Source: an uncultured delta proteobacterium (GTDB taxonomy: Bacteria; Myxococcota; Myxococcia; Myxococcales; Myxococcaceae). From it: a stretch of 64,000 nucleotides of DNA. How positions within the stretch are numbered: the stretch's first letter is position 1; the number at the start of each line of letters is the position of its first letter. The position numbers were made by a program, and so were the translations under genes. This document shows positions 1 through 64,000 of this stretch, piece after piece. The notes under the pieces were generated by a model that made no database searches, had not been told where the DNA came from, and saw only the letters and a program-made list of their open reading frames with translations. The stretch covers positions 1 through 64,000 of the forward strand of contig CAWCKH010000005.1 in NCBI GenBank assembly GCA_963796055.1, given 5' to 3'.

Positions 1-1
1 T

Positions 2-12
2 ATGGAGCGACC
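2..12 (+). repeat. Left sub-terminal inverted repeat of the IS
   Basis: ATGGAGCGACC is the exact reverse complement of 1483-1493. Confidence 0.9.
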
Positions 13-82
13 GGCTCGCTCGTTCAGCGCGGATTAGCCTCGGCAACGCCGCGGCCAGAGCCGCAAACGAGGAGCCGGTCGA

Positions 83-1178
83 GTGAAAACTACAACGCTG
101 ACCGTCGGAATGGACGTGCATAAGGAGTCGATTTCCTTCTCGGTGCTGGCCGGTGACCGGGGAGGCGCTCGGCCCACGGTGAAGATCCGGAACGATGCGC
201 TCGAGCTGAAGCGCTGCTTCGGCAGGCTCAAAAAGGAAGGGGCGGTCCGCGCCTGCTACGAGGCCGGGAGTTGCGGCTACGAGGTCTACCGGCAGCTCGC
301 AGCGATGAAGATCCCATGCGACGTGGTCGCGCCCTCGCTTATCCCGGTGCGCGCCGGCAATCGGGTCAAGACCGACCGGCGCGACGCCGAGAAGCTCGCT
401 CGCCTCTACCGCGCCGGCGAGCTCACTTCGATTCGTGTCCCCTCCGAGGCCGAGGAGGCGCTGCGGGATCTCGTTCGCTGCCGAGAGGATGCGCGCGAGG
501 ACGTCATCCGCGAGCGCGACCGACTCCTGAAGTTCCTCCTGCGCCACGGGCGCAGCTTTACCGAGGGCAAGAAGAACTGGTCGATGCCGCACTGGAAGTG
601 GCTTCGCAAACAGACGTTCGAGGCCCCCATCGCACAGACGGTCTTCACCGAGTACTTGGCCCGCCTCGAGGGAACGCTCGGACGTCTCAAGGCGCTCGAC
701 CAGGAACTCGCGACAGCCGCCGAGAAGGAGCCCTATAAAACTCCCGTTGCGAAGCTCCGCTGCCTGCGCGGCATCGACACGCTCTCGGCCGTCATCCTCA
801 TCGCCGAGATTCTGCGACTTCCAGCGGTTCGAGCACCCCGACCAGTTCATGGCTTTCGTCGGCCTCGTCCCGAGCGAGCGCTCGAGCGGAGCCAAGGAGC
901 GGCGGGGCAGCATCACCAAGACGGGCAACGGACACGCCCGGCGCGTACTGGTCGAGGCCGCCTGGCACTACCGGCGCCCGCCACGCCAGAGCGGCGTCAT
1001 CAAACAGCGCTGGGAGGGCCAGGATGCAAAGGTCGTAGCCCACGCATGGAAAGCCCAGGAGCGGCTGCACCGGCGCTTCCACCGCTTCGTCTCCCGCGGC
1101 AAACCTTCGCAGGTCGCGGCCGTCGCCGTGGCTCGCGAGCTCTGCGGCTTTGTCTGGGCCATCGCCCGCGCCGCTTGA
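83..1178 (+). pseudogene. IS110-family DEDD recombinase/transposase, frameshifted by one extra T at about 810-811 (true mutation or sequencing error)
   Basis: First frame gives GMDVH, YEAG, KTDRRDA (RuvC-like DEDD) up to LIAEI. A second frame continues CDFQRF...GLVPSERSSG...GSITKTGN..RRVLVEAAW...VAVAREL, stop 1176-1178. Deleting one T from GAGATTCTGC joins the two halves. Confidence 0.93.
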
Positions 1179-1200
1179 AAGGAGCAACGTACGTGCATCG

Positions 1201-1413
1201 CTTCGAAGCCGGCAGGCAGTGGATGAGCCAGGAACGTAGGAGGGACTCTCGACAGTTCTAAGTGGCGGCGGGCTCGACCCGCCGACCCACGCCGCTAGAG
1301 CGAGAAAGCCTCCCGACGAATCACGGTCATGCGGCGGCTCCGCCGACCCGCGAATCCTAGAGTGATCAACCGTCGCAGCTCCCTCGCTCGTCCCCTGCCT
1401 GAAGGCCTCGAAG
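1201..1413 (+). ncRNA. Putative bridge RNA / seekRNA of the IS
   Basis: Outer stem 1201-1228 / 1386-1413 encloses two stem-internal loop-hairpin modules (1239-1313 and 1314-1375). Loop 1253-1260 is the reverse complement of flank 1496-1503; loop 1354-1361 is identical to the right junction 1492-1499. Confidence 0.82.
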
Positions 1414-1476
1414 TACGAACCACGAGGAGCTGCGAAGCGAACAGACGCATCGCCACCAACGAACGAGAGAGCTGAC

Positions 1477-1482
1477 TTGACG
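1477..1482 (+). promoter_or_regulatory. Outward-facing -35 hexamer in the IS right end (circle-junction promoter half)
   Basis: TTGACG directly before the right IR, the usual arrangement in IS110/IS1111 elements. Confidence 0.6.
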
Positions 1483-1493
1483 GGTCGCTCCAT
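1483..1493 (-). repeat. Right sub-terminal inverted repeat of the IS
   Basis: GGTCGCTCCAT, reverse complement of 2-12. Confidence 0.9.
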
Positions 1494-1494
1494 C

Positions 1495-2916
1495 CTAGAA
1501 CTGCAGGCGGAGCATCAGCCGCCCGCCCAGGTAGCGGTCGGTCGCGCTCCCGGCCGCCTCCGGCTGGTTGTCGTCGAAGGTGAAGGAGGTCGACTGGTAG
1601 ATGCCGAAGATGCGCAGCGCGAGCGGCCCCACCAGCTGGACGTGGAAGCCGAGCTCGGCCTCGATCGCATGGGCGCTCCCGGTGAAGGCGATCGAGTTCA
1701 CCCCGCTCGCGTCCTGCACCGCGAGGCTCTTGGTGCTCCAGAGCACGTACTGGCCGCCGACGATGATCCAGAAGCCGCCCGACACCGGGATGTCGAGCCG
1801 CAGCCCGAAGCGGACCCCGGACAGGTCGAACTGCGGAAGGCCGTTGAAGCCGTTCCCGCTCGGGTCCCCGTCGGTCACGAACTTCTGCTTGCCGTAGGCG
1901 AAGATCGGGACGATGGCGAAGTCCGAGTCGCTCCAGAACCGCATCCGCCACTCCACCCCGGCCTGCCAGCGGTTGTAGGTGGTGCCCTTCTCGAAGGTGT
2001 TCGAGGCGTCCTGGAACTTGCTCTTCAGCCCCACCGACATCGCGTAGTCGCCGAAGAGCCCGATTCCGGCGAAGAAGCCGTCGGAGAAGAGGGCGATGGG
2101 GAAGAACTCCAGCCGGGCGTGCGGGGCGACGAAGAGGCTGACGCTGTACGGCCGGAGAATCGAGCCGGCACCCACGTTCCCGTAGGAGAGGTTGCGGTTG
2201 AGGAAGTCCGCACCGAGCTCGATCGCAAAGCGCCACTGGTGCCGCGGTGCTTCGTAGGCCTGGTTGGCGCCGGCGTCCACCGCCACCGGGGTGTCCGCGA
2301 GCGTCTTCTCCCCGGAAGCAGGAGGAGGAGGAACAGGGGTGATCGGGAGCGGCATCGGCTCGGCGCCGGTGACCGCGGCGCCGGCGGCGAGCGCTGCGCC
2401 GGCGCTCGGTCCGGTGGTGGGTGGAGTGGTGCTCAGGGTGTCCGGGCCGGCAGCAGCCGAGGTGCCCGCGGCCACCGCGCCCACCGCCCCGACCCCGGCG
2501 TTCCCCCCGCCGGAGGCGAGGTTGCCCACGTCCGCGCTCAGCGTCTGGAGGCTGGAGCTGGTGACCTTCCCCGCCTGGGTGAGCGGGAACGACCAGCTCT
2601 GCGCGGGCTTGCCCGGCTTGTCGAGCCAGGACAGCTGGACCTCCTTGCCCTTCCCGGACTTGGCCTTGGCCACGCCGCCCACCAGGAGACCCGACACCTG
2701 GGCGCTCTTCATCTTGTTCCAGTCCGGCTTCTTCTTGGTGAAGACGCGGCTCGACGGGACGCAGGTGTACGTGCGGCAGAGCGCGGCGGAGATCTGGCTC
2801 TGCACCTGCGACCGCTTGTCGCCGGTGATGGGAGCGATGGTGATCTTCGGGGCCGCTTCGGCCGTGAGCGCACAGACCAGGAGGCCCAGCGCGGCGAGTC
2901 TTCCGTGAAATGACAT
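1495..2916 (-). CDS. Secreted protein with low-complexity linker and probable C-terminal outer-membrane beta-barrel
   Basis: ATG 2916 with GGAGG RBS; signal peptide (LAALGLLVCALTAEA); Ala/Pro/Gly linker; alternating aromatic strands; ends LMLRLQF (beta-signal Phe). Confidence 0.7.
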   Translation of the reverse strand: MSFHGRLAALGLLVCALTAEAAPKITIAPITGDKRSQVQSQISAALCRTYTCVPSSRVFTKKKPDWNKMKSAQVSGLLVGGVAKAKSGKGKEVQLSWLDKPGKPAQSWSFPLTQAGKVTSSSLQTLSADVGNLASGGGNAGVGAVGAVAAGTSAAAGPDTLSTTPPTTGPSAGAALAAGAAVTGAEPMPLPITPVPPPPASGEKTLADTPVAVDAGANQAYEAPRHQWRFAIELGADFLNRNLSYGNVGAGSILRPYSVSLFVAPHARLEFFPIALFSDGFFAGIGLFGDYAMSVGLKSKFQDASNTFEKGTTYNRWQAGVEWRMRFWSDSDFAIVPIFAYGKQKFVTDGDPSGNGFNGLPQFDLSGVRFGLRLDIPVSGGFWIIVGGQYVLWSTKSLAVQDASGVNSIAFTGSAHAIEAELGFHVQLVGPLALRIFGIYQSTSFTFDDNQPEAAGSATDRYLGGRLMLRLQF

Positions 2917-3068
2917 CCCTTGTCCTCCGGGGGCGCGGGCGAGAGGACGGCGCAGGCGCGCCGCCCATGGGCCCAGCAGAGCGATGCTCCCCTCTCCGTC
3001 GCCACGCAGCAAGGTTTCGTCGCTGTGGACCGAAGGGCGCCGGTGTACCAGGATGTGGTCACCGTGAC

Positions 3069-3141
3069 GGGCCCTTAGCTCAGCGGTCAGAGCTGTCGGC
3101 TCATAACCGATTGGTCCCAGGTTCGAATCCTGGAGGGCCCA
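3069..3141 (+). tRNA. tRNA with CAT anticodon, most likely tRNA-Ile2 (lysidine)
   Basis: Acceptor GGGCCCT/AGGGCCC, anticodon loop CT-CAT-AA, T-arm GGTTCGAATCC; ileX-like body; CCA not encoded. Confidence 0.9.
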
Positions 3142-3157
3142 CTCGTCGCGCCCTGCG

Positions 3158-3260
3158 CTGCGGAAGCGCGCAGGAGCGCGCCACCTACCCGGGCTCAGTC
3201 CCCCGAACCAGGGGGACGCCTGCGGAAGCGCGCAGGGGCGCGCCAGCGATCGGGCTCAGT
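3158..3260. repeat. Imperfect direct duplication (about 42 nt, two copies) with an intervening hairpin
   Basis: CTGCGGAAGCGCGCAGG(A/G)GCGCGCCA at 3158-3183 and 3220-3245 (25/26 identical), each followed by CGGGCTCAGT (3190-3199, 3251-3260). Confidence 0.75.
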
Positions 3261-4140
3261 GCGCGCGGGCCGAGAGCAGCAGCGCGGCGAACAATCCGGC
3301 GAGGTACAGCAGGCTGAAGAGGAAGGTCTGGCGTGCCCAGGCCTTCTGCTCCCGCCGCAGCACGCCGCGGCCGACCAGCACCAGGAACGCCCCGCCGAGC
3401 ACCACCGCCACGCCCAGGTACAGCGGTCCGGCGAGGCCGAACGGCACCAGCAGCACGCTCAGCGCCACCAGCAGCACCGTCCAGAGCAGCATCCAGATGC
3501 GGGTCGCGTCGTCCCCCTGGACGAGCGGCAGGGCCATGTAGCCCGCGTTCCGGTACTCGTCCTTGCGGAAGAGGGCGATGGCGAGGAAGTGGGGCATCTG
3601 CCAGGCGAACAGGATCCCGAAGAGGAGCAGCCCTCCGGTGCCGATCCGCCCGGTCACCGCGGTCCAGCCCATCAGCGGCGGCAGCGAGCCGGGGATCGCC
3701 CCGACCAGCATCGCCATCGGGCTCCGGGGCTTCAGCGGGGTGTAGGCCGCCACGTAGCTCACCAGGGCGAGGAACCCCAGCGAGACGGTGAGCCCGTTGC
3801 TGGCCAGCGCCAGCAGCGGGAGCGAGAACACCGCCAGCAGCAGCCCGAACCCGAGCGCGACCCCCGGCTCCATCCGGCCCGAGGGCAGCGGCCGCTGGCG
3901 GGTGCGGGCCATGAAGCGATCCCGGTCCCGCTCGAGCCAGCAGTTCAGCGCGTTCGCCGCCCCCACCGTGCCCGCGGTGCCGAGCAAGGTGGCCACCCAC
4001 CTGGACACCGACAGCTCGCCCGGCGCGAGCCACATGCCACCGGCGAGCGTGCACAGCACCAGGCTCGAGAGGCGAGGCTTGACGAGCGAGACCAGGTCGG
4101 CGGCGGGGGACACTGGCCTGGGCAGGGCGCGGACGGTCAT
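3256..4140 (-). CDS. cyoE: Protoheme IX farnesyltransferase (heme o synthase)
   Basis: LVKPR, N..LERDRD..MARTRQRPLPSGR, YTPLK, GAIPGSLPPLMGW, WQMPHFLAIA motifs. Confidence 0.95.
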   Translation of the reverse strand: MTVRALPRPVSPAADLVSLVKPRLSSLVLCTLAGGMWLAPGELSVSRWVATLLGTAGTVGAANALNCWLERDRDRFMARTRQRPLPSGRMEPGVALGFGLLLAVFSLPLLALASNGLTVSLGFLALVSYVAAYTPLKPRSPMAMLVGAIPGSLPPLMGWTAVTGRIGTGGLLLFGILFAWQMPHFLAIALFRKDEYRNAGYMALPLVQGDDATRIWMLLWTVLLVALSVLLVPFGLAGPLYLGVAVVLGGAFLVLVGRGVLRREQKAWARQTFLFSLLYLAGLFAALLLSARAH

Positions 4141-4223
4141 GAAGGCCCCAGGGATTACCCGTCCCTGCCTCCGGCTTCAAGACCCCGGAGCACCTCGTTC
4201 ACCGGACGGGCGTCGGGGCCGAA

Positions 4224-6500
4224 TCAGCGGGCCAGCGCCTGGGCGTCGGCGGCGTGCTCGCCGCGGGGCTCCAGCTCGAGGTACTTGGACGCGGTGACCC
4301 GGGCCTTCTCGCGGCTGCGCCGGTCGGAACCGAGGAAACGGGCGTAGAAGAAGTAGGTATCGGCGGCACCCGGGTCGGTGTCGAGCGCCCGGCGGAACGA
4401 CTCGTCTGCCTTCGTCCGGTCTCCCTGCATCTCGTAGGTGCGTCCCAGCTCGGTGAGGGCCTCGGCGATGCGCCCACCCTGCCCGATGAACTCCTGGCTG
4501 GCGCGGGTGAGCTGCTCGATGCTCTTCGGGTAGTCCTTCTTCTCGCGGTAGACGATGCCCAGCTGCAGGCGGGCGTCGGGGTTCTTCGACGTCGCGTCGC
4601 CCAGCGCCTTGCTGTACTGCGCAGCGGCCTCGTCCAGCCGGCCCTGCTGGTAGTACACCTGGCCGAGCATCACCATGAGCCGGGGACTCTCGCCCATGGT
4701 GCGGATCGCGGTGGTGAGCGCTTCCTGCGCCGCGGTGGCCCCCTCGGGCTTCTGCATCAGCGCCCGGGCGAGGTCCACGTAGGCCTGGGCCCGGCTGGGG
4801 TCGGCCTTCACCGCCTCGCGCATCTCGCGGACCGCGGCGTCCGTCTGCCCCTCGACCAGCAGCCGCTTGCCGCGAAGCAGGTGGAGCTCGGGGTTGTTCC
4901 GGTCGAGCGCGAACCCCTCCTCGTCTTCCTTGGCGGCGAGCGCGGCGGCAGCGGCCCGGTCGAGCGGGACGCCGGTGGCCTCGGCGAGCCTCTTTCCCAC
5001 GTCCGGCTGGATCCCCGCCACCGCGCCCTGGACGCGGCTGACCATCAGCGCCCGCGCGAGGTGGGCGACGGCCAGCTGCCGGGGCGAGGGCGGCGGATCG
5101 GCGTCGAGCAGCTTCCGCAGACTGATCGCGGCCGCGGGGAAGCCGGCGGCGTTGTCGGACTCGAGGACGAGCAGCGCACGGCCGAGCAACGATTCGGGGT
5201 GGTCCCTCTCGTACCGCAGGGCGAACCCGTAGTTCTGGTCCGCCGCCCGGGGATCGCCGCGGCGTCGGTGCAAGGTGCCCAGCGCGGCGTAGACCCGTGG
5301 GTCGCTGGGGGCGGCCTGCTGCGCCTTCTCCAGGCTGTCACGGGCCCGCTCGAGGTCCCCGACCTGCATCTGGATGATCCCCTGGGTGAGCTCGAGGAAC
5401 GCGCTGGTCTGGCCCTTCTCGTCGAGCGCCTTCACCTTGCCCTCCAGCGTGGCGAGCGCCTGGTTGGCCTTCCCCGAATAGCTGGCAAGCAACGCCTCGG
5501 CCGCATCGGCGAAGCGGCTGTCCTGATCTCCCGCCTTGCGCACCGAGGCCAGGTGCTCCTCGGCGAAGCGGCGGGCGTCGTCGCCGTCGCCGTGCTCCCC
5601 CCAGCGGATGGCATAGGCGTACGCGAGGTACCCGTGCGCCAGGGCGCTGTTGGGGTCGATGTCCAGCGCCGCCGTCGCCGCGTCAGTGGCCTTCTTGTAG
5701 GAGGCGAAGCTGTCGTGCCGGAGCTGCTCGCTGGCCTCCTTGAGGCTCTTCTTCAGCTTGATGTCGCGGGCGGCCTTCCACTGGCCGTAGCCGTACCAGC
5801 CGCCGAGGATTGCCACCCCGGCCAGCGCGGTGATGATGAAGCGGGTGGCGTGGCCACTCTTCGTCGCCGGCGCCGGCAGCTGGTCGTCGTCCTCGTGCTC
5901 GGCGGCGCGCAGGGCGGCCGGGCGCTGCACCGGCATCCCGTTGACCGAGCGCGTGCGCGGCGCGGCGGACGGTCCGGTGCCGACGGGCACCTCCGCGAGC
6001 CGGGGCGGCCCGCCCCGCTGGGTGGTCGCGGCCACGGCGGCCGGCGGGGGCTCGGGTGGCGGCGGGGGCTTCGGCGGCTCGACCTTCCACCGGGCGAAAG
6101 CGGCGGCGGTCTCGGGATCCTTCGGCTCCAGGTCCCACACCTTCTGCAGGGTGGCCTTGCCGGCGGTGGCGTCTCCCGCGCGCATCTGCACGTCGGCCAG
6201 CGCGCGGAGCACGCCGCGATCGGTTGGTGCGACGCCGAGCGCGCCCTGCAGCTCGTCGAGCGCCTTCTTGTCCTTGCCCTGCTCGGCGTAGACCCGGGCC
6301 AGCAGCAGGCGCGGGTCGGGCCGGTTGGGGTGGGCCTTGACGCCCTTCTTGCAGACCACCATCGCTTCCATGAAGCGGCCGGCGGCGAGGTACGCCTCGG
6401 CGAGCGGGCGGTACGCCTCCGATCCGGGGTCCGAGTTGAACGCACTCTCCAGCTTCGCGAGCTCCTGGGGGCTCAGCGTCTTCGCAGGCGTGGTGCTCAT
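4224..6500 (-). CDS. Bitopic tetratricopeptide-repeat protein
   Basis: N-terminal TPRs, Pro-rich linker, one TM helix (FIITALAGVAILGGWYGY), many C-terminal TPRs. Confidence 0.85.
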   Translation of the reverse strand: MSTTPAKTLSPQELAKLESAFNSDPGSEAYRPLAEAYLAAGRFMEAMVVCKKGVKAHPNRPDPRLLLARVYAEQGKDKKALDELQGALGVAPTDRGVLRALADVQMRAGDATAGKATLQKVWDLEPKDPETAAAFARWKVEPPKPPPPPEPPPAAVAATTQRGGPPRLAEVPVGTGPSAAPRTRSVNGMPVQRPAALRAAEHEDDDQLPAPATKSGHATRFIITALAGVAILGGWYGYGQWKAARDIKLKKSLKEASEQLRHDSFASYKKATDAATAALDIDPNSALAHGYLAYAYAIRWGEHGDGDDARRFAEEHLASVRKAGDQDSRFADAAEALLASYSGKANQALATLEGKVKALDEKGQTSAFLELTQGIIQMQVGDLERARDSLEKAQQAAPSDPRVYAALGTLHRRRGDPRAADQNYGFALRYERDHPESLLGRALLVLESDNAAGFPAAAISLRKLLDADPPPSPRQLAVAHLARALMVSRVQGAVAGIQPDVGKRLAEATGVPLDRAAAAALAAKEDEEGFALDRNNPELHLLRGKRLLVEGQTDAAVREMREAVKADPSRAQAYVDLARALMQKPEGATAAQEALTTAIRTMGESPRLMVMLGQVYYQQGRLDEAAAQYSKALGDATSKNPDARLQLGIVYREKKDYPKSIEQLTRASQEFIGQGGRIAEALTELGRTYEMQGDRTKADESFRRALDTDPGAADTYFFYARFLGSDRRSREKARVTASKYLELEPRGEHAADAQALAR

Positions 6501-6554
6501 CGAATTCGGCGGAATCTAAAGGAAAGCACCCGTTCCCCGAAAGCCGGGCGTCCG

Positions 6555-6582
6555 TTGACACACCCCCCGGCGGGCGTATAGG
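6555..6582 (+). promoter_or_regulatory. Sigma70-type promoter for tRNA-Ala
   Basis: TTGACA-N16-TATAGG about 20 nt upstream of the tRNA. Confidence 0.7.
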
Positions 6583-6601
6583 AGCCGCTGTCCCGTATCC
6601 C

Positions 6602-6674
<73 letters not shown>

Positions 6675-6750
6675 CTCGACAGGAATTGACTCCGTGACGG
6701 GGCCCGGGAGCCCCCCGGGCCCCGCGAGCCATCCTCCCACCCTGCTCCCC

Positions 6751-7779
6751 GTGCAGATCGTTCAGTGGGACGGTGCGCGCGGGGTGCTGGACGGCGGAGG
6801 TCGGACCTTTCCCTTCACCCGCGCCGACGTGGTCGGCTTCCATCCGGTGCCCGGGCTGTCCGCGCTGGCGGAGCTCGGCGCCGACGGCAGCCTGCTCCGG
6901 CTCACCCTGTCGGGGCACCCGGCGCGTCCGGAGCCACCGGTGGCGCGGCCCTTCGGCTGGGCGACGGTGTTCGCCCCGGCCGAGCTCGGGCCGAGCGGAG
7001 CGCGGTGGCAGGCGGCGCTGGGGAAGGGGCTGCCCGCGGGCGCCCGGCTAACCGCGCGGGCCCTGCCCGAGGGCGGCACGCTGGTCGAGGCCCGCTGGCC
7101 GGGAGCGCATCTGCTGCTCCGCGAGCGGCGCGCCTCCGATGCGGGTGAGCTGGAGCGGAGGCTCGTGCCGGCGACCGCCCTGCTCCCCTCGGTCGTCTGG
7201 GAGGTGCTCCCGGCGGCGGTGCTCCCGGCGGAGGAGCGGCGCCTGCTCGGCGCCGAGGCTGCCGACCCCTGGGGGCCGTCCGGAGTCACCCGGCTCCTGG
7301 TGCGGGTGCTGCGCGCGGCGCTCGACGGTGGCGGAACTCACCTCGTCCTCGAGCACGCCGGACGCCTCCTGCTGGCGGCGGACGAGGCGCGGGATCGACT
7401 GGGTGACCCCGACGATGCCGAGGCGCGGCCGTTCGGCGCGTTCATCGACTGGGCGCTGACGCCGGACGGGAGCCGCTACCGCACGCTGGGAATGGCGGTG
7501 GCCGGCGGCGACGATCTGGAGATCGAGATCCTCCACCGGGACAGCGAGGTCGAGCTGGACAGCGCCGAGTCGGCGCTGCTCTTCGGGTGCCACCTCCAGG
7601 TCCGCGGGGGACGGCTCCTGGAGGACGGCGAGGTGTTCTACGTGCCGAAGGACGTGCGCATCGGCCCACGGGGCGCGAGCGCCACCGCCCGGACCGGATA
7701 CAAGTACGTGGTCTCCGGCTTTCCGGTGCAGGCGGTCAGCGGCGCAGCCCGGCCGCGCGTGCGCCTCGTCCGGGGGTAA
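6751..7779 (+). CDS. Hypothetical protein (short OB/cold-shock-like N-terminus, DUF4261-like C-terminal region)
   Basis: Long ORF with GC-rich third positions; start uncertain (6694 or 6751); YRTLGMAVAGGDDLEI resembles DUF4261-type motif by eye. Confidence 0.55.
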   Translation: MQIVQWDGARGVLDGGGRTFPFTRADVVGFHPVPGLSALAELGADGSLLRLTLSGHPARPEPPVARPFGWATVFAPAELGPSGARWQAALGKGLPAGARLTARALPEGGTLVEARWPGAHLLLRERRASDAGELERRLVPATALLPSVVWEVLPAAVLPAEERRLLGAEAADPWGPSGVTRLLVRVLRAALDGGGTHLVLEHAGRLLLAADEARDRLGDPDDAEARPFGAFIDWALTPDGSRYRTLGMAVAGGDDLEIEILHRDSEVELDSAESALLFGCHLQVRGGRLLEDGEVFYVPKDVRIGPRGASATARTGYKYVVSGFPVQAVSGAARPRVRLVRG

Positions 7780-7782
7780 AGC

Positions 7783-9126
<1,344 letters not shown>

Positions 9127-9385
9127 GTCTCGCCTCCTGGGGTGGGCTTCACAGCGTCGCGCCATCAGTGGCGCTCGGACTGTCAATCTGTTTATCGAAT
9201 GACGTACCGCGCTGTAAAGCTGGATTCACCCGGTGAAGTCGGCAAGTGCCGAGAGTGTTTCACCCGACACGCTTGCCTGCCTGGCCGCTACTCCGGTCAG
9301 TGGCTATCCAGAAGCTGTAAACGAGTCAAAGCAGTGCACGGAAAGGTGCGCCACTCTTCGCATTTGAGTGGCCGGACGCTCCGGC

Positions 9386-9736
9386 TCAGCCCTCGTTGAC
9401 CGGGGCAGGCGGTGGGTTCACGTCGGGCGCTGCCTCTACGGTCCCCGGGGCCACGGCCTCGGGGTGCTTCTTCGGCGTGGCGGCGCCGCGACACCCGCGG
9501 CACCAGGGCTGGTTGCGGATGGCGCCGTCCGGCATCTTGCGCAGCCCGAACTGGGCCAGCGGGCGGACGTGGCGGCACTTGAGGCACATCAGGGTGATGA
9601 GGACCTCGTGCCCGTCGGCGTCGAAGACGGCGCTCGCCCGGCGCTTCCGGGGGCGCGCCCCCTCCGCAGCACGAGGCCGGTGCGCCGGCGGCGCGAGGGC
9701 GGGCGTCACCTTGTAGAGCATGGTTCCCTGGATCAA
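9386..9736 (-). CDS. Small CxxC...CxxC zinc-ribbon-like protein
   Basis: LMCLKCRHVRPLAQFGLRKMPDGAIRNQPWCRGCR; start may be 9721. Confidence 0.65.
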   Translation of the reverse strand: MIQGTMLYKVTPALAPPAHRPRAAEGARPRKRRASAVFDADGHEVLITLMCLKCRHVRPLAQFGLRKMPDGAIRNQPWCRGCRGAATPKKHPEAVAPGTVEAAPDVNPPPAPVNEG

Positions 9737-9774
9737 CCAGGAGCCCCTGACACCGGCCCGCCGAGGCCAGTGGA

Positions 9775-11037
9775 TCAGCGGCGTTGGCGGCGCCCCGGAA
9801 GCAGGAGCGCCAGCCCAGCCAGCAGCGCGAGCAGGGCCGGGCTACCCGCGGCCGTGGCGCAGCTCGAGGAGTTGTCGACGGGGATGCCAGGCCCCATCGG
9901 TCCGCCTCCGGGTGCGGGACCGTTCGACGGATTGCCCCCATCGCCCGCGTCGGGAGCGCCGCCGTCCGGCTGACCGCCATCCGCCGGACCGCGCGGGTCC
10001 GTCGTCGTGTCCACGACGAGCCCACCGTCGACCTGCCCGGCGAGAACGTCCCATCGCATCAGCGCGAGGTTGGTGTGCGTGCGGTCACCGACGGCGATGA
10101 CTCCCGCGGGCAGCGTCGCTCCGGCGGGAAGGTTGGTGACGGCCACACCGGCCGGAGCGGTGATCACCCCCTGGGTGTCCTCCGGGACGACCCGGAACGC
10201 GCTCGACCTCGGATTGCCGAGAAGCAGGTCGTAGACGGTGATGCCCTGCCCGTTGGCGGCGAGGAGGTAGCTGGCGTTCTGACCGGCGTACACCGCCAGC
10301 CCGGTGACCGGCGGCGACAGCCGTCCCTGGCTGGCCAGCGCCGCGTCGAACACCGTCGGAGGGCCGGCGTCGAGGCGGGCATCGAAGACGTAGAGGTCCC
10401 CCACCACCTTGCCACCCACGAACCCGACGTTGTTCAGCCCGTCGAAGAAGATGCTGTACGACTCGTCGGAGGCACCCACGCCCCCGGGCGAGGCCGGGAT
10501 GTCGAGGCCTCGGGTGGCGACGACGTTGCCCGAGGACAGGTCGAGGTCCCAGCGGGTGATCCGGAATCCGTCCGAGACCAGCAGGGCGGCGCCACCGCCG
10601 GGCACCGCGGAGAGCGCGATCTGCGTTCCGGCAGGGATGGAGGTGAGCGGGACCTTGGGCGAAAACGTCCCTCCGTCCACCGTGCCGAAGAGGACCCCCC
10701 CGTTGGTGCTGACGGCGAGCAAGGTCACGGATTTGCTGCCCACCGTCACAGCCGGGGCGGTGGCCACGGCGTCGACCTGCGCGGGGAGCCCGCTCAGGGT
10801 CGCCGCGGCCTGGGTGCCGAGCACGAAGGGGACCGAGGTCCCGCCGCCCGTGCCGAAGAGCAGCGACTGCGCGGCGTCCACCCCGGGGTCCGGAAGCCAG
10901 AGGGCGGTCTGCATCGCCGTGGCGCCCACCGGCGAGGACGCCGGAGTGCGGGCCGCAATCGGCACGAAGTAGGTGGCCGGCTGGGCGGAGACGACCGCTC
11001 CGAGGAGCAGCGCGGTGGCGAGCGCGAGGCGGGTCAC
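9775..11037 (-). CDS. MYXO-CTERM surface protein, phytase-like beta-propeller
   Basis: Signal peptide, beta-rich repeats, PDGG/DAG linker, C-terminal SSCATAAGSPALLALLAGLALLLPGRRQRR sorting signal; phytase-like call is by resemblance. Confidence 0.7.
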   Translation of the reverse strand: MTRLALATALLLGAVVSAQPATYFVPIAARTPASSPVGATAMQTALWLPDPGVDAAQSLLFGTGGGTSVPFVLGTQAAATLSGLPAQVDAVATAPAVTVGSKSVTLLAVSTNGGVLFGTVDGGTFSPKVPLTSIPAGTQIALSAVPGGGAALLVSDGFRITRWDLDLSSGNVVATRGLDIPASPGGVGASDESYSIFFDGLNNVGFVGGKVVGDLYVFDARLDAGPPTVFDAALASQGRLSPPVTGLAVYAGQNASYLLAANGQGITVYDLLLGNPRSSAFRVVPEDTQGVITAPAGVAVTNLPAGATLPAGVIAVGDRTHTNLALMRWDVLAGQVDGGLVVDTTTDPRGPADGGQPDGGAPDAGDGGNPSNGPAPGGGPMGPGIPVDNSSSCATAAGSPALLALLAGLALLLPGRRQRR

Positions 11038-11074
11038 GGGCTGCGGGATGCTACCACCGTGACCCGGGATGGCC

Positions 11075-12160
11075 TCAGGTGCGCACCAGACCCCGGTAGA
11101 CCTCCACCAGGTGGGCGGCGACGTCGTCCCAGCGGAACGCGCGGGCATGGGCGCGGCCGGCCTCGCCCCGGCGGGTGCGCTCGGCCGGCTCGTCGAGGAG
11201 CCTCTGAAGCGCTGCGGCGAGCGCGGCGTCGTCGTCGGGCGCGAGCTGGATCGCCGCCTCGCCGCAGACCTCGGGCAGCGCGGCGGCGGTGCTGACCACC
11301 ACCGGCGTCCCGAGCGCCATCGCCTCCAGCGGTGGAAGCCCGAATCCCTCGTCGCGCGAGGGAAAGACGAACACCGGGGCGGCGGCCATCAGCGCCCAGA
11401 GGAGCGGCTCGGCCAGGAACCCGAGCGGGCGGATGTCCACGCCGTGGCCGCGGAGAGCGCCGATGCGCCGCTCGACTGGCCCGGCGCCGTACCAGCGCTG
11501 CCCGGCGAGCACCAGGGTAGGGGCGCGCGGGCCGAGCCGCTCCAGCGCGTCGAGCACCAGGCCCACGTTCTTCCGGGCATCGAGCGCGCCGGCGAAGAGC
11601 ACCCAGCGCTCCGGAAGCCCCAGGCTCCGCAGCCACGCCTGCGAGACCGGGTCGAGCGGCCGGGGCTGGACGTGGTCCACGCCGTTGTGGACCACCGAGA
11701 CCCGCCCCGGGTCCAGGTCCGGGAAGCGCGCCAGGAGCTGTCCCCGCGTCCAGGCGCTGACGCACACCACGTGGTCCGCCACCTGGAGGCTCCTCCCCAG
11801 CCACAGCCGGAACTGCCAGTGGAACGCCGCCGAGACGGTGTCCGGCGAGGTGAGCGGGATGAGGTCGTGCACCGTGAGCACGAAGGGCATCCCGGGAATG
11901 CGGAGCAGCGGCAGGTCGACGTTCCCCACCGCGTGGAACAGCGATGCCCCGCTGTGCGGAAGCACCCGGGGCAGCTCGGCCAGGGTGTGGAGGGTACGGC
12001 TGCGGACGCGGCGCGGCAGCTCTCCGGAGTGGCGCGCCCCCACCCGGAGCACCCGCACCCCGCGCGCTTGCAGCGCCCCGGCCACCGAGCGGCTGTAGCG
12101 GGAGATGCCGGTGGTCGGCTCGTCCCACAGGGTCGCGTCGAGGGCCACGGTGAGCTCCAC
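11075..12160 (-). CDS. Glycosyltransferase family 4
   Basis: ALDAT...TGISRY, TVHDLIP, RKN, FPSRDEGFGLPPLEAMALG. Confidence 0.9.
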   Translation of the reverse strand: MELTVALDATLWDEPTTGISRYSRSVAGALQARGVRVLRVGARHSGELPRRVRSRTLHTLAELPRVLPHSGASLFHAVGNVDLPLLRIPGMPFVLTVHDLIPLTSPDTVSAAFHWQFRLWLGRSLQVADHVVCVSAWTRGQLLARFPDLDPGRVSVVHNGVDHVQPRPLDPVSQAWLRSLGLPERWVLFAGALDARKNVGLVLDALERLGPRAPTLVLAGQRWYGAGPVERRIGALRGHGVDIRPLGFLAEPLLWALMAAAPVFVFPSRDEGFGLPPLEAMALGTPVVVSTAAALPEVCGEAAIQLAPDDDAALAAALQRLLDEPAERTRRGEAGRAHARAFRWDDVAAHLVEVYRGLVRT

Positions 12161-12205
12161 GGACGGGCGCACCCTGACACATGTGCTAGAGCCCCCGCGA
12201 GCTTC

Positions 12206-14440
12206 ATGGTCGTCCACCAGCTCGTCCCCCACTTCCGCATCGGCGATGCGACCGCGCAGGCGGCGATCCACTTCCGGGCGCTGCTGCGGCGGCTGGGGCA
12301 CTGGGGCGGGCTGTTCAGCGTGAGCCAGGAGCCGGGCACCGAGGCGCTGGTCCAGCCGCTGCCGATGCTGCGGGTCCAGCCGGACGACCTGGTGCTCTAC
12401 CACCACGCCATCGGGAGCCGGCTGGCGGCGCACCTGCTCCATATCCCCTGCCGTCGCGGGGTGGTGTTCCACAACCTGTCGCCGCTGCGCTTCTATCGGG
12501 GCACCTCACTCGAGCCGCCGCTCCTCTCCGGGCGGGCGCAGCTGTCGGGCATGGCGCCGCACGTGGCGCTGGCCATCGGGGTGTCGGACTTCAACTCCGC
12601 CGAGCTCCGCCGCGCCGGCTACGCCAACGTCCACACCGTCCCGCTCTTCGTCGAGTCGGAGCGCTTCGGCCCGGACCGGGTGGACGCCGCCATGGCAGCA
12701 CGGCTTCGGTCGCCCGCGTTCACCCTGGTGAGCGTGAGCCGGGTGGTGCCCCACAAGCGCTTCGAGGATCTCCTCGCGCTGCACCGGGAGGTGCTGCGGC
12801 TCCGGCCCGGCGCGCGCCTGCTGGTGGTGGGCGGGGTGGACCGGCTCTTCCCGGCGGTGCGGGCGCTGGAGGCCGAGGCGGCGCGGACGCCCGGGGTGAC
12901 CTTGCTCGGACGAGTGAGCCACGGCGAGCTGGTGGCCGTGTACCGGAGCGGCTCGGTCTTCGTGTCGATGAGCGAGCACGAGGGCTTCGGCGTGCCTCTG
13001 CTCGAGGCGATGGCGGCGGAGGTCCCGGTGCTGGCGTACGCAGCGGCCGCTGTTCTCGAGACGCTGGGCGGCGCGGGCATCGGCTTCGACGAGAAGCGGT
13101 TCGCGCTCCTGGCCGAGCTCGCGGTGCAGCTGCAGACCGATGCCCGGCTCCGCGCCCGGGTGCTGGCCGGACAGCGGCGAAGGCTCGAGGCGCTCGGCCC
13201 CGGGCACAGCGAGGAGCGGCTGGGGGTGGCCCTGGAGAGCGTGGACGTCCGCCCTGCGTCGAGGGGACGCCGGACGACGCGCCGTCCGCGGGTGGGCATC
13301 GTCGTCCAGCGCTATGGCCCGGGCATCACCGGAGGGGCCGAGGCCCACGCGGCCCAGGTGGTGGCCCGCATGCTCCCCCACTGGGAGATGCGGATCCTCA
13401 CCAGCTGCGCCACGGACCACCTCACCTGGGCGAACACGCTCCCGGCCGGCGAGTCGCGCGTGGACGGCGTGCCGGTGCTGCGCTTTCCGAATCCCCGGCC
13501 CCGTCCGATGCTCGAGCTCAACCGGCTCTCGCGCCGGCTCTTCGGCCGCGCGCTGGACCGGGCGGAGGAGGAGAACTGGATGGCGCTCCAGGGGCCGCTC
13601 CTGCCCGGGCTGTGGCGCCACCTCGCCGAGCACGGCTCCGAGTACGACGGCTTCGTCGCCTTCACCTATCTCTACGTGTCGACGGCGTGGTCGGTGCCGC
13701 TGGTCGGTGACCGCACCCTGCTCGTGCCCACCGCGCACGACGATGAGGCGCTGGCGTTCGACGCCTACGCCGAGGTGTTCGAGCGGCCCCGCGCCCTGCT
13801 GGTGAACACGCCCGAGGAGCTGGAGCTCATCCAGCGCCGATTCCCGCGGCACGCCCGCGCCCGCGTGGTAGGCGTGGGGGTGGACCCGCCGGTGGTGAAG
13901 GCCGAGCGCTTCCGGGCGCGCTTCGCGGTTGCTGAGGACTACCTGCTGTACGTGGGGCGGGTGGAGCGCGGAAAGGGAATTCCCGAGCTGCTCGAGGCGT
14001 ATGGACGCCTCCGGGCAGCAGGAGCGGACGCGCCGACCTTGGTCCTGGCCGGCGAGGCGAGCATGGACATCCGGGCGGAAGGAGTGCGGGTGGTGGGTCG
14101 GCTGAGCGAGCAGGAGAAGTGGGACGGGCTGGCGGGGGCGCTGGCGGCGGTGGTGCCCTCGGCGAGGGAGAGCCTGTCGCTGCTCGCGCTCGAGGCCTTC
14201 GCCGTGGGGACGCCGGTGCTGGGAAACGCCGCGAGCGCGGTGGTGCGCGGCCATGTGGAGCGGAGCCACGCCGGGGTGGAATTCGCCGACGCGCTGGCGT
14301 TCGTCGAGGCGGTGGCCCGGGTGCAGCGAGAGCGCCCGGCGATGGCCCGGGCGGCGCGCCGCTACGCGTCCGGGCACGGATGGGCGCGGGTGGTCGACGC
14401 CTACCGGGAGGAGATGGATGCGATGGTGAGGCCCGGATGA
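12206..14440 (+). CDS. Tandem two-domain GT4 glycosyltransferase
   Basis: SEHEGFGVPLLEAM in domain 1; VVQRYG...GGAE and PSARESLSLLALEAF in domain 2. Confidence 0.9.
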   Translation: MVVHQLVPHFRIGDATAQAAIHFRALLRRLGHWGGLFSVSQEPGTEALVQPLPMLRVQPDDLVLYHHAIGSRLAAHLLHIPCRRGVVFHNLSPLRFYRGTSLEPPLLSGRAQLSGMAPHVALAIGVSDFNSAELRRAGYANVHTVPLFVESERFGPDRVDAAMAARLRSPAFTLVSVSRVVPHKRFEDLLALHREVLRLRPGARLLVVGGVDRLFPAVRALEAEAARTPGVTLLGRVSHGELVAVYRSGSVFVSMSEHEGFGVPLLEAMAAEVPVLAYAAAAVLETLGGAGIGFDEKRFALLAELAVQLQTDARLRARVLAGQRRRLEALGPGHSEERLGVALESVDVRPASRGRRTTRRPRVGIVVQRYGPGITGGAEAHAAQVVARMLPHWEMRILTSCATDHLTWANTLPAGESRVDGVPVLRFPNPRPRPMLELNRLSRRLFGRALDRAEEENWMALQGPLLPGLWRHLAEHGSEYDGFVAFTYLYVSTAWSVPLVGDRTLLVPTAHDDEALAFDAYAEVFERPRALLVNTPEELELIQRRFPRHARARVVGVGVDPPVVKAERFRARFAVAEDYLLYVGRVERGKGIPELLEAYGRLRAAGADAPTLVLAGEASMDIRAEGVRVVGRLSEQEKWDGLAGALAAVVPSARESLSLLALEAFAVGTPVLGNAASAVVRGHVERSHAGVEFADALAFVEAVARVQRERPAMARAARRYASGHGWARVVDAYREEMDAMVRPG

Positions 14441-14889
14441 AGCTCCTTGGACGCGACATCGACGCCCGGGCATTGCTCCACGCGGCACGCGAGCGGCTGG
14501 AGGCCCGCGGCATCCGCGAGGACGCGCTGGTGGTGGACCCCGAGCCCGAGCCGGTGCTCGAGCCGCTCTCGTTCCTGGTGCGGTCGCTGGAGGAGAACGA
14601 GGACCCGACGGTGGGGCTGCCCATCGCCACTCACCGGACCGGGCTCGGCCGGGGCGTGGTGGCGGCGAAGTGGGTCTTCCGCCGGACGTGCCAGCTGTTC
14701 ATCAACGAGGCGCTGGGGCGCCAGCGGCTGTTCAACGCCCAGCTGCGGGACCTCTCCGCCCAGCTCGCGGCCGAGGTGATCCGCCTCCGGGCCCAGGTGG
14801 AGGCGCTCGAGGCGGAGAAGGCGAAGGCCGAGCGCACCGCCCGGCTCTCGCCGCCCCCGCGCCGTCGCACGGGGAAGGCCCGGAGATGA
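14437..14889 (+). CDS. Small coiled-coil protein of the O-antigen export operon
   Basis: ATGA overlaps at both ends; THR..G..K...Q.LFN motif followed by heptad repeats. Confidence 0.75.
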   Translation: MKLLGRDIDARALLHAARERLEARGIREDALVVDPEPEPVLEPLSFLVRSLEENEDPTVGLPIATHRTGLGRGVVAAKWVFRRTCQLFINEALGRQRLFNAQLRDLSAQLAAEVIRLRAQVEALEAEKAKAERTARLSPPPRRRTGKARR

Positions 14890-15665
14890 TCAAGAACCTC
14901 CAGGAGCTCTGGCAGTACCGGGCCCTGCTCTGGAACCTGACCCAGCGGGAGCTGAAGGCGCGCTACCGCGGGTCGGCGCTGGGGTTTCTGTGGACGTTCG
15001 TGAACCCGCTGCTGCTGATGGCGGTCTACGCGCTGGTGTTCGGGGTGATCCAGAAGAACAGCATCCCCCACTACACCTACTTCCTGTTTGTCGGACTGCT
15101 CCCGTGGATCTGGTTCTCCACCTCGGTGGGTTCGGGTGCGAGCACCATCAGCGACCGCCGGGATCTGCTGACGAAGGTGCGTTTCCCTGCCCAGGTGCTT
15201 CCGGCGACAGTGGTGGCCACGAACCTGGCCAACTTCCTGCTCTCGCTCCCTCTGATGGTCGCCCTCGGCGGCATCGTCGGCGTCTGGCCCAACGTGCACG
15301 TGCTGGCCTTCCCGCTGGTGCTCTTCGCGCAGCTGGTGTTCACCCTGGCGGTGACCTTCATCGTCTCGGCGCTGAACGTGCGCTTCCGCGACCTGCAGCA
15401 CATCGTGCAGAACATCCTGACGCTCTGGTTCTTCGTCACCCCGGTGCTCTACATCCCCAATGCGATCCCGGAGGGGGCGCGGCGGCTGTATCTGATCGCC
15501 AATCCAATGGCGGTGATCATCAACTCCTACCACGGGATCTTCTACGAGCACCGCTGGCCGCACTGGCGGGCACTGGCCTTCGTCACCCTGGGCTCGCTGG
15601 TACTGCTCGCCGTGGCGGCGCGCGTCTTCGAGGAGCGGCGCGAGGAGTTCGCCGAGCTGGTCTGA
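14886..15665 (+). CDS. wzm: O-antigen ABC transporter permease
   Basis: RELKARYRGSALGFLW, FRDLQHIV, FFVTPVLY, NPM motifs. Confidence 0.93.
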   Translation: MIKNLQELWQYRALLWNLTQRELKARYRGSALGFLWTFVNPLLLMAVYALVFGVIQKNSIPHYTYFLFVGLLPWIWFSTSVGSGASTISDRRDLLTKVRFPAQVLPATVVATNLANFLLSLPLMVALGGIVGVWPNVHVLAFPLVLFAQLVFTLAVTFIVSALNVRFRDLQHIVQNILTLWFFVTPVLYIPNAIPEGARRLYLIANPMAVIINSYHGIFYEHRWPHWRALAFVTLGSLVLLAVAARVFEERREEFAELV

Positions 15666-15669
15666 CACC

Positions 15670-16962
15670 ATGAGCGATGCGATCGTCCTCACCGAGGTGA
15701 GCAAGACCTTCCGCAAGAGCACCATCAAGCGGGAGTACACCACCGTGAAGAGCGAGGTCGTGCGCTGGCTGCGCCGGCAGAAGCGTCCCGAGGCTCCGTC
15801 CTCCAGCATCCACGCGCTGCGTAACGTGTCCCTGGCGGTGCCGGAGGGGAAGACCTATGGGCTGGTGGGGCGCAACGGCTCGGGCAAGTCCACCCTGTTG
15901 AAGCTGGTGACCGGCATCTACTCCCCGACCTCGGGCAAGGTGGAGGTGCACGGGCGCATCTCGGCGCTGCTAGAGCTGGGGGCCGGCTTCCACCCCGACT
16001 TCTCGGGCCGGGAGAACATCCTGGTGAACGGGATCATCCTCGGGATGTCGCGGCGGGAGATCCGCTCCCGGGTGGAGGAGATCATCGAGTTCTCGGAGCT
16101 GGGAGACTTCATCGACGAGCCGGTGCGGACCTACTCCAGCGGGATGTACGCCCGGCTGGCGTTCGCGGTGGCCACCCACGTCGACCCGGAGATCCTGATC
16201 ATCGACGAGATCCTCAGCGTGGGCGACGAGCACTTCGGGCGGAAGAGCGCGGCGAAGATGGAGGAGTTCCGGCGGGCGGGGAAGACGACCCTGCTGGTGA
16301 CCCACGACCTCGGCACGCTGCAGCGCCGGTGCGACCTGGCGGCCTGGCTGGACGGCGGTGAGCTCAAGGTTTCGGGCGACCCGGTCGAGGTGGTCAACGC
16401 TTACCGGACCGCCGTCGCCGAGGCCGAGATCGCCGCGGTGGAGCAGCCGGTGCACGGCTCGAGGCCGCTTGCCGCCCAGCAGCCCCATTCCGGCCCGCCG
16501 GCGGAGCCCGGAAGGCGGTGGGGGAGCTTCCACTCGGAGCTCGGGCCGGTGGTCCTCCGGGGACGGGACGGACCTCAGCACGTCTTTGCCCCGGACGACG
16601 CCTTCCGTCTGGAGGTGGGCTTCGAACACTTCGACGGACCGCGCGAAGCTACGCTAGAGCTGACGCTCCGCACGGAGGGCGGAACCAACGTCTGGGTGAG
16701 CACCGTGGAGCTGGTCCCCGGTGAGACGCGAGGCACGGTGGAGCTCGAGCTGCCGCGGCTGGGCCTGGGCGACGGAAACTACCTGCTGGATCTCACGCTG
16801 AGCACCGACCGAGGTCAGCAGGTGCGCGACGTCCAGCGGGGCCTCCACGGATTTGCTGTTCGGGCGGCGGCGCAGACCGGCCTCATCGCGCCGGTACACC
16901 GCTGGGCGGGCCCGGTCGCCGCGGAGCCCGGCCTCGACCGTTCGCGTGCCAACGGGCAGTGA
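15670..16962 (+). CDS. wzt: O-antigen ABC transporter ATPase with C-terminal carbohydrate-binding domain
   Basis: GRNGSGKST, LELGAGFHPDFSGREN, YSSGM, DEILSVGD; Wzt_C-like extension beginning RRWGS. Confidence 0.93.
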   Translation: MSDAIVLTEVSKTFRKSTIKREYTTVKSEVVRWLRRQKRPEAPSSSIHALRNVSLAVPEGKTYGLVGRNGSGKSTLLKLVTGIYSPTSGKVEVHGRISALLELGAGFHPDFSGRENILVNGIILGMSRREIRSRVEEIIEFSELGDFIDEPVRTYSSGMYARLAFAVATHVDPEILIIDEILSVGDEHFGRKSAAKMEEFRRAGKTTLLVTHDLGTLQRRCDLAAWLDGGELKVSGDPVEVVNAYRTAVAEAEIAAVEQPVHGSRPLAAQQPHSGPPAEPGRRWGSFHSELGPVVLRGRDGPQHVFAPDDAFRLEVGFEHFDGPREATLELTLRTEGGTNVWVSTVELVPGETRGTVELELPRLGLGDGNYLLDLTLSTDRGQQVRDVQRGLHGFAVRAAAQTGLIAPVHRWAGPVAAEPGLDRSRANGQ

Positions 16963-16965
16963 GAC

Positions 16966-17514
16966 TCAGTGGAAGACGGGAAGCATCGGCGCTGCGTCGA
17001 GCGTCGGGGCGGCCCGATCCTTGGCGGAGAGGAGCGGCTCCTTTGCCGGCCAGGGAATGCCGAGTCGCGGGTCGTTCCAGGCGATGCTCCGCTCCGCCTC
17101 GGGCACGTAGAACTCGGTGCACTTGTAGAAGAAGTCGGCCGAGTCGCTGAGGACGCAGAACCCATGGGCGAAGCCGGGGGGGATCCAGACCTGGCGCGGT
17201 TCCGCCTCGGAGAGCTCGAGCGCCACCCAGCGCCCGAACCTCGGCGAACCACGGCGAATGTCGACCGCCACGTCGTACACCGTCCCGCGCAGCACCTGGA
17301 CCAGCTTCCCCTGCGCGCGCGGCTCCTGGAAGTGCAGGCCGCGCAGGGTTCCCCGGATGGAGCGGGAGTGGTTGTCCTGCACGAACGGGCCCTGGATGCC
17401 GGCCTCGGCGTAGCGGGCGGACTGGAAGCCCTCGTAGAAGAAGCCGCGGCTATCGCCGTGGACCCTGGGCTCGATGAGCAGGACCTCGGGGAGCTCGGTG
17501 GGAATGACCCTCAT
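16966..17514 (-). CDS. rmlC: dTDP-4-dehydrorhamnose 3,5-epimerase
   Basis: [30 protein letters not shown]. Confidence 0.97.
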
Positions 17515-18392
17515 CCGATGGCTCCTCGGTTCTCCAGCAGGTCGAGCAGGTAGCGTCCGTACTCGTTCTTCCGCATCGGCTCGGCCAGCGCGGTGAGCTG
17601 CTGCGCGTCGATGTACCCCATCCGGAAGGCGATCTCCTCGACGCACGACACCTTGAGCCCCTGACGGCGCTCGACGATCTCGATGAAGGTGGAGGCGCTC
17701 TGCAGCGACTCGTGGGTGCCGGTGTCCAGCCAGGCGAACCCACGCCCCAGGACCTGGACGTGCAGGTCACCCTGCTGGAGGTAGTACCGGTTGACGTCGG
17801 TGATCTCCAGCTCTCCGCGGGCCGAGGGCTTGAGGCCGGCGGCGATGTCGAGAACGCGGTTGTCGTAGAAGTAGAGCCCGGTCACCGCATAGTTCGACTT
17901 CGGATGCGCGGGCTTCTCCTCGATCGACCGGGCCCGGTTGTCCGGACCCAGCTCGACCACGCCGTACCGCTCCGGATCGCGGACGTAATAGGCGAACACG
18001 GTCGCCCCCGCCTGGCGTGCGGCGGCGGATACCAGATGTTCGGGCAGGCCGTGGCCGTGGAAGATGTTGTCTCCCAGGACCAGCGCCACCGGGTCGCTCC
18101 CCACGAAGGAGCGGCCGATGACGAAGGCCTGGGCCAGACCCTCGGGTCGGGGCTGCTCGGCGTAGAAGAACCGGAGCCCCCATTGTGCTCCGGTACCGAG
18201 CAGCTCACGGAAGCGGGGGAGGTCCTGAGGCGTGGAGATGATCAGGATGTCGCGGATCCCCGCGAGCATCAGCGTGCTCAGCGGGTAGTAGATCATCGGC
18301 TTGTCGTAGACGGGCAGCAGCTGCTTGCTCAACACTCGAGTGAGCGGATACAGCCGGGTGCCCGAACCCCCGGCCAGGATGATTCCCTTCAC
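17511..18392 (-). CDS. rmlA: Glucose-1-phosphate thymidylyltransferase
   Basis: [45 protein letters not shown]. Confidence 0.97.
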
Positions 18393-19282
18393 GGTTTGCC
18401 CTCGACCTCGGCCCTGAACTGCTCCAGGGACGCGCGCAGCCCGAGTGGCTTCGCCGTGAGATGCTCCAGCGCCTTGTCCACCTTGAGGCCGCTCCGGGGC
18501 GGACGGGGGCTGGCCATCCCGGCCTCCGCCAGACGGGCAGGTTGCAGGAGCCGAGGGTCCAGGCCGAACACGTCGCAGAGAGCTTCCCCGAACTGCAGCC
18601 GATTCACCACCTCCGTGCCGGCGATGTTCCAGACACCGGGCAGCCTCCGGACAGCCAGTTCGGCGAGCTGCTCGGCGACATTGAGCGCGAGGCTCGGAGA
18701 GACGAACTGATCGACGAAGAGCCTGGCGGTCTTTCCCTCCCGGAGAGTGCCGAGGAGCCAGCTGCCGAAGTTCGGTCGCTGCGAGGGCGGATACCCGTAC
18801 ACCACCGCCGTCCTGGCAATCGCCCAGCTCGGCGCCAGCAGCCTCACCGCTTCTTCCCCGAGCCACTTGGTCCGCGCGTAGACGCCGGAGGGATTCGGGT
18901 GCGCGTCCTCGTCGTAGGGTCCGTCCCGACCATCGAACACGTAGTCCGTCGAGACCTGAACCAGATGGGCGTCGACCGCGCGGGCCTGGGCGGCCACGTT
19001 GGCCGCGGCGGCGACGTTTCCGCTCCAGGCATCCTCGGGCCGCCGCTCGCATGCGTCCACCTCGGTCATCGACGCGGTGTTCACGATGACCTCCGGGCGG
19101 GCCAGCGCGAAGGCCTCGCTCGTGGACCGAACATCGCCGAGGTCGCAGCGGAGGTACTCGAAGTCACCCACCGTCCGTCGATCTCCCCGCGCCACGGCGG
19201 TGACGACGTGCCCCTGGACGACCAGGAGCCGGCAGAGGCGACTTCCGACGAGGCCGTTCGCACCGGTGACCGTGATGCGCAT
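18389..19282 (-). CDS. rmlD: dTDP-4-dehydrorhamnose reductase
   Basis: [21 protein letters not shown]. Confidence 0.93.
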
Positions 19283-19291
19283 GCGCCGAGG

Positions 19292-20311
19292 CTACCCTCC
19301 GAGCCGCGTCCGGTACTGCGTCTCGTAGTACTGGCGGTAGGCCCCACTCTTCACGTGCTTCCACCAGTCGGGGTGATCCACGTACCAGCGGACGGTGGCC
19401 TCCAGCCCTTGCTGGAAGGTGCGCTGGGGCTTGTACCCCAGCTCGGAGCTGATCTTGGTCGGATCGATCGCGTAGCGCCGATCGTGCCCCGGCCGATCCT
19501 CGACGAAGCGGATCAGGCTCTCCGGCTTGCCGAGCGCGGCGAGGAGCATCTTCACCAGATCCAGGTTCCGATGCTCGGCGCCGCCACCGATGTTGTACAC
19601 CTCGCCGGGCCGACCTCGCTCGAGGACGGCGAGCAGCGCGCGGCAGTGGTCCTCGACGTGGAGCCAGTCGCGGACGTTTCCCCCGTCGCCGTAGACCGGG
19701 AGCGGCTCGTCGTGCAGCGCGTTCACCACCATGAGGGGGATGAGCTTCTCCGGAAACTGGTACGGCCCGTAGTTGTTCGAGCAGCGGGTCACGACCACGT
19801 CGAGCTTGAAGGTGTGGTGGAACGCCAGAGCGAGCAAGTCCGCGGCGGCCTTGGACGCGGAGTACGGGCTCGAGGGCTGGAGCGGTGAGGTCTCGGTGAA
19901 GGCCCCCTTCGGACCGAGCGAGCCGTAGACCTCGTCGGTGGAAACCATCACGAAGCGCCGCACCTTCCGCCGGTGACAGGCCTCGAGCAGAACCTGGGTC
20001 CCGAGGACGTTGGTGCGGACGAAGAGCTCCGGACCGAGGATGGAGCGATCGACGTGGCTCTCCGCCGCGAGGTGGAGGATGGCATCGATCCGATGCTCGG
20101 CAAGCAGGTACTCGGCGAGCTCGCGGTTGCCGATGTCGCCCCGGACGAAGACGTGGCCCCGGTCGCCCTCCAGGTCCGCGAGGTTCTCGAGGTTCCCCGC
20201 ATAGGTGAGCAGGTCGAGGTTCACCACCGTCCAGTCCGGCCGCTCGGCCCGCAGAAGACGGACCAGGTTCGAGCCGATGAATCCGCAGCCGCCGGTGACG
20301 AGGACGCGCAT
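19292..20311 (-). CDS. rmlB: dTDP-glucose 4,6-dehydratase
   Basis: TGGCGFIG, LTYAGN, AAESHVDRSI, STDEVYG, YSASK, DRPGHDRRYA. Confidence 0.97.
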   Translation of the reverse strand: MRVLVTGGCGFIGSNLVRLLRAERPDWTVVNLDLLTYAGNLENLADLEGDRGHVFVRGDIGNRELAEYLLAEHRIDAILHLAAESHVDRSILGPELFVRTNVLGTQVLLEACHRRKVRRFVMVSTDEVYGSLGPKGAFTETSPLQPSSPYSASKAAADLLALAFHHTFKLDVVVTRCSNNYGPYQFPEKLIPLMVVNALHDEPLPVYGDGGNVRDWLHVEDHCRALLAVLERGRPGEVYNIGGGAEHRNLDLVKMLLAALGKPESLIRFVEDRPGHDRRYAIDPTKISSELGYKPQRTFQQGLEATVRWYVDHPDWWKHVKSGAYRQYYETQYRTRLGG

Positions 20312-20506
20312 GGAACCGCGCCCGTCTTTCACGGTCATCGTCGGTCAGTCAAGCGGGCGCACGCCAAGGGGGCGGTCGGAGGTGGCGATCGTTTGACCTG
20401 CCCCCGGGCGTGTCCTAGAAGCCGCCGGGGCAGAGCTCTCGGGACTGTTGGGGGGAGCTTCCGCACGAAGCCAGCCGTCCCAGGAAGCACGACCACCGAG
20501 TCGATC

Positions 20507-23500
20507 GTGTCCGAAGAGAGGAACGAGGTGCAGTCCGTGGAGCGTCCGAGCTCACTTCCGCCGTCCGAGCTGGACGCGGAGAACGAGTCCATCCGCCTGG
20601 CGCGCCTGATCGCCGCCCAGCGCCGGCACGTCGCCCGCCTCCGGCAGCGGTCCGCGCCGGCGGAGGAGATCGAGGCGGCCGAGTCCATCCTGGAGATCGT
20701 GGGGAGGAGCTTCGACGCCAGCGCCGGAACTCCGAAGGAGGACCCCCTCGACCAGGCGGAGGCGCTGGCGCGCAACGAACACTTCGCGGTCCACCGGTCG
20801 CACCGGGCGGTGATCGGACCTGCCGTCCGATTGCTGAAACGGGCAGCCGTCGAGGGGCTCGAGCCCTTCCACGTCGAGCTGCTCCGGACCCAGAGCCGGT
20901 TCAACCTGGAGCTGGTCCACGTCTTCCGGCGGGTGCGGAGGGAGCGGCGGACCCAGATTGGCCGTGACCTCCGGGAGTGGGTCGAGGAGCGGCTCGACCC
21001 CACCATCGACCCCACGCGCTGGAACGTCCCCTCGCACCGGAGGGGAGCTGCCCGGTTCCTGGCGCGCGCGGCCAAGCGGTCGTATCTCACCCAGCTTGCC
21101 CCGCTGCTCCGGCGCGTCCTCGACCAGCAGCGCCAGTTCGACGCCCGCGCGCGGGACCTGGCGGTGCTGGCGGCAGAGTGGGAGCCGCGAACGGCGGAGA
21201 TCACCGTGCTGGTCCACGAGCTCCAGAGGCTGTCCGAGTGGCCGTCACGGCTCGCCCTGCCCTGGCCCGCGTCGGCGACCACACCCATCTGGCGGGAGGT
21301 GTTCCGCCGGCAGGAGTCCTTCAATCGTGCGCTGGTGCTCGCGGTCCGGGACATCGTGGGGGTGTACAGCCGGCCGGGCGCCGGACTCGGCGTGGACTAC
21401 CGTCAATGGGCGCGGACGGTGGAGAGCCGGCGCGCGGAGGAGCTCGAGCATCTGGTGGCTGAGCTCGGGCAGCGACCCCGGATCAGCCTCCTGGTTCCCA
21501 TCTACCAGACTACGCCCGAGCAGCTCGAGGCGTGTCTCCGGTCGGTGGAGAAGCAGACCTACCCCCACTGGGAGCTGTGCGTGGTGGACGACGCCTCCAC
21601 CAGCGGGGAGCCGCTGCGCATCGCGGAGCGCTTCGCACGCAGGCACCCCGGGAAGGTCAAGGTCCAGCGGCTGGCCCGGAACTCGGGGATCGCCTCGGCA
21701 ACGAACGCGGCGCTCGCGCTGGCCACGGGCGAGCTCGTCGGCTTCCTGGATCACGACGATGCGCTGGCCCCCACCGCCCTGGCCGAGGTCGCGGTCGCGG
21801 TGGCTGCGCAGCCGGACACCGACGTCCTCTACTCCGACGAGGACAAGCTCGACTTCGACGGGGCGCGCTGCGAGCCGTTCCTCAAGCCGGACTGGTCACC
21901 CGACCTTCTCCGGTCGGTGAACTACGTCTGCCACTTCCTGGTGATCCGCCGCGCACTGCTCGAGGAGATTGGCGGGGTCCGGACCGGCTTCGAGGGGGCC
22001 CAGGACTACGACCTGGTGCTCCGGGCAACCGAGCGCGCCCGGCGGATCACCCACATCCCTCGGGTGCTGTACCACTGGCGGAAGTCGCCCACCTCCACTG
22101 CCGCCCGGGTGGAGAACAAGCCTCACGCCTCGAACGCGGGCCTCCGCGCGGTCCAGGAGCATCTTCGCCGTCTGGGGGAGGCCGGGGTGGTGGAGGAGAC
22201 CGCGCCGACCAACTTCCGGGTCCGCTACCCGCTCCCGGAGGAGGATGCCCGGGTCTCGATCATCGTTCCCTTCAAGGACAAGGTGGAGCTGCTCCGGACG
22301 CTGCTGGCCTCGCTCGCGGCGCACACCGACTACGAGGACCTGGAGATCCTCCTGGTCAGCAACAACAGCACCGATTCGAGGACCTTCGAGTTCCTCGAAT
22401 CGCTGAAGGGGCAGCCGCGGATCCGGCTGCTGGAGTGGAACCATCCATTCAACTGGTCGGCAATCAACAACTTCGCGGTCCAGCACGCGACCGGCGACTA
22501 TCTGCTGTTCCTCAACAACGACATCGAGGTGGTCGAACCGGGCTGGTTGAAGGAACTGGTCTCCCAGGCGACGCGCCCCGAGGTGGACGTCGTCGGCCCG
22601 CAGCTCCTCTATCCGGACGGGAGCATCCAGGCGGCGGGCGTGGTGGTGGGGCTGGGAGGCTTTGCCGGTCACCCCTGGGCCGGGCTCGCTCCCGACAGCT
22701 GGACGGCCTTCGGGCGAATGAGCTGGTACCGCAACTTCCTCGCGGTGACCGGCGCCTGCCTGATGATCCGCCGGGACCGGTTCGAGGAGCTGGGCGGCTT
22801 CGACGAACGCTTCATCGTCTGTGGCTCGGACGTCGAGCTCGGCTTGCGGGTCAATACCCGCGGCAAGCGGGTGGTCTACACCCCGTTCGCCCGGCTCGTT
22901 CATCACGAGTCGGCCACGCGGGACCCGCAGAAGTTCCCCGACTCCGACTCCTGGATGTCATTCGAGGTCTACCGGCCCTGGCTGGAATCCGGGGACCCGT
23001 TCTACAACCCCAATCTCTCGCTCGACATCGCCGACGGTCGGCTGCGGATGGACACGCGGCGACCCGCGGCGATCGCCGCCGGGGCGCTGGCGCTGCTCAG
23101 CTCGCGGGGGAGACAGTCGTCGAAGCTGGTCCACGAGCGGCGGGTCATCATGGGCTTCGTCAGCGAGCTCGACCCCGAGCGGCCGGCGAGCCCGGCCCGG
23201 GTGCGGCAATCTTCGAGGTCGGCCCCGCTGGAGCGGGTGACCTGGCTGGTGCCGTACTTCCATCACCCATACGGCGGCATCCACACCATTCTCCGCTTCG
23301 CGGACCTTCTCCGCTCGAGGCACGGAGTGCAGAGCGAGTTGGTGGTCTTCGACAAGTCCGAGGCGACAGTACGGGAGCTCGAGGCCAGAGTGCGCCCCCT
23401 CTACCCAGAAGTGCCCGGTCAGTTCCGGGTGCTGGGCAGCACCCGGGAGATCGAGACCCTTGAGCAGACGGATGTGGTTCTGGCGACCTTCTGGACCAGC

Positions 23501-24325
23501 GCCTACTTCGCGATGCGGCACGCCCAGGCGCGGCTCCGTGCCTACTTCGTCCAGGACTTCGAGCCGCTCTTCTATCCCGCTGGCACGATGTACGCGCTGG
23601 CGGAGCAGACCTACCGGCTCGGCCTCTTCGGGGTGTTCAACAGTCCCGGGCTGGGCGAGTTCGTCGAAGGCCACTACGGGATGGCCGGGGTTTCTTTCGA
23701 GCCAGCGGTGGATCCATCGATCTTCCACGACCGCAGGCCGGCGAGGACCGGACCGGTGCGGATCTTCTTCTATGGCAGGCCCTCGGCGGACCGAAACGGG
23801 TTCGAACTGGGGCTGACCGCGCTGAAGCGGCTCAAGGAGAGGCTCGGGGAGCGTGTGGAGCTTCTCTCGGCCGGCGAGGCATGGTCCGCCCAGGAGTTCG
23901 GAATGGAAGGGATGATCCGCAACCTTGGTGTCCTCCCCTACGAGTCGACCGCCGAGCTATACCGCAGCTGCGACCTCGGCCTCTGCTTCATGTTCACCAA
24001 GCACCCCTCGTACCTCCCGCTCGAGCTGATGGCCTCGGGGGTGTGCGTCATCACCAACGACAATCCGGCGAATCGCTGGCTCCTCCGCGACGAGGAGAAC
24101 TGCCTCCTCTCGCACCCGGTGGCCTCCGGCGTGCTCCGCCAGCTCGAGCGCGCCGCCACCGACGCGACCCTGCGCGCGAAGCTGGCGAGCACGGCGGCCG
24201 AGCGGATGCGGCGGCGGACCTGGGAGCAGGCCATCGAGACGGTCCACCGGGCCCTGACTCTGCGTCTGTCGACGGAGAGAGGGCGCTCGGAGGCAGCGAT
24301 GGATCGAGCCGCAGGGGCCGTCTAG
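20507..24325 (+). CDS. Multidomain glycosyltransferase: helical repeats + GT2 + GT2 + WsaF-like GT-B domain (probable rhamnan polymerase)
   Basis: VVDDAS, FLDHDD, YSDEDK, QDYDL; FLNNDIEV, AVTGACL, HHESATR; YFVQDFEPLFYPAG..YALAEQTYR, HPSYLPLELMASG; start uncertain. Confidence 0.88.
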   Translation: MSEERNEVQSVERPSSLPPSELDAENESIRLARLIAAQRRHVARLRQRSAPAEEIEAAESILEIVGRSFDASAGTPKEDPLDQAEALARNEHFAVHRSHRAVIGPAVRLLKRAAVEGLEPFHVELLRTQSRFNLELVHVFRRVRRERRTQIGRDLREWVEERLDPTIDPTRWNVPSHRRGAARFLARAAKRSYLTQLAPLLRRVLDQQRQFDARARDLAVLAAEWEPRTAEITVLVHELQRLSEWPSRLALPWPASATTPIWREVFRRQESFNRALVLAVRDIVGVYSRPGAGLGVDYRQWARTVESRRAEELEHLVAELGQRPRISLLVPIYQTTPEQLEACLRSVEKQTYPHWELCVVDDASTSGEPLRIAERFARRHPGKVKVQRLARNSGIASATNAALALATGELVGFLDHDDALAPTALAEVAVAVAAQPDTDVLYSDEDKLDFDGARCEPFLKPDWSPDLLRSVNYVCHFLVIRRALLEEIGGVRTGFEGAQDYDLVLRATERARRITHIPRVLYHWRKSPTSTAARVENKPHASNAGLRAVQEHLRRLGEAGVVEETAPTNFRVRYPLPEEDARVSIIVPFKDKVELLRTLLASLAAHTDYEDLEILLVSNNSTDSRTFEFLESLKGQPRIRLLEWNHPFNWSAINNFAVQHATGDYLLFLNNDIEVVEPGWLKELVSQATRPEVDVVGPQLLYPDGSIQAAGVVVGLGGFAGHPWAGLAPDSWTAFGRMSWYRNFLAVTGACLMIRRDRFEELGGFDERFIVCGSDVELGLRVNTRGKRVVYTPFARLVHHESATRDPQKFPDSDSWMSFEVYRPWLESGDPFYNPNLSLDIADGRLRMDTRRPAAIAAGALALLSSRGRQSSKLVHERRVIMGFVSELDPERPASPARVRQSSRSAPLERVTWLVPYFHHPYGGIHTILRFADLLRSRHGVQSELVVFDKSEATVRELEARVRPLYPEVPGQFRVLGSTREIETLEQTDVVLATFWTSAYFAMRHAQARLRAYFVQDFEPLFYPAGTMYALAEQTYRLGLFGVFNSPGLGEFVEGHYGMAGVSFEPAVDPSIFHDRRPARTGPVRIFFYGRPSADRNGFELGLTALKRLKERLGERVELLSAGEAWSAQEFGMEGMIRNLGVLPYESTAELYRSCDLGLCFMFTKHPSYLPLELMASGVCVITNDNPANRWLLRDEENCLLSHPVASGVLRQLERAATDATLRAKLASTAAERMRRRTWEQAIETVHRALTLRLSTERGRSEAAMDRAAGAV

Positions 24326-24335
24326 AAGCGAAGGT

Positions 24336-25055
24336 ATGACCTCGACCCCCTCGCAGATCGAGCTCGGGTGTGGGAGCCACAAACGTCCGGGTTTCTTCGG
24401 GATCGACATCGCTCCAGGAGACCAGGTGGACCTGGTCATGGACATCGAGCGACAGCCGCTTCCCTTCCCCGACGAATCAGTGGACTACGTCTACAGCAGT
24501 CACGCCTTCGAGCACCTCGAGGCGCCGGGCTCGCCGATCCAGACCCTGCGGGAGATGGTCCGCGTCTGTCGTGACGGCGCGACGGTCGAGATCTGGACCC
24601 CCTACGGGAAGAGCAACGACGCGCTGCTCCTCGGGCACCGCAACTTCTACACCGAGACGCACTGGCAGCACATCGTGTACCTGTACGACACCTTCTACCT
24701 GGGCGAGATGCCCGGGCGATTCGTCTGGGAGAAGACCCAGTACGTGCTCTGGCCGGGGATCGTCGAGGAACTCGGGGGACTGGGGATTCCTCTCGAGTTT
24801 GCGCTCGACCACCTCTTCAACGTCGCGCTCGAGTTCGGGGTGTTCCTGCGGGTGGACAAGAAGGCGACCCGGGCGCTGAACCCCCAGCATCCCAGGAAGG
24901 TCTTCGGCTACTCCCGCGGTGACACCCTCGAGCCACGTCCTCCGTTCTCCCGGGCCTCGCCGTTGCCTCACGCCCAAACGACACGGGAGCTGGCATCCGA
25001 GCTCGCCCGGCGCGTCTCCGCACGCCTCGGTCGCCTCGTCAAGCGTGCCCGATGA
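24336..25055 (+). CDS. Class I SAM-dependent methyltransferase
   Basis: IELGCG, GIDI, LPFPDESVDYVYSSHAFEHL; basic amphipathic C-terminal helix. Confidence 0.88.
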   Translation: MTSTPSQIELGCGSHKRPGFFGIDIAPGDQVDLVMDIERQPLPFPDESVDYVYSSHAFEHLEAPGSPIQTLREMVRVCRDGATVEIWTPYGKSNDALLLGHRNFYTETHWQHIVYLYDTFYLGEMPGRFVWEKTQYVLWPGIVEELGGLGIPLEFALDHLFNVALEFGVFLRVDKKATRALNPQHPRKVFGYSRGDTLEPRPPFSRASPLPHAQTTRELASELARRVSARLGRLVKRAR

Positions 25056-25143
25056 GCATGCAGCGGGTCCTCCCCTCGCGCACGGCCCTCCAGCATTGAA
25101 CGCTCGTGAGGCCTCAGGCGAGCCAATCTCCTCCCCCACTGCG

Positions 25144-27417
25144 GTGCGCGTTCGGTTCCTGTGGCTCGCACTGCTCGGAGCGAGCGCTCTCTGGCTGCTG
25201 ACCGGTTGGGGGCGGTGGCCTGGTGAGCTCGTCACCGAGCCGCTCGCCACGGGCTTCGATCCGGCAGCCTGGCAGCTGAAGTCCTTCTCACCCGGCGCGG
25301 TCTATCCGCAGGTCCCGCCGCTCTCGCGGGCGATTCACGTCGTCGGCTCCTGGATCGACGGCGACCGGAGCGTGGGCGAGGCGACCTCACCGTGGTTTTC
25401 AGTCGACCGGGACGTCGCGCTCTGGATCGCCGGCTACCCGGCGGCCCGAGGGAACCAGCTTGAGCTGACCTTTCGGACCGAGGACGGCCGCCTCACCACG
25501 ATCCTGATCGACCGGAGCCCGGGTGATCACTGGGAGCTCTGGACTCCGGAGCAGCTCCCCCCAGCCAGTCGGCTGGAGATGCGGATCAGTGCCCGCGATG
25601 GCTCGAAGGAACCGGGAGGCTGGCTCGCTTTCTCCGAGCCCGTCCGGGTTTGGTCCCGGGACGTCGGGGGCGCCTTCGTTCGGCTGATCCTGACGACTGC
25701 CGCGGTCTTCTGCCTGGTCCTAGGACCGGGGCTGGCCTGGCTCCGTCGACGGTGGCCGGACGCCTCGCTGGCCTACCTTCCGTTGCCCGGGCTCGCCGTT
25801 CTCCTCGCCCTCGGTCTGCTGGCCTGGGCCCTTCGCCCGGCCTGGTCGAGCGCTCTTCTCCCGCTGGCATTGGTGCTTCTCCTGGGGTGGATCGCACGTC
25901 GAACCCTGGACCGTGGCGTCTGGGAGCGCTTTTCCGTCGCCGAGCTTCGCTCGCTGCTCTTGGTCCTGGCGCTGGTGTGCATCGGCGCGGCGAAGGCCGG
26001 TCTCTCGGCCGGGCCACCGGACGAGCTCTTCGGCGGCACCATCAGTCGAACGCTCGAGTCCGGTGACCGCTCCGACAGCAGGATCCAGTACCATGTGGTC
26101 CAGCTCGTCCTGCAGCACCGAGGTCCGAGGACCGCGCTGTCGGCCGAGCTCTTCGCCCCGTACAGCTTCTCATCGCGGGGACCGCTAGCCGGGTTGATCT
26201 CGGTGCCTCTGGTGGCCGGGGCGGGCTCGAAGGTCGCGACGCGATTCCCGAACGAGACCTGGGCCCTCTTCGACCAGCAGGGATTCGCCGCCTACCGCCT
26301 CACCTGCATCGTCCTCGCAGCGATCTCGATCCTGGGTGCGTTCGGGTTCGTCGAGGCAATGGCCAGCCAGGGGCGTGCCGTGCTTGCGGCGACGCTCCTG
26401 GCCGGATGTCCGTTCTTCGTGCACGAGGTGTACTTCACCTGGCCAAAGCTCTTCTCGGCCTACTTCGCCCTGCTTGCGCTCCTCTCGGTGACGCGCGGAC
26501 GTGCGTTGCTGGCTGGCGCCTGGCTCGGCCTCGGATATCTCGCCCACCCCGGCGCGCTCTTCGCGGCCCCCATCGCACTCGGCCTGCTTCTGCTGCGGGA
26601 GGCTTCCACCCAGCCCGACCGGAGCTGGAAGGCAGCGCTGGCACAGGCGGGAATCTATTCGCGCAGCGCTCGGATCCTCGCGGGCCTCGCGCTCGGCCCC
26701 GTGCTCTGGAGGTTGCTCAATCGAGGACAGGTTGCCCAGGGGCAGTTCGTCGACTACCTCCTGATGGCGTACGGCCGCCGCGCTGCGAACCTCGCCGAAT
26801 GGGCGGCGCTCCGGGTCGAATCGCTCGGCAACACGCTCCTTCCCCTCGCAGCATTCTTCATGACACCCAAGCCGGGCGTCCCTCCCCCAGGGTTCCACCG
26901 GTTCATGTACCAGTACTGGTTGAGCCTGCCGTTCGCCGTCGGCGTCAGCGCCGTCCCGGCGTTCCTCTGCGTCCTCGTCCTGATGGCCCGGCGCTTCACC
27001 GCGGCGTTCGTGCTCCTCCTGATTGCGCCGCTCATCGTCTTCACCCTCTACTGGGGAGCGACCGATGCGGGCATGATGAGAGAGGGCCTGCAGCCGTGGT
27101 TCTGCGTCCTGGTGTGCCTTGCGGCCATCATCTGGCCGGCCGGCGGGCGTCTGGGCCGCGTACTTGGCTCACTCCTGCTCCTTCGGGGCGCGGAAATCCT
27201 GGCGATGCTCCTCTGGCCTCTCTGGCTCCCACGAACGGCAGCCTCGGCCGTCTATCTCGCCACAGACACAGCGCTGGCCGTGGCGATCGGCTCGCTGGTG
27301 GGCTGGCTTTCGATTCGAACGATCCGGGAGCTCTGGACCGTCGCCGATGGCGAGGACAGGTCTGAGCTGACCATTCTCGCCGAGATACCGCCGGCCATTC
27401 CCCGTCCGCCGTCGTGA
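25144..27417 (+). CDS. Polytopic membrane protein, GT-C-like, with N-terminal extracytoplasmic domain
   Basis: More than 10 hydrophobic segments, acidic loop (GDRSDSRI), PFFVHEVYFTWPKL; start uncertain (25096 or 25144). Confidence 0.6.
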   Translation: MRVRFLWLALLGASALWLLTGWGRWPGELVTEPLATGFDPAAWQLKSFSPGAVYPQVPPLSRAIHVVGSWIDGDRSVGEATSPWFSVDRDVALWIAGYPAARGNQLELTFRTEDGRLTTILIDRSPGDHWELWTPEQLPPASRLEMRISARDGSKEPGGWLAFSEPVRVWSRDVGGAFVRLILTTAAVFCLVLGPGLAWLRRRWPDASLAYLPLPGLAVLLALGLLAWALRPAWSSALLPLALVLLLGWIARRTLDRGVWERFSVAELRSLLLVLALVCIGAAKAGLSAGPPDELFGGTISRTLESGDRSDSRIQYHVVQLVLQHRGPRTALSAELFAPYSFSSRGPLAGLISVPLVAGAGSKVATRFPNETWALFDQQGFAAYRLTCIVLAAISILGAFGFVEAMASQGRAVLAATLLAGCPFFVHEVYFTWPKLFSAYFALLALLSVTRGRALLAGAWLGLGYLAHPGALFAAPIALGLLLLREASTQPDRSWKAALAQAGIYSRSARILAGLALGPVLWRLLNRGQVAQGQFVDYLLMAYGRRAANLAEWAALRVESLGNTLLPLAAFFMTPKPGVPPPGFHRFMYQYWLSLPFAVGVSAVPAFLCVLVLMARRFTAAFVLLLIAPLIVFTLYWGATDAGMMREGLQPWFCVLVCLAAIIWPAGGRLGRVLGSLLLLRGAEILAMLLWPLWLPRTAASAVYLATDTALAVAIGSLVGWLSIRTIRELWTVADGEDRSELTILAEIPPAIPRPPS

Positions 27418-27426
27418 GCATCCCCC

Positions 27427-29706
27427 TCACCGGACCTCCAGCTCGACGGAGGTACTCGACACCTGCGCCGTCCGGCCGTCCCCGCTCGTGACCGAGAGCT
27501 CGATCCGGTGCAACCCGCGGCCCAGCTGATCGAGGGGGATCGACGCACGGAACCCGCTCTCCGCGTACCGCGGTTCTGCCCAATGGCTGGCCACGTCTTC
27601 CCGGACGATGCCATACTCGGCTGGGATCTCGAGGCGACCGCCATCGACGATCAGCACCACGCCTTCCGCACGCGTACGGCGATCGCGGTCGATTGCCCAG
27701 CCGGTGAGAGTGACCTTCGCCTCCTGGTCCATGTCCAGGGAGATCCGCGGCTGGCCGGAGCCGACATAAACTCCGTTGATCCATTCCAGGTGCGCCATCG
27801 GCTCTCCTGGAATGCGCTCGGTGCGCGCGGCGGAAGCCGGCGGGCTGATTCTTGGACCGGCCTCGGGCAGCACCTCCCAGGCCACCGACATCCGGGGCTC
27901 CAGCCCGCTCAGGCCCGGCCCTGCGAGCCGGAAGGCGCGAACCGGGTCCGGTACCCGCGAGCCCTCGAACAGGGGAGGAAGGTCCTCGACATTCACTGGC
28001 ATGGCGTCGAGAAGGAACCCACTCCTCGCGGTCGCCAGTACCAGCCGGTAAGTGCGGACCCGGCCCAGGCGTGTGATGGCATGAAGCACGACGGGCGCGG
28101 GACGGAACAGAATCCGGCGGAGCGTGCCCGCTCCGCTCTCATTCAGGCCGAGCGAGACACGGACCGGCCCTTCGCCTTCCGGGACCTGGACCCAGTCTCG
28201 AAGGGCGGTGGTCCTCTCGGCGCGCCGGCCCTCCGCAACCTCACGCGGGACGGCCCTCCGCCTTAGGAGCAACAGGCCGCGCGATGGGGCGCTGCGAAAG
28301 GGCTCCCACCCGCGCAGAACGGCGTCCCAGGTGGCGGGGCAATCCCACAGCATGTTGCGCTCGTCGATTGCGTCGACCTTCAACAGCACGAAGGTAGGCC
28401 TGTCCTCCCCCAGCCGCTGCGCGCTCCAGCGGTCGAGCTCTGGCGTGTAGGCCGAATACATCTGCAGCGTGGGGAACGGGACGCAGTCGAGCGCGTTGGC
28501 CCAGCACAATGTGATCTCCCACGGAACGACCAGGACTCGCTCCGTCCCGATAAGGTCTCTCCAGCCGTCGGGAAGCATCTCCCCCGCGAGCAGTCGCTCA
28601 CCGCGGGCCCTGAGGTCTCGGCGAGCGGCCGGAAACTGGACCAGATTTCCGATCCACCGCATGCCCTGGCGTCCGGAGAGGATCTCCGGGAGGAGGGAAC
28701 GCCGCTTCTCCACCTCGGCGGGGGAAAGCGCGATCACGGCCACGGTCACGGTCGTGAGCAGCAGGCCCCCACTGCACAGTTGCTCGCGTCGGGTAGCCGC
28801 CAGAAGGAGTGCCGCCAGACTGCTCCAGAGCAGCACCCCGAAGGCGATGAGCTCGTGCGCATCGTCCTGCCGGACGAACGCGTGCTTCAAGGAGCAGAGA
28901 ACAGGCACCAAGGACACGAGGAGCACCGTCCCGGAGGCCGACCGGACCCCCGCTCCCACCATCGCGGTGACCAACACCGCCACCAGGAGCGCCGCCCAGG
29001 CGAGATGCCCCAATGGCCCGACCGAGGCCATCGCGTCGTTGTAGCCCGACGCGATCTGCGCGGAGCGTCGAAGAAAATAGAGGATGGAGCTTGGGCCTCC
29101 GAGCAGCAGGATCGCGAGGAGTCCCAGGCCGAGGAGGAGAACGGCGACCGTGATGGCGATCCAGCGACGGGGGACCTGGTGCCAGCGACAGACCGCCAGC
29201 CCACAGGCGAGCGTCGTCAGCGCGCACACGCCGGTCCCGAACTTCATGAAAGGCAGCAGGGAGCAGAGGATCGCCGCTGGAACGAGGAGCCTGGTCGCTC
29301 CGTGCACCGCGGCGACGGACAGGAGCAGCACCACCAGGCCGAGGATCTCGTAGTCGAGCTCGCGCTCGACAATCGCGATCAGTGGGAAGGCCAGAAGGAA
29401 GAGCACCACCGAGGACCGCCGCTCCCGGCGGACCAGGAGGAAGGCGACCAGTGCGAAGAGCCCGGCATGAAGAACCGCGCGCACGACGTTGCCCACCAGC
29501 AGGTGGTTGCCCACGTCGAGCGGTCGGACGATGTACCCCAGGGGACCGTAGGTGAAGATGAGGTCTCTTCCGAAGCGGAAGCCCTGCCAGGAGAAGAGAT
29601 TCAGACCGATCACCCACGAGGGATCGAGCCCCGACCGTGGCGGCTCATACGATCCCGGAAAGGCAAGCAGTCCCACCCACAGAGCGAGCGCGGCGGGCGC
29701 CCACAT
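27427..29706 (-). CDS. Polytopic membrane protein, GT-C-like, with C-terminal Ig-like domain
   Basis: GLDPSW...FGRDLIFTYGPLG first loop, many TMs, C-terminal GWAID...YGIVREDVA...SGF; start 29706 or 29745. Confidence 0.65.
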   Translation of the reverse strand: MWAPAALALWVGLLAFPGSYEPPRSGLDPSWVIGLNLFSWQGFRFGRDLIFTYGPLGYIVRPLDVGNHLLVGNVVRAVLHAGLFALVAFLLVRRERRSSVVLFLLAFPLIAIVERELDYEILGLVVLLLSVAAVHGATRLLVPAAILCSLLPFMKFGTGVCALTTLACGLAVCRWHQVPRRWIAITVAVLLLGLGLLAILLLGGPSSILYFLRRSAQIASGYNDAMASVGPLGHLAWAALLVAVLVTAMVGAGVRSASGTVLLVSLVPVLCSLKHAFVRQDDAHELIAFGVLLWSSLAALLLAATRREQLCSGGLLLTTVTVAVIALSPAEVEKRRSLLPEILSGRQGMRWIGNLVQFPAARRDLRARGERLLAGEMLPDGWRDLIGTERVLVVPWEITLCWANALDCVPFPTLQMYSAYTPELDRWSAQRLGEDRPTFVLLKVDAIDERNMLWDCPATWDAVLRGWEPFRSAPSRGLLLLRRRAVPREVAEGRRAERTTALRDWVQVPEGEGPVRVSLGLNESGAGTLRRILFRPAPVVLHAITRLGRVRTYRLVLATARSGFLLDAMPVNVEDLPPLFEGSRVPDPVRAFRLAGPGLSGLEPRMSVAWEVLPEAGPRISPPASAARTERIPGEPMAHLEWINGVYVGSGQPRISLDMDQEAKVTLTGWAIDRDRRTRAEGVVLIVDGGRLEIPAEYGIVREDVASHWAEPRYAESGFRASIPLDQLGRGLHRIELSVTSGDGRTAQVSSTSVELEVR

Positions 29707-29761
29707 GGAGACGCCACGGACTGGACCCGGGAGGGCGGAGTGCATAGCGTCCGGCGGCACG

Positions 29762-31333
29762 ATGGTTAAGCGCAGCGACCGGCCGCGCCTGCTGGTCTTC
29801 GTCATCGCCTATCAGGCGGAGTCGACGCTGGTCCAGGTCCTCGAACGCATCCCGCGCTCGGTCTTCCGGGAGTGGGACTGCGAGATCCTCGTGGTGGACG
29901 ACGCCTCGCGGGACAGGACGTTCGACATTGGCCGCGAGTACCAAGAGGACCACCCCGACCTCCCGCTCACCGTCCTCCGCAACACCTATAACCAGGGCTA
30001 CGGCGGCAACCAGAAGGTCGGCTACGCCTATGCCATCGCCGAGGGTTTCGACGTGGTGGCCATGGTCCACGGTGACGGGCAATACGCCCCGGAGGAGCTG
30101 CCCCGGCTTCTCGAGCCCCTACGCCAGAACCGCGCCGACGCCGTCTTCGGCAGCCGGATGATGACCCGCTTCGGCGCGCTGAAGGGGGGGATGCCGCTCT
30201 ACAAGTTCGTGGGGAACAAGATCCTCACCACGTTCCAGAACGCGGTGCTGGGCACGCACCTGTCGGAGTTCCATTCCGGCTACCGGCTCTACCGCGTCTC
30301 GACCCTGGCCCGGCTCCCGCTGGAGCTGAACTCCAACGACTTCCACTTCGACACCGAGATCATCCTCCAGCTGCTCAACGCCGGGGCGCGGATCGTCGAG
30401 CTGCCCATCCCTACCTATTACGGTAGCGAGATCTCCCGGGTGAACGGGCTGGCCTACGCGAGGAACGTCGCGCTCGCCACCCTGCGCAACGCCGCCCATC
30501 GTGCTGGAATCCTCTACCAGCGCAAGTACGACGTGGGCCCGGCGGACGACCACGCCCACTACGCCCCCAAGCTCGGATACGCCTCCAGCCACAGCTATGC
30601 ACTGCAGGCCGTCCCTGCGAGGACCCGGGTGATGGACCTCGGGGCAGGCCCCGGCCACCTCGCCCAGCAGCTGGTGGACATGGGGTGCACGGTCACCCTG
30701 GTGGACCGGCTCCCGCCCACCCAGGTTCCCCACGGCACCGAGGTCGTCCTCCGGAACCTCGACGCCGACCCGCTCGATCTCGACCTCTCCCGGGTGGACG
30801 TGCTGCTCCTGCTCGACGTCATCGAGCACCTCCACGAGCCGGAGCGCTTCCTCGCCGCGCTTCGCCGCAACCTCGACCACCGCCCGCGCACGCTCATCCT
30901 CACCACCCCCAACGTGGCGTTCGTCATCCAGCGGCTGATGCTCCTGGCCGGCCAGTTCAACTATGGCAAGGCGGGCATCCTCGACCGGACGCATACCCGG
31001 CTCTTCACCTTCCGGAGCCTGCGTCGGCTGCTGGTGGATTCGGGCCTGCGCATCCGGGAGGTCCGCGGTGTCCCTGCGCCGTTCCCCAAGGCGGTGGGCG
31101 AGAACGCCCTGGGGATGGGCCTGCTCCGGCTCAACCAGGCGCTCATCCATCTGAGCCCGACGCTCTTCAGCTACCAGATCTTCGTCGAGGCCGAGACCAC
31201 TCCGGACGTGGCCCACGTGCTCGCCGACAGCCGGCAGTCCGCCACCCCCGCGACGCTGCAGCGCCCCCGGCGCGCTGCCGCCGCCAGGCGCGGCCGGAGC
31301 TCGAAGCCAGCCCCCCGAAAGAAGCCCCGGTGA
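29762..31333 (+). CDS. Bifunctional GT2 (Dol-P-Man synthase-like) / SAM methyltransferase
   Basis: VVDDASRD, NQGYGG, HGDGQY, GSR, FDTE; then MDLGAGPG, LLDVIEHL, GILDRTHTRLFT. Confidence 0.9.
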   Translation: MVKRSDRPRLLVFVIAYQAESTLVQVLERIPRSVFREWDCEILVVDDASRDRTFDIGREYQEDHPDLPLTVLRNTYNQGYGGNQKVGYAYAIAEGFDVVAMVHGDGQYAPEELPRLLEPLRQNRADAVFGSRMMTRFGALKGGMPLYKFVGNKILTTFQNAVLGTHLSEFHSGYRLYRVSTLARLPLELNSNDFHFDTEIILQLLNAGARIVELPIPTYYGSEISRVNGLAYARNVALATLRNAAHRAGILYQRKYDVGPADDHAHYAPKLGYASSHSYALQAVPARTRVMDLGAGPGHLAQQLVDMGCTVTLVDRLPPTQVPHGTEVVLRNLDADPLDLDLSRVDVLLLLDVIEHLHEPERFLAALRRNLDHRPRTLILTTPNVAFVIQRLMLLAGQFNYGKAGILDRTHTRLFTFRSLRRLLVDSGLRIREVRGVPAPFPKAVGENALGMGLLRLNQALIHLSPTLFSYQIFVEAETTPDVAHVLADSRQSATPATLQRPRRAAAARRGRSSKPAPRKKPR

Positions 31334-32727
31334 CGGCAGCGCCGGCCGAGGTGGCCGACTGCCCAGGTCTCCCCCCCGGAAGCGCCACCCGCGCCTTCCT
31401 GCTCGCCGTGGCTGCAGTGTTCCTTGGCCAGGCGCTGCAGATCAACAACGGGAACGGCCACCCCGACGCCTGGCCCTACGTCTTCGCCACCCTCTTCGCC
31501 GTCGCCCTCGCCGCGCTCTCGCCGCCCTGGTCCACCGTGGAGGCCACGGGCGACCAGCTCGCCGTCCTGGTCATAGGCGTGGGCCTCGCGCTCCAGTTCT
31601 CGCAGCTGCTGACCAGCCCGCCCGGATACTACGTTCGCCCCATCCCCGGCTTCCGCGAGTTCTTCGCCGTCCTCGCCGCGGCAGCCTTCGTCACCGGTGG
31701 CGCGCTCGCCCGCCGGCCGGCGCTCGGCGCCTACCAGGGCCCGGCGATGGTGCTGCTCTTCGCCCTGGCCGGCTGGTGGATGATCCGCGCCTCGTACCCG
31801 CCGCAGATCGATGTCTTCATCTTCCAGCAGGAGTCGAGCCGCGCGCTCGCCCACGGCCAGAACCCGTACGCGCTCACCTTCCCCAACATCTACCGGAACA
31901 TGCAGTTCTACGGGCCTGGGATCGCCGACGAGCGAACGGTCTTCATCGGCTTCCCCTACCTCCCGCTCTCGCTGCTCCTCGCCTTTCCCGGGTGGCTCAT
32001 CGCTGGCGACTTCCGGGTGGCCCAGCTCGCCGCCTGCGCCATCACCGCCGCCGCCTTCACCGGGCTCGCGCCGGGGCGGCTGCCGCTGCTGGCCACGGCC
32101 GTGCTCCTCTTCACTCCCCGGATGTTCTTCGTGCTCGAGCAGGGCTGGACCGAGCCCTTCGGCGTGGCCCTGCTGGCCCTGGTCACCCTCGCCGCTACCC
32201 GCCGCTCGCGCTGGCTTCCGCTGGCGCTCGGGCTGCTGCTGGCCTGGAAGCAGTACACGGTGCTCTTCCTCCCGCTCGCGGCGCTGCTCGTCCCGCGCCC
32301 CTTCCACTGGCGGGCCTACGCCCGGCTGGTCCTCCCGGCCATCGCCGTCGCCGCGGCCATCACCCTGCCCTTCTTTCTCTGGAACCCGGCGGCGTTCTGG
32401 AAGAGCGTGGTCCTCGCCCAGTTCGCCCAGCCGTTCCGGATGGAGGCGCTCTCCCTGCCTGCCTGGTGGGTTGTGGAAGAGAGCCACCCCGAGTTCAACG
32501 TGCTGCCCTGGATGCTCGCCGGAACGGTCGCGGCGATGGTGGCCGTCCTCGCCCGCGGGCGCCGCGGGCCTGCGGCCTTCGTCACCGGCTCAGCGCTGGT
32601 CTACGCGGTCTTCATCGCGCTCTCCAAGCAGTCGTTCTGCAACTACTGGTGGTTCGTGCTCGGATGCATCTGCTGCGCGCTGGCCGCGAGCGGGCAGGAC
32701 GCGCCAGCCCCGCCGGAACCCGGCTGA
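31330..32727 (+). CDS. Polytopic membrane glycosyltransferase, GT87-like
   Basis: IDV...GQNPY...FPYLP loop, EQGWTEP, KQY; GTGA overlap with the GT2-methyltransferase gene. Confidence 0.7.
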   Translation: MTAAPAEVADCPGLPPGSATRAFLLAVAAVFLGQALQINNGNGHPDAWPYVFATLFAVALAALSPPWSTVEATGDQLAVLVIGVGLALQFSQLLTSPPGYYVRPIPGFREFFAVLAAAAFVTGGALARRPALGAYQGPAMVLLFALAGWWMIRASYPPQIDVFIFQQESSRALAHGQNPYALTFPNIYRNMQFYGPGIADERTVFIGFPYLPLSLLLAFPGWLIAGDFRVAQLAACAITAAAFTGLAPGRLPLLATAVLLFTPRMFFVLEQGWTEPFGVALLALVTLAATRRSRWLPLALGLLLAWKQYTVLFLPLAALLVPRPFHWRAYARLVLPAIAVAAAITLPFFLWNPAAFWKSVVLAQFAQPFRMEALSLPAWWVVEESHPEFNVLPWMLAGTVAAMVAVLARGRRGPAAFVTGSALVYAVFIALSKQSFCNYWWFVLGCICCALAASGQDAPAPPEPG

Positions 32728-32736
32728 GGGGCCAGC

Positions 32737-33582
32737 TCAGGGCCTCGGAGTCCAGATCGCCACGTCCTGCGCGTCGTACGAACTCCGGCCGGACCAGGCG
32801 CCGCGGTGCAGCGGCTCGGCCCACCCGAGGCCGGCTCCGGCGAGCATCTCGTCGAGCGCCTCGAGGCTGTAGCCCACCGAGCTCTCGGGGTAGGTCAGAT
32901 CGTTGATCCACGACCCCGGCCCGTATGGATGCTCGAAGCGAAACGGCCCCCCCGACGCCCGCGACATCGCGAGCGTCTCGTCGTCCAGCACGAACAGCGA
33001 GGCGAACACCTTTCCTCCCTGCTTCAGGATGCGCCTGAACTCGCGGAGGTAGTGCACGACGTCGTGCCGGAACATGTGGGTGAAGACCGACTGGAGGAGG
33101 ATCCGGTCCACCGATGTGTCGGGGACGAAGAGCTGTACCTCCTGCACCTTCAGTCGACCGAGCGGATTGTGGATCGGGCTCAGCACGTCCACGAAGGCGA
33201 ACGTGAAGTTGGGAAATCGGGGCGTGATGTTGCGCTGACACCACTCGATGCTGGGGCGGATGATGTCGACCCCGTGGTAGCGACCTCTGGCCGAAAGGAC
33301 GGAGGTCAGCTGGATCGCGTCGCGTCCGACGCCACACCCCACCTCGACCACCGAGTGTTCCGGCTCGATGGGCGCGTAGCGCGCATACTGATCCATGTGC
33401 ATCCGGGAGATCGGCTCCCAGGTCTCCGGTCCACCGCCCGTCATCCGGACCAGGTCCTCCGGGATCTCCCAGTCACGGTACCGGAACACCGCCGGTGCCG
33501 TCGCCGGCGGTGGGGCCGGGCCTGGGCGCTCGGCGCCTCTGCCCAACACCCCGGACCAGAGGCGGGAGAAAAGCTGTCTCAT
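32737..33582 (-). CDS. Class I SAM-dependent methyltransferase
   Basis: VEVGCGVGR, YHGVDI, SVFTHM, YLREFRRILKQGG. Confidence 0.9.
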   Translation of the reverse strand: MRQLFSRLWSGVLGRGAERPGPAPPPATAPAVFRYRDWEIPEDLVRMTGGGPETWEPISRMHMDQYARYAPIEPEHSVVEVGCGVGRDAIQLTSVLSARGRYHGVDIIRPSIEWCQRNITPRFPNFTFAFVDVLSPIHNPLGRLKVQEVQLFVPDTSVDRILLQSVFTHMFRHDVVHYLREFRRILKQGGKVFASLFVLDDETLAMSRASGGPFRFEHPYGPGSWINDLTYPESSVGYSLEALDEMLAGAGLGWAEPLHRGAWSGRSSYDAQDVAIWTPRP

Positions 33583-33595
33583 GGCGTCCGTGCGC

Positions 33596-34216
33596 TTATC
33601 GTCCCGGAACGCCCCAGAGGTCCAGCACCGCCCGCTCTCGCTGGAGGACAGTGTCCACCGCCGGGTCGCCCCACCTCGCCCGGACGTCGGACAGGGTCCG
33701 GGCGCGCTCCTGCTGCGCCCGCAGTCGGTCGAGCGTCCGCTGGACGCCGGCACGCTGCTCGGCTGGAAGCTGCTCCTTCGCCGCGTCCAGCGAGCGCAGC
33801 GCCTCCTCCAGATCCGCGCCGCCCGCCCCGGCCCGGGCGAGCGCCACCTCGGCCGTCAGTGACTCCAGGGACCGGACCTCGGCGACCGTGAGTCCGGCGT
33901 CCACCCGCAGCGCCTCCGCTCGCTCGGTGCGCTGGCGCATCACGGCATACGCCTCCTCGAGGCCCCGTGCGCCGCCGTCCGTTGCCTGCGAGAGCCGCCG
34001 CACGTCCCGCGGCGACCGTGGCGCTTCGCCCCGGAGCACGCGCTCGTAGGCGAGGAAGCCGTCGAGCATGGACAGGGTGAGATCCAGGCCCGCGTCGGGC
34101 TGCTGGTGGAGCGACGTGACCGGCCCGGCGTCCATCCGCGTATCCGGCCGTGGTGGCTTCCGGCACGTGGCCGCTGTGAAGATGAGAAACAACGCCAGGG
34201 ACCAGGGTCGGCGCAT
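33596..34216 (-). CDS. Hypothetical lipoprotein
   Basis: MRRPWSLALFLIFTAATC lipobox-like N-terminus; helical body. Confidence 0.6.
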   Translation of the reverse strand: MRRPWSLALFLIFTAATCRKPPRPDTRMDAGPVTSLHQQPDAGLDLTLSMLDGFLAYERVLRGEAPRSPRDVRRLSQATDGGARGLEEAYAVMRQRTERAEALRVDAGLTVAEVRSLESLTAEVALARAGAGGADLEEALRSLDAAKEQLPAEQRAGVQRTLDRLRAQQERARTLSDVRARWGDPAVDTVLQRERAVLDLWGVPGR

Positions 34217-34279
34217 CGACCCTCCTTCTGCCATACCCTTTGACCGTCTCGGGCACGCTCGTGTACGACCCCTGGTGCC

Positions 34280-34774
34280 GTGAAGGTGTATCTGGTGCGC
34301 CACGCCCAGGCCGACTCCGAGGTCCCCGAGGGCCTGGACGACGGTGCGCGCCCGCTCACCGGGAAAGGCCGTCGCGCCGTCGAGAAGCACTTTCGAGGGC
34401 TCCACAAGCAGATGCACGGGGTGGATCTGGTACTGATGAGCCCCCTGGTCCGGGCGGTGCAGACGGCGCAGATCCTGGCGCTGGTCCAGGATCTCGACGT
34501 TCCCCTCCGGGTGCACAAGAGCCTCCTGCCGGACATGCCTACCGGGAGCCAGGAAGGACTGATGAAGCAGCACAAGGACGAGAACCTGGTGCTGGTGGGC
34601 CACAACCCGTCCATCCCGGCCATCGCCGCCCACCTCATGCAGCTGAGCCAGTTTCCGCGGTCGGTGCCGCCGGGCTCGGTCATCGCCCTCGAGCTGGAGA
34701 AGCACCACGACCCGGCCCGCCTTCTCTTCTTCGCCGCTCCGGGCGAGGACGTGCTCGAGGAGCTGAAGCCATGA
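34280..34774 (+). CDS. sixA: Phosphohistidine phosphatase
   Basis: LVRHAQA, RPLT..G, SPLVRAVQTA, LVGHNP. Confidence 0.88.
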   Translation: MKVYLVRHAQADSEVPEGLDDGARPLTGKGRRAVEKHFRGLHKQMHGVDLVLMSPLVRAVQTAQILALVQDLDVPLRVHKSLLPDMPTGSQEGLMKQHKDENLVLVGHNPSIPAIAAHLMQLSQFPRSVPPGSVIALELEKHHDPARLLFFAAPGEDVLEELKP

Positions 34775-35097
34775 TGGACGAGGCCCGCTACAACGGGCTC
34801 ATCGCCGGGCTCTGGAAGCGCATCCTCGCTGCGGTGGACCAGGTGGACCCCGACCTGCTCGACGCGGTGGCGACTCCGGACATGGTGACGCTCACCTCGG
34901 CCTCCGGCGAGAAGGTGGTCATCAACACCCAGCGCGCGGTGCGGCAGATCTGGGTCGCGGGGAAGGGGCTGGGCATCCACTTCTCGCTGGCCGAGGATGG
35001 CCAGTGGATGGACGACAAGGGCAAGCGCATCGAGCTGCTCGCCTGGATCTCGGAGTGCGTCGAGGCGCTCACCGGAGAGCCCCTCCGCGACGGATGA
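34771..35097 (+). CDS. cyaY: Iron donor protein CyaY (frataxin)
   Basis: KVVINTQRAVRQIWVAG..GIHF...W. Confidence 0.9.
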   Translation: MMDEARYNGLIAGLWKRILAAVDQVDPDLLDAVATPDMVTLTSASGEKVVINTQRAVRQIWVAGKGLGIHFSLAEDGQWMDDKGKRIELLAWISECVEALTGEPLRDG

Positions 35098-36467
35098 GAG
35101 ACTCCTCGGAGAACGCCGGTCGAGCGCTCTCCCGCACGGACGTCGGCAGGCGTTCGTTCCTGACGATCGCATTCTTCCTCCCCGCGGCACTGGTCGCGAA
35201 TTTCGTCTGGCGCTTCGGGGTGGACGTCCCGTACTGGGACCAGTGGGAGCTGGTGCCCCCTCTGCAGGATCTGCTGGGGGGACGGCTGACCTGGGCTGAG
35301 CTCTTCGCCCAGCACAACGAGCACCGGATCCTCTTTCCCAGATTGCTGATGCTGGGCCTGGCGCGGCTCACCCGCTGGGACATCCGGACGGAGATGTGGG
35401 CCAGCGTGGTGTTGCTCGGTGCAATCGCGCTGACCCTGGCCAGAGAAGCCCGTCGAGCGCTCGGGCCAGCCTCGCCGTGGCTCCTCGTCCCGTTGCCCTG
35501 GCTGATCTTCAGCCTCCGACAGAGCGAGAATCTCCTCTGGGGCTGGCAGCTTCAAGTGCCCATGGCAGCCCTCGGGGTGGTGGTCGCACTCGCCGCCCTC
35601 GAGCGCGGCGGCGGCCGGTGGCTGTGGGTGGGGATCCTCGGCGGGGTGCTGGCAAGCTTCTCGTTCGCGGCCGGCCTCGGGGTGTGGCCCGCTGGGCTAA
35701 TCGTGCTCCTGGCGGAGACGGGGGGCGGCTCGCGCCGTCTGCGTTCGGCGAGCGTGTGGGCCGGTGCGGCTGCCCTGGTGCTCGTTGCCTATTTTCGGGG
35801 ATGGTCGAGGCCAGCGGGCCATCCGAGCGCCGGATTCGTGTGGGAGCACCTCGGCCTCGGAACGCATTTCCTGGTGGCCATGGCTGGCGCCGGGCTTGCT
35901 AAGGGCTCCGACGCCCGCGGGGCGAGCACGGTCGGAGCCGTGCTCCTGCTCCTGCTCGCAGTCAGCCTGGCCTGCGTCGCACGTCGCCCCGCGCGTCTGG
36001 AACGGGCGCGTTTCGGCCTCGGCCTGCTGCTCTTCACCGGAGCGTTCCTCGTGATGGCGACCCTCGGCCGGGCGGGGTTCGAGGCCGGAAGGACCGGCCT
36101 GCAGTTCGCTCTCACCTCTCGTTATGTGACGTTCTCCGTCCTCGGCATCTGGGGGCTCTACCGCGTCGCCATCTCGTTCGACGACCCTCGTCTGCGGGGC
36201 GTGCTCGGGGCCGCCCTCCTCTGCCTGGTTGCGCTGGGGACCGTTCGTGCGCTTCCAGGAGAGTTCCGGGTCGGCGCCGCCCTCCGGCGCGAACGGAAGG
36301 AGATGCAGAGGACGCTGCGCGCGTACACCTCTGCATCCGCGCCGGACCTCGCCCGCCTGTATCCCCAGCCCGAGGTGGTCCGCGACCGGGCGCCGGTGCT
36401 CGAGCAGCTCGGGCTCAGCGTCTTCCGCTCTCCCGCCGCCCCTTCAGACCACCGAGCCGGTCGGTGA
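35094..36467 (+). CDS. Polytopic membrane protein, GT-C-like
   Basis: VDVPYWDQW...AQHNEHRILFPRL loop, QSENLLWG, SRY; ATGA overlap with cyaY. Confidence 0.65.
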   Translation: MRDSSENAGRALSRTDVGRRSFLTIAFFLPAALVANFVWRFGVDVPYWDQWELVPPLQDLLGGRLTWAELFAQHNEHRILFPRLLMLGLARLTRWDIRTEMWASVVLLGAIALTLAREARRALGPASPWLLVPLPWLIFSLRQSENLLWGWQLQVPMAALGVVVALAALERGGGRWLWVGILGGVLASFSFAAGLGVWPAGLIVLLAETGGGSRRLRSASVWAGAAALVLVAYFRGWSRPAGHPSAGFVWEHLGLGTHFLVAMAGAGLAKGSDARGASTVGAVLLLLLAVSLACVARRPARLERARFGLGLLLFTGAFLVMATLGRAGFEAGRTGLQFALTSRYVTFSVLGIWGLYRVAISFDDPRLRGVLGAALLCLVALGTVRALPGEFRVGAALRRERKEMQRTLRAYTSASAPDLARLYPQPEVVRDRAPVLEQLGLSVFRSPAAPSDHRAGR

Positions 36468-37181
36468 GCGCGGACGCAGCGCCGTCAGGTACCAGCGCAG
36501 GTACCGGGGCAGCCACTTGCCGAGCCGGAACCGGCTAGTCCCCGCGGTGCGTTCCTGCCACACCGTGGGCAGCTCGACGATCCGTCGCCCCTGGAGGTGG
36601 GCCTTCACCGTCAGCTCCAGCGCCACCTCGAACCCCCCGGTGCTCTCGATGCTCACCGTGCGCAAGAAGTCGGTGGAGTACAGCTTGTAGTTGTTGGTCG
36701 GGTCCGCCGTGGGCAGCCGGGCCAGCAGCTTGAGGCTCAGCCCCGCCAGCCGCGAGAGCGTGCTCTTCACCAGAGGCGCGCCATGCTGCGCCCCACCCCG
36801 CATGTAGCGGCTGGCGGACACCACGTCGGCTCCGCCCCGGGCCAGATCCACCATCCGATCGATCTGGGAATGGTCGTCCGAGCCGTCGGCCATGGTCACC
36901 ACCACCCAGCCGTGGCTGGGACGCGCCAGCCCGGTCTTGAGCGCTCCCAGCACGCCCTTCCCCGTGTTCAGCACCAGCTCCACCCGAGCGTCCTTCGCCT
37001 GAATGGCCCGGGCCACCGGCAAGGTGGTGTCCTCCTCGCGGTCGTAGACCACCAGGAGACGCCACGGTGTCCGCACCTTGGCGACGATGCTCTCGTAGAA
37101 GCGGGGGAAGTTTTCTGCCTCGTTGTAGACCGGGACGACCAGCGCCAGGTCCGGCTCGCCGGACGCGGGCGCAGCCGTCAG
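36444..37181 (-). CDS. GT2 polyprenol-phosphate glycosyltransferase-like
   Basis: VVPVYNE, MADGSDD, ASRYMRGG, ERTAGTSRF; start possibly CTG overlapping upstream TGA. Confidence 0.85.
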   Translation of the reverse strand: MTAAPASGEPDLALVVPVYNEAENFPRFYESIVAKVRTPWRLLVVYDREEDTTLPVARAIQAKDARVELVLNTGKGVLGALKTGLARPSHGWVVVTMADGSDDHSQIDRMVDLARGGADVVSASRYMRGGAQHGAPLVKSTLSRLAGLSLKLLARLPTADPTNNYKLYSTDFLRTVSIESTGGFEVALELTVKAHLQGRRIVELPTVWQERTAGTSRFRLGKWLPRYLRWYLTALRPRSPTGSVV

Positions 37182-38197
37182 ATGTTTCCCAGCGCTACTT
37201 GATGGCTCACCCACGGGACGACCTCGTCGAGCATCGTGTCCAGCGAGGTGGTGCACTCGAAGCCCAGCACCCGCCTGGCCTTGGACACGTCCGGGACACG
37301 CCGCTGCACGTCGTACTTGAAGGGCTCGTCCGAGCGGTAGCGGAAGGGAACCCCTGGCTTCAGCTTGCCCCAGATCGCCTGGGCCAGCTCCAGCACCGTG
37401 GTGCTGGTGGCGGTGGAGATGTTGAAGTCCTCGTTCAGCGCCGCCGGGTGCTCCATGCACACCCGGATGCCCTTGGCCAGGTCTCCGCCGTAGGTGTAGT
37501 GGCGCACCTGGCTCCCGTTCCCGAGGATGTGCAAGGGGTCCTGGCCCTTCACCACCTTCTGCACCAGGTCCGGGACCACGTGGCTCATGGCCAGCTTCAC
37601 GTTCCCGCTCATCACCTCGCGGTCGTTCTTTGCCCGGCCCTCGCCGATGCCCACGCAGTTGAAGGGACGGACGATGGTGTAGGGGAGCCGGTACTGTTCG
37701 TGGGCGCCCTTGGCGAAGTACTCGCAGGCCAGCTTCTGGAATCCGTAGGTCGACAGCGGCGGTGGACTGCAGAGCTGCTCCCCCTCCGGGGTGGGGAAGA
37801 GGGTGGTGCTCTCGTAGACCATGGAGCTGCTGAGCACGGTGATCTTCTTCAGCTTCCGCTCGCGTTGGGCCCAGATCGCCGCATCGAAGGTGGAGGCGAC
37901 GATGCGCTCGTTCTCGGCGATCAGGTCGTAAGCAAGCTCGTGGAAATAGCTGATCCCGCCGATGATCGCTGCGCCCGCGACCAGATGATCGCAGTCGCCA
38001 AGGAGCTCCTTGAGCAACGCCACATCCTTCGCATCGCCGGTGACCGCACGGTAGCGGGGGTGGCGGTCATAGCTCTTCTCCACCCGTCCGTACTTGGAGA
38101 GGTTGTCGAGGCCGATGACCTCGTGGCCGTTCTGGAGCAGCTCCTCCACCAGATAGCCGGCGATGAACCCGGCGGCGCCGGTGACCAGGACCTTCAA
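37178..38197 (-). CDS. NAD-dependent nucleotide-sugar epimerase/dehydratase/decarboxylase (extended SDR)
   Basis: VTGAAGFIAG, SSSMVYE, YGFQK, RPFNCVG; TTGA overlap. Confidence 0.88.
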   Translation of the reverse strand: MKVLVTGAAGFIAGYLVEELLQNGHEVIGLDNLSKYGRVEKSYDRHPRYRAVTGDAKDVALLKELLGDCDHLVAGAAIIGGISYFHELAYDLIAENERIVASTFDAAIWAQRERKLKKITVLSSSMVYESTTLFPTPEGEQLCSPPPLSTYGFQKLACEYFAKGAHEQYRLPYTIVRPFNCVGIGEGRAKNDREVMSGNVKLAMSHVVPDLVQKVVKGQDPLHILGNGSQVRHYTYGGDLAKGIRVCMEHPAALNEDFNISTATSTTVLELAQAIWGKLKPGVPFRYRSDEPFKYDVQRRVPDVSKARRVLGFECTTSLDTMLDEVVPWVSHQVALGNI

Positions 38198-39378
38198 ACG
38201 GTGCTCCCTTTCCCAAGATGGTTCCACACGTCGACCACCGGCTTCCCCAGCGTGTCGAGCGCCCGGTAGCGGCGGTGCGGCGCGCCGATCACCAGGATAT
38301 CCGCCGCCCGGACCACCTCCTCCAGCGGTCGCAGGTCGGTGTCCGCGACATAGGGGTCGGTGGTCAGGACCTCCTGGCAATGCAGCGAGAGGATCTTCTT
38401 CAGCTTGTAGGAGAGCGACTCGCGGGTGTCGTCGCTCTCCGCCTTGAAGGCCATCCCCAGCAGTCCGACCTTCCGCGAGCGGAGATCCGGCCAGCGGCGC
38501 AGCATCCGGTTGACGACGAACTGCGGCAGGCCCTCGTTCACCAGCATCGCCGCGTGCCCGAGGAAGAACTGGTTGTTGTTGAAGGCGGACATCTGCATCG
38601 TGTCCTTGAACAGACACGGGCCCGCCGCGAACCCGGGCGCGGGCATGTTCGCCGCCCGCGGATAGTTGAACTTCATCGCGTGGAGGATCCGGTGGAAGTC
38701 GATGTTCCACTCGGAGGACAGCATGTAGAACTGGTTGGCCACCGCGAAGGTGATGTAACGGTAGACGTTGTTGCAGAGCTTGGTGATCTCCGCCTCCAGC
38801 GGGGTCAGCTCCAGGAGATCCACCCCCAGCGGCTCGAACACCGCGCGCGCTGCGGCAACCCCGGCGGGCGAGAAGCCGGAGATGATCTGCGGCAGCTTCC
38901 GGATCTCCTCCAGCGCCACCCCCTCCGCCACCCGTTCGGGGCAGAAGGCGACGTCGACCTTGCGGCCGCGGAGATGGAGCTCGCGCTGCACGCGCTCCGA
39001 GGTACCAGGGTACACCGTTGAGCGGAGCACCAGGGTCTGCCCGTCCCGCATGTACTCGGACAGCTGGTTCAGCAACTGATCGAACACGCTGAACGATGGG
39101 TTGAGGTGCTCGTCGACCGGCGTGCCGATGACCACCACCAGGACCTCGGCACCCTCCAGCGAGGTCGGACTGTCGCTGACCACCAGCCCACGCTCGAGCG
39201 CGTCCTTGAGCCCCTCTTCGGCCCCGGCGTCGCGGAACGGCATCTCTCCCCGGCGCACTCGCGCCACCGCCGCGCTGTCGATGTCGAAGATCCGGACCTG
39301 GTGGTGGGAGGCGAGCGCGATGGCGAGCGGGAGCCCGACGTGCCCGCACCCGCCCACGACGGTGATGGTCTTCCCCAT
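38194..39378 (-). CDS. UDP-sugar dehydrogenase (UDP-Glc/GDP-Man/UDP-ManNAc DH family)
   Basis: GGCGHVGLP, LRSTVYPGT, FCPER, GPCLFKD, AFKAESDDTRES. Confidence 0.92.
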   Translation of the reverse strand: MGKTITVVGGCGHVGLPLAIALASHHQVRIFDIDSAAVARVRRGEMPFRDAGAEEGLKDALERGLVVSDSPTSLEGAEVLVVVIGTPVDEHLNPSFSVFDQLLNQLSEYMRDGQTLVLRSTVYPGTSERVQRELHLRGRKVDVAFCPERVAEGVALEEIRKLPQIISGFSPAGVAAARAVFEPLGVDLLELTPLEAEITKLCNNVYRYITFAVANQFYMLSSEWNIDFHRILHAMKFNYPRAANMPAPGFAAGPCLFKDTMQMSAFNNNQFFLGHAAMLVNEGLPQFVVNRMLRRWPDLRSRKVGLLGMAFKAESDDTRESLSYKLKKILSLHCQEVLTTDPYVADTDLRPLEEVVRAADILVIGAPHRRYRALDTLGKPVVDVWNHLGKGSTV

Positions 39379-39445
39379 GAGAGCCTCGCCCCCCGTTCGA
39401 GAGCCGCGCACCGTAAATGCTGGGTGACGGACAGTCAACGCACCG

Positions 39446-40429
39446 TCACGCCAGCGTGATCCGGTTCCGCCGCGGGCGGGCAGGAGTGCCGGGTGCGAGC
39501 AACGTCCGCCCTCCGCCCTCGGACCGCGCCAAGGCCAGGGCATCCGTCGCGTCCCGGAACAGCTTGCCGAAGCTCAGCTCCCCCCCTCCCTCGATGGGCA
39601 CGTGCGATGCGACCCCGGCCGACGCCGTGAGGTACGTCCGCTGGAGACCGGTGAGCTTCTCCCGCAGCCGCTCCGCCACCACCATCGCTCCCTCGGCCGG
39701 GGTATGGGGCAGGAACACCACCCAGCTGCCAGGGTGGAAGGCCGAGACCAGGTCCGTGTCCCGCAGGTGCTTGGCGAGCACGCCCTTGGCCCCCGCCAGG
39801 AGCGCCCGCACGTCGGTCGTCTCCAGCTCCGGCATCCGCGAAGCGAAGGCGTCGTAGGCCACGACGATGAAGGCCACCGGGTAACGGTACCGTCGCGAGC
39901 GCTTGACCTCGCGGGCCAGCAGCGACCGGAAGGCCCCGAAGTCCGCCGCCTGCGTGGGGCCCCCGCTCGGCTCCGGCATCGGCACCGGGTCGTCTTCCAG
40001 CTTCAGTCCGAACCCCTCGTCGCCCTCGGGCAGCTCGGGCGCACGCCGGACCAGCCGCGCCTTTCCGCGAAGCTCGGCCAAGGCGAGCACGTTGCGCACG
40101 CAGGAGAGCACCGTCCCCTGCTTCAACGGCCCCTGCAGACACGCCTCCGCCCCTGCCCGGTGCGACCGGCCATCCGGATCCCCCTCCTCGGGTGCGTAGA
40201 CCAGGATGACCGGAAAGTCCGGGTCACGGGCCTTCAACGCCGCGCAGACCGCCTCGGCGTCGAATCGGTCGGACTCGGAGGCAATGAGGAGGTCTGCCCC
40301 GAAGCTGGTGACAGCCTCGAGGGTCTCGTCCTCGTCCCTCGCGGCACGGACCTCGTACTTGCCCTCCAGGAATCCCCGGAGGGCGCCGGCCACGGCGGGG
40401 CTCGCATCGGCAACGACGATCCGGCTCAG
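39446..40429 (-). CDS. Receiver domain + degenerate GGDEF protein
   Basis: RIVVADASP receiver start (needs CTG 40429; first GTG is 40393); REVKRSRRYRYP, LRDTDL, AERLR, LTASAGVA; signature replaced by FHPGSW. Confidence 0.8.
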   Translation of the reverse strand: MSRIVVADASPAVAGALRGFLEGKYEVRAARDEDETLEAVTSFGADLLIASESDRFDAEAVCAALKARDPDFPVILVYAPEEGDPDGRSHRAGAEACLQGPLKQGTVLSCVRNVLALAELRGKARLVRRAPELPEGDEGFGLKLEDDPVPMPEPSGGPTQAADFGAFRSLLAREVKRSRRYRYPVAFIVVAYDAFASRMPELETTDVRALLAGAKGVLAKHLRDTDLVSAFHPGSWVVFLPHTPAEGAMVVAERLREKLTGLQRTYLTASAGVASHVPIEGGGELSFGKLFRDATDALALARSEGGGRTLLAPGTPARPRRNRITLA

Positions 40430-40989
40430 ACCTCCATCACCTCTTTCTCTTTCTTGGCGACGATCTGGTCCACCTGGGTCACCCCGCCGTCGGTCTCCTT
40501 CTGGACCCGCTCGCCGGCGCGCTTGTTCTCGTCCTCGGTGATCTTCTTGTCCTTGAGCAAAGCCTTGAGGCGCTCGTTCGCGTCCCGGCGCTCGTTGCGG
40601 ATGGCGACCTTGTGCTCCTCGCCCTTGGTCTTCACCTGCTTGGCGATCTCCTTGCGCCGCTCCTCGGTGAGCGCCGGAATGGGGAGGCGGATGAGCTCGC
40701 CGTCGTTCATCGGGGTGAGGCCCAGGTTGGCCTCGCGGAGCGCCTTCTCCACGTCCTTCAGCAGCCCCTTCTCCCAGGGCTTCACGGTGATCAGCCGGGG
40801 CTCGGGAACTGCCAGGCTGGCCACCCCGGCCAGCGGGGTGGGCGTGCCGTAGTAGTTGACCCGCACGCCCTCCAGCAGACTCAGCGAGGCCCGGCCGGTG
40901 CGAATCTTCGCCAGCTCGCGCTTGAGGTCCTCCAGCGCCCGGTCGATGCGCCCTTTCAGGTCCTTCACCACGTCGTCCGTCACCGCCAT
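40426..40989 (-). CDS. frr: Ribosome recycling factor
   Basis: IRTGRAS, YYGTPTPL, PALTEERRKE, VAIRNERRD. Confidence 0.97.
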   Translation of the reverse strand: MAVTDDVVKDLKGRIDRALEDLKRELAKIRTGRASLSLLEGVRVNYYGTPTPLAGVASLAVPEPRLITVKPWEKGLLKDVEKALREANLGLTPMNDGELIRLPIPALTEERRKEIAKQVKTKGEEHKVAIRNERRDANERLKALLKDKKITEDENKRAGERVQKETDGGVTQVDQIVAKKEKEVMEV

Positions 40990-41013
40990 GTGCTGCCCTC
41001 CTGCGAGGCGTCC

Positions 41014-41760
41014 TTACGCCCAGCTCGTCTCCGCCGCCCCCACCAGGGTGCCGAGCTCACCGGAACCGGTGACCGCCCGCCGGATGTTCCCGTGCGCGGT
41101 GAGGTCGAAGACGACGATGGGAAGCTCGTTGTCCATGCAGAGCGAGATGGCCGTCGAGTCCATCACGTGCAGGTTCTGCCGGAGCACGTCCATGTACGTC
41201 AGTGTCCGGTACCGGCGCGCCGAGGGATTCTTCTTCGGGTCCGAGTCGTAAACCCCGTCCACCTTGGTGGCCTTGAAGATGACCTCGGCGCCGATCTCCA
41301 TCGCCCGGAGCGAGGCCGCGGTGTCGGTGGTGAAGAAGGGGTTCCCGGTTCCGGCGGCGAAGATGACCACCCGCCCCTTCTCGAGGTGCCGCACCGCGCG
41401 CCGGCGGATGTAGGGCTCGGCGATCTGCTCCATCTTGATCGCCGACTGAACGCGGGTGAAGACGCCGTGCTTCTCCAGCGCATCCTGCAGCGCCATGGCG
41501 TTGATCACCGTGGCCAGCATCCCCATGTAGTCGGCGTTGGCTCGGTCCATCCCCGCGGTGGAGGCGGAGACCCCGCGGAAGATGTTCCCCCCGCCGATGA
41601 CCACCGCGATCTGCACGCCCGCCTTCACCACCTCGCCGATCTCGGTGGCGATGCGCTCCAGGGTCGGAGGGTGGATTCCGTACTTCGCTTCCCCCATCAG
41701 GGCCTCGCCCGACAGCTTGAGGAGAATTCGGCGGTACCGGAGAGAGGGGGGCGCGGTCAC
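41014..41760 (-). CDS. pyrH: UMP kinase
   Basis: [29 protein letters not shown]. Confidence 0.98.
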
Positions 41761-41877
41761 GTTCCATCGCTTCTACCCCGCGCCCGGCAGGGGCGGCAAC
41801 GAACGGCGCACGTCTCGCCGGGCGAGGTTGCAGCGGACTCTCCCCCCCGGCGATCCTCCGGCGCCGGGGGAGGGACG

Positions 41878-43395
41878 ATGCTGGAGCCTCTGAGGCAGGA
41901 GGAGGAGGCGGGAGTTCGCGCGCCGTCGGCCGCCGGGCGGCTCCTCCCGGTCTGCCTCCTGCTGGTCGCGGTCTCGCTTCCGGCGAGGCTGGTGAACCTC
42001 GGCGCCCCTCCGCTCGACCGGCACGACTTCCGGCAGACCCAGACGGCGATCACCGTCTGGACCTTCCTCGAGGGGTCGCCGAGCGTCCTCCACTACCAGA
42101 CACCGGTCCTCGGACCGCCCTGGGAGGTGCCCTTCGAGCTCCCCGCCTTCCAGCTCTCGGCCTATGCCGTGGCCCGGAGCAGCGGCCTTCCGCTCGACCT
42201 CGCCTGCCGGCTCACGGCGTTGCTGTGGTTCTACCTCTCGGCGTGGGCGCTCTTCGCCCTGGTCCGGGCCCGGGGAGACGCCAGGCTGGCGGCGGCCTCG
42301 CTCGCGGTCTACCTCCTGACGCCCTTCACCGTGGTGTGGAGCCGCGCGGTGCTCATCGACTTCGCCGCGGTCGGCCTCGGCCTGGGCGCGCTGCACCTCA
42401 CGCTCCGCTGGCTCGATACCCGGAAGCTCTTGCCCGCGGCAGGCGCGCTCCTGCTCGGGTCCCTGGCCGGAATGACGAAGCTCACCACCCTGGTCGGGAT
42501 CCTGGCCGCGGGCGCGGTATTCGGGCTCGGCGACCTCCGCCGGGCGCTTCGTTCAGGGCCGGTGCCGGGCCGCCTGCGCGCGGCGGCGGGGACCCTTGCC
42601 CTCGCGGCCGTCCCCCTGGCGGCGGGCGTCGTCTGGACCCGCTGGACGGACCGGATCAAGGCGGCACAGCCGGCGACGGCCTGGCTCACCTCGGAACGTC
42701 TGTGGACCTGGAACTTCGGAACGCTCGCCCAGCGGGGGCACTGGGAGCCGTGGGGGGAGATCCTCGGCCGCATCGGCTGGACACTGCTCCCCGGGGCCCT
42801 GGTGCTCGCGGTGCCCCTGGCGCTGGCCAGCCTTCGCCACAAGGGCGGCGAGGGTCGCGCCCTGGTGCCGGGGGCCCTGGTCGGGGTCATGGTGCCGATC
42901 CTCGTCTTCTTCAACCTCTACGCGGTGCACGACTACTACCTCATCGCCGCAGCGCCATTCCTGGCAATCCTCGGGGGGGCAGGCGTGCTCCACGGGGCCT
43001 CGCTCCTCGAAGCGAGCGGCCGGCGCCGGTGGATCGGCCCGGCACTCGGGCTGCTCGTGCTGAGCACCATCCCGGCGTGGTGGTACGCGCAGGAGGCGTA
43101 CGCAGTGAACTCCGAGGTGCCGATCGCCCGGCTGGGCCGGCTCCTCCAGCGGACCACCCGGCCCGACCAGTGGGTGGTGGTGCAGGGGGACCAGTGGAAC
43201 TCGCGGATCCTCTACTCCGCCCGCCGCCGCGGCTTCATGCACTGGGAGGGCCACACCGACCTGACGCCTCTGGCCGGGCGGCCCGAATTCGGTGCCCTGG
43301 CTTGCAAGGAGTGCACGCCAGCGCTCCTGGCCCTCTTCCCGCGCCGGCAGCTCGTGGGCCGGGAGGCGGAGTTCGACGTCTACCGGCTCTGGTGA
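41878..43395 (+). CDS. ArnT/GT39-like polytopic membrane glycosyltransferase
   Basis: DRHDFRQTQTA, PFELP, WSRAVLID, HDYY motifs with many TMs. Confidence 0.75.
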   Translation: MLEPLRQEEEAGVRAPSAAGRLLPVCLLLVAVSLPARLVNLGAPPLDRHDFRQTQTAITVWTFLEGSPSVLHYQTPVLGPPWEVPFELPAFQLSAYAVARSSGLPLDLACRLTALLWFYLSAWALFALVRARGDARLAAASLAVYLLTPFTVVWSRAVLIDFAAVGLGLGALHLTLRWLDTRKLLPAAGALLLGSLAGMTKLTTLVGILAAGAVFGLGDLRRALRSGPVPGRLRAAAGTLALAAVPLAAGVVWTRWTDRIKAAQPATAWLTSERLWTWNFGTLAQRGHWEPWGEILGRIGWTLLPGALVLAVPLALASLRHKGGEGRALVPGALVGVMVPILVFFNLYAVHDYYLIAAAPFLAILGGAGVLHGASLLEASGRRRWIGPALGLLVLSTIPAWWYAQEAYAVNSEVPIARLGRLLQRTTRPDQWVVVQGDQWNSRILYSARRRGFMHWEGHTDLTPLAGRPEFGALACKECTPALLALFPRRQLVGREAEFDVYRLW

Positions 43396-43398
43396 GGG

Positions 43399-44052
43399 TT
43401 ACTTCTGGCCGAGCGTCCTGGCGACCTCGGCGGCGAGATCTTCCTTCTTCTTCTCGATGCCCTCGCCCACCTGGTAGCGGGTGAAGCGGCGGATCGAGAT
43501 GTTCTCGCCGATCTTGGCGATCGCCTCGGTCACCACCTCGTGGACCTTCTTCTTGTCGTCCTTCACGAAGGGCTGGTCCACCAGGCAGACGGTCTCGAAG
43601 TACTTCTCGATCTTTCCGGTGAGGATCTTCTCGATCATCGCCTCGGGCTTCTTCTGCTCCCGGAGCTTGACCCGCTCGATCTCCCTTTCCTTCTCCAGGA
43701 CGTCGGCAGGGATCTCCTCGCGACGGACGTACTGGGGGCCGAGCGCGGCGATGTGGAGGGCGAGGTCTCGCACCAGGTGCTGGAAGTCCTCGTTCCGGGC
43801 GACGAAGTCGGTCTCGCAGTTCACCTCCACCAGCACCCCCACCTTGCCGTTGTGGACGTAGGCGCCGACCAGACCCTCCGCGGCGGTGCGGCCGGCCTTC
43901 TTGGCCGCCCCGGTGATGCCCTTCTTCCGGAGCCACTCCTCGGCCCTGGTGAAGTCGCCGGCGTTCTCGGCCAGCGCCTTCTTGCAGTCCATCATCCCCG
44001 CTCCGGTCTTCTCCCGGAGCTCCTTCACCATCGCGGCGGACACCTCGGCCAT
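43399..44052 (-). CDS. tsf: Elongation factor Ts (short form)
   Basis: [29 protein letters not shown]. Confidence 0.98.
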
Positions 44053-44114
44053 CGCTCGTTCTCTCTCGTTCGGGGACCGGAGCGAGCGCGGGGCACGCTC
44101 CGGTTCCGGCGCTG

Positions 44115-45101
44115 CTACTCGGCGGTCCGGGTCTCGCCTTCGGCGGTCTGCTCCTCACCGACCGAGCCCACGTCACCGCCCGCCTCCACCGGTGGGTGAG
44201 GCTGACCCTTGATCTCCACGGTGGGCCCGCGGCGCTCACCAGCGGCGGCCAGGCCCCTCGGGCCACGCTCGCGGTCCGGACGGCGCCCGAACCGGCGCTC
44301 CTCGCGGCCGGCGGGGCGGTCCGCCTGCTGACCGTCCTGCTCGTCGCGCTCGCTGGCGCCCGAGGCACGGTAGCGGGCCGAGCCCTCGATGCAGGCGTCG
44401 GCGATCTTCGAGGTGAAGAGCTTGATCGAGCGGATCGCGTCGTCGTTCCCGGGGATGACGAAGTCGATCCCGTCCGGGTCGCAGTTGGTGTCGACCACCC
44501 CGATGACCGGGATGCCGAGGCGGCTCGCCTCGTGGACCGCGATGTGCTCCTTCTTCGGGTCGATGACGAACACGCAGCCGGGGAGCCGGGTCATGTCCTT
44601 CACCCCGCCCAGGTTGCGCTCCAGCTTCTCCCGCTCGCGCTCCAGCGAGGCGACCTCCTTCTTGGGGAGGCGGTCGAAGGTGCCATCCTCGGCCATCTTC
44701 TCCAGGGTCTTCAGCCGGTCGATGCCCTGCTTGATGGTGCGGAAGTTGGTCAGCGTGCCGCCCAGCCAGCGGCTGGTGACGTAGAACTGCCCGGCGCGAA
44801 CGGACTCCTCGCGGATGACGTCCTGGGCCTGCTTCTTGGTGCCGACGAAGAGCACGCTCGAGCCGCGGGCGGTGACGTCGGCGACGAAGCGGAAGGCCGC
44901 GCGGGCGAGCGCCACGGTCTTCTGCAGATCGATGATGTAGATGCCGTTGCGGGCGCCGAAGATGTACGGCTTCATCTTCGGGTTCCAGCGCTTGGTCTGG
45001 TGGCCGAAGTGAACGCCGGCCTCCAAGAGCTGCTTCATGGTGATGCCGCCCGGGGCCGCGATGGCCTGGGCCTGTGTCTCGACGTTTTCCTGGGTGTCCA
45101 A
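44115..45101 (-). CDS. rpsB: 30S ribosomal protein S2
   Basis: [44 protein letters not shown] start after AAGGA RBS. Confidence 0.97.
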
Positions 45102-45225
45102 AATCGATTCCTTCGACGGGTTGGTTGTTGTCCGCCACGCGCCGTCAACGGAGCGGCCCCACTCCGGAAGCGAACCGTTCGCCCCGGAGCACCTGGGACC
45201 GACCTCGAGCACGTGTGTGAGGTGG
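45102..45225 (-). ncRNA. rpsB leader (t44-like) autoregulatory RNA
   Basis: CACACACG...GGTGCTCCGG...CCGGAG...GTGGCGGACAACAACC immediately upstream of rpsB, matching the position and look of t44. Confidence 0.6.
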
Positions 45226-45349
45226 TACGACGGCAAAAAGAACGACACCTCCAGCGCCCCGATGCACCATGGGACGTGGAGGTGGAGCGCTCTAACAGAG
45301 CGCGTCGAGCCAGGCAAACCGCGCGGACTTGAGCCGCTCAGCCGCTCAT

Positions 45350-45463
45350 CTACGAGCCCCCGCAGTCGCATGGGTTGACCAAGACGAACAGCGCGAGCGC
45401 CACGACAGCGAGGTGCTGGTGTGAAACCTGCCACGCGACAAGTCGACGAAGGATGCGATCCAA
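45350..45463 (-). CDS. Possible small membrane peptide (37 aa; 47 aa from ATG 45493)
   Basis: TTG start after [43 protein letters not shown]. Confidence 0.35.
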
Positions 45464-45575
45464 GGTCTGCCCCCTGTGTCCCCGTACACCCATGGGAGAA
45501 GGTGGCTAGACGACCACAAGGTCGCCGAACAAGCAACCGTGTGTGCAAACTGTGGGAAAGGTGTGGAAAGCTGGC

Positions 45576-46805
45576 TTAACCGGGCGGAGCGGCCAGCGAC
45601 GGCACGGACACTGGCAGTGGACCCACGACCAGATTCCGGCCAGACCGCTTCGCCGTGTAGAGGCGCTGGTCCGCCGCGTTGAGCACCGCCTCGAAGCTCC
45701 CACCATCCGCAGGCCAGCTCGCCACGCCGGCGCTCAGGGTCATCCGCTCGCCGCTCGGCCCGAGCCCGGTCTCCGCGACACGCCGGCAGAGGTCGTTCAC
45801 GCGATCGAGCGCGAGCTGGACGTCCATTCGGGGAAACGCAATGACGAATTCCTCACCACCGTAGCGCGCCACCAGGTCAGTGGTACGGACCGCCAGCCGC
45901 AGCTGCTCGGCGATCCCTTCGAGCGCGTGGTCTCCTGCGAGATGCCCGAAGCTATCGTTGAACCGTTTGAATTCGTCGACGTCGAACACCGCCACGCTGA
46001 GAATGCTCCGCCCGGGGTCCGCCCGGGCGAGCTCCTCTTCGACGCGCTCGAGGAACGGGCGACGCTGTAGCAGCCCGGTCAGGTGGTCGGTGCCGATCAT
46101 CAGCCGAAGATGACGAGCCCACTGAGCGACGGCGACCACACCGGCCCCGTGTCCGAGGAGGATGAGTAGTCGGTTCACGAACGGCGCTGGCGAGAACTTT
46201 CCCTGTGAGGGATTGCTGAGCGTTGCGAGATCCCAGTGCAGCGCAACGTAACCCGTGAGCCCGCCGAACTGTGCCAGAGCCAGTAAGGTGGTGAACGCGG
46301 AGAGCCGCCAGTCGTAGCGAAGCGCCGAGATGGTGATCGCCACGAAGTACGCCTCGAAGCTCACGCGGTTGTTGACCACCAGCAGAGGCGCATCCAGCAG
46401 GAGAAACGAACCAATGCTCACGCTGGCGAAGGTGACGTCGAGCGCGCTGGTCACCCACGGTACCCAGGAGGCCGTCACCCGCGTGGCCACCCGCAGGAGC
46501 AGCAAGCCGTATCCGAGCGCCAACGATCCCATCGCCAGCGAGTAGAGGAACAACGAACCGGATCGAAGCGAGAAGGAGATGCTCGACGCCACCAGCGCGG
46601 CGATGATTGCCAGTCGAACCAGCGCGACGAGTCGTTCGCTCGCGGCGCGAGCGCGCACGAGCGCATGATCCGGCTCGGTCGCGAAGAACGCTCCAACCCT
46701 TCCAGCGATGTCTCGCGCGGAGATCACACCGGCGCGGATGTTGCCAGAGCGCAGGCAAGCATGCGCTCGGCTCTTTTGTGGGAGAGCGGCCCCACCTGTG
46801 CGCAT
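45576..46805 (-). CDS. Membrane-anchored diguanylate cyclase
   Basis: About 6 TMs, then TDHLTGL, DVDEFKRFNDSFGHLAGD, RYGGEEF, ADQRLYTAK; start may be GTG 46727. Confidence 0.9.
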   Translation of the reverse strand: MRTGGAALPQKSRAHACLRSGNIRAGVISARDIAGRVGAFFATEPDHALVRARAASERLVALVRLAIIAALVASSISFSLRSGSLFLYSLAMGSLALGYGLLLLRVATRVTASWVPWVTSALDVTFASVSIGSFLLLDAPLLVVNNRVSFEAYFVAITISALRYDWRLSAFTTLLALAQFGGLTGYVALHWDLATLSNPSQGKFSPAPFVNRLLILLGHGAGVVAVAQWARHLRLMIGTDHLTGLLQRRPFLERVEEELARADPGRSILSVAVFDVDEFKRFNDSFGHLAGDHALEGIAEQLRLAVRTTDLVARYGGEEFVIAFPRMDVQLALDRVNDLCRRVAETGLGPSGERMTLSAGVASWPADGGSFEAVLNAADQRLYTAKRSGRNLVVGPLPVSVPSLAAPPG

Positions 46806-47025
46806 CCATCCGCGTCATGGGATGTGGGTGATCGTGGTTTTTGAATAGGCTGAAAATCCGAAACTTTCACGGCGATCCGATCTCGACCGCGCCGCAGCGC
46901 GCCAGCGCGCAACAGACGCGTGACCGAAGCGACAGACGCGTCGCGCACGCCGGGGCGATGCTGACCTGCCGTTGGATTCCTGCTTTAGATGACGTCCGTT
47001 CGTCACCGGACGGCGACCGCGAGCG

Positions 47026-49833
<2,808 letters not shown>

Positions 49834-49990
49834 TGATGTTCCAGTGCCGATGTAACCAGCCGGGCGGCGCTGCCAATCCCCCCGGGGGGCGCTCGCCGGC
49901 AGAAGGAAACACCTCCTCTAGCGGAGCCTTCCCCGGGATGCCAGCCGCCAGCGGTGGCCGGCAAACCCGGGGTGCTAGAGGAGCGGTCCC

Positions 49991-50698
49991 ATGCCCTCGA
50001 CGGTCGATGACGCGCTGGTGAACGCGGTGCTGGCGCTGCAGCCCTGGGTCCGGAGCCGCCCCGAGCAGGAGCGCTTCGGCGCGGCGCTCCGGGCGCTGGT
50101 GGAGGCGGAGGCGTGCCGGCGTGGGGAGCCGGACCCGGTCACCGGGGCGCTCCACGTCTCGGCGCTGACCCAGGGCCCGCTCCTCAGGCCCGAGTACGAT
50201 CTCTCGGTCCACGCCCACAGCGGCTGGAGCGTGGGCGCGCTCATCGCCGACGTCCGGGAGATGATCCACGTCAACCAGGACGCCGGCTTCGCGCTCGGAG
50301 ACCGCTTCCTCCGCGCGGTCGCCTCGGCGCTCTCCGGCGCGTTCCCGGGTGCGCCGGTCGTCCGCGTCCACACCGACTGCTTTGCTGCGCTGCTCGTCCC
50401 CTCCTCGGGTCTGGCGCTCGAGCCGGCGCACCTCGGCCTGGCCAGCGACGCGCTCCGGCGGGCGACGGACGCCTTCCGCGCGCAGCAGGGCGCCCCGCGT
50501 GGTCCGGTGGGATTCACCCTCTCGGCCCTCCGGCTCTCCGTCGTCGACCCGTCGCACTGGCAGGTGCTCGGTCCGCTCCTCTGGGCGGAGATCGAACGCG
50601 CCCACGTGCTCGCCCGGCGCGGTCTCGCCTCGGGAATCCAGGAGCGCACGCTCCGGCTCGACGGGCGCGTCCCGAGTGGTCCGACCGGGGGGTGGTGA
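49991..50698 (+). CDS. Degenerate GGDEF-fold protein
   Basis: DPVTGAL, LIADV...VNQDAGFALGDRFLRAVA; signature replaced by VHTDCF. Confidence 0.7.
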   Translation: MPSTVDDALVNAVLALQPWVRSRPEQERFGAALRALVEAEACRRGEPDPVTGALHVSALTQGPLLRPEYDLSVHAHSGWSVGALIADVREMIHVNQDAGFALGDRFLRAVASALSGAFPGAPVVRVHTDCFAALLVPSSGLALEPAHLGLASDALRRATDAFRAQQGAPRGPVGFTLSALRLSVVDPSHWQVLGPLLWAEIERAHVLARRGLASGIQERTLRLDGRVPSGPTGGW

Positions 50699-50856
50699 GC
50701 ACAGCGAGGCGGCAGAGACCGAAGCGAGACGGCGCACACGAGGAACGAGCAGCGGAGGCGTGCCTCGTGGCACGTCGAGCAGCGGAGCGACGAGGCTGCG
50801 CGTCGCAGCGAGGGGATCGGCCGCCGCAGCGGTCAGCACCCCCCGGTCGGAGCACT
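50675..50856. repeat. MITE/REP-like palindromic element
   Basis: 26-bp terminal inverted repeats with 3 mismatches (50675-50700 / 50831-50856; perfect core TCCGACCGGGGGGTG), internal hairpins, GAGCAGCGGAG present twice. Confidence 0.7.
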
Positions 50857-50864
50857 GTAGGCGC

Positions 50865-51788
50865 CTACTCCTCGAGGATGAACTTCCGCGGGTTCTCGGG
50901 AATCCCGTTCACCCGCACCTCGTAGTGCAGGTGGGGGCCGGTGGACCGGCCGGTGTTTCCCACCGCGCCCACCAGCTGTCCGCGCTTCACCCGGTCGCCG
51001 GTCTTCACCTCCAGCTTGCTCAGGTGACCGAAGCGGGTCTTGACCCCGTAGCCATGGTCGATGACCAGGACGTTGCCGTAGCCACCCTCGAGGCCGGCGA
51101 AGATGACCGTGCCGTCGGACGGGGCCACCACCTCCTTGCCGTGAGGTGCGGCGATGTCGAGACCTTCGTGCATCACGCGCTCGGCCGTATACGGGTCCAG
51201 CCGCTGCCCGAAGTCGGAGGTGACCCAGCCTCGCGCGGGCCATACCGAGGGCGTGGAGGCCAGCCGGCTCTTCTGGTCGAGGAAATACGACTGGAGCTCC
51301 TGGAGGCTTTTTTCCTGGCGGGTTGCGGACTCGCTCAGCTTGTCCAGCTTGGCGGCGAGGTTCCTCGGAGTCTCACTGGCCGACCCGGGCCGGGTGAACT
51401 CGGTCTCCGCGCTGGGGGTCGGGGTGACACCGGGCTCTCCGGCGGTCGGGCCCAGGGCCAGATTGCGCTGGGGGTCGGAGAGCAGGGTCACCGCGCGGAG
51501 CTTCTGGTCGAACCGCTCGACGCGCTCCAGGGTCGCCCCGATGTGCTCCATCCGCTCGCGGATGCTCTTCAGCTGGGTGCGCAGGGTCAGATTCTCGTCC
51601 CGGAGCAGCCGGTTCTCCGAGGCTTCGCGCACCAGGGCGAAGTAGTGGACCACCGCGGCGAGCAGCACCACCCCGGCCGCGGCGGCCCCGAGCGCCGCAT
51701 GGCGCAGCAGGCTCCGCTCGAGCTGAAAGCGCCGAACCGGAGCGTCATGGTCCGGGACGACAATCAGCGTGAGGGTCTTCTTGGCCAA
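50865..51788 (-). CDS. M23 family metallopeptidase with TM and coiled coil
   Basis: HEGLD, GYGN, HL, VGNTGRSTGPHLHYEV. Confidence 0.93.
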   Translation of the reverse strand: MAKKTLTLIVVPDHDAPVRRFQLERSLLRHAALGAAAAGVVLLAAVVHYFALVREASENRLLRDENLTLRTQLKSIRERMEHIGATLERVERFDQKLRAVTLLSDPQRNLALGPTAGEPGVTPTPSAETEFTRPGSASETPRNLAAKLDKLSESATRQEKSLQELQSYFLDQKSRLASTPSVWPARGWVTSDFGQRLDPYTAERVMHEGLDIAAPHGKEVVAPSDGTVIFAGLEGGYGNVLVIDHGYGVKTRFGHLSKLEVKTGDRVKRGQLVGAVGNTGRSTGPHLHYEVRVNGIPENPRKFILEE

Positions 51789-51961
51789 CGGTGGGGTCAC
51801 TCCAGGGGCAGCGCGCTTCCAGGCAGTCCGAACACCCAAGCAAGCTGTATTCCAGCATGCCTGCCCCCCATCCGTCCGGGGCGCCGCTCGGAGCCTGGCA
51901 GATTCTACAGTGTCAAGGCAGGAGAACCGCCCGGTGCAACAGAGGTGAAACGCCCACCTGC

Positions 51962-52798
51962 CTACACCGAGGCGTGCTCGCCGGTCTCGGCCTGCCTCGG
52001 CGCCGTGGCCTCTGTCTGCACCTGCACGGCGATGACGGTGATGTTGTCGTCGCCGCCCCGCTCGTTGGCGAGGTCGACCAGGCGCTGCGGCACCTCGGCC
52101 AGCGGGAAGTGACGGACCACCTGGAGGATCTCCGGGTCCTCCACCATGTTGGCCATTCCGTCCGAGCAGAGGATGAAGACGTCGCCCGGCTCGGAGAGCA
52201 GCCCCATCACGTCGACCTGGACCTCCTCCTCGAAGCCCACCGAGCGGGTGATGATGTTCTTGTACCGGGAGTGCTTCGCCTCCTCGGGGGTGATCATCCC
52301 GGCCTTGATCTGCTCGTTGACCAGGCTGTGGTCCTCGCTGATCTGCTGGATGAGGTCGCCGCGCACCAGGTAGGCGCGGCTGTCGCCGACGTGGGCGAAG
52401 AAGGCCTGGTCCTCCTTCATCAGCAGGGAGATGACCGTGGTGCCCATCCCCGCCAGGCGCGGATCCTCCTGGGCCTTGCTGTAGATGGCGATGCACGCGC
52501 GCTCGACCGCGGCGCGGATGGCCTCGGGGATGGGAGAATCCTGAAGCGCGGTGCGGACGTCAAGCGCCGAGCCCTGGGTGGTTCGGGCCTGACGCAGCTC
52601 CCGGTCGATGGTCTCCACCGCGATGCGAGAGGCCGTCCCGCCGCCCGCGTGCCCACCCATGCCGTCGGCCACCACGAACAACTTGAGATCTTCGTCGATG
52701 AGGAAGCTGTCCTCGTTGTGGTCGCGCTTCTTGCCCACATCGGTCAGCCCAGCGGAGACAATCTTCAGCCGGACCGGGGGTTTCTCGGGCGGGGACAC
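51962..52798 (-). CDS. PP2C-type Ser/Thr phosphatase (Stp1/Pph1-like)
   Basis: RDHNED, VADGMGGH, GMGTT, HVGDSRAY, LCSDG, GGDDNIT. Confidence 0.95.
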   Translation of the reverse strand: MSPPEKPPVRLKIVSAGLTDVGKKRDHNEDSFLIDEDLKLFVVADGMGGHAGGGTASRIAVETIDRELRQARTTQGSALDVRTALQDSPIPEAIRAAVERACIAIYSKAQEDPRLAGMGTTVISLLMKEDQAFFAHVGDSRAYLVRGDLIQQISEDHSLVNEQIKAGMITPEEAKHSRYKNIITRSVGFEEEVQVDVMGLLSEPGDVFILCSDGMANMVEDPEILQVVRHFPLAEVPQRLVDLANERGGDDNITVIAVQVQTEATAPRQAETGEHASV

Positions 52799-52875
52799 GC
52801 TGGTCGGCGATGGTACAGGCGGCCATCCGGGACGGGCAAGGAGACTCCCGCTCCGGGGGACGGCGGCGCGCGCCC

Positions 52876-54600
52876 TCAGGCCACCCGTCGCGCACGCGAG
52901 ACCGGCCGGGCGGCAGGCGGCACACCCGACTCCCGTGCAGCGCGCAGGAGCGCCTCGGCGGCGGCCAGCGCCTCGGCCGTGACAATGGCGCCTGACATCA
53001 TCCGGGCCAGCTCGCGGGTCCGCAGAGCAGAGTCGTCCAGGGCGTGCACGCGGGACCAGGTGCGACCCCGGGCGGAGGTCTTCTCCACTACCAGGTGCGC
53101 ATCGGCATGCGCGGCGACCTGCGGCAGATGGGTGATGCACAGGACCTGTCGGCCGGACGCCACCGCCCGCACCATCCGTCCCACCACGTCCGCCACCGCC
53201 CCGCTCACCCCGGCGTCCGCCTCGTCGAGCACCACGGTGCCCGCCTCCTCCGGCCCCCCATGCGCCATGGACGTGCGCTTGAGCGCCAGCCACAGCCGCG
53301 AGGCCTCCCCGCCCGAGGCCACGCGCGCCAGCGGACGCACCGGCTCGCCGGGGTTGGGGCCGAAGAGGAACTCGACCTCGTCGGCGCCGTCCGCGCGCAG
53401 CACGTCCCGGGGGGCGAGCTGAACGGTGAACGCCGAACGTGGCAACGCCAGTCGCCCGAGCTCGCCGCCCATGGCCCGCTCGAGCTGGCGCGCCGCTCGC
53501 TCGCGCTCCCTCCGCAAGGTCCGGGCCGCCTCCCAGGCGCGGACCTCGGCGGCGGCCCGCTCGGACTCGAGCGCCACCAGCCGCTCGCGGCGCCCTTCCA
53601 GGCGGTCGCACTCGATGCGGAGCGCCTCGAGCCGTGCCGGCAGCCCGGCGACGTCCGTGCCGTGCTTCCTGGCCAGGCGCCGGAGCGCATCGAGCCGTTC
53701 CTCCACCAGCGACAGACGCTCCGGGTCCGCCTCCAGCCCGTCCAGGTAGCGCCGCAGGCTGCGGAGCGCGTCGTCGAGGGCCGCGGCGGCCGAGACCACC
53801 GAGGCGGCGGCCTCGCCGAGATTCGGATCGGTCCGTGCAGCGTCCTCGAGCATCCGCGCCGCCCGCGCGGCGACGGTGCATACCCCCGCCTCGTCGCTCC
53901 CCAGCAGCGCCTCGGACTCGAGCGCCGCCGCCCGGAGCCGCTCCACCGCGGCGAGCCGTCTCCGCTCGGCCTCGAGCGCCGCCTCCTCGCCGGGGCCGGG
54001 CGCCAGCCGCTCCATCTCGTCCAGCTGGAAGCGAGCGAACTCCGCCCGCGCCTCCTGGGCCGCGGCATCCCCGCCGAGCGACTGTCGCTCGGCCTCCAGC
54101 GCCACCAGCGGCGTGTGCGCCACCCGGTAGGCCTCGAGCGCCGGGGCGACGCCTTCCCAGCGGTCCAGCGCCGCGCGGTGGGTGGCCGGCTCGAAGAGGC
54201 CCACGTGCGCGTGCTGCCCGGCGATGTCCAGCTCGCCACGCATCAGCTGGCCGAGCACTCCGACCGAGGCCAGCGCTCCGTTGACGTGCACCTTGCTCCG
54301 TCCTGCCCGCCCGACGACCCGCCGGAGCACCACCTCGTCCCCGTGGTCCGGCAGCCCGAGCGCCTCGAGCCTCTGTGCGAGCGCCGGCGTGCGCTGGAAC
54401 ACCGCCTCGACCACCGCCTCGTCGGCGCCGGACCGGACGCAGTCGGCGTCTGCCCGGGCCCCCACCAGGAGCCCGAGCGCATCGACGAGGATGCTCTTGC
54501 CGGCCCCGGTCTCCCCCGTGAGCACGGTGAGGCCGGGGCCGAAGCCGACCTCGACCTCCTCCACGACCGTGAAGTTCTCGATCCGCAGCGCGAGCAGCAT
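52876..54600 (-). CDS. recN: DNA repair protein RecN
   Basis: LTGETGAGKS, coiled coil, ASGGE, DEADAGVSG, QVLCITHLPQVAA. Confidence 0.97.
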   Translation of the reverse strand: MLLALRIENFTVVEEVEVGFGPGLTVLTGETGAGKSILVDALGLLVGARADADCVRSGADEAVVEAVFQRTPALAQRLEALGLPDHGDEVVLRRVVGRAGRSKVHVNGALASVGVLGQLMRGELDIAGQHAHVGLFEPATHRAALDRWEGVAPALEAYRVAHTPLVALEAERQSLGGDAAAQEARAEFARFQLDEMERLAPGPGEEAALEAERRRLAAVERLRAAALESEALLGSDEAGVCTVAARAARMLEDAARTDPNLGEAAASVVSAAAALDDALRSLRRYLDGLEADPERLSLVEERLDALRRLARKHGTDVAGLPARLEALRIECDRLEGRRERLVALESERAAAEVRAWEAARTLRRERERAARQLERAMGGELGRLALPRSAFTVQLAPRDVLRADGADEVEFLFGPNPGEPVRPLARVASGGEASRLWLALKRTSMAHGGPEEAGTVVLDEADAGVSGAVADVVGRMVRAVASGRQVLCITHLPQVAAHADAHLVVEKTSARGRTWSRVHALDDSALRTRELARMMSGAIVTAEALAAAEALLRAARESGVPPAARPVSRARRVA

Positions 54601-54649
54601 CGGTACTGAACCTCCGTTCCGTACCGGAAGGTACCCCGACCCGCCGACA

Positions 54650-54666
54650 CTGTACAGGTTTTCAGG
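54650..54666. promoter_or_regulatory. Myxococcus-type LexA (SOS) box upstream of recN
   Basis: CTGTACAGGTTTTCAGG matches CTRHAMRYBYGTTCAGS at 15/17; weaker second site CTGAACCTCCGTTCCG at 54606-54621. Confidence 0.7.
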
Positions 54667-54747
54667 GTCCAAGCGTGTCGCCAGCGACAGTCGCGTCCGG
54701 GGTCTTCCACGGGGGCGGGACCGGCATGCCGATGCCAGTCTCGGGGG

Positions 54748-57700
54748 TCAGTCCTCGGCGAACAACGTCTCGATGTCCTGCTCTGTCAGGCCTTCGGACA
54801 GCCCGCCGCCCGGGCCGAGGATGCCCTGGGCGAGCTCACGCTTTCGTTGCTGCAGGGCGAGGATCTTCTCCTCCACCGTGCCGCGGGTGATGAGCTTGTA
54901 GGCGATGACCGCCCGGGTCTGGCCGATCCGGTGGGTCCGGTCGGTGGCCTGGTCCTCCACCGCGGGGTTCCACCACGGATCGTAGTGAATGACGTAGTCC
55001 GCCGCGGTCAGGTTCAGACCCGTCCCGCCGGCCTTGAGGCTGATGAAGAAGATCGGCGGACCGTCGTCGCGGTTGAAGGCGTCCACCCGCGCCATGCGGT
55101 CCCGCGTCCGGCCATCGAGCGAGAGGAAGGAGATCCCCCGTCCCTGCGCGTGCGCCTCGAGCAGCCGGAGCATCTCGGTGAACTGGCTGAAGACCAGCGC
55201 CCGGTGCCCCTCGGCGAGCAGGTCGTCCACCAGCTCGTCGAAGCGCTGCAGCTTCGCCGAGGGCGGCAGTGAGGCCGTGCCCGGCAGCTTGAGCAGCCGC
55301 GGATCGTTGCACACCTGCCGGAGGCGGAGCAGCGCGGCGAGGATGGACACCCGGGCGCGCTTGAAGCCCACCTTCTGGATGCTCTCCTGCACCTTGGCCC
55401 GGCTCTCCTCGAGCACCTCGCGGTAGAGCGCCGCCTGGGCGGGCTCCATCTCGCAGTAGGCCACTGTCTCCGTCTTCGGCGGCAGGTCCTTGGCCACCTC
55501 GATCTTGAGCCGCCGCAGCACGAAGGGCTGCACCCGTCGCCGCAGCCGCTCGCGGGCCCCGAGGTCGGCCGCCACCTCGATGGGCTGCTCGTACCGCTCG
55601 GCGAAGTCCTCCTCGGCCCCGAGGAAACCGGGCATCAGGAAGTCGAAGATGCTCCACAGCTCGGACAGCCGGTTTTCCAGCGGGGTGCCGGTGAGCGCCA
55701 GCCGATGGTCGGCGGGGAGCGCCTTGCAGGCCTGCGCCGTCGCCGACCCGGCGTTCTTGATGTTCTGCGCCTCGTCGAGCAGCACGTAGCGCCAGCGGGT
55801 CTTCACCAGCTCGTCGCGGTCACGCCGGGCGAGCGCGTACGAGGTCAAGACGAGATCTGCGCCGGCCAGATCCTCCACGCGCTCCCGCCGGTCCTGACCG
55901 TGCCAGACCGCCACACGCAGCCCCGGGGTGAAGCGCTCGGCCTCGCGCTGCCAGTTGGGGAGCACGCTGGTCGGGGCGACCACCAGCGACGGCTGCCCTC
56001 CGCCCTCGGCGTTGCGCGCCTGCTGCAGCAGGGCGAGCGCCTGCACCGTCTTTCCCAGGCCCATGTCGTCGGCCAGGATGCCGCCCAGCCCGTGGCGGTG
56101 GAGGAACCACAGCCAGGAGAGACCGTCCTCCTGGTAGTGGCGCAGGGTGGCGGTGAGACCTTCGGGCGCGGGCACCGCCGGGATGCGCGACAGCTCCTTG
56201 AACTCGGTGATGGCGGTGCGGGCGCGGGACTCGAAGCGAGCCCCCTCGCCCAGGGCGGTGAGCGCATCCAGCGCCCCGGCCTGGTACGGCGGCAGCTCGG
56301 TCCGCGCCTTGCCGGGGAGCGCGCCGGCCTCCTCGAGCAGGTCCGCGGCCTGGGTCAGCTCGTCCCGGTCCGCCTCGGCGTAGCTACCGTCCGGGAGCGG
56401 GATGAAGCGCCTGCCGGAGCGGAGCCACAGCCGGACTGCGCCCAGGTCCACCGTCTGCTCGTCCGCCTCGAAGCGCGCGTCGAGCTCGAACCACCCGTTG
56501 TTCCCGGCCGCGACCCGGACCTTCGGCCGGAGCTTCCGGCGCATCCGGATCTTCGGCGCCCTGGCCAGGAAACGCTCCCAGTCGGCGGGAAGCGTGCCGA
56601 GACCGGTGCTCCAGAAGGCCACCGCGGCGTCACCGGTGGCCTCGTACGCGCTGCCCTGCGAGTCGTACTTGAAACCGAGGGTGAGCAGCGCCTGGCCCGC
56701 CTCGCGCTCGGCGGCCTCCTGCCGGCGGTAGAGCGTGCGGCCCTGGCTGCCCGGGGAGGCGGCGTAGCCCAGGTGAACCGCAGTGGGCGAGACCGGCACC
56801 GTGGCCGTCCCGTAGCGTGCGGCGAGCTGCGCCCGCGCCTTCTCCGCCGAGCCCTCCAGGCTGAGGAGGAAGACCGGCCGCTGGTCCTCGACCACGTCCA
56901 GCCCGTCCGCCCGCAGGCGGAGGTCGATGCGCGGCAGGTGCGCGGCGAAGAACGAGAGCGCCCGCTCCACCTGGCCGGTGGGGAAGGTCATGCTCGGCTC
57001 CCGCAGCCACGCCCGCCACATGCGCGCCGGGAGGTCGGGCTCGAGCGCGTACGCGCTCTGTCCCTCCAGCAGCACCGTGGTCCGCCGGCCGATGAGGAGC
57101 AGGGAGGTGTCGAACCCGGTGGTCCGGCAGTCCGGCAGCTGGAACTCGATGCGCGCCCGGGCCCCGCCCGCGGTGGACGAGAGGTGAATCTGTGGCCTCG
57201 CCGGCTCGGCCGGGAACTGGAGCGCGGTGCCCCGGTACACCACCCGCCGCGTCCGGAGCAGGGGAAGGAGGTCCGCCACGTCGTCGTCGCTGAGGATGAA
57301 CTTGCCGTCGAACCGGCTCTCGTGACGGGCGAGCTCGCCGAAGATCCGCTCGTCGGCAGGGGACAGCCTGGTGCCACCGGAGAGGAAGCGCTTCACCGAC
57401 AGCGGCCCACCGTCCTTCCCGTCGCGCCGCCGGACGTCGAAGAGCCAGGAGCGCCCCGACGCCCGCAGGTGGGCCGGGGCGAGCCGGTAAACGAACGAGG
57501 GCTCCCCGGCCGCGGAGACGCCCAGCCACGACTCGAGCTTGGCCAGCGCCGGAAGGCTGACCACGTCGGCCGGGCGCCCCGGCTCCGGAGGGCGCGGAGC
57601 CCCGAGGCTCTCGGGCTGGTCGGCGTGGGCGAGGGCAACCACATGCTTGCAGTGCGGACCGCCATACTCACCCCAGGCTGGACAGCTGCACCGGGACCGG

Positions 57701-57933
57701 ACCGTCCCCTCCGGGGTGAGGCCGACCTCCACCTGGTAGACCTCGCCCGCGCTGCCCGCCACCTCGCCCCGGCGCAGGCCGTCCTCGTCGTTCGACCAGC
57801 GCTTCACCCGACCCTCGCGCGCGACGTCCCGGCCCTTCTTGAAGGTGGTGGGCTGGACCTCGTTGCGGAGCGCCTCGATCAGCGCGTGGGGGTTGCTCGC
57901 AGGGGCTGAATCTGGCTCGGGCAGGGGATCCAC
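54748..57933 (-). CDS. SWIM zinc finger + SNF2-family helicase
   Basis: CSCP...CKH, LADDMGLGKT, DEAQ, LTGTPLEN, SLKAGGTGLNL, QATDRTHRIGQ. Confidence 0.95.
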   Translation of the reverse strand: MDPLPEPDSAPASNPHALIEALRNEVQPTTFKKGRDVAREGRVKRWSNDEDGLRRGEVAGSAGEVYQVEVGLTPEGTVRSRCSCPAWGEYGGPHCKHVVALAHADQPESLGAPRPPEPGRPADVVSLPALAKLESWLGVSAAGEPSFVYRLAPAHLRASGRSWLFDVRRRDGKDGGPLSVKRFLSGGTRLSPADERIFGELARHESRFDGKFILSDDDVADLLPLLRTRRVVYRGTALQFPAEPARPQIHLSSTAGGARARIEFQLPDCRTTGFDTSLLLIGRRTTVLLEGQSAYALEPDLPARMWRAWLREPSMTFPTGQVERALSFFAAHLPRIDLRLRADGLDVVEDQRPVFLLSLEGSAEKARAQLAARYGTATVPVSPTAVHLGYAASPGSQGRTLYRRQEAAEREAGQALLTLGFKYDSQGSAYEATGDAAVAFWSTGLGTLPADWERFLARAPKIRMRRKLRPKVRVAAGNNGWFELDARFEADEQTVDLGAVRLWLRSGRRFIPLPDGSYAEADRDELTQAADLLEEAGALPGKARTELPPYQAGALDALTALGEGARFESRARTAITEFKELSRIPAVPAPEGLTATLRHYQEDGLSWLWFLHRHGLGGILADDMGLGKTVQALALLQQARNAEGGGQPSLVVAPTSVLPNWQREAERFTPGLRVAVWHGQDRRERVEDLAGADLVLTSYALARRDRDELVKTRWRYVLLDEAQNIKNAGSATAQACKALPADHRLALTGTPLENRLSELWSIFDFLMPGFLGAEEDFAERYEQPIEVAADLGARERLRRRVQPFVLRRLKIEVAKDLPPKTETVAYCEMEPAQAALYREVLEESRAKVQESIQKVGFKRARVSILAALLRLRQVCNDPRLLKLPGTASLPPSAKLQRFDELVDDLLAEGHRALVFSQFTEMLRLLEAHAQGRGISFLSLDGRTRDRMARVDAFNRDDGPPIFFISLKAGGTGLNLTAADYVIHYDPWWNPAVEDQATDRTHRIGQTRAVIAYKLITRGTVEEKILALQQRKRELAQGILGPGGGLSEGLTEQDIETLFAED

Positions 57934-58026
57934 GGCGAACCCAAAGAGCTAACACGGGAATGTGCCCTCCGCCCGTGTCATCCACGTCGCGGTCGCCGGA
58001 CGTTCGGGGTAGACCAGGGAAGGTCC

Positions 58027-59544
58027 ATGCCCCTCGCGGCCCCGGCGCCCCACCCCTCGGCTCCCCCCGTGCCCGCCGAGCGCCCGGTCCGGTTCCGCGC
58101 GCTGGCCTGGACCAGCGGGCTCCTGGCCGTCCTCACCGGCGCCCGGCTGCTCGTCGAGGCGTTCAGCCGCAACCGGCTCCTGCTGGACCACCCGTCCGGA
58201 GCGTGGGCGACGCTCGCCGACGATCTGCTGCACGGCACGTTCTACCGCCCGGTGGAGTCGTCGCTGGGCTGGGGAGGAACGCGCTACCCGCCGCTCTATC
58301 CGGTGCTGTACGCGGGGGTGGGCCGGGTCCTCGGCTCCCTTCCGCCCGCTGCCGAGCTGCTGGAGCTGCTCTCGCTGGTGGCCCTGGTGGGGTGCACCTT
58401 CCTGCTCCTCGAGCGCGTCGGGGTCCGGCGACGGCTGGCGCTGCCGGGCGCGCTGGTGGTGCTGGCGCTCGTTCCGGTGCAGAGCTTGCTCGGCCTGGGG
58501 AAGGCGGACCTCCTGGCCTCGGCGCTGTCGATGGCCGGGCTGGTGGTCGCCACCCGAGAGGGCACGTGCCGGCGGGAGGTGGCAACCGCCCTGCTCTTCT
58601 CGCTCGCGGTGCTGACCAAGTGGACGGTGGTGGGAGGACTGCTGGCCTGGGTGACGCACGCGTGGGTCCACGGCCGGCGTCGGGCGGCCCTCGAACGGGC
58701 GGCGCTGGTGGGCGGCATGCTCGCGGTCGGCATCGGGGCCGCGCAGCTCGGCAGCGGGGGCGAGATGCTGCGCCAGCTGCGCGACTGCGCCGGCGGCGGC
58801 GGTGGCCCGCTGGGGCTGCTCACCGCGCCGAACGAGTTTCTCCAGAAGGCAGATCCCGTGGACCTGGCCCTCCTCGTCCTCACCGCCGGCGCCCTCGCCA
58901 CTGCCGCCCCCGGCAGCTGGCGCATGCTCCCCGTCCTGGCGTTCCTCTGGACCTCGCTCTGCACCCTGGTGCTGTTCGCCTCCCCGGGGATCGCAGAGAA
59001 CCACCTGCTGGACCTGACGGTGCTCGGGCTGGTGGTCTTCCTGATGCTCGTCGACCAGGGCGCGGTGCCCGCCCGGTTCGCCGCCGTCGTCCTGCCGCTG
59101 TACACCGTCCTGGCGGTCAGCCGGTTCGCGCCGGAGGTCGTGGAGGGGCTGACCAGGACCCCCCCACCCGCCGAGGTGCTGGGCCGGCTGGGCTCCCCCG
59201 CCGAGGGACCGCTCCTGGCCGAGAACCCGTGGGTGCCGCTCCTCGCCGGCGAGCGGCCGGTGCTGGCGGATGCCTTCAGCTTCCGCTTCCTGGCGCTGAA
59301 GCATCCCGAGCTCATGCGACATCTGGTGAACGATCTCGAGTCACATCGGTTCCGCGCGGTCGTGCTCCGCATGCCGGTGGACGACCCGGACGGGCGCGAC
59401 TGGTACGAGGGGACGCACTTCGGCCCGGGCTTCGTCCAGGCACTGAGACGTTCGTACACGAAAGTCGCGAGCTTCCGGACCAAGCCGCGGGCTTACTGGA
59501 CGCATGACATCTGGGTGCCTCGCCGGACGGGAACGTCGCGCTAG
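58027..59544 (+). CDS. Polytopic membrane protein, GT-C-like
   Basis: First loop ...TRYPPLYP, KADL, TK motif, many TMs, C-terminal soluble domain. Confidence 0.65.
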   Translation: MPLAAPAPHPSAPPVPAERPVRFRALAWTSGLLAVLTGARLLVEAFSRNRLLLDHPSGAWATLADDLLHGTFYRPVESSLGWGGTRYPPLYPVLYAGVGRVLGSLPPAAELLELLSLVALVGCTFLLLERVGVRRRLALPGALVVLALVPVQSLLGLGKADLLASALSMAGLVVATREGTCRREVATALLFSLAVLTKWTVVGGLLAWVTHAWVHGRRRAALERAALVGGMLAVGIGAAQLGSGGEMLRQLRDCAGGGGGPLGLLTAPNEFLQKADPVDLALLVLTAGALATAAPGSWRMLPVLAFLWTSLCTLVLFASPGIAENHLLDLTVLGLVVFLMLVDQGAVPARFAAVVLPLYTVLAVSRFAPEVVEGLTRTPPPAEVLGRLGSPAEGPLLAENPWVPLLAGERPVLADAFSFRFLALKHPELMRHLVNDLESHRFRAVVLRMPVDDPDGRDWYEGTHFGPGFVQALRRSYTKVASFRTKPRAYWTHDIWVPRRTGTSR

Positions 59545-60857
59545 AGGTAGAGCGCCAGGTACGCTGCCCCCACCAGGTAGATCGCCACCGACAGCCCGAG
59601 CGCGACGGCGATCGACCTCGGTCGCCACCGCGAGAGCCCCATCGCGGTCAGCAGGATCAGCGGGACGGTGAAGTCGAGCGTGTACCGCGGCCCCCACTGC
59701 ACGTACCCGGTGCCCATCACCAGCAAGATCGGGACGGCGGTCAGCAAGATCGAGACGACCAGCGCGCGCACCGAGCCCGGCGGACCGCGGCGTGCCCAGA
59801 ACGCGGCGAGGAAGAGCGGCGTCATCCAGAACAGGCCGCCGCCCTGGAGGCTCTCGAAGCCGGGAACGAGCGGATAGGTGAGCAGCTCGTAGAAGACGTT
59901 GCGCGGCAGGTAGTGAAGGCTGAACAGCCCGTGGCGGGCGTGGGCCTCGACGAACGCCCCGCCCATCCGGTGAAAGCGGATCCCGCTCTCGAGGATGGAG
60001 CCGAACCGCGCCTGATCGTAAAGGCCGAGGAGCGCGAGGGTGGCGAGCACCGGGAGCGCTCCTGCCCCGAGCACCGCCGCGCGTCGTCTCGCCCCGGTCG
60101 CCCGTGACAGCAGCGCCCAGGCCGGCCAGACGCCGGCGAGGATCAGGTGGGTCCGGGTGGCGAGGGCGGCGGAGAGCGCCAGTCCCGCCAGGAGCGCCCC
60201 CAGCGCGCCGCGCATCCGGATGGCGGCGAGGTACGCCAGGCCGAGCGCGGCGAAGCCGACCAGCTGCCCGGTGAACCACACCCGACCGAACGGGGCGAGG
60301 GTGCAGTGCACCGACCCGAAGGCGAAGCAGGCGACCAGCGCGCCGCGGCGCACCCGGTCGAGCCGGAGCCAGCGCCCCGCGACCGCCGCCCGGAGCAGCG
60401 CGGCGACGAGGGCCACGTCGAGCGCCCCGAGCACCACCGTGAATCCGACGTCGCTGAAGCGCACGCCCCACAGCGCGACGAAGGGGAGCAGGAGCAGGGC
60501 GGGAAGCGGCCCCCAGTAGAGGTACGTCTTTCCGTCCACCACGCTCAGGTCGTGGACGTCCGGCGGACGGAGCCGGAGGCTCGTCTGAGCGTGCAGGAAG
60601 GCGTCAGCGAGGTAGCCGTAGTACGGGAACGGGGAGACGCCACGCGGGTCGCCGTGCCACAGGGCGAAGGCGGCGTAGACGACCAGCGCCGCCGCCGCGG
60701 CGATCCAGGGACGGTCGGCGAGCGCGATCGCCTTCCAGAGGGCTACCGGACGCCAGCCTCCCCGGACCGACATCGCCTGTCCGCTCGACCGCGCCAAGGC
60801 CGGACCCGGTCCACCGGGAGCACCGCGGTCCGGCGACGTGCTCACCGGGCCACTCAT
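59541..60857 (-). CDS. Polytopic membrane protein, GT-C-like
   Basis: YYGYLADAFL..DLS...YLYWGPLP, RFG, GPRYTLDF; many TMs. Confidence 0.65.
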   Translation of the reverse strand: MSGPVSTSPDRGAPGGPGPALARSSGQAMSVRGGWRPVALWKAIALADRPWIAAAAALVVYAAFALWHGDPRGVSPFPYYGYLADAFLHAQTSLRLRPPDVHDLSVVDGKTYLYWGPLPALLLLPFVALWGVRFSDVGFTVVLGALDVALVAALLRAAVAGRWLRLDRVRRGALVACFAFGSVHCTLAPFGRVWFTGQLVGFAALGLAYLAAIRMRGALGALLAGLALSAALATRTHLILAGVWPAWALLSRATGARRRAAVLGAGALPVLATLALLGLYDQARFGSILESGIRFHRMGGAFVEAHARHGLFSLHYLPRNVFYELLTYPLVPGFESLQGGGLFWMTPLFLAAFWARRGPPGSVRALVVSILLTAVPILLVMGTGYVQWGPRYTLDFTVPLILLTAMGLSRWRPRSIAVALGLSVAIYLVGAAYLALYL

Positions 60858-62425
60858 CGCGCCGCCTTGACGTAGAGCACCAGCGGCCCCTGCACGAAGG
60901 CGCGGTGGAAGCTCGGCGGCACCAGCTCGGCGAACCCGGGCTGCTCGTCCCAGGTGAGTAAGTGGTCGAACCGGGGCTCGGCGATGGCCCAGAACCGGCG
61001 CCAGCGCTCCTCGAAGCGCCGGCGGCACTCCGGACTTCCCGGCGGAGGGCCGTCGCCGCACACCGCCTCGGGCGATTTGTTCGACCTCGCCATCTCGTCG
61101 AGGGCCGGTGGGAGCAGCTCGGGCGGTTCCCAGCGCACGTAGGTGAGTGGGTAGCTGCGCTCCACCGCGAAGAGGAGCGGCGCCGTCGTCCGCCGGGCGA
61201 GCACGTAGCAGCCCCAGGCGTGCTTGAGCGGCTCGGTGAACGGGGCGCTCCCGTTGTGCTCGAAGACCAGCGGCAACAGCCGCGCGCCCACCGCCACGTG
61301 GGGGATGGCGGCGCAGAACGCCTGCCGCTCGTGCTCCAGCCGCCGGTAGTCCACGGTCATCGCCGCGGCGTAGAGCACCGCCGCGGCGGCGAGCCCGCGG
61401 ACGAGCGGGCGCGGCATCGCCTCAGGCGCGCGCACCAGCAGGCCGGTCCAGAGGAACGGAATCACCCGGGCGTTGAACAGGCCCCAGTTGCTCTGGGAGG
61501 CGGGCAGCGCGAAGTACATCAGGAAGAGCAGTGCCATCGCCGGCCAGCGGAAATAGGGAACCGGGCGACCCCGCTCGCGCCACGCGGACACGGCCAGCAC
61601 CGCGGCCGGGAGCAGCGCCGTCGCCTCCAGCCAGCTCAGACCGGCGGGCCCGTGCGACCAGAGCTGGGAGAGCGTCCGGAGCGGCGGGAGGTAGAGGATG
61701 CCCGCCTCGAGCAGCGGCGGACGAGCCTCGGGCTTGAGCCAGTGGACCGCGGCGGTGGCCATCGACAGGAGCAGCGCCGGCACGAAGGGGCCAACCGCGC
61801 CGACCAGGCGCCCGGGCCAGAGCCGCCGGGGAACGGTCAGTAGCAGTTCGAGGCCGACCAGCCCCGTGGCCATGGTGATGGGGAACGGGTGCCCGTACCA
61901 GGCGGCGACGCCCAGCGTCGCGAGGCCCAGCGTCTTTCCCGGGCCCGGGGCGCGCGCGCGGAGGTGGGCGAGGGCCAGTGCCCCGATCGCGCCGGCCGTC
62001 CCCACCGAGAAGTTGAGCAGCCCCACCGGCACGAAGAATCCATGCACCATCGGCCAGGCGAGGAGCGTCACCGCAGGCAGGCGCTCCGGCCCGGCGAGGC
62101 TCCAGCCCAGCCAGGCCAGCGCGGTTGCCATCGCCAGCAGTGTCAGGGCGACGAAGAGCCGCGCCGCTCCCACGAGCCCCAGCGGGCGGGCCACCACGTG
62201 AAGCCACAGGGCGAGCAGCGCGTTGGAGCGGAGGAAGCCGTTCGCCTGGAGGTCGGGGTAGTCGGCCAGGTGCTCGGCGATGAAGGCGCTGGCGAGGTGG
62301 TTGGGGAGATCCTGCAACGGAGGCACGGTGCCGAGGAGCAGCGGCACGGCGGCGACCACGAACAGGGCGAAGGCGGCCCGGCCGGGGCGGCCGAACCAGC
62401 GCTGGGGCCAGACGTCCGTCGTCAT
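60854..62425 (-). CDS. Polytopic membrane protein, GT-C-like
   Basis: PPLQDLPNH first loop, GLLNF, HP, many TMs; ATGA-coupled to the GT2 gene. Confidence 0.65.
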   Translation of the reverse strand: MTTDVWPQRWFGRPGRAAFALFVVAAVPLLLGTVPPLQDLPNHLASAFIAEHLADYPDLQANGFLRSNALLALWLHVVARPLGLVGAARLFVALTLLAMATALAWLGWSLAGPERLPAVTLLAWPMVHGFFVPVGLLNFSVGTAGAIGALALAHLRARAPGPGKTLGLATLGVAAWYGHPFPITMATGLVGLELLLTVPRRLWPGRLVGAVGPFVPALLLSMATAAVHWLKPEARPPLLEAGILYLPPLRTLSQLWSHGPAGLSWLEATALLPAAVLAVSAWRERGRPVPYFRWPAMALLFLMYFALPASQSNWGLFNARVIPFLWTGLLVRAPEAMPRPLVRGLAAAAVLYAAAMTVDYRRLEHERQAFCAAIPHVAVGARLLPLVFEHNGSAPFTEPLKHAWGCYVLARRTTAPLLFAVERSYPLTYVRWEPPELLPPALDEMARSNKSPEAVCGDGPPPGSPECRRRFEERWRRFWAIAEPRFDHLLTWDEQPGFAELVPPSFHRAFVQGPLVLYVKAAR

Positions 62426-63396
62426 CGGGCGATGGACTGGGGGCCGCGGTCGCGCTCGGTGGCGGCGGCGGCCGAGGTTTCCTCGGCGACGATGTAGAGG
62501 GGCCGGCGCTTCACCTGCTCGTAGATCCGACCGACGTACGAGCCCACGATGCCCAGGAGCAGGAACTGCGCCGCCGCGATGAGGGTGACGACGATGATCA
62601 GCGAGGTCCACCCCTGGATGGTGACGTGCCGGATGTAGTGCTCCTCGAGCGCCCAGGCCGCCACCGCCAGGGAGAAGACTCCCACCACCAGGCCGAGCCA
62701 GGTGGCAATCCGGAGCGGGACGGTGCTGAAGGAGGTGATGCCGTCCATGGCGAAGCGGGCCATCTTCCCCACCGAGAACTTGGTGACCCCGCCCGCCCGC
62801 TCGGGGCGGTCGTACTCCACCACCGTCTGACGGAACCCCACCCACGCCACCAGCCCGCGGAGGAAGCGGTGCGTCTCCTCGAGGCCGCGCATCGCCAGCA
62901 CCACCCGGCGGGACATCAGCCGGAAGTCCCCCGAATCCGGGACGGTGGGCACGGGCGCGATGGAGGCGAAGAGCCGGTAGAAGACCCGGGCGGTGAGCGC
63001 CTTGAAGGCCGAGTCGTGCTCGCGGCGGCGGCGGCGGGCGTGCACCACGTCGAACCCCCCACGCCAGCGAGCGACGAGCTCCAGCACCACCTCGGGTGGG
63101 TCCTGGAGGTCGGCGTCCATCACCACCACCGCCTCGCCGAGGGCGTGGTCCAGCCCCGCGCTGATGGCCGACTGATGCCCGAAATTGCGCGAGAGGCTCA
63201 GGACCCGGAAGCGCGGGTCGGCGTGGGCCGCATCCTTGAGGAGCCGGAGGCTGCCGTCGGCCGAGCCATCGTCGACGAAGAGGACCTCGGTGGCGACGTC
63301 GAGCACCCCCAGCAGCGCGCGCAGCCGCTCGAGCAGCGCGGGGAGGACCTCCTCCTCGTTGAACACCGGGAGCACCAGGGACAGGGTCGGAGCCAC
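62422..63396 (-). CDS. GtrB-like bactoprenol-phosphate glycosyltransferase (GT2 with two C-terminal TMs)
   Basis: PVFNEE, VDDGS, LSRNFGHQ, MDADLQDPP, GDFRLM, YVGRIYEQVKRRPLYIV. Confidence 0.93.
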   Translation of the reverse strand: MAPTLSLVLPVFNEEEVLPALLERLRALLGVLDVATEVLFVDDGSADGSLRLLKDAAHADPRFRVLSLSRNFGHQSAISAGLDHALGEAVVVMDADLQDPPEVVLELVARWRGGFDVVHARRRRREHDSAFKALTARVFYRLFASIAPVPTVPDSGDFRLMSRRVVLAMRGLEETHRFLRGLVAWVGFRQTVVEYDRPERAGGVTKFSVGKMARFAMDGITSFSTVPLRIATWLGLVVGVFSLAVAAWALEEHYIRHVTIQGWTSLIIVVTLIAAAQFLLLGIVGSYVGRIYEQVKRRPLYIVAEETSAAAATERDRGPQSIAR

Positions 63397-64000
63397 TACC
63401 GTTCACCCCAGTGCAGCTTCTGCCGGAGGATGCCGAAGTAGTCGATGTTGGGGTTGCTCACCAGCACCGTCCTGTTCGGCGAGCGCCACACCTCGAGCCG
63501 GTCGCCCTGCTGGAGGGGATGGCCGGTCTGCCCGTCGAGCGTCAGGTAGACGTCTGCCCCCGGGGAGCGGAGCACCACGTTCACCACCTGGTCGCCGGGG
63601 ACCACGAACGGACGCTGCGTCAGGGCGTGGGGACAGATGGGGGCGACCACCGCGCACTCCAGCGCCGGGTGGAGGATGGGACCGCCGACGGAGAGCGCAT
63701 AGGCGGTCGAGCCGGTGGGCGTGGCGAGGATCACCCCGTCCGACTTGAAGGTGGTCATGAACTGACCATCGAGGCTCACCTCGTGGTCGGCGATGCGGGC
63801 CAGGGCGCCCTTGTTGATGACCACGTCGTTGAGGACCTCGTCCTCGAGGAGGACTTCCCCCGCCCGGTGGAGGCGGCAGGCCAGCTTCATGCGGGTGTGG
63901 AGGCGGGCCTTCCCGGACAGCGTCTCGGCGAGCCGCACGAAGGTGTCGGAGCGGGGCACCTCGGTCAGGAAGCCGAGGGAGCCGAGGTTCACCCCCAGGA
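63396..64000 (-). CDS. nadK: NAD(+) kinase, 5'-partial
   Basis: GVNLGSLGFL, LND, DGVILATPTGSTAYALSVGGP, PICPHAL, KLHWG. Confidence 0.95.
   Translation of the reverse strand, partial: LGVNLGSLGFLTEVPRSDTFVRLAETLSGKARLHTRMKLACRLHRAGEVLLEDEVLNDVVINKGALARIADHEVSLDGQFMTTFKSDGVILATPTGSTAYALSVGGPILHPALECAVVAPICPHALTQRPFVVPGDQVVNVVLRSPGADVYLTLDGQTGHPLQQGDRLEVWRSPNRTVLVSNPNIDYFGILRQKLHWGER

What the first reader, a model, noticed from the sequence alone, without database searches (positions are those of the whole stretch)
1201..1503. Readable bridge RNA: two guide loops match the insertion flank and the element's own end
Seen: the 3' non-coding end folds into an outer stem (CTTCGA 1201/TCGAAG 1408; CAGGCAG 1213/CTGCCTG 1395; GGATGAGC 1221/GCTCGTCC 1386) around two similar modules. 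Module 1 has stems GGAGG/CCTCC and TCTCG/CGAGA, internal loop ACAGTTCTAA (1252-1261) opposite GCCGCTAGAG (1291-1300), and an apical hairpin. Module 2 has stems CGACG/CGTCG and ATCAC/GTGAT, internal loop GGTCAT (1325-1330) opposite GAATCCTAGA (1352-1361), and an apical hairpin with the same AC bulge. CAGTTCTA (1253-1260) is the exact reverse complement of the flank TAGAACTG (1496-1503). ATCCTAGA (1354-1361) equals the junction 1492-1499. Established: IS110/IS1111 recombinases use an element-encoded RNA with target- and donor-binding loops. Inference: module 1 binds target, module 2 binds donor, the core is CT, and this is a programmable RNA-guided recombinase from a myxobacterium.
Basis: partly seen in the sequence, partly recalled or inferred. 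Interest (0 to 1): 0.9.

Follow-up and report, generated by a model that had tools for sequence, protein, structure and literature searches.

The report
IS1111-type insertion sequence bridge RNA
The stretch is the guide ("bridge" or "seek") RNA gene at the tail of a mobile element of the known IS110/IS1111 family, and its loops can be read against the element's own end and its insertion sites, so it is a genuine but ordinary new member of a known kind.

Summary
Window 1201-1413 is the 3' non-coding RNA of an IS1111-group IS110-family insertion sequence (window 1-1498, cut by the contig start).

- **Copies:** the genome holds five, each with an identical RNA region.
- **Fold:** it is conserved in 97 of 100 sources searched with a covariance model. 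41 of 48 pairs show compensatory changes.
- **Guides (66 relatives with both junctions):**
  - Module 1 reads the target. 1253-1257 complements right-flank bases 1-5; 1294-1296 equals left-flank bases -3 to -1.
  - Module 2 reads the donor. 1354-1358 equals the last 5 bases of the right end in 66/66, across 9 variants.
  - Module 2's 5' side offers only about 3 pairs (1326-1328).
- **Core:** it is AG at 1497-1498, which is CT on the complementary strand. It is not the CT at 1495-1496.
- **Geometry:** read on the flipped strand, the layout matches IS621, including a handshake-like base (1299 = first donor base, 65/66).
- **Target:** GCT-AG-AAC. All five copies sit on the Phe-TAG stop of a convergent reading frame.
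- **Frameshift:** the extra base at 810 is absent from contigs of four sequencing runs and from the copy on contig C3. No repair is needed.
- **Untested:** RNA expression and recombination.

Verdict: new member of a known kind, modest interest.

The parts
1..1498 (+). One copy of the insertion sequence. The contig begins 4 bases inside its left end, so the left core, the first 4 element bases (ACAG) and the left flank are missing here.
   Evidence: Four further copies with both flanks in the same genome. Ends defined by comparing their flanks and by family geometry.
2..12 (+). Left subterminal inverted repeat, ATGGAGCGACC.
   Evidence: Perfect 11-base reverse complement of 1483-1493.
83..1178 (+). 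IS110-family DEDD/Ser recombinase gene. In this copy it is split by one extra base at 810 (frames 83-~811 and ~812-1178).
   Evidence: PF01548 (2.9e-17) plus PF02371 (6e-16). NF033542, 'IS110 family RNA-guided transposase', on both halves, profile 1-240 and 242-339. Intact 364-aa ORF in the C3 copy. Base 810 is left out in the contigs of 4 runs. D11, E60, D98, D101 and S267/S268-G269 are invariant in the family alignment. The N-terminal four align with matching acidic residues of a solved relative.
1201..1413 (+). Bridge/seek RNA: an outer helix enclosing two internal-loop modules.
   Evidence: Fold. RNAalifold: 48 pairs, 32 compensatory. Covariance model hit 1202-1413 at 156 bits, the only hit in the window. 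93.8% of cells paired and 41/48 pairs compensatory in 92 distinct rows.
1201..1228 (+). 5' strand of the long outer helix. It pairs with 1386-1413.
   Evidence: 22 of 23 pairs have changes on both sides in 17 sequences. All 23 do so in the 92 distinct rows.
1386..1413 (+). 3' strand of the outer helix.
   Evidence: As above.
1239..1313 (+). Module 1, the target-binding loop: stems GGAGG/CCTCC and TCTCG/CGAGA plus an apical hairpin.
   Evidence: Helices 3-6 are 90-97.5% paired with compensatory changes. The loop strands covary with the target.
1252..1260 (+). Target guide complementary to the top strand (right-target guide). 1253-1257 pair with right-flank bases 5 to 1, 1258-1259 (CT) pair with core AG, and 1260 pairs with the last left-flank base.
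   Evidence: Highest mutual information in the data set. Complementarity is 94, 92, 86, 82 and 57% for right-flank bases 1-5. The 4-base guide is perfect in 48/66, against 0.1% for mismatched element pairs. Right-flank bases 1-3 match in 5/5 own copies.
1294..1299 (+). Target guide identical to the top strand (left-target guide). It comprises GCT 1294-1296, core AG 1297-1298, and A1299, which equals the first base of the element's left end (handshake-like).
   Evidence: Identity to left-flank bases -1, -2 and -3 is 97, 89 and 63%. The 3-base guide is perfect in 39/66 against 2.3%. AG is present in 65/66. The next base equals the first left-end base in 65/66 (control 0.49). GCT precedes the element in 4/4 own copies with a left flank.
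1314..1375 (+). Module 2, the donor-binding loop: stems CGACG/CGTCG and ATCAC/GTGAT plus an apical hairpin.
   Evidence: Helices 7-9. The ATCAC/GTGAT helix is weaker, at 74.7% paired.
1326..1328 (+). Short donor guide GTC. It is complementary to the core G plus the first two bases (AC) of the left end.
   Evidence: 28/28 elements whose left end starts AC have GTC here. 2/2 starting AT have ATC. 27/35 starting TC have GA(C/T), with a one-base register shift. The one element starting AA does not fit. This is the weakest of the four guides.
1354..1361 (+). [quoted passage not shown] It comprises ATCCT 1354-1358, core AG 1359-1360, and A1361, which equals the first right-flank base.
   Evidence: The 5-base guide equals the last 5 element bases in 66/66, across 9 different values. 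It matches in 0/1518 mismatched pairs. AG is present in 66/66. The next base equals the first right-flank base in 29/66 against 0.22.
1477..1482 (+). TTGACG, a -35-like hexamer. After circle formation it would lie 17 bases from CAGTAT in the left end (a putative junction promoter).
   Evidence: TTGAC lies 20-23 bases before the core in 60/66 relatives. This is inference. No promoter-like site was found in the linear sequence.
1483..1493 (+). Right subterminal inverted repeat, GGTCGCTCCAT.
1494..1498 (+). Terminal three bases of the element (CCT) followed by the core dinucleotide AG (1497-1498).
   Evidence: Family geometry is CAT-N3-AG on the right and AG-N5-ATG on the left. In L009 only AGA is shared between the two junctions.
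1499..1503 (+). Right half of the target (AACTG).
   Evidence: AAC is present in 5/5 copies; the next two bases vary.
1495..3012 (-). Convergent 505-codon flanking ORF. Its Phe-TAG stop overlaps the insertion point and is kept intact.
   Evidence: The same holds for all 5 copies. No Pfam or NCBIfam family matched.

Best explanation
Window 1201-1413 encodes the bridge RNA (seekRNA) of an IS1111-group member of the IS110 family. It is most likely co-transcribed with the recombinase gene (83-1178) and folds into a long closing helix around two internal-loop modules.

Each loop presents two short guides that pair with opposite DNA strands and overlap at the core dinucleotide AG, which is CT on the complementary strand.

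- Module 1 reads the target GCT-AG-AAC(tg). 1253-1260 pairs with the top strand, and 1294-1298 pairs with the bottom strand.
- Module 2 reads the circularised element's junction ATCCT-AG-AC. [quoted passage not shown]

The RNA thereby brings target and donor together for the DEDD/Ser recombinase, which exchanges strands at the core.

What is shown: the fold, its conservation, and the covariation of three guides with target and donor.

What is inferred from published family members: that the molecule acts as RNA, that it binds the recombinase, and that strand exchange occurs at AG.
For: The element:
- The recombinase carries PF01548, PF02371 and NF033542.
- It has 11-base subterminal inverted repeats, a short left and a long right non-coding end.
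- The genome holds five copies, identical from 814 to the right end, and exactly five hits of the RNA model.

The fold:
- z is -3.77.
- 32/48 pairs are compensatory in 17 sequences.
- The model finds the RNA just 3' of the recombinase gene in 97 of 100 sources.
- 93.8% of cells are paired, against 71.0% in shuffles and 37-42% when partners are slid. 41/48 pairs are compensatory.
- Conserved U-G pairs (for example 84 of 92 rows at two positions) fit a folded + strand.

Guides (66 relatives with both junctions):
- Right-target guide (4 bases): perfect in 48/66, against 0.1% in mismatched pairs.
- Left-target guide (3 bases): perfect in 39/66, against 2.3%.
- Right-end donor guide (5 bases): perfect in 66/66, against 0/1518.
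- The top mutual-information pairs are exactly these positions.

Own copies: 4/4 left flanks end in GCT and 5/5 right flanks start with AAC.

Natural re-direction: L009 and L010 recombinases are 82.6% identical and share the same donor loop, but have different target loops and matching different targets.

Literature:
- IS1111 elements carry the RNA in the right end (PMC11208160, passages).
- In IS1111 seekRNAs the segment complementary to the top strand lies 5' of the one complementary to the bottom strand, and the two overlap on the target (PMC11187229, section 9). That is what is seen here.
Against: - There is no evidence here that the RNA is made, bound or active.
- The 5' donor guide is only about 3 pairs. 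It fails in 9 of 66 relatives and needs a one-base register shift in most of the TC group.
- The ATCAC/GTGAT helix is only 74.7% paired.
- The 66 elements were selected by a regular expression that presupposes the 3-base and 5-base spacers and a G at core position 2. 28 of the 94 with an inverted repeat were dropped.
- The relatives are related to one another, so the counts overstate independent events.
- Alignment A3 was fitted to the model's structure.
- For ISEc11, a short seekRNA of 82 nt was sufficient for movement (PMC11187229, section 10). A donor loop therefore need not be essential in this group.
- In the assembly, 4 of 5 copies carry a frameshift.
Confidence: 0.9

Rival explanations
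1. Only module 1 is a guide (a target-seeking RNA). Module 2 is a structural, processing or protein-binding part. Its likeness to the right end reflects a repeated recombinase-binding site, not RNA-DNA pairing.
For: For ISEc11, an 82-nt seekRNA carrying the two target matches sufficed. The authors say the role of the long RNA 'remains to be established' (PMC11187229, sections 10 and 14). The 5' strand of module 2 offers only about 3 pairs.
Against: The 5 bases 1354-1358 track the last 5 bases of the element in 66/66, through 9 different values. They sit in the position equivalent to the left-target guide of module 1, followed by the same AG. Module 2 copies the stem-loop-stem plan of module 1. 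A binding-site repeat does not explain why the match stops at the core.
Confidence: 0.08
2. The matches act at the DNA level. Folded single-stranded DNA of the element's end would pair with the target, as in IS200/IS605 elements, with no RNA involved.
For: Sequence analysis alone cannot tell folded RNA from folded + strand DNA. No RNA data are available.
Against: The recombinase belongs to the family named and shown to be RNA-guided (NF033542; PMC11208160 and PMC11187229). The guides pair with both strands of a duplex target, as in the solved IS621 complexes (PMC11208158). The recombinase is a DEDD/Ser enzyme, not an HUH enzyme.
Confidence: 0.02
3. The element is a decayed relic in this genome, with broken recombinase genes, so the RNA is no longer in use.
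For: In the assembly, 3 copies have an extra base at 810 and one has an extra base at 468. Only the C3 copy has the full 364-codon frame.
Against: The copies differ at only 9 alignment columns and are identical from 814 onward. That points to recent spread. The one contig covering 810 in each of four runs lacks the extra base. Two different insertions at one GATC-containing spot look more like consensus errors than mutations; this is inference. One intact copy could serve all five in trans.
Confidence: 0.07

Closest known systems
IS1111-group elements with seekRNA / bridge RNA in the right end (ISEc11, ISPa11, ISKpn4, ISPst6 in PMC11187229; ISCARN28, ISAzs32, ISPa11 in PMC11208160)
   Same: DEDD/Ser recombinase with the GL-P----SG motif. 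Subterminal inverted repeats. The long non-coding region lies downstream of the gene. The segment complementary to the top strand lies 5' of the one complementary to the bottom strand, and the two overlap on the target. Close relatives are naturally re-directed.
   Different: The recombinase is 364 aa, against the 330-350 aa stated for the group. I could not compare sequences or RNA folds with those elements, because their sequences were not fetched and the figures are not held. In this clade both modules are enclosed by a closing helix of about 23 pairs.
IS621 bridge RNA (IS110 group; structures 8wt6 and others)
   Same: Two internal loops. Each has a longer 5' guide and a shorter 3' guide that pair with opposite strands and include the core. 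If the strands are flipped, the core is CT, the 5' target guide is 8-9 bases, the 3' guide is 5 bases, and it is followed by a base matching the donor, like a handshake guide.
   Different: The RNA lies in the right end, after the gene, not in the left end. The core reads AG on the strand of the gene. The inverted repeats are long. The 5' donor guide is about 3 pairs instead of 8-9. Protein similarity is remote (E 2.8e-8 over residues 195-293).
ISEc45 (named IS110-family element on E. coli plasmids)
   Same: It is the closest named element found, at 44.4% identity over 98% of the recombinase. The same RNA model hits directly after its gene (45 bits, E 4.3e-9).
   Different: The sequence is much diverged and AT-richer. 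Its guides and targets were not analysed here. The 8 listed of 12 papers that mention it are resistance-genomics surveys by title (listing only).
IS200/IS605 DNA guide sequences
   Same: The element carries short sequences that pair with its target and its ends.
   Different: Those are DNA hairpins used by an HUH enzyme on single strands. Here the enzyme is DEDD/Ser and both strands of the target are read.

Membership tests
IS110 family (DEDD/Ser RNA-guided recombinases) | N-terminal RuvC-like DEDD domain plus a C-terminal Tnp domain with a catalytic Ser | tested here: met
   PF01548 and PF02371. NF033542 matches both halves; each half scores near or below the whole-protein cut-off of 140 (152.1 and 89.7 bits). 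D11, E60, D98, D101, S267, S268 and G269 are invariant in 15 relatives. D11, E60, D98 and D101 align with matching acidic residues of ISCro4. IS621's catalytic residues are given as D11, E60, D102, D105 and S241 in PMC11208158.
IS1111 group | Subterminal inverted repeats of 7-17 bp | tested here: met
   11-bp perfect repeat at 2-12 / 1483-1493. It sits 5 bases from the core on the left and 3 bases on the right.
IS1111 group | Longer non-coding region downstream of the recombinase gene | tested here: met
   About 86 bases lie upstream of the gene, against 318 bases downstream (1179-1496).
IS1111 group | GL-P----S(t)G motif in the C-terminal domain | tested here: met
   GLVPSERSSG is present in the intact copy. 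The motif is as stated in PMC11187229, section 6.
IS1111 group | Recombinase length of 330-350 aa | tested here: not met
   The protein is 364 aa, and relatives are 359-377 aa. This is a descriptive range in PMC11187229, not a strict criterion.
Bridge RNA / seekRNA | Conserved fold with internal loops, encoded in the element's non-coding end | tested here: met
Bridge RNA / seekRNA | Target loop with two guides that pair with opposite strands of the target, overlap at the core, and covary with the target | tested here: met
Bridge RNA / seekRNA | Donor loop with two guides that match the element's two ends | tested here: inconclusive
   The right-end guide is met (66/66). The left-end guide is only about 3 pairs and is consistent in 57/66.
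Bridge RNA / seekRNA | The RNA is made and binds the recombinase | not testable with these tools
   No run on record as RNA holds the stretch.
Bridge RNA / seekRNA | Changing the guides changes target or donor specificity | not testable with these tools
   Only natural re-direction among relatives was seen.
Rfam families | Match to a curated RNA family | tested here: not met
   No hit in 1-3000 at E up to 1, apart from a chance IRES_Bip match elsewhere.

The most novel reading that the evidence does not exclude
The 'reversed' guide order of IS1111-type RNAs may be nothing more than a strand flip of the IS621 plan. Read on the strand opposite to the gene, this clade would have:
- a CT core;
- a long 5' and a short 3' target guide;
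- a conserved handshake base (1299 equals the first donor base in 65/66).

On this reading, the strand cleaved first would be the one antisense to the recombinase gene.

The clade would then differ from IS621 in one real respect. Its donor loop reads essentially one arm (7 bases of the right end), while the left end is held by about 3 pairs plus the long inverted repeats.

The clade has about 600 relatives in the species set, spread over many phyla, and it has no Rfam family.
Probability: 0.4. Interest if true: 0.45.

Novelty: new member of a known kind. Interest (0 to 1): 0.3.

Why it matters
It adds a fully readable natural example to the RNA-guided recombinases. Its ends, core, three well-supported guides and five insertion sites are now mapped.

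It also supplies a covariance model and a 66-element junction table for a widespread clade. That clade reaches from soil bacteria to ISEc45 on E. coli plasmids.

For people who engineer bridge recombinases, the map says which bases to change. It also points to a possible difference in donor recognition.

It does not open a new kind of system. Both 2024 papers already describe RNAs of this type in IS1111 elements.

Tried and rejected
- **Rfam 15:** no family matches the stretch.
- **Promoter and terminator scan of 1-1700:** 0 promoter-like sites, and 2 terminator-like sites, no more than in shuffles.
- **RNA evidence:** no RNA holder is listed among the 19 runs, so expression stays unchecked.
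- **Circle junction:** no joint was seen in the contigs of 4 runs. Contigs cannot show rare forms.
- **Taxon:**
  - A search of the own genome for TIGR02268 found nothing, and nothing in the 14 control genomes either, so it says nothing. I chose that accession from memory as a family specific to myxobacteria.
  - 'Myxobacterium' stays unverified.
- **Earlier findings of this scan:** nothing to show.
rejected, because relatives have TC or other bases there while AG is constant.
- **GGTCAT pairing with the inverted repeat or with the right end:** considered, but no consistent register was found across relatives.
- **Targets at stop codons across the whole clade:** only 14 of 48 relatives with a top-strand TAG have a long open frame ending there, so this is not a clade property.
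- **Mutual information of about 0.4-0.7 between the first left-end base and many RNA columns:** treated as shared ancestry, not pairing.
- **Script and call errors:** searches failed (a too-strict pattern and a crash) and were replaced. One search exceeded the 100-source limit and was re-sent without L015.
Full report
**What is there.** The window starts at base 1 of contig C5 of a 5.53-Mb, 70.7% G+C genome in 7 contigs.

Bases 83-1178 encode an IS110-family recombinase. The first frame carries PF01548 (DEDD_Tnp_IS110) and the second carries PF02371 (Transposase_20). NCBIfam NF033542, 'IS110 family RNA-guided transposase', covers profile positions 1-240 on one half and 242-339 on the other. 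The gene is therefore split by a single-base shift near 810 with no loss of sequence.

The gene is followed by 318 non-coding bases. An 11-base inverted repeat (2-12 and 1483-1493) lies just inside the two ends.

**Copies and ends.** The genome holds five copies. Four have both flanks. Every left flank ends in G-CTAG and then runs into ACAGTATGG. Every right end reads CCATCCTAG followed by AAC and then unrelated sequence.

The copies differ at 9 alignment columns, and none lies after 813. The copy on contig C3 has an uninterrupted 364-codon frame. Two copies (this one and one on C4) have an extra T at 810. One has a different extra base at the same spot. The C2 copy has an extra T at 468.

Contigs of four public soil-metagenome runs of one study cover the element. 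In each run, the single contig across 810 lacks the extra base (word depths 9.1, 7.1, 6.4 and 4.0). These runs may be the samples the genome came from. They are an independent assembly, not an independent organism, and contigs drop rare variants. I read the frameshifts as probable consensus errors at a GATC-containing site, but copy-specific mutations are not excluded. Either way, an intact gene exists in the genome.

**The observation.** The minimum-free-energy fold of 1179-1500 contains the outer helix and both modules (z -3.77). The ATCCTAGA match alone is not beyond chance: 7 of 100 shuffles give two matches. The case therefore rests on comparison with relatives.

**Relatives and the fold.**
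- The N-terminal half of the protein finds relatives in 26 of 301 genomes of the same order (G000 included), at 39-53% identity.
- An alignment of 15 recombinases finds 594 confirmed relatives in the species-representative collection, of which the best 80 were kept. By record title they come from Rokubacteria/NC10, Acidobacteriota, Solirubrobacterales, Elusimicrobia, Paenibacillus, Alicyclobacillus, Polaromonas and others.
- A MAFFT alignment of the RNA region from 17 elements gives a consensus of 48 pairs, 32 of them with compensatory changes.
- A covariance model built from it hits 97 of 100 sources, always just after the recombinase gene. Two of the three misses have too little downstream sequence. 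There was one weak opposite-strand hit.
- On the resulting alignment (92 distinct rows), 93.8% of cells are standard pairs. Shuffles give 71.0% (0 of 500 reach the observed value), and sliding the partners by 1-3 columns gives 37-42%. 41 of 48 pairs show double changes. That alignment was fitted to the model.
- On the unfitted 17-sequence alignment the figures are 92.1% against 77.7%.
- In the own genome the model finds exactly the five copies and no solitary RNA genes.

**Guides.** I located the inverted repeats in 94 of 97 elements. I then kept the 66 whose ends fit CA(T/C)-N3-NG on the right and NG-N5-(A/G)TG on the left with enough flank. This selection presupposes the spacing and the G. 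The first core base was left free, and it is A in 66/66 on the left and 64/66 on the right.

Mutual information between RNA columns and DNA positions (65 non-redundant rows) is highest for the following positions:

| RNA position | DNA partner | Relation | Share |
|---|---|---|---|
| 1257 | right-flank base 1 | complementary | 94% |
| 1256 | right-flank base 2 | complementary | 92% |
| 1255 | right-flank base 3 | complementary | 86% |
| 1254 | right-flank base 4 | complementary | 82% |
| 1253 | right-flank base 5 | complementary | 57% |
| 1296 | left-flank base -1 | identical | 97% |
| 1295 | left-flank base -2 | identical | 89% |
| 1294 | left-flank base -3 | identical | 63% |
| 1356-1358 | last three element bases | identical | 100% |
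| 1299 | first element base at the left end | identical | 100% |

Against a control that pairs each guide with the DNA of elements carrying a different guide:

| Guide | Perfect match, own element | Control |
|---|---|---|
| Right-target guide, 4 bases | 48/66 | 0.1% |
| Left-target guide, 3 bases | 39/66 | 2.3% |
| Right-end donor guide, 5 bases | 66/66 (9 values) | 0/1518 |

The guides carry CT (57/66), AG (65/66) and AG (66/66) opposite the core.

The fourth guide is weak. The three bases before the end of module 2's 5' loop complement the core G plus the first two left-end bases. They read GTC in 28/28 elements starting AC, ATC in 2/2 starting AT, and GA(C/T) in 27/35 starting TC, the last mostly with a one-base shift. 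The single element starting AA does not fit. In this element that guide is 1326-1328.

**The core.** It aligns with TC in the 53 elements whose end is ATATC and covaries with the donor guide. In L009 the two junctions share only AGA. The constant dinucleotide is AG (1497-1498). The palindrome CTAG in this element hides the difference.

[quoted passage not shown] The 3' side pairs with the top strand over 4-7 bases. The core CT is included in all four pairings (PMC11208160, passages). Handshake bases next to the top-strand guides pair with the other DNA after strand exchange (PMC11208158, passages).

If the strand opposite to the gene is called 'top' here, the same description holds. The core becomes CT. 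The 5' target guide has 8-9 bases (1252-1260) and the 3' target guide has 5 (1294-1298). The next base (1299) matches the donor in 65/66, against 0.49 in the control. The equivalent base after the donor guide (1361) matches the target in 29/66, against 0.22.

This also accounts for the statement that the two target matches are in reverse order in IS1111-type seekRNAs (PMC11187229, abstract, section 9 and Discussion). Whether the papers' figures already show this I cannot tell, because figures are not held.

**Target choice.** From the five copies, the specified target is GCT-AG-AAC. The fourth and fifth right-flank bases match the guide in 3/5 and 4/5 copies.

The genome has 17 empty GCTAGAAC sites, against about 80 expected from base composition, plus the five occupied ones. 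No empty site has the ideal next two bases, TG. By contrast, TAGAACTG occurs 37 times genome-wide. The three other matches in this window are not preceded by GC and are unoccupied. This fits a need for both guides.

All five occupied sites, and 10 of the 17 empty ones, lie on the TTC-TAG end of a frame of at least 100 codons on the opposite strand. Insertion keeps that stop codon. This looks like a by-product of where an A+T-rich CTAG word can occur in a 71% G+C genome. It is not general in the clade.

**Expression (inference).** No promoter-like site lies inside the element. TTGAC sits 20-23 bases before the core in 60/66 right ends. In this element, TTGACG (1477-1482) would lie 17 bases from CAGTAT once the ends are joined. 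That fits the published view that the recombinase mRNA and the long RNA are co-transcribed from the promoter formed at the circle junction (PMC11187229, Discussion). The title of Prosseda et al. 2006 on Pjunc of ISEc11 was seen only in a reference list.

**Comparison and novelty.** The element meets the tested criteria of the IS110 family and the IS1111 group, except a slightly longer protein. It also meets the sequence-level criteria of a bridge/seek RNA, except a full-length second donor guide.

The nearest solved relatives are ISCro4 and IS621, and both are remote. The nearest named element is ISEc45, at 44.4% identity, and it carries the same RNA model hit. Durrant et al. report predicted bridge RNAs in 93.0% of IS1111 elements.

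This is a new member of a known kind. Function is inferred from the family; nothing here was assayed.

Noticed in passing
L004 (G000:C2:48127-52629), element at locus 1501-2998: One copy sits between pheS (TIGR00468, 2.7e-98; its TAG stop is kept) and pheT (TIGR00472, 4.1e-156; its ATG lies 10 bases from the element's left end). pheT would have to be transcribed through 1.5 kb of element, antisense to the recombinase gene and the RNA, or from an outward promoter.
   Followed up: partly
window 805-815 and the same place in L002, L005; L004 position 468 of the element: Near-identical copies carry different single-base insertions at one spot, inside GAGATCTGCG (which contains GATC/AGATCT). They are absent from short-read contigs of four runs. 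This looks like a systematic consensus error of the assembly rather than decay.
   Followed up: partly
window 1495-3012 (-): A 505-codon ORF with a signal-peptide-like start and a C-terminal Phe has no Pfam or NCBIfam match. It may be an outer-membrane barrel protein.
   Followed up: no
window 1: The contig begins 4 bases inside the element, so the assembly broke in this repeat. The left flank of this copy must lie at the end of another contig.
   Followed up: no
L006 (G000:C3:697586-697611): A 26-base, 96% match to element positions 818-843 lies elsewhere in the genome. It may be a fragment of, or a second, IS110-family gene.
   Followed up: no
L008 (G094, same order as the window's genome) and L037 (record titled Candidatus Rokuibacteriota): The two carry elements with identical guide loops in different flanks. 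So the same element occurs in genomes filed under different labels. This points to horizontal spread or inconsistent naming.
   Followed up: no
relatives with ATATC right ends, e.g. L021, L034: Where the target contains CTAG, insertion turns a bottom-strand TAG stop at the right junction into TGA in the same frame. A convergent gene would therefore still terminate there. This was read off the sequences only.
   Followed up: no
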